Shown here: positions 1-6,202 of the stretch, piece after piece
Layout of the letters: each line of letters opens with the position of its first letter
Numbering within the stretch: position 1 is the stretch's first letter
Source of the DNA: a virus
DNA: 6,202 bases
Virus record (IMG/VR): IMGVR_UViG_3300045988_052777
Location: 1-6,202 of that record
Direction: 5' to 3' (one strand)
Made by a program: the position numbers and the translations under genes
Notes under the pieces: model-generated
The model's input: only the letters and a program-made list of their open reading frames with translations
Told to the model about the DNA's origin: nothing
The model's database searches: none

Positions 1-99
1 GAGATGCCGCCACGGGAGGACTAGCAAGCGGAGTAGGAAGTTTTGTAAATGGACTATTCGGAGGCGGAGGAGGAATAAATTATCACGACCAAAAAAAAC
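1..99. repeat. Terminal redundancy (copy 1), identical to 6104-6202. It is an assembly artefact of a circular genome, giving a unit length of about 6103 nt.
   Basis: By eye, 1-99 (gagatgccgccacgggaggactagcaagcgg...accaaaaaaaac) matches 6104-6202 base for base. Confidence 0.9.
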
Positions 100-1082
100 T
101 AATGGAAAAACAGCACGGGTATGAATTGGAAAACATGGATTATCAAGCGAAGCTTAACGAAGAAATGGCACAGAGGAATCAACAGCGCCAAAACGAATAC
201 TTCGGAATGACAGCAGAATACAATTCAGCGAAAAACCAAAAACAACGCCTGGAAGAAGCAGGATTAAATCCTGCATTAATGTACGGAAGCGCAGGAAGTG
301 GCGGAGCAGGGACAGGAAGCACGGGAGGAGCAAGCGGGAGCGGTGTCGGACTATCGCAAGCACAAGCAGTAGGTATGGGACTTCAATTAAGCCAAATCAA
401 GGCACAAACGAACTTAATGAATGCAGAGAGCGCCAAGGCATATGCAGAAGCGAACAAAATCAAAGGAGTTGATACAGAAGCAGCAAAACAAGGAATCAAA
501 GAGAGCGAAGCGAAAGTTGATGAAATTATCGCAAAAATACCTTCAGAAAAACAACAATATTACGTGGGAAAGGCATATGAAGAATCACTCAAGGCAGCTA
601 AAGAGTTAAGCGAAAGTCTAGCAGCAAAAACAGACCAAGAGAAACTTAACCTCAAAGTACAAGAGCATATATTATTTAAAGAATTCGATAAATTAGTTTC
701 TGAAATTGACGGCGTAAATCTAGACAACGACCAAAAAATAATCATCAAAAATTCATTGCAAAAAAGTATAAATTCTCAAATATACCTAAACACAATGAAA
801 GCAATGGAGGCGGCAGCCAATGCCAAGTTCACAAACGAAAACATGAAAACTATCCAAGGACAGTTAGACCTATGGGCAGCACAAGCGGAAAATTGGAAAG
901 GACAGAGGGAAAACATCCTGAAACAAATCGAAGCACAAATAGAGCAGTGGAACAAGGAAAATAAATTTACAGAGAAAAAATTAAATCTAGAAGAAACAAG
1001 GCTTATAGCAGATATAATCCTAAGAAGTCTAGAAGCTGTGCAAAAAATCGGTCAAATAGTAGGAACAGCAATGATTAAGTAA
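1..1082 (+). CDS. Microviridae minor capsid / DNA pilot protein VP2, 5'-truncated here by linearisation. The true ATG is at 6070 and the CDS wraps the circular junction, about 371 aa in total.
   Basis: The open frame (codons at 3,6,9...) is continuous with the ATG at 6070 across the repeat. The N-terminus is glycine-rich (GGLASGVGSFVNGLFGGGGG, GSAGSGGAGTGSTGGASGSG). A 'QRQNEYFGMTAEYNSAKNQKQRLEEAGLNPALMYG' block matches the conserved VP2 core (...AGLNPALAY...). The C-terminal half is long and K/E/Q/A-rich with coiled-coil character. Stop TAA at 1080-1082. Confidence 0.8.
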   Translation, partial: DAATGGLASGVGSFVNGLFGGGGGINYHDQKKLMEKQHGYELENMDYQAKLNEEMAQRNQQRQNEYFGMTAEYNSAKNQKQRLEEAGLNPALMYGSAGSGGAGTGSTGGASGSGVGLSQAQAVGMGLQLSQIKAQTNLMNAESAKAYAEANKIKGVDTEAAKQGIKESEAKVDEIIAKIPSEKQQYYVGKAYEESLKAAKELSESLAAKTDQEKLNLKVQEHILFKEFDKLVSEIDGVNLDNDQKIIIKNSLQKSINSQIYLNTMKAMEAAANAKFTNENMKTIQGQLDLWAAQAENWKGQRENILKQIEAQIEQWNKENKFTEKKLNLEETRLIADIILRSLEAVQKIGQIVGTAMIK

Positions 1083-1087
1083 TATAT

Positions 1088-2092
1088 ATGTGTTTATATC
1101 CAAAATTAATTCCAAATCCTAAGTACAGGACATCTAAGAAGAGAGGGTACTACAAACCCTCTCCACATGATGCAAGACTGAATTATGTACCAGTAGCATG
1201 CGGGAAGTGCTACGAGTGTAGAAAAAAGAAAGCTAGAGAGTGGAGAATCAGACTAGCCGAAGAAATAAGGCACAACAAGAGTTATTTCGTAACATTAACG
1301 ATTGACGATGAGAATTTAGTAATGTTGAAAAACGAACTAGAAGTAAAATCAGTTAAAGGAAACGAAAACAATATAGCAACACTAGCGCTAAGAAAATTTC
1401 TAGAACGATGCAGAAAAAAAACAGGAAAATCACTAAAACACTGGTGCGTAACCGAGTTAGGAGAAGATAAAGGAAGAATACATTTACACGGGATATTCTT
1501 CGGAAACCAGGCAGCGGAGCTAGTAATTGAAAAGTGGAAATATGGGTATGTATTCATCGGTAATTTTGTAAACGAAAAAACAATTAATTACATCAGTAAA
1601 TACATGCTAAAGGATGACTTAAACAATAGAGAATTTACAGGAAAAGTGTTAACAAGTGCAGGAATGGGGAAACAATACTTTGAACGCGGAGACTGGAAAT
1701 TTAATAGATACAATGGGGAAAACACAAGAGAATATTACGTATTCAAGAACGGTACTAGGGCGATGATGCCAAGGTATTACAAGGACAAGATTTACAGCGA
1801 AGAAGAAAAAGAATTACTTTGGCTACAGAAACTAGATAAAGGCGATACATGGGTGATGGGGGAAAAGTGTAAGATAGATTCAGTGGAGTACAAGAATCTC
1901 CTAAGTTACTACAGAGAACAAGCAAAACAAATACACGGAGATAATATAGCTCTATGGAAGGAAAAACAATATTGGCGAAGACTAGAAAAACAAAGAAGTA
2001 TGTACAGAAAACGAAGGAATATGAATGAATATATCGACAGACAAACAGCAGAGAGAATAAACAACTACGAAATTGGGTGTTGTCCGTTCTGA
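1088..2092 (+). CDS. Microviridae replication initiation protein VP4, a rolling-circle HUH endonuclease homologous to gene A protein.
   Basis: RCR motif 1 YFVTLTIDD (aa 66-74). Motif 2 HLHGIFF (aa 132-138, HUH). Motif 3 YISKYMLKD with two Tyr four residues apart (Y168/Y172, like phiX174 A 'YVAKY'). N-terminal 'CLYPKLIPNPKY' and a Cys cluster ACGKCYEC are typical of gokusho-like VP4. The ATG at 1088 lies 5 nt after the VP2 stop. Confidence 0.9.
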   Translation: MCLYPKLIPNPKYRTSKKRGYYKPSPHDARLNYVPVACGKCYECRKKKAREWRIRLAEEIRHNKSYFVTLTIDDENLVMLKNELEVKSVKGNENNIATLALRKFLERCRKKTGKSLKHWCVTELGEDKGRIHLHGIFFGNQAAELVIEKWKYGYVFIGNFVNEKTINYISKYMLKDDLNNREFTGKVLTSAGMGKQYFERGDWKFNRYNGENTREYYVFKNGTRAMMPRYYKDKIYSEEEKELLWLQKLDKGDTWVMGEKCKIDSVEYKNLLSYYREQAKQIHGDNIALWKEKQYWRRLEKQRSMYRKRRNMNEYIDRQTAERINNYEIGCCPF

Positions 2093-2108
2093 CACACGAA
2101 AGTTCGCC

Positions 2109-2309
2109 ATGCTCGAGATGCTCGCTGTACTCGACAGACATGAAGGTGTTGCTTCGCAGCTCATTACTCTCCTCACTTCGTTCGGCCGTTCCTCGTTCTC
2201 CCAACTCGTCACTCAGGCACGATCGACCCGGTCGAGACGTGTAACAGCATCAGGCTGTTCTTTGTCTCGGCAAAGAACCAAACCGACCCCCTCACTCATT
2301 TTTTATTAG
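2109..2309 (+). CDS. Doubtful small ORF in the GC-rich island. It has an Arg/Ser-rich C-terminus and could be a J/VP8-like DNA-binding peptide. The region may instead be non-coding.
   Basis: Open frame 2073-2309 with in-frame ATGs at 2073 (overlapping the VP4 end) and 2109. The C-terminus reads ARSTRSRRVTASGCSLSRQRTKPT. Composition and codon usage differ sharply from every other gene in the genome. Confidence 0.2.
   Translation: MLEMLAVLDRHEGVASQLITLLTSFGRSSFSQLVTQARSTRSRRVTASGCSLSRQRTKPTPSLIFY
2223..2235. repeat. Perfect palindrome tcgacc-c-ggtcga.
   Basis: Read directly: 6-nt arms that are reverse complements, with a 1-nt centre. It lies inside the GC-rich island. Confidence 0.6.
2257..2278 (+). 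other. Stem-loop with an 8-bp stem (gttctttg / caaagaac) and a 6-nt loop (tctcgg). It may be a terminator or an ssDNA structural element.
   Basis: The arms are exact reverse complements. A T-run (tttttta) follows about 20 nt downstream at about 2299. Confidence 0.5.
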
Positions 2310-2322
2310 CAATGCTGATGGG

Positions 2323-2344
2323 GAAGTGTTAAAGAAGTGTTAAA
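2323..2344. repeat. Exact tandem direct repeat, 2 x 11 bp (gaagtgttaaa gaagtgttaaa), placed just upstream of the promoter candidate.
   Basis: Read directly. GTGTTAAA loosely resembles a XerD-arm half-site (TTATGTTAAAT) or an operator half-site. Confidence 0.6.
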
Positions 2345-2352
2345 GTCAGTCA

Positions 2353-2388
2353 TTTGTTTGGTTGGCTTATATTTTTGTGTTATCTTTG
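2353..2388 (+). promoter_or_regulatory. Bacteroidetes-type sigma-ABfr promoter candidate. It has -33 TTTG (2353-2356 and 2357-2360) and -7 TAtcTTTG (2381-2388) with about 20 nt spacing. It would drive the small-ORF/VP1 operon.
   Basis: Exact match to the TAnnTTTG -7 element, with TTTG correctly spaced upstream. It sits about 50 nt before the first gene of the cluster (ATG 2438). No ATG in the genome has an SD sequence. Confidence 0.45.
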
Positions 2389-2437
2389 TGGTGTGATAAA
2401 GAGATAAACACCATTAACAAACAAAAAACTTACAATT

Positions 2438-2650
2438 ATGGAAAGAGAAATAGAAATAAAAGCTAAAGAAAACGACTCATACAGGCTAATCCTCAAGCTA
2501 GAATTAGACGAAGAGGACGAAGAGTTGTTAAAGAAAAGACTTCACTTACTTGCGTTATGGCCAAAATTAAGCAATGAACAGGGAGAAGTGATTGAAACAC
2601 TGTTCGGATATTATTGGTACAAAAATTGTGAAATCAATATAATTAAATAA
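2438..2650 (+). CDS. Hypothetical small acidic protein (70 aa), first gene of the accessory module.
   Basis: ATG-initiated ORF directly downstream of the promoter candidate. It is very E/D-rich (LELDEEDEELL). The next ORF starts 2 nt after its stop. Confidence 0.5.
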   Translation: MEREIEIKAKENDSYRLILKLELDEEDEELLKKRLHLLALWPKLSNEQGEVIETLFGYYWYKNCEINIIK

Positions 2651-2651
2651 T

Positions 2652-2873
2652 ATGAATAAGATTTACAGCGTATTAAGAATAGATAATTGGGATAAAGCCC
2701 AATCAGTCTACGAAGGAAGAATTAGAGATTGTAAAAAAAGTTTAGAGACAATCGAAAAGGAATATCGACAAAGAGGCTGGAAAACAAAATTATACGATTA
2801 CGCGCTAATCATAAAATCAGCGACATCAAATTACCAACAATACATCTACTTAATTCACGAACCTGAATTTTAA
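2652..2873 (+). CDS. Hypothetical protein (73 aa).
   Basis: ATG 2 nt after the previous stop, with tight coupling. Orientation and spacing are consistent with an operon. Confidence 0.45.
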   Translation: MNKIYSVLRIDNWDKAQSVYEGRIRDCKKSLETIEKEYRQRGWKTKLYDYALIIKSATSNYQQYIYLIHEPEF

Positions 2874-2874
2874 T

Positions 2875-3066
2875 ATGAGAAACAAGACAATAGCGGTGAT
2901 TGCCGACAAAGAGACAGGAGTCGTCAAATCAATAGAAACAGAGGTAATTATCTTACAGAAGGAATTAGAATCCGAAATGAGATGGGAATGCATGGAAGCT
3001 ATTAAGAGGCTTATAAACAAAAAGAAATACAAAATTATTAACATAAATACTTACTTTTATGACTAA
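2875..3066 (+). CDS. Hypothetical protein (63 aa).
   Basis: ATG 2 nt after the previous stop. Its stop overlaps the next start in ATGACTAA. Confidence 0.45.
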   Translation: MRNKTIAVIADKETGVVKSIETEVIILQKELESEMRWECMEAIKRLINKKKYKIININTYFYD

Positions 3067-3253
3067 AGAACAGAAAGAAAAATTAATTACAGCAGTGGTT
3101 ACATTTATTACCACAGTGTTAAGCATCCTGTTTTTACAAGCATGCACAATGAGTATGAGTATTGCGAAAAACAATAACGGTACTTTCGAACAAAGACATG
3201 AAAACAGTACTAACGTGGATAGCACGAAAATTAATAACAATTTTAATAAGTAA
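3059..3253 (+). CDS. Small membrane protein or lipoprotein (64 aa) with an N-terminal signal/TM segment and a lipobox-like LQAC. It is a candidate lysis (amurin-like) or superinfection-exclusion protein.
   Basis: MTKEQKEK (charged n-region), then LITAVVTFITTVLSILFL (18 hydrophobic residues), then QAC-TMSMS, followed by a hydrophilic N/S/T-rich tail. Its start overlaps the upstream stop (ATGACTAA), which suggests translational coupling. Confidence 0.5.
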   Translation: MTKEQKEKLITAVVTFITTVLSILFLQACTMSMSIAKNNNGTFEQRHENSTNVDSTKINNNFNK

Positions 3254-3258
3254 AAATT

Positions 3259-3495
3259 ATGGAAAGAAATGGAATGAACTTATTCAGAGTCGAGAAAACA
3301 AAAGTAAACGAAGAGGAAAGATTCGTAATTGTGTGCGGAAAATATCGCGCATCAAAAGTGGAATTCAAAACAAAAGAAAATGCAGAAGACTACATAGCAA
3401 ACATGATAGATTGGGACATGTTAGTAACCATTGTAGGACAACTAAGCGAACATATCGCAGAAAAAAAAGTAAACGAAATGTTAAATAATAAATAA
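3259..3495 (+). CDS. Hypothetical protein (78 aa), last gene before VP1.
   Basis: ATG 5 nt after the previous stop. It ends 8 nt before the VP1 ATG. Confidence 0.45.
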   Translation: MERNGMNLFRVEKTKVNEEERFVIVCGKYRASKVEFKTKENAEDYIANMIDWDMLVTIVGQLSEHIAEKKVNEMLNNK

Positions 3496-3503
3496 GTAAG
3501 ACT

Positions 3504-5510
3504 ATGGTTAAAAAAACTATTGGAAAAAATACACTTGGCGACAATAATAAGATGAAAGTCGCTATGCGTGACTATGAAAGAAGTACACACAACCTATCAT
3601 ACATTTGGAGAAACACACAAGCACCGGGAACGCTAGTTCCCTGCATGAAAATTCTAGCAACACCGGGAACGACTTACAAGATTAAGGCAAACAGTCACAT
3701 TCTGACACATCCTACAGTCGGGCCTCTATTTGGAAGCTATAAGTTTCAAGTGGATATATTCACAGTACCCATCAGGTTATATAATGCGTTGCTTCATAAC
3801 AACGCACTAAATGTAGGGCTTGACATGGCAAAAGTTAAATTTCCTAAATTCGCAATAACATTAGGGAAAGACAGTTCTAAAACACCGTGGAGCAGCAGCA
3901 GCCTGTTAACTTATCTAGGGTTCCGGAACAAAGGTCGCGAATTATCTGACTCACTCGATTTTACGCATAAATTTAACGCAATTCCTGCAATCGCGTATTA
4001 TGACATCTTCAAAAATTATTACGCAAACAAACAGGAAGAAAAATTCTATACAATTGGAGTAGGAGACGTGACAGAGGTGCAAAATCCAACTACAACCAGC
4101 TCACCAATTAGAGTGATGGCGGAGGCTCTTGTAGGATCGGAACAAAATTGGGAACTAGTAACCAATAGCTTTATGAATCTGTATTATGCAGAAAACAAAA
4201 TTGTACAATATGTAATTGAAATAGCAGATACAGTATTTCCAAGTAACGGAGATATTAATCAATTAATATTAATAGGCGAATACCTATCGGATGCAACGAA
4301 TGTTATAGGCACTTTCGAAATCACAGCAAAACAAATGGCAGGAAATGCAGCGCTTTCCTACAATAATCAAGTATGGAGCATCCCAGTAAACTGGCACGAT
4401 AAACCTGAATACAGAAACATCAGATTAACAGGCGTCAAGACATCAGGTTCGATCAAACTAAATGAATACGAACTCGAACAAATTGATAAAACCAGAGAGG
4501 AAATTCTATCACTAGGAAGTCAAGAAGGTTTAATACAGCACGAAACCGGAAAAGGAAACATAACGCAAAAGTATCTAAAAGACCTAATCAGCTTAGGAAG
4601 AGAATTTTACAGCGCATATCCACAAGTAGGACTAGCGATTAAGACTTACCAGTCCGACATCTTTAACAATTGGATTAATACAGAATGGATTGACGGAGAA
4701 AACGGAATCAACGCAATTACAGCAGTGGACGTATCAGACGGAAAGCTAGAGTTAGATACACTAATCCTAGCAAAAAAAGTATACAATATGCTCAACCGAA
4801 TCGCAATCAGCGGAGGAACATATAATGACTGGATCGAAACAGTCTATACAACTGATTATGTAAGCAGAAGCGAGATACCTGAATACCAAGGAGGTATGTC
4901 AAGCGAGATCCAATTCCAAGAAGTAGTAAGCAACAGCGCAACCGAAAACGAACCTTTAGGAACGTTAGCAGGACGAGGAATTAATACCGGAAAGAAGGGA
5001 GGAGATATTACTGTGAAGGTAAGCGAGCCATGTTATCTAATAGGAATATGCAGTATTACACCAAGAGTCGATTATTCACAAGGAAACGATTTCGACATCA
5101 TGCTAGACAACCTCGACCAGATCCACAAGCCACAGCTTGACCAAATCGGCTTCCAAGATTTACTTACATGGAAAATGGACGCAGAACAAATCGTGTATGC
5201 GAATGGAGTACTCAAGGAGTATAGCGTAGGAAAACAGCCTGCATGGATAGATTATATGACAAACTACAACAAAACATACGGAAACTTCGCCGTAGGAGAA
5301 CCAGAGGCATTCATGGTGTTAAACAGAATTTACAAAACCGAATGGGAGGGAAATACGCCGAAAATAAACAACTCAACATACATTGACCCACAATCATATA
5401 ATTATGTATTCGCAGATACAGACTTACAATCAATGAATTTTTGGGTGCAAATCGGATTTGACATCGAAGCCCGTATTGTGATGAGCGCCAAAGTAATGCC
5501 AACACTTTAA
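3504..5510 (+). CDS. Microviridae major capsid protein VP1 (F-protein family), 668 aa.
   Basis: The N-terminus carries the conserved pattern ...LSYIWRN...PGTLVPC...ATPGTTYKIKANSHILTHPTVGPLFGSYKFQVDIFTVPIRLY, matching the gokusho/alpa VP1 signature LSH...G.L.P...PG.T...P...F.VP.RL. Its size matches Alpavirinae-like VP1, which is longer than classic gokushovirus VP1 at about 550 aa. It is the longest ORF in the genome. Confidence 0.9.
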   Translation: MVKKTIGKNTLGDNNKMKVAMRDYERSTHNLSYIWRNTQAPGTLVPCMKILATPGTTYKIKANSHILTHPTVGPLFGSYKFQVDIFTVPIRLYNALLHNNALNVGLDMAKVKFPKFAITLGKDSSKTPWSSSSLLTYLGFRNKGRELSDSLDFTHKFNAIPAIAYYDIFKNYYANKQEEKFYTIGVGDVTEVQNPTTTSSPIRVMAEALVGSEQNWELVTNSFMNLYYAENKIVQYVIEIADTVFPSNGDINQLILIGEYLSDATNVIGTFEITAKQMAGNAALSYNNQVWSIPVNWHDKPEYRNIRLTGVKTSGSIKLNEYELEQIDKTREEILSLGSQEGLIQHETGKGNITQKYLKDLISLGREFYSAYPQVGLAIKTYQSDIFNNWINTEWIDGENGINAITAVDVSDGKLELDTLILAKKVYNMLNRIAISGGTYNDWIETVYTTDYVSRSEIPEYQGGMSSEIQFQEVVSNSATENEPLGTLAGRGINTGKKGGDITVKVSEPCYLIGICSITPRVDYSQGNDFDIMLDNLDQIHKPQLDQIGFQDLLTWKMDAEQIVYANGVLKEYSVGKQPAWIDYMTNYNKTYGNFAVGEPEAFMVLNRIYKTEWEGNTPKINNSTYIDPQSYNYVFADTDLQSMNFWVQIGFDIEARIVMSAKVMPTL

Positions 5511-5521
5511 TATTTTATAAC

Positions 5522-5860
5522 ATGAAAAAAGTAGGAATTAATTACAGAAGCAAGCTAGGAACAGCTTTAGTAGAAGGTGAAAGACTTGAGTCAAAAATTG
5601 ACAGAATGACTCAAAACAACGAACCTATCGGAGATAGCGCGCCACTAATCTACACACCAAGGAAAGATGGAGTAATAGCAGCGTACGACATTCGTACAGA
5701 TAAGTGGGATATTGCCTTAGATGCGATGGAGAAAGTTAATCGAACAAGAGGTAAGATATCAGAGCTAGGTGGTATGCGCGAAGCTAAGAAGAGTATCGAC
5801 GAAGAAGCGAAAAAAGCCGTAGCCAACGGTGCAATTGAGTCGAAGAACGAACTTAATTAG
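5522..5860 (+). CDS. Hypothetical 112-aa protein between VP1 and VP2. It could be an internal scaffolding (VP3-like) or other structural accessory protein.
   Basis: ATG 11 nt after the VP1 stop, on the same strand. It is charged and helical (K/E/A-rich C-terminus). Assignment rests on position only. I do not recognise a VP3 signature. Confidence 0.5.
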   Translation: MKKVGINYRSKLGTALVEGERLESKIDRMTQNNEPIGDSAPLIYTPRKDGVIAAYDIRTDKWDIALDAMEKVNRTRGKISELGGMREAKKSIDEEAKKAVANGAIESKNELN

Positions 5861-5876
5861 CATGTTACCACTTTAG

Positions 5877-5889
5877 TGAACGAAGTTCA
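5877..5889 (+). other. Small hairpin (tgaac-gaa-gttca) immediately after the 5522-5860 stop.
   Basis: Read directly: 5-bp stem with a 3-nt loop. Confidence 0.3.
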
Positions 5890-5972
5890 TACGTGTGAAG
5901 TGCACGACCATTAAAACCGAAGATTTCGCGGGGACGCACGGCATAGATTGTCCAATAAGTTTACCGCGGAAT

Positions 5973-5986
5973 CCTCTTTAAAGAGG
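5973..5986. repeat. Perfect 14-bp palindrome cctcttt|aaagagg in the VP3-like/VP2 intergenic region.
   Basis: Read directly: exact reverse-complement symmetry. It is flanked by GC-rich sequence (ccgcgg ... gtggtacgcacg). Confidence 0.6.
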
Positions 5987-6028
5987 GTGGTACGCACGTA
6001 GCATATATTATCTAGTTATAATGTAAAA

Positions 6029-6043
6029 CTCTTTAGAAAAGAG
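6029..6043 (+). other. Hairpin ctcttt-aga-aaagag, 27 nt upstream of the VP2 ATG.
   Basis: 6-bp exact stem with a 3-nt loop. It shares the CTCTTT/AAAGAG arm sequence with the 14-bp palindrome at 5973-5986. Confidence 0.45.
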
Positions 6044-6069
6044 CGAAACCAATGTAAAAAATTATTATT

Positions 6070-6202
6070 ATGGGATTTATTAAGAATGCATTAGGAATGA
6101 TTGGAGATGCCGCCACGGGAGGACTAGCAAGCGGAGTAGGAAGTTTTGTAAATGGACTATTCGGAGGCGGAGGAGGAATAAATTATCACGACCAAAAAAA
6201 AC
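6070..6202 (+). CDS. VP2 pilot protein N-terminal portion (MGFIKNALGMIGDAATGGLASGVGSFVNGLFGGGGGINYHDQKK...). It continues into 1-1082 through the circular junction.
   Basis: ATG at 6070. Its frame runs into the terminal repeat and is continuous with the ORF ending at 1082. Confidence 0.75.
   Translation, partial: MGFIKNALGMIGDAATGGLASGVGSFVNGLFGGGGGINYHDQKK
6104..6202. repeat. Terminal redundancy (copy 2), identical to 1-99.
   Basis: Base-for-base identity with the window start. Confidence 0.9.

Follow-up and report, generated by a model that had tools for sequence, protein, structure and literature searches.

A non-coding element downstream of rep that close microvirus relatives either keep nearly unchanged or delete

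Genome context and composition of the island

The window analysed here is the whole 6,202-nt stretch of IMG/VR record IMGVR_UViG_3300045988_052777 and represents the genome of a microvirus, a small ssDNA phage. The genome is circular (6103 nt) and carries all of its genes on the + strand. Downstream of a Bacteroidetes-type promoter match are small ORFs, the capsid, scaffold and pilot genes and rep, followed by the segment under study (the island, 2093-2300) (Table 1). The island starts at the rep stop codon, which varies among relatives (TGA, TAA or TAG), lies between it and the promoter match, and is beside the only terminator-like sites with a hairpin and T-run on the + strand of the genome, at 2243-2259 and 2343-2368. 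The promoter motif matches once where 0.62 matches are expected by chance, a count that is not significant, and a single-promoter model of transcription depends on this one consensus match, which counts against a termination role for the island. Judging by the promoter type, the host group is probably Bacteroidetes-like. A second non-coding region, at 5861-6069, also shows structure (z -1.83), and its conservation extends to relatives with 50% Rep identity. A scan for tRNA and tmRNA genes found none, and an Rfam search (E up to 10) returned no match within the island.

The initial annotation described the island as compositionally foreign, GC- and pyrimidine-rich, with repeated CTCG units, and this description was borne out. 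Positions 2093-2300 are the strongest compositional outlier of the genome, with a GC content of 0.543 against 0.374 +/- 0.047 elsewhere (z 3.6), a purine content of 0.418 against 0.624 (z -4.7) and a C content of 0.337 against 0.163 (z 5.4), the last lying beyond the range of all other 208-nt windows. G and T do not differ from the genome as a whole, meaning that C has taken the place of A; G is not depleted in absolute terms (20%), which speaks against loading of the termination factor Rho. Over 2093-2215 the content of C is 0.34 and that of G 0.195. CTCG occurs six times (0.31 expected from its genome frequency), forming three degenerate 9-nt tandem units at 2109-2135 (ATGCTCGAG/ATGCTCGCT/GTACTCGAC). 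L003 and L008 also have three units, L004 and L020 have 4.6 perfect units, and L022 has a decayed, AT-shifted version of the array. YC dinucleotides recur with a 9-nt period, which comes mainly from the tandem array, the least conserved module, another point against Rho.

Table 1. Features of the rep-promoter region, with coordinates in the window
Feature	Position	Strand	Evidence or remarks
rep, rolling-circle replication initiator (334 aa)	1088-2092	+	PF23343, E 9e-14; phrog_942, E 9e-36
Module a: short leader and degenerate 9-nt tandem array (2109-2135)	2093-2140	+	Least constrained part, pi 0.177
Module b: C-rich, A-poor, unstructured tract; candidate Rho-loading (rut-like) site	2141-2215	+	pi 0.064
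Hairpin P: palindrome (C/A)TCGACCCGGTCGAG with outer CACG/CGTG stem	2217-2242	+	Fold of 2215-2320, z -2.93; pi 0.037
Small hairpin AACAGC-ATCAG-GCTGTT, then CTTTGTCT	2243-2259	+	Weak intrinsic-terminator-like site
Hairpin H: GTTCTTTG-TCTCGG-CAAAGAAC, perfect 8-bp stem	2257-2278	+	Inverted repeat; fold of 2215-2320
Conserved tail with T-run (2299-2304)	2279-2316	+	pi 0.012; in all relatives but L005
Two 11-nt direct repeats, GAAGTGTTAAA x2, in the 3' flank outside the island	2323-2344	+	In all close relatives
Bacteroidetes-type promoter-like site TTTG-N20-TATCTTTG (context)	2357-2388	+	Sole TTTG-N17-23-TAnnTTTG match in the window; pi 0.05

Stable structure is confined to the 3' part

All three exact inverted repeats listed in the initial annotation were found in place. 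The island has three perfect inverted repeats with a stem of 6 bp or more, against 0.47 in dinucleotide shuffles (P 0.012), and the longest stem is 8 bp (P 0.022). The accompanying description of the island as hairpin-dense does not hold for the island as a whole (z about -0.2), which folded no more stably than shuffles on either strand, as DNA or as RNA (MFE z of about -0.18 to -0.30 as DNA and -0.10 as RNA for the + strand, +1.55 for the - strand). It does hold for the 3' part, as the DNA fold of 2215-2320 is significantly stable (z -2.93) and forms hairpins P and H.

Hairpin P has two polymorphic sites, one at the loop (2230) and one at a stem edge (2222). Among aligned genomes with hairpin H, one of them L017 at 74% genome identity, the hairpin is invariant (pi 0.000); it has one mismatch in L021 and is absent from L005 alone. 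The gap of 20 nt between the end of hairpin H and the T-run means that hairpin H is not a canonical intrinsic terminator. The small hairpin at 2243-2259 is mutually exclusive with part of hairpin H, and in relatives it shows three transitions that are wobble-compatible in RNA and one transversion, in L004, that breaks a pair. Substitutions in hairpins P and H are few; a possible compensatory pair (2196/2204) lies in a stem of only 3 bp, and no compensatory covariation was found within the clade. The possibility that the pyrimidine-rich tract pairs at long range with purine-rich genomic targets was rejected, as the best duplex (-62.5 kcal/mol) was equalled by 3 of 40 shuffles (-56.2 +/- 4.4 kcal/mol).

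The island is strongly constrained where present and deleted in seven relatives

The full island is present in 10 of 17 close genomes, and the remaining seven carry deletions with four distinct junctions, located at short microhomologies (GAC/GAC, CATGCT/AATGCT). All seven lack segment 2093-2235 or have only part of it. Hairpin P is lost from six of them (L002, L006, L021, L023, L022 and L005) and kept in L009, and hairpin H is lost from one, while the core of hairpin and T-run is kept in 16 of the 17 genomes. Apart from L009, the deletion genomes have no compensating insert elsewhere. Four junctions in seven of 17 genomes indicate that most of the island is dispensable.

Where the island is kept, its nucleotide diversity is 0.045, compared with 0.234 at flanking synonymous sites, and no pair of genomes exceeds 0.08. 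The island is therefore not junk, since every pair shows roughly fivefold less diversity there than at synonymous sites in the flanks. Within module b, 11 of 75 sites segregate, compared with 203 of 334 third positions of rep (Fisher p 1.8e-13); the module is thus strongly conserved where present, yet deleted in seven of the 17 genomes. The block at 2216-2346 is the least diverse DNA of the genome (pi 0-0.05). The patch after rep is a real non-coding element, which relatives keep nearly unchanged or delete.

The island is neither a conserved gene nor a recent acquisition

An ORF does exist at 2109-2309, as the initial annotation noted, but its suggestion of an Arg-rich gene failed, since the ORF is not conserved and has no coding signature. 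We consider it highly improbable that the island encodes a small basic protein of 66-78 aa (ORF 2073/2109-2309), such as a DNA-binding J/VP8-like protein or an accessory protein. Most genomes with the full island keep the frame open, a number of indels have lengths near multiples of 3, and the insert in L009 removes the stop and lengthens the frame. However, pyrimidine-rich DNA is by default open in all + frames, and the frame is interrupted by an in-frame TAG in L010, L016 and L019, lacks an ATG in L003, L008 and L004, and varies between variants in its relation to rep. Segregating sites by codon phase number 8/11/15 (3/4/4 in the central part), compared with 42/27/203 in rep. Leucine, arginine and serine together make up 42% of the predicted product, compared with 16-24% in real genes, and Arg codon usage is atypical. 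There was no Pfam or PHROG match, and a search of 5.8 billion protein clusters with the five open frames concatenated as one query found no homologue of any frame. Judged on sequence by third-position variation, the initial annotation's own yardstick for coding, a small protein is already refuted. Programmed readthrough or frameshifting from rep into the ORF was ruled out by the three frame relations found among variants.

The proposal of a recently acquired fragment was not upheld either, as the island was already present in the ancestor of the clade and searches brought up no donor. An exact 24-mer search against 185,579 reference genomes gave zero matches, phages and plasmids yielded nothing outside the phage clade, and peptide-pattern searches of metagenomes gave only microvirus-size contigs among the matches listed. 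Neither internal nor inverted duplication of phage sequence was found as a source, and searches with Rep patterns found no integrated prophage copies in the 185,579 reference genomes. Bacteroidetes microvirus proviruses use dif-like XerCD attachment sites (PMC3091885); no such site (28 bp, inverted 11-bp arms, 6-bp spacer) was found in the island. Compared by eye with the consensus, the TGTTAAAG repeats of the 3' flank resemble XerD arms, but a dif-like reading was rejected because they are direct and have no XerC arm.

A broader version of this idea is that the island is functionless foreign DNA, introduced by illegitimate recombination and decaying neutrally through slippage and microhomology deletions. 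Its foreign composition, variable tandem repeats and four deletion junctions at short microhomologies would fit, as would the decayed AT-shifted repeat module in L022 and the inserts that the L009 and L049 lineages each have at this site. It is nevertheless quite improbable, given a diversity five times below that of flanking synonymous sites in every pair, ancestry in a clade whose members are now at 74-88% genome identity, and the failure to find a donor in references, plasmids, phages, protein frames or the metagenome matches listed. Constraint largely refutes neutral decay for 2141-2316.

The equivalent region in distant relatives

Direct repeats recur downstream of the island's position in more distant genomes, as ATGTTAAAG x2 in L036, L046 and L049 (about 45% Rep identity) and as ATGTGGATAAG x2 in L045 and L047, and TAnnTTTG boxes are found at the equivalent position. 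In 9 of 19 distant relatives the GC-richest window of the genome directly follows rep; these sequences are unrelated, and seven of the segments fold at z -1.9 to -4.0. The GC-rich hairpin segment sits between rep and the TAnnTTTG box. nhmmer and blastn detected no homology between these segments and the island, and the segments are not C-rich, which counts against a termination role. L036 has a canonical terminator, a hairpin with a T-run, directly after the rep stop. Downstream of the apparent terminator, L036 and L049 have two hairpins in common that differ by compensatory changes, and no copies of this cassette beyond those two were found in IMG/VR. A comparison of the post-rep regions of 18 lineages for shared 7-mers picked out just TGTTAAAG and the promoter box and found no common GC-rich core.

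A possible termination and insulation zone

The reading that we favour, with a probability of about 0.4, is that the island forms the untranslated 3' end of a transcription unit as long as the genome and acts as a termination and insulation zone. Transcripts from the promoter match would cover the small ORFs, capsid, scaffold, pilot and rep before reaching the island. Departure of ribosomes at the rep stop would expose about 120 nt of C-rich, A-poor, unstructured RNA (2093-2215), with YC dinucleotides spaced 9 nt apart, on which host Rho factor may load. The three hairpins and the T-run (Table 1) would then cause RNA polymerase to pause or stop and would cap the transcript at its 3' end, and read-through would be kept from running over the promoter of the circular genome. 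The C-rich tract would act as an accessory booster of the core formed by hairpin and T-run; it is dispensable, as indicated by deletion variants that keep just this core.

Rut sites are described as C>G-biased, weakly structured tracts of 60-90 nt, and each Rho subunit binds about 5 nt, with linkers of 4-5 nt between subunits (PMC12360218). B. thetaiotaomicron, a member of the host group suggested by the promoter, is reported to have an active Rho termination factor, in line with this reading. The tract at 2093-2215 is likewise C>G-biased and weakly structured (fold z about 0), and this fit in composition and structure supports Rho loading, as does the correspondence between the 9-nt YC periodicity and the spacing of Rho subunits. 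A rut-type rule (six C residues 11-13 nt apart and C/G >1.3 in 78 nt) matches in the island at starts 2155-2187, and elsewhere only inside the translated capsid gene. The 78-nt C/G ratio reaches 2.68 in the island; higher C/G ratios occur elsewhere in the genome, a point against Rho.

Termination is further supported by the arrangement of the locus. The tract starts at the rep stop (2092) and is followed by stable hairpins (2217-2278; z -2.93), the existence of this RNA being inferred from gene orientation, and the sole promoter match and both terminator-like sites lie in one intergenic region. Modules a and b can be lost, and 16 of the 17 genomes keep the core, a pattern that fits a terminator made of an accessory part and a core. 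The GC-rich hairpins that precede the TAnnTTTG box in distant relatives, and the terminator of L036, also point this way. Rut sites are usually defined by composition whereas the island is constrained per nucleotide, which suggests a more sequence-specific partner than Rho alone.

Priming, Rep binding and an accessory cis-element as alternatives

The initial annotation proposed a structured region for complementary-strand priming, to be given up if the island were absent or unstructured in close relatives. Absence and lack of structure were both found for most of it: 2093-2235 is lost or truncated in seven of 17 genomes and folds like shuffles, and the island therefore cannot be an essential structured priming origin. 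The 3' hairpins remain, and for the stable block at 2217-2278 a role like that of a single-strand origin (sso) is possible. This is the main rival to termination, although a doubtful one. A complementary-strand origin cassette would be centred on hairpins P and H, recognised on packaged + ssDNA by host RNA polymerase, primase or PriA, which would start conversion to dsDNA. The flanking conserved single-stranded tract would perhaps assist, and the cassette would raise efficiency without being strictly required and could be swapped. Conserved intergenic hairpins of other microviruses have been treated as candidate negative-strand initiation sites (PMC9865509).

The two significantly stable hairpins (z -2.93), the excess of perfect inverted repeats (P 0.012), the near invariance of hairpin H and the tail, and strong nucleotide-level constraint without a coding signal are all consistent with an sso-like cassette. 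So are the 9 of 19 distant relatives with their GC-richest window after rep, seven of them folding at z -1.9 to -4.0, and the hairpins that L036 and L049 share with compensatory changes. On the other hand, 2093-2215, which makes up most of the island, is pyrimidine-rich and lacks structure, in contrast to known sso, ssi and oric elements. Six genomes have lost hairpin P, and L005 the whole block, with a compensating insert in L009 alone, and no compensatory covariation was seen among the few hairpin substitutions within the clade. The structured (z -1.83), conserved region at 5861-6069 is just as good a candidate.

The same block could instead be a binding platform in dsDNA, with palindromes and 11-nt direct repeats forming a Rep recognition and nicking region or operators for a regulator of the adjacent promoter. 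The perfect palindromes are CTCGACCCGGTCGAG and GTTCTTTG-N6-CAAAGAAC, with the direct repeats 45-65 nt downstream. Block 2216-2346 adjoins rep and is the least diverse in the genome (pi 0-0.05), and the repeats persist as TGTTAAAG x2 in genomes with 45% Rep identity. We nonetheless regard this platform as unlikely, since L005 lacks the hairpins and tail while its genes are otherwise intact, deletion ends lack the clustering at a single site expected from Rep-mediated mis-termination, and the C-rich tract is left unexplained. The word CCCAACTCG, which resembles the phiX174 origin, was rejected as an origin-like motif; its A is G in most relatives, giving CCCAGCTCG.

It is also conceivable, although rather doubtful, that microviruses of the Bacteroidetes type have in the island an undescribed accessory cis-element, in which a C-rich single-stranded platform under sequence constraint is joined to two hairpins and recognised sequence-specifically. 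A host or phage factor might recognise it, for example as a host-specific sso-like priming cassette or as a 3'-UTR-derived RNA countering a host function. A conditional fitness benefit of this kind would lead to the island being either kept almost unchanged or lost outright.

Comparison with known systems and implications

Microviruses of the phiX174 type have H-A, J-F and F-G intergenic regions with terminator hairpins, a promoter and the PriA n' assembly site. Like the island, these are short non-coding + strand regions at gene ends with GC-rich hairpins near a promoter. They are considered to serve transcript 3' ends and, in one case, complementary-strand priming (see also PMC9865509). The island differs in having no sequence similarity to them, in the 120-nt C-rich unstructured tract and variable 9-nt array before its hairpins, in a host group that is Bacteroidetes-like by promoter type, and in the natural deletion of most of it in relatives. 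Rho-dependent terminators such as lambda tR1, in which a rut tract is followed by pause sites, resemble the island in having a C>G-biased, weakly structured tract of >60 nt after a stop codon and then hairpins. Unlike them, the island is conserved at the sequence level far beyond what is expected of rut sites, and its G is not depleted; its Rho dependence is putative.

The single-strand origins of rolling-circle plasmids (ssoA/T/U/W) and the Ff minus-strand origin are non-coding, strand-specific, cassette-like elements, beneficial yet dispensable, located beside rep and conserved within a type. These features are common to the island, but those origins are extensively structured over 150-200 nt, whereas only about 60 nt of the island (two hairpins) is structured and the rest is single-stranded and pyrimidine-rich. 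The pMV158-type double-strand origin consists of a nick hairpin and 11-bp direct repeats. The locus shares with it a GC-rich hairpin followed by 11-nt direct repeats within about 50-80 nt, beside rep, but has two repeats rather than three and no identified nick motif, and L005 is without the hairpins. More broadly, rolling-circle plasmids and CRESS-DNA viruses have hairpin-plus-iteron origins whose layout is similar to that of these palindromes and repeats.

The island illustrates that absence in relatives and absence of constraint are different things, as dispensable DNA here evolves five times more slowly than synonymous sites. Almost nothing is known of the cis-acting signals (origins, terminators and promoters) of the abundant gut Bacteroidetes microviruses. 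The locus constitutes a natural deletion series in otherwise near-isogenic genomes, which have the full island, the hairpins only, an island missing its central part, or nothing. This series could allow a direct test of the role of a conserved non-coding module in such a phage.

Genome organisation and composition of the post-rep island

Positions 6104-6202 of the window exactly repeat positions 1-99, and this 99-nt terminal overlap indicates a complete microvirus genome, circular, circularly permuted and 6103 nt long. Every recognisable gene lies on the + strand. Two regions are non-coding, 2093-2437 and 5861-6069, and the island (2093-2300) is the initial 208 nt of the first. A weak Rfam CRISPR-DR32 match inside the pilot-protein gene (235-270; 26.6 bits, E 0.18, gathering score of 48 not reached) is most likely due to chance. 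A segment of the major capsid gene (4088-4487) is hypervariable among close relatives (nucleotide diversity, pi, 0.37-0.44 vs ~0.15 elsewhere); it probably encodes a surface loop shaped by diversifying selection or recombination.

Genes and post-rep features of the genome, with diversity among nine aligned full-island genomes
Feature	Position	Strand	Content	pi	Segregating sites
Pilot-like protein	102-1082	+			
Rep	1088-2092	+	PF23343 and phrog_942		
rep, third codon positions				0.257	203/334
Module a	2093-2140		leader and 9-nt array	0.177 (alignment uncertain)	19/48
Module b	2141-2215, running on into hairpin P		C-rich (central) tract	0.064 (2141-2215)	11/75
Hairpin P	2217-2242			0.037 (2216-2242)	3/27
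Module c	2243-2316		small hairpin, hairpin H, tail with T-run		
Hairpin H	2257-2278			0.000	0/22
Tail	2279-2316			0.012	2/38
Five small ORFs	2438-3495	+			
Next ORF (2438), third positions				0.24	36/70
Major capsid protein	3504-5510	+			
Further ORF	5522-5860	+			

The island is a strong outlier, as GC-rich and C/T-rich as the initial annotation had described it. Its GC content is 0.543 compared to 0.374 +/- 0.047 in all other 208-nt windows (z 3.6), its purine content 0.418 vs 0.624 (z -4.7), and its C content 0.337 vs 0.163 (z 5.4), with a maximum of 0.245 in any other window. As neither G (0.207) nor T (0.245) departs from the genome level, the enrichment is specific to C and comes at the cost of A. 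The repeated CTCG units reported in the same annotation are real (6 copies vs 0.31 expected) and form part of three degenerate 9-nt tandem units (2109-2135). This array is plain in relatives, one of which (L004) has 4.6 perfect copies of TCTCGAGGT.

The three inverted repeats previously pointed out were all found at their coordinates. Three are perfect inverted repeats with a stem of 6 bp or more, where dinucleotide shuffles give 0.47 (P 0.012); the longest of the stems measures 8 bp (P 0.022). The description of the island as hairpin-dense applies to these local palindromes and to 2215-2320, the sole structured part of the region (fold stability z -2.93), which contains hairpins P and H. It does not extend to the whole island, which folds no better than expected from its composition (+ strand z -0.18 as DNA and -0.10 as RNA; - strand z +1.55). 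The island thus consists of an unstructured C-rich tract and, after it, two genuine hairpins. We also tested for specific long-range pairing between the pyrimidine tract and purine-rich targets, and rejected it.

Coding potential and searches for a donor

An open reading frame spans the island on the + strand (2073/2109-2309), and the initial annotation had suggested a small Arg-rich ORF here (2109-2309). Pyrimidine-rich DNA is open by default in all + frames, so this openness weighs little, and the coding tests make a small protein highly improbable. The frame contains an in-frame TAG in three close relatives (L010, L016 and L019), lacks an ATG in three others (L003, L008 and L004), and varies between variants in its relation to the rep frame. 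Segregating sites fall 8/11/15 across the codon phases (3/4/4 in the central part) vs 42/27/203 in rep, without the excess of third-position variation expected of coding DNA. Leucine, arginine and serine make up 42% of the predicted residues vs 16-24% in the real genes of the genome, and arginine codon usage is atypical; L+R+S content has been used as a flag for non-coding ORFs (PMC9865509). The ORF had no match in Pfam or PHROGs, and no protein homologue of the island was found among 5.8 billion protein clusters (five open frames in one concatenated query).

The island is neither an internal nor an inverted duplication, and we did not find it in phage and plasmid collections or, as an exact 24-mer, in 185,579 species-representative genomes. 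Searches with Rep patterns turned up no integrated copy of the phage. In metagenomes, the matches listed were to microvirus-size contigs only.

Distribution and loss of the island among relatives

Rep-based and island-based scans identified 16 close relatives (Rep identity 80-98%, genome identity 74-88%) from one IMG sample and several independent ENA assemblies, as well as approximately 22 more distant relatives (Rep identity 38-56%). Of the 17 genomes in the close set, window included, 10 carry the complete set of three modules and between 3 and ~5 copies of the 9-nt unit. Four genomes (L002, L006, L021 and L023) are without modules a, b and hairpin P, with TCT(G/A)AC joined to (G/A)TGTAATAG; L009 is without module a and most of b; L022 has kept an AT-shifted module a and is missing module b and hairpin P; and L005 is missing nearly all of the island, with CCATACT joined to GATGG between CATGCT and AATGCT. 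The four junctions are all different and each lies at short microhomology.

A tree of the 3' portion of rep nests the deleted genomes among full-island ones, and the basal L017 (one and the same contig as L009) retains part of module b, both hairpins (P and H) and the tail. This indicates that the island is ancestral to the clade and was lost repeatedly. It is not a recent acquisition, and the earlier suggestion of a recently captured fragment, for which no donor turned up in the collections searched, is not upheld; 2093-2235 is not essential.

The L009/L017 contig carries an extra purine-rich insert of ~70-110 nt directly 3' of the T-run (L009 5080-5190), present in no other relative, through which the island ORF loses its stop and its frame is lengthened. 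DNA has therefore also been gained at this intergenic spot. What is left of the 3' end of the island ORF in the L002/L006-type and L009 deletions shares the rep frame and starts directly past the rep stop (TAA, TGA and TAG, respectively), a placement with a chance of ~0.11 for two independent events. Recoding from rep is unlikely because the full-island genomes show two other frame relations.

Constraint on the island where it is present

The central tract is far less diverse than rep third codon positions (Fisher p 1.8e-13). Pairwise distance across 2141-2316 is at most 0.08 in all 36 pairs, even where both flanks are ~0.33 apart at synonymous sites, and is uncorrelated with flank distance (means 0.045 vs 0.234). 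Both edges of the low-diversity block are gene boundaries. Module a is unlike the rest: it is highly diverse, and its copy number varies.

This pattern reflects either purifying selection on almost every position or a recombination-driven sweep of a single island haplotype across the clade, and a function follows in either case. Neutral captured DNA is contradicted by this constraint and is improbable. The island is strongly conserved where present and has been lost via at least four distinct junctions; dispensability paired with constraint is typical of an accessory cis-acting module. We conclude that it is an ancestral non-coding C-rich module whose 5' edge is a variable 9-nt array and whose 3' edge is a nearly invariant hairpin block.

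Downstream elements and recurrence in distant relatives

Directly 3' of the island, every close relative has two perfect 11-nt direct repeats (GAAGTGTTAAA x2, 2323-2344), a candidate binding site for Rep or a regulator. Distant relatives have ATGTTAAAG x2 (L036, L046 and L049; ~45% Rep identity) or ATGTGGATAAG x2 (L045 and L047), always slightly upstream of a promoter-like box. The core of the 2323-2344 repeats resembles the XerD arm of dif, although the repeats are direct, not inverted. Together with the palindromes, they could mark a double-stranded DNA origin or operator; this is doubtful, being weakened by L005, which has no hairpins.

The sole match in the window to TTTG-N17-23-TAnnTTTG, the Bacteroidetes promoter pattern known from Bacteroides, is at 2357-2388; by count alone this match is not significant. 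In distant relatives, TAnnTTTG boxes like it occupy the equivalent place, and together these matches point to a Bacteroidota host and a single main promoter. The module appears to sit at the end of a transcription unit, just upstream of a putative promoter. The two terminator-like + strand sites of the genome (hairpin and T-run; 2243-2259 and 2343-2368) are both in the post-rep region.

In 9 of 19 distant relatives, the locus has its GC-richest 150-nt window at or just past the rep stop. Their post-rep GC-rich segments have no sequence relationship to the window's island, and 7 of 14 tested are folded (z -1.9 to -4.0). Two distant relatives, L036 (2144-2260) and L049 (3990-4090), share a GC-rich two-hairpin cassette with compensatory changes in both of its stems (GTCGG/CCGAC to GCCGG/CCGGC and GAGCTA/TAGCTC to GAGCTG/CAGCTC); no further copies were found in IMG/VR. 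In L036, a canonical hairpin and T-run terminator directly follows rep, with the cassette downstream. GC-rich cassettes thus recur between rep and the promoter in this group, and they vary from lineage to lineage. L049 has a lineage-specific pyrimidine-rich expansion before its cassette, reminiscent of the window's island. Two overlapping ORFs (2818-3339 and 3231-3914, within 2818-3914) make up its Rep, which suggests a frameshift, sequencing error or defective genome.

Possible functions of the island

We weighed seven facts: the C-rich unstructured composition, nucleotide-level constraint, repeated loss, stop-to-promoter position, 9-nt array, family-level recurrence and two hairpins. Most are accounted for by a zone of transcript end and insulation, our tentative preference (probability roughly 0.4). 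Most simply, a single promoter (2357-2388) would drive a transcript of genome length that stops in the island, where the C-rich tract would act as a rut-like Rho-loading site, followed by stable hairpins and the T-run. Rut sites are C>G-biased, weakly structured and 60-90 nt long, and each Rho subunit binds ~5 nt, with inter-subunit linkers of 4-5 nt (PMC12360218). A rut-type rule is matched at starts 2155-2187, the sole matches outside translated sequence, and YC dinucleotides have a 9-nt period, mainly owed to the tandem array. Stable hairpins and then the T-run lie downstream of the C-rich tract, and deleted variants retain a hairpin and T-run core. B. thetaiotaomicron is reported to have an active Rho termination factor. 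The main weakness of termination is that base-by-base conservation is unusual for rut sites.

The initial annotation had proposed a structured region for complementary-strand priming. By its own measure, absence or lack of structure in close relatives, this fails for most of the island; only the two 3' hairpins are left as a possible priming origin. Narrowed to this hairpin block, an origin like the single-strand origins of rolling-circle plasmids would account for the constraint, dispensability and cassette-like family pattern. We consider it unlikely, though less so than a double-stranded origin or operator. It leaves the unstructured C-rich tract unexplained and is rivalled by the other non-coding region. 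That region (5861-6069) is structured as ssDNA (z -1.83), matches close relatives at 88-96% identity, and stays conserved as far as 50% Rep identity, its 3' part (5976-6077) being 75% identical in the distant relative L011. For origin functions, it is at least as good a candidate as the island.

These candidate roles are not mutually exclusive and may coexist. In phiX174, hairpins between genes function at transcript ends as well as in primosome assembly. The value of the island for follow-up lies in dispensability joined to strong constraint, together with a natural deletion series, and it belongs among the multifunctional intergenic control regions of microviruses, a kind already known.

What the first reader, a model, noticed from the sequence alone, without database searches (positions are those of the whole stretch)
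3059..3253. 64-aa signal-peptide/TM protein with lipobox-like LQAC, a candidate single-gene lysis or exclusion factor
Lysis genes of gokusho/alpa-type microviruses are largely uncharacterised. phiX174 uses a small N-terminal-TM protein (E) that inhibits MraY. This ORF has a charged n-region, an 18-residue hydrophobic core and a Cys right after it (L-Q-A-C), then a short polar tail. That architecture fits either an amurin-like membrane protein or a small lipoprotein, as in T5 Llp or Cor-type superinfection exclusion. Its overlapping start (ATGACTAA) suggests translational coupling within a co-transcribed module.
Basis: partly seen in the sequence, partly recalled or inferred. Interest (0 to 1): 0.7.

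Follow-up and report, generated by a model that had tools for sequence, protein, structure and literature searches.

The report
Conserved small lipoprotein of Bacteroides microviruses
This 64-codon gene is real and encodes a tiny predicted lipoprotein that is the only membrane-targeted product and the most strongly conserved protein of a group of gut Bacteroides microviruses, which makes it the leading, still untested candidate for how these viruses break open or otherwise act on the host envelope.

Summary
ORF 3059-3253 (+) is a genuine gene. Its pN/pS is 0.057, the lowest of the nine genes in this circular 6.2-kb microvirus genome. It encodes a charged n-region, an 18-residue hydrophobic core, a lipobox L-Q-A-C (Cys29) and a 35-residue polar tail.

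Homologues lie just upstream of the capsid gene in about 70 related genomes, including two prophages integrated in Bacteroides. The Cys is present in all but one full-length sequence, the -1 residue is A/S/G in 194 of 195, and the hydrophobic core drifts. Conservation peaks in the mature N-terminus (CTMSxSxxKNN) and a VDST motif. That pattern fits a cleaved lipoprotein and not a phiX174 E-type transmembrane amurin.

The protein is 38-48% identical between lineages whose capsids share only about 21-24%. No Pfam, PHROG, NCBIfam, PADLOC or PDB family matches, and I found no paper describing it.

The function is inferred. It is the only hydrophobic + strand ORF. These genomes lack a muralytic enzyme. 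Relatives without it carry another small membrane protein or an M15 endolysin instead. My best guess is a periplasm-acting lysis lipoprotein (confidence about 0.4). The main rival is an Llp/Cor-like receptor-jamming exclusion lipoprotein (about 0.3).

The parts
3059..3253 (+). Gene for the 64-aa prolipoprotein, stop codon included
   Evidence: ORF list and sequence. pN/pS 0.057, the lowest of all nine genes. 222 close homologues and family members in about 70 related genomes.
3059..3066 (+). ATGACTAA: the start codon overlaps the TAA stop (3064-3066) of upstream ORF 2875-3066
   Evidence: Read directly from the sequence. It suggests coupled translation, which was not tested.
3059..3082 (+). 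n-region M1-K8 (K3, K6, K8)
   Evidence: Sequence. Meets the K/R-in-first-7 condition of the PROSITE lipoprotein rule.
3083..3136 (+). Hydrophobic core L9-L26 (18 residues)
   Evidence: Kyte-Doolittle maximum 2.43. AlphaFold2 predicts a helix over residues 3-38, with mean pLDDT 84-95 over residues 1-30. Mean majority-residue frequency in the family is only 0.51 for positions 9-25.
3134..3145 (+). Lipobox L26-Q27-A28-C29; predicted signal peptidase II cleavage before C29
   Evidence: C29 is invariant in alignments A1-A3. The -1 residue is A, S or G in 194 of 195 distinct family sequences; -2 is Q in 169 of 195.
3143..3250 (+). Predicted mature lipopeptide C29-K64 (36 aa; 9 Asn, no Pro, no second Cys)
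   Evidence: Composition. AlphaFold2 block-mean pLDDT is 59 or lower for residues 31-64, and residues 44-54 are below 50, so it is predicted disordered on its own.
3143..3175 (+). Most conserved block, C29-N39 (CTMSMSIAKNN)
   Evidence: C29 and T30 are invariant; S32, S34, K37 and N39 are at 87-96%. Mean majority-residue frequency is 0.73 for positions 29-40.
3215..3226 (+). Second conserved motif, V53-D54-S55-T56
   Evidence: D54 and S55 are invariant; T56 is at 83%.
2357..2388 (+). Bacteroides-type promoter consensus TTTG-N20-TAtcTTTG, the probable promoter of the module 2438-5860 that contains the gene
   Evidence: It is the only match in the window. A single + strand match lies 420-870 nt upstream of the lipoprotein ORF in 31 of 43 related circular genomes. 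It is homologous to the att/promoter region of two Bacteroides prophages.
3504..5510 (+). Major capsid protein gene, the conserved downstream neighbour (context)
   Evidence: Pfam Phage_F and phrog_514. Family members end 2 nt before the capsid start in the large-capsid branch. In the window's branch the computed gaps were mostly 226-391 nt; larger values come from capsid ORFs cut by contig ends.

Best explanation
The gene encodes a small prolipoprotein of a Bacteroides-infecting microvirus.

Shown by sequence and comparison:
- It is a strongly constrained gene with an n-region, a hydrophobic core, a lipobox, a Cys kept in all but one full-length sequence and a conserved 36-residue polar tail.
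- It lies in the capsid operon, downstream of a single conserved Bacteroides-type promoter.

Inferred steps:
1. The precursor is exported by Sec.
2. Cys29 is diacylglycerol-modified by Lgt.
3. LspA cleaves between A28 and C29.
4. [quoted passage not shown] From my own knowledge, such residues mark surface-exported lipoproteins in Bacteroidota.
5. Its conserved N-terminal block (CTMSxSxxKNN) and VDST motif bind a host envelope component that is conserved across Bacteroides.

My most likely reading of the consequence is host lysis. On this reading it is a single-gene lysis effector that acts from the periplasmic face. It would either block a late step of peptidoglycan synthesis or deregulate host envelope hydrolases, and so release virions that were assembled in the cytoplasm.

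Confidence that it is a processed lipoprotein is about 0.8. Confidence that its role is lysis is about 0.4.
For: (1) Real gene under the strongest purifying selection in the genome. pN/pS is 0.057, against 0.078 for Rep, 0.204 for the capsid and 0.196 for the pilot protein.

(2) Lipoprotein pattern. The PROSITE-type rule is met. The Cys is present in all but one full-length sequence, and -1 is A/S/G in 194 of 195 sequences. The hydrophobic core diverges while the mature N-terminus and VDST are conserved.

(3) Gram-negative host with the lipoprotein pathway. Family members occur in prophages integrated in a Bacteroides chromosome and in a Bacteroides MAG.

(4) It is the only hydrophobic product on the coding strand. 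No muralytic domain was found in any ORF of the window.

(5) It behaves as a core gene.
- Of the five small ORFs between Rep and the capsid gene, it is the only one retained in relatives with 40-48% capsid identity.
- It is 38-48% identical to the copy in the large-capsid prophage lineage. There the capsid is only 21-24% identical over less than half its length, and Rep 27-31%.

(6) Substitution pattern.
- Of 58 capsid-related loci, 45 carry this family. Three carry a non-homologous lipoprotein-like protein at the same place, seven carry a small N-terminal-TM protein, and one carries another TM protein.
- Microviruses with an M15 endolysin homologue (phiHBP1, L063, L064, PQ006596, PQ007097) lack the family, and no family-bearing genome has M15.

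(7) It is embedded in the structural operon with no promoter match of its own. In two prophages the att core separates the -33 and -7 promoter elements, so the promoter is complete only in the circular form. This argues against a lysogen-expressed moron.

(8) Precedent that small lipoproteins can kill or lyse. Colicin lysis proteins are 47-aa lipoprotein precursors that activate outer-membrane phospholipase A and are lethal when overexpressed (PMC2896534).
Against: - No experiment bears on function, and no lipoprotein single-gene lysis protein is known. No paper in the library holds Sgl, lysis and lipobox together.
- From my own knowledge, known single-gene lysis proteins evolve fast and are poorly conserved. 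This protein is the most conserved in the genome.
- Lysis could instead be a second function of a structural protein, as with Qbeta A2, or of a non-hydrophobic product, which would remove argument (4).
- The mutual exclusivity with M15 is confounded by phylogeny: the M15 genomes belong to other clades and only five were examined.
- One related contig (L022) shows no small membrane ORF in an apparently intact Rep-capsid interval. A second (L020) also shows none, but its contig ends fall inside that interval.
- Q at -2 of the lipobox is atypical for the strict [LVI][ASTVI][GAS]C consensus, and the 18-20-residue core is long enough to be a membrane anchor. Cleavage is therefore not certain.
- Permeabilising the envelope in the manner of colicin lysis proteins would not by itself let a ~25-nm virion cross the peptidoglycan (virion size and this reasoning are from my own knowledge).
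Confidence: 0.4

Rival explanations
1. It is an Llp/Cor-like superinfection-exclusion lipoprotein. [quoted passage not shown] This blocks further adsorption and protects progeny from being lost on cell debris or vesicles.
For: - Small phage lipoproteins encoded next to the receptor-binding-protein gene are an established and common exclusion device. T5 Llp is periplasmic, binds the FhuA plug and refolds extracellular loops (PMC9586334).
- Here the gene always lies just upstream of the capsid gene. In microviruses the capsid carries receptor-binding determinants (from my own knowledge).
- Relatives are temperate.
- The absence of acidic residues after the Cys predicts a periplasm-facing location, like Llp.
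Against: - No similarity to Llp, Cor or any PHROG or PADLOC family.
- The mature part is 36 aa, has no second Cys and is predicted disordered. Llp has a Cys11-Cys58 disulphide and, from my own knowledge, is a folded protein of about 61 aa.
- Exclusion proteins are usually accessory and track the receptor-binding protein (from my own knowledge). This protein is the most constrained gene and stays 38-48% identical while capsids fall to about 21-24%. It therefore does not co-vary with the receptor-binding component.
- It has no promoter match of its own, and the prophage att site splits the operon promoter.
- Relatives that lack it carry other small membrane proteins or an endolysin. This looks like replacement of an essential function.
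Confidence: 0.3
2. It is an uncleaved signal-anchor membrane protein that works like phiX174 E or levivirus LysM. The N-terminal helix binds an inner-membrane enzyme of lipid II supply (MraY or MurJ), and the Cys is incidental.
For: - The N-terminal hydrophobic helix of 18-20 residues is long enough to span the membrane.
- Known small-phage lysis proteins of this size are single-pass membrane proteins (bioRxiv 10.1101/2023.10.16.562596; PMC12506998, abstracts seen).
- Q at -2 is not a textbook lipobox residue.
Against: - The helix is the least conserved part of the family, and the extracytoplasmic tail is the most conserved. From my own knowledge this is the opposite of E, whose transmembrane domain carries the function.
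- The helix has no Pro. E requires Pro21 (from my own knowledge).
- The gene is not overprinted.
- A Cys kept in all but one full-length sequence, with A/S/G at -1 in 194 of 195, is hard to explain without signal peptidase II recognition.
Confidence: 0.08
3. It is a periplasmic lipoprotein with another role in productive infection. Examples would be arresting division, remodelling the envelope or capsule, or modulating vesiculation to favour replication or release. It would be neither the lysis effector nor an exclusion factor.
For: Strong constraint and core-like distribution show only that it is important. They do not show what it does. The predicted disordered peptide could bind many kinds of target.
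Against: There is no positive evidence for any specific alternative. The pattern of one small membrane protein per genome, or an endolysin instead, is most simply read as a lysis function.
Confidence: 0.2
4. It is a chance ORF, or an annotation artefact with a fortuitous hydrophobic stretch.
For: The ORF is short, and several database records leave it unannotated or call it hypothetical.
Against: - pN/pS is 0.057 with pS 0.46.
- It is conserved across lineages with capsids only 21-24% identical.
- Only 1% of shuffles give such an ORF.
Confidence: 0.01

Closest known systems
T5 Llp and the Cor family of superinfection-exclusion lipoproteins (PMC9586334)
   Same: - Small phage-encoded lipoprotein.
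- Predicted periplasm-facing.
- Encoded next to the gene for the receptor-binding component.
- Plausibly acts by binding a host envelope protein.
   Different: - No detectable sequence similarity.
- About half the mature size (36 aa against about 61 aa), with no intramolecular disulphide, and predicted disordered.
- It is the most conserved gene in the genome and does not co-vary with the capsid.
- It lies in the structural operon, whereas Llp is an early gene.
- The host is Bacteroides, not E. coli.
Colicin lysis proteins / bacteriocin release proteins (Pfam Lysis_col; PMC2896534)
   Same: - Very small prolipoprotein (47-aa precursor there, 64 aa here) with a short polar mature peptide.
- Co-transcribed with the cargo that must leave the cell.
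- A precedent for a lipoprotein that permeabilises and kills its producer.
   Different: - No Pfam Lysis_col match at E<=1 in any of 11 members.
- Viral, not plasmid-borne.
- The known mechanism (activation of outer-membrane phospholipase A, quasi-lysis) does not remove peptidoglycan, which a virion must cross.
phiX174 E and levivirus Sgl proteins (MraY and MurJ inhibitors)
   Same: - Single small membrane-targeted protein in a tiny phage genome that lacks holin, endolysin and spanin genes.
- Candidate sole lysis effector.
   Different: - Not overprinted.
- The functional (conserved) part is extracytoplasmic, not the helix.
- A lipobox Cys kept in all but one full-length sequence.
- Very high conservation instead of rapid turnover.
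- No homology.
Lambda Rz1-type o-spanins
   Same: Outer-membrane lipoprotein of about 60 aa as precursor and about 40 aa when mature, encoded by a phage and acting in lysis.
   Different: - No partner i-spanin, holin or endolysin in the genome.
- No Pro-rich region and no periplasmic Cys for dimerisation.
- No Pfam Rz1 match.
M15 peptidase (endolysin-type) cassettes of other Bacteroides/alpa-type microviruses (PMC3394797; phiHBP1, PMC13064476)
   Same: Accessory-region genes of related microviruses that are thought to provide lysis. They occur in genomes that lack this lipoprotein.
   Different: They are enzymes acquired horizontally, accompanied in two genomes by a tiny TM ORF. They are unrelated in sequence and presumably in mechanism.
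NCBIfam NF033879 'smalltalk protein' (Bacteroidota, 29-position model)
   Same: Weak matches of 5 of 11 family members, covering the signal-peptide part and ending at the Cys.
   Different: Scores of 16-19 bits fall below the 24.7-bit cut-off. The match covers only the hydrophobic leader, and the window protein itself does not match. It may be compositional.

Membership tests
Bacterial/phage prolipoprotein (Lgt/LspA substrate) | Positively charged n-region followed by a hydrophobic core | tested here: met
   K3, K6 and K8; core L9-L26; Kyte-Doolittle maximum 2.43.
Bacterial/phage prolipoprotein (Lgt/LspA substrate) | Lipobox with an invariant Cys and a small -1 residue (PROSITE PS51257-type rule) | tested here: met
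   The rule is matched at C29. Across the family, -1 is A/S/G in 194 of 195 sequences, and the Cys is present in all but one full-length sequence.
Bacterial/phage prolipoprotein (Lgt/LspA substrate) | Strict consensus [LVI][ASTVI][GAS]C | tested here: not met
   The -2 residue is Q in the window and in 169 of 195 family sequences. PROSITE allows Q here; the strict pattern does not.
Bacterial/phage prolipoprotein (Lgt/LspA substrate) | Lipid modification and signal peptidase II cleavage in vivo | not testable with these tools
   This needs palmitate labelling, globomycin treatment or mass spectrometry. SignalP and LipoP were also unavailable.
phiX174 E-type amurin | Gene overprinted inside another gene | tested here: not met
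   The gene has its own reading frame between neighbouring ORFs. The alternative frames show no purifying selection apart from the wobble-sharing antisense frame.
phiX174 E-type amurin | Function resides in a conserved N-terminal transmembrane helix with an essential Pro | tested here: not met
   There is no Pro in residues 9-28. The helix is the least conserved region (0.51) and the tail block the most conserved (0.73).
phiX174 E-type amurin | Inhibition of MraY | not testable with these tools
   This requires genetics or biochemistry.
T5 Llp / Cor exclusion lipoproteins | Sequence or profile similarity to Llp/Cor families | tested here: not met
   No PHROG, Pfam, NCBIfam or PADLOC family of that kind matched at E<=1. 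No PDB sequence matched at E<=10.
T5 Llp / Cor exclusion lipoproteins | Intramolecular disulphide constraining a folded domain | tested here: not met
   C29 is the only Cys. AlphaFold2 gives block-mean pLDDT of 59 or lower for residues 31-64, and below 50 for residues 44-54.
T5 Llp / Cor exclusion lipoproteins | Encoded adjacent to the receptor-binding-protein gene | tested here: inconclusive
   The gene is always within about 2-400 nt upstream of the capsid gene. In a 6-kb genome, proximity carries little weight.
T5 Llp / Cor exclusion lipoproteins | Blocks adsorption by binding the receptor | not testable with these tools
   This requires adsorption and plating assays.
Colicin lysis protein / BRP (Pfam PF02402) | Match to the Lysis_col profile | tested here: not met
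   No match at E<=1 in 11 members.
Colicin lysis protein / BRP (Pfam PF02402) | Very small prolipoprotein co-transcribed with the released cargo | tested here: met
   The precursor is 64 aa and lies in the capsid operon behind one promoter. This is resemblance only.
Rz1-type o-spanin | Partner i-spanin plus holin and endolysin genes | tested here: not met
   There is no other hydrophobic ORF on the coding strand and no muralytic domain.
Rz1-type o-spanin | Pro-rich mature part with periplasmic Cys | tested here: not met
   The mature part has 0 Pro and 0 additional Cys.
NCBIfam NF033879 smalltalk protein | Score above the curated cut-off (24.7 bits) | tested here: not met
   The best score is 19.3 bits (E 7e-4) in relatives. 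The window protein has no match.

The most novel reading that the evidence does not exclude
This would be the first lipoprotein single-gene lysis protein. It would be a 36-residue lipopeptide, processed by the host Lgt/LspA pathway, that attacks a conserved Bacteroides envelope target from the periplasmic side. It would also be a core gene, better conserved than capsid or Rep, shared by deeply divergent gut microvirus lineages.
Probability: 0.35. Interest if true: 0.8.

Novelty: new variant of a known kind. Interest (0 to 1): 0.62.

Why it matters
How microviruses outside the phiX174 group lyse their hosts is largely unknown. The 2012 survey of Microviridae genomes (PMC3394797) states that phiX174 is the only microvirus whose lysis mechanism has been worked out. 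Bacteroides-associated microviruses are abundant in the human gut, and only one isolate, phiHBP1, has been cultured. That isolate uses a different (M15) solution.

This analysis narrows the question to one small candidate that can be synthesised. It is the only envelope-targeted product of these genomes. It is under the strongest selection of any gene, and it is shared by lineages whose capsids are barely alignable.

If it is the lysis effector, it points to a conserved periplasm-accessible weak point of the Bacteroides envelope and defines a new class of "protein antibiotic". If it is an exclusion factor, it extends lipoprotein receptor-jamming to ssDNA phages and to Bacteroidota. In both cases the conserved CTMSxSxxKNN and VDST motifs are a direct handle for finding the target.

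Tried and rejected
- **Homology to known families.** Pfam, PHROGs, NCBIfam and PADLOC scans of the protein and of 11-24 family members gave only sub-threshold, inconsistent hits: DUF6712, DUF1158, phrog_3727 and smalltalk. A profile search of PDB sequences gave nothing at E<=10.
- **Exhaustive representative search.** HMMER against 1.84 billion representatives found 23 proteins. Twenty-two are small (46-104 aa) and look like the same family. The 23rd is a 1086-aa hit that I took to be spurious. No bacterial lipoprotein relative appeared.
- **Structure.** AlphaFold2 with a 24-sequence alignment gave a confident N-terminal helix only. The mature part has low confidence, so I ran no fold search because it would be meaningless.
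- **Link between families A and B.** hhalign of family A against the "GCGSTWK" family B aligned Cys to Cys, but with only 3% probability. I treat the two as analogous, not homologous.
- **RNA explanation.** An Rfam scan of the window gave one sub-threshold CRISPR-repeat hit elsewhere and nothing at the locus.
- **Overprinted alternatives.** The overlapping ORFs 3162-3488 (+) and 2965-3240 (-) are rejected. Frames +1 and +2 have pN/pS above 5. The antisense frame with the low ratio (0.108) only shares wobble positions.
That lead was dropped.
- **Literature.** I found no paper describing a lipoprotein in Alpavirinae or Bacteroides microviruses, and none describing a lipoprotein single-gene lysis protein.
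- **JGI label.** The JGI name "LolB lipoprotein" on some homologues is judged spurious. These are 64-aa proteins with no LolB domain.
Full report
**What the window is.** The 6202-base window is a complete circular microvirus genome with all genes on the + strand.
- The pilot-protein gene runs across the window ends (6070 to 1082, 404 aa).
- Rep is at 1088-2092 (Pfam REP_ORF2-G2P).
- A 345-nt G+C-rich non-coding stretch follows.
- Five small ORFs come next: 2438-2650, 2652-2873, 2875-3066, 3059-3253 and 3259-3495.
- The major capsid gene is at 3504-5510 (Phage_F, phrog_514), followed by a small ORF at 5522-5860.
- The only nucleotide-level match among deposited phage genomes is a 5% capsid-gene match at 72% identity.

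**Checking the observation.**
- n-region M1-K8.
- 18-residue hydrophobic core L9-L26.
- L-Q-A-C with Cys29.
- A 35-residue Asn/Ser/Thr-rich tail.
- An ATGACTAA start/stop overlap with the upstream ORF.

The protein meets the PROSITE-type prokaryotic lipoprotein rule. Only 5 of 500 dinucleotide-preserving shuffles of the window produce any + strand ORF that does so. It is the only + strand ORF with a hydrophobic segment.

It is clearly a gene. Across the window and ten close relatives, pS is 0.46 and pN is 0.026, giving pN/pS 0.057. That is the lowest of all nine genes: Rep is 0.078, capsid 0.204, pilot 0.196, and the other small ORFs 0.16-0.29. In a 9-relative analysis, four of the five alternative frames gave ratios above 1.9. 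The fifth (0.108) only shares wobble positions.

**How widely it occurs.**
- A word-index search found 222 near-identical 64-68-aa homologues, mostly on ~6-kb contigs.
- Among 58 viral contigs retrieved with the capsid protein (38-93% capsid identity), 45 carry a homologue.
- Twenty-four of 30 contigs of a second branch with a larger capsid also carry it. There it ends 2 nt before the capsid start.
- tblastn finds it in 65 deposited microvirus genomes from human, lemur, rodent, tortoise and chicken samples. It is always "hypothetical" or unannotated.
- An exhaustive HMMER search of 1.84 billion representatives found 23 proteins. Twenty-two are small (46-104 aa) and look like the same family; one 1086-aa hit I took to be spurious. 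No cellular lipoprotein relative appeared.

**Host.** Two family members lie in Bacteroides DNA.
- One is in a 3.7-Mb Bacteroides sp. f07 chromosome, in a ~6.5-kb prophage. The prophage has the lipoprotein, capsid, pilot and Rep genes, sits between host gyrA/TPR and Usp genes, and is flanked by a 15-nt direct repeat.
- The other is in a Bacteroides MAG contig.

This matches the definition of the Bacteroidetes-associated Alpavirinae (PMC3091885, PMC3394797). Neither paper mentions a lipoprotein.

**Lipoprotein or membrane anchor.** Across 195 distinct family sequences the Cys is always present. Among all full-length sequences the only exception is a single C-to-R variant. The -1 residue is A, S or G in 194 of 195. 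The -2 residue is usually Q, otherwise T, E, S or V.

Majority-residue frequency varies along the protein:
- 0.47-0.51 in the n-region and hydrophobic core;
- 0.73 in C29-N40 (CTMSxSxxKNN);
- 0.73 in V53-I58 (VDST).

C29, T30, D54 and S55 are invariant.

A drifting leader, a strict small-residue-then-Cys junction and a conserved tail together form the signature of a signal peptidase II substrate whose working part is the mature peptide. This is the reverse of phiX174 E, whose helix carries the function. The helix here has no Pro, and the gene is not overprinted.

AlphaFold2 predicts only the N-terminal helix with confidence. The tail is predicted to be disordered on its own. No acidic residues follow the Cys. 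From my own knowledge of Bacteroidota lipoprotein export signals, this predicts a periplasm-facing and not a surface-exposed product.

Actual lipidation cannot be tested here, and Q at -2 is atypical.

**Position in the genome's economy.**
- Of the five small ORFs between Rep and the capsid gene, only this one is detectable in relatives at 40-48% capsid identity.
- Against the large-capsid prophage lineage it is 38-48% identical over its full length.
- In the same comparison the capsid is 21-24% identical over less than half its length, Rep 27-31% over about a third, and the pilot 28-36% in part.

It is therefore the best-conserved protein shared by these lineages. This reflects either extreme constraint or exchange between lineages, and in both cases its host target must be conserved.

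**Expression context.** The Bacteroides promoter consensus TTTG-N17-22-TAnnTTTG occurs once in the window, at 2357-2388 (+), about 50 nt before the first small ORF. One match is not significant on its own: 75 of 200 shuffles had at least one. However, a single + strand match lies 420-870 nt upstream of the lipoprotein ORF in 31 of 43 related circular genomes.

No second match lies between this promoter and the gene. The gene overlaps its upstream neighbour by 8 nt and is 5 nt from the next ORF.

In both integrated prophages the att core sits between the -33 TTTG, which ends up at the right prophage end, and a -7-like CATCTTTG at the left end. The promoter is therefore complete only in the circular form. 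This suggests the operon, including the lipoprotein gene, is expressed during productive replication and not from the integrated prophage. The evidence is two cases and a one-mismatch -7 box.

**Arguments about function.** No ORF of the window has a muralytic or holin-like domain.

Among the 58 capsid-related contigs, almost every one has exactly one small membrane protein in the Rep-capsid interval:

| Membrane protein in the interval | Contigs |
|---|---|
| Family A (this family) | 45 |
| Unrelated lipoprotein-like "GCGSTWK" family, same position | 3 |
| ~50-aa N-terminal-TM family | 7 |
| Another TM protein | 1 |

L022 shows none in an apparently intact interval. L020 also shows none, but its contig ends fall inside that interval.

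Five microviruses carry an M15 peptidase: phiHBP1 from B. fragilis, two relatives, PQ006596 and PQ007097. The peptidase is homologous to annotated endolysins of Stenotrophomonas and Bacteroides phages. All five lack family A, and no family-A genome has M15.

This looks like alternative solutions to one obligatory task, and lysis is the obvious task. Colicin lysis proteins show that a 47-aa prolipoprotein can permeabilise and kill its producer (PMC2896534).

**Arguments against the lysis reading.**
- The exclusivity is confounded by phylogeny, and the sample of M15 genomes is small.
- A structural protein could double as the lysis protein.
- Known single-gene lysis proteins evolve fast, whereas this one is extremely conserved.
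- Permeabilisation of the colicin type would not remove peptidoglycan.

**The main rival.** T5 Llp is a periplasmic outer-membrane lipoprotein encoded next to the receptor-binding protein gene. It jams the FhuA plug and refolds the receptor's extracellular loops. Such exclusion lipoproteins are said to be common in coliphages (PMC9586334). TonB-dependent transporters are abundant in Bacteroides (from my own knowledge), and the gene here abuts the capsid gene.

Against this rival:
- There is no sequence similarity.
- The mature part is about half the size, has no disulphide and has no predicted fold.
- The gene does not co-vary with the rapidly evolving capsid and pilot proteins.
- The distribution is that of a core gene.
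- The promoter arrangement argues against expression from the prophage.

**Verdict.** The E-like amurin reading is disfavoured (about 0.08). Function remains inferred:

| Reading | Confidence |
|---|---|
| Periplasm-acting lysis lipoprotein | about 0.4 |
| Llp-like exclusion | about 0.3 |
| Some other role in infection | about 0.2 |

The family matches no curated model and no solved structure, and I found no paper that describes it. I rate it a new variant of a known kind, small phage lipoproteins that act on the host envelope, with interest 0.62. It gives a concrete, testable candidate for the unsolved lysis mechanism of abundant gut microviruses.

Noticed in passing
window 6070-6202 joined to 1-1082: The pilot (VP2/H-like) gene crosses the window ends. 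Read circularly it is a 404-aa ORF starting MGFIKNALGMIGDAATGG. The 326-aa ORF 102-1082 is only its C-terminal part, so the window is a complete circular genome.
   Followed up: partly
window 2093-2437: The only long non-coding stretch is G+C-rich (about 47% against about 35% elsewhere). It has imperfect hairpins at 2233-2269 and 2257-2278 and a terminator-like stem at 2243-2259. It also contains the single Bacteroides-type promoter match. There was no Rfam hit. It may hold the replication origin or the attachment site.
   Followed up: partly
L062 7296-7310 and 13764-13778; L061 125-141 and 6652-6668: Two integrated Bacteroides prophages are flanked by 15-17-nt direct repeats ending in ATTATTCCC. 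The repeat lies between the -33 TTTG (after Rep) and a -7-like CATCTTTG (before the small ORFs). Integration therefore splits the operon promoter, and circularisation rebuilds it. This could be a built-in switch that silences the structural and lipoprotein operon in lysogens.
   Followed up: partly
L015 2679-2897; L016 4312-4518; L057 4261-4470: Relatives that lack the family carry, at the same position, a 68-72-aa protein with an N-terminal hydrophobic segment and a conserved G-C-G-S-T-W-K junction plus a second Cys. It is lipoprotein-like but not demonstrably homologous (hhalign probability 3%).
   Followed up: partly
L017 2213-2365; L018 104-283; L019 4679-4831; L021 538-687; L039 3191-3358; L043 4878-5069; L049 3538-3696: Another set of relatives has a ~50-aa protein just after Rep. 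It has an uncharged N-terminal TM segment and a conserved E-V-x-x-R-x-x-P-T motif. There was no PHROG match. It could be a different lysis or membrane protein.
   Followed up: partly
L059 (phiHBP1, PV598014) 84-488, minus strand: In the only cultured Bacteroides microvirus, a protein deposited as hypothetical is an M15-type endolysin homologue (45-49% identical to annotated endolysins). Its genome has no family-A lipoprotein.
   Followed up: yes
L096 3245-3367; L097 3018-3125: M15-bearing microviruses PQ006596 and PQ007097 each carry an annotated 35-40-aa, very hydrophobic ORF after the pilot gene and several hundred nt upstream of the peptidase. It may be a holin-like partner.
   Followed up: no
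L078 271-3003: In one contig the lipoprotein ORF runs straight into the capsid ORF as a single reading frame because the stop is lost. This is either an assembly error or a natural fusion or read-through variant.
   Followed up: no
Family members from L011, L012, L013 (NCBIfam scan): Five of 11 family members give weak hits (E down to 7e-4, 16-19 bits, cut-off 24.7) to the 29-position NCBIfam model 'smalltalk protein' of Bacteroidota. The hits cover only the leader up to the Cys. The window protein itself does not hit. This could reflect shared origin of the leader or just composition.
   Followed up: partly
Homologues P0046, P0078, P0115: JGI labels some of these 64-aa proteins 'outer membrane biogenesis lipoprotein LolB'. 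The proteins have no LolB domain, so the name appears to be an over-annotation driven by the lipoprotein leader.
   Followed up: partly
Homologues P0018, P0025, L005, L006: Some close relatives have an in-frame ATG four codons upstream (MYIY-/MYNY-), giving 68 aa. Other lineages have longer N-terminal extensions of up to about 40 residues, so the true start codon is uncertain in those genomes.
   Followed up: no
L023 (11.2 kb) and L016 (7.4 kb): These contigs contain imperfect direct repeats about 6.0-6.1 kb apart, and L023 holds two slightly different lipoprotein copies. This suggests concatemeric or mixed-strain assemblies and not larger genomes.
   Followed up: no
window 235-270: Sub-threshold Rfam hit to CRISPR-DR32 (26.6 bits against a gathering score of 48, E 0.18) inside the pilot gene. 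It is most likely chance.
   Followed up: no
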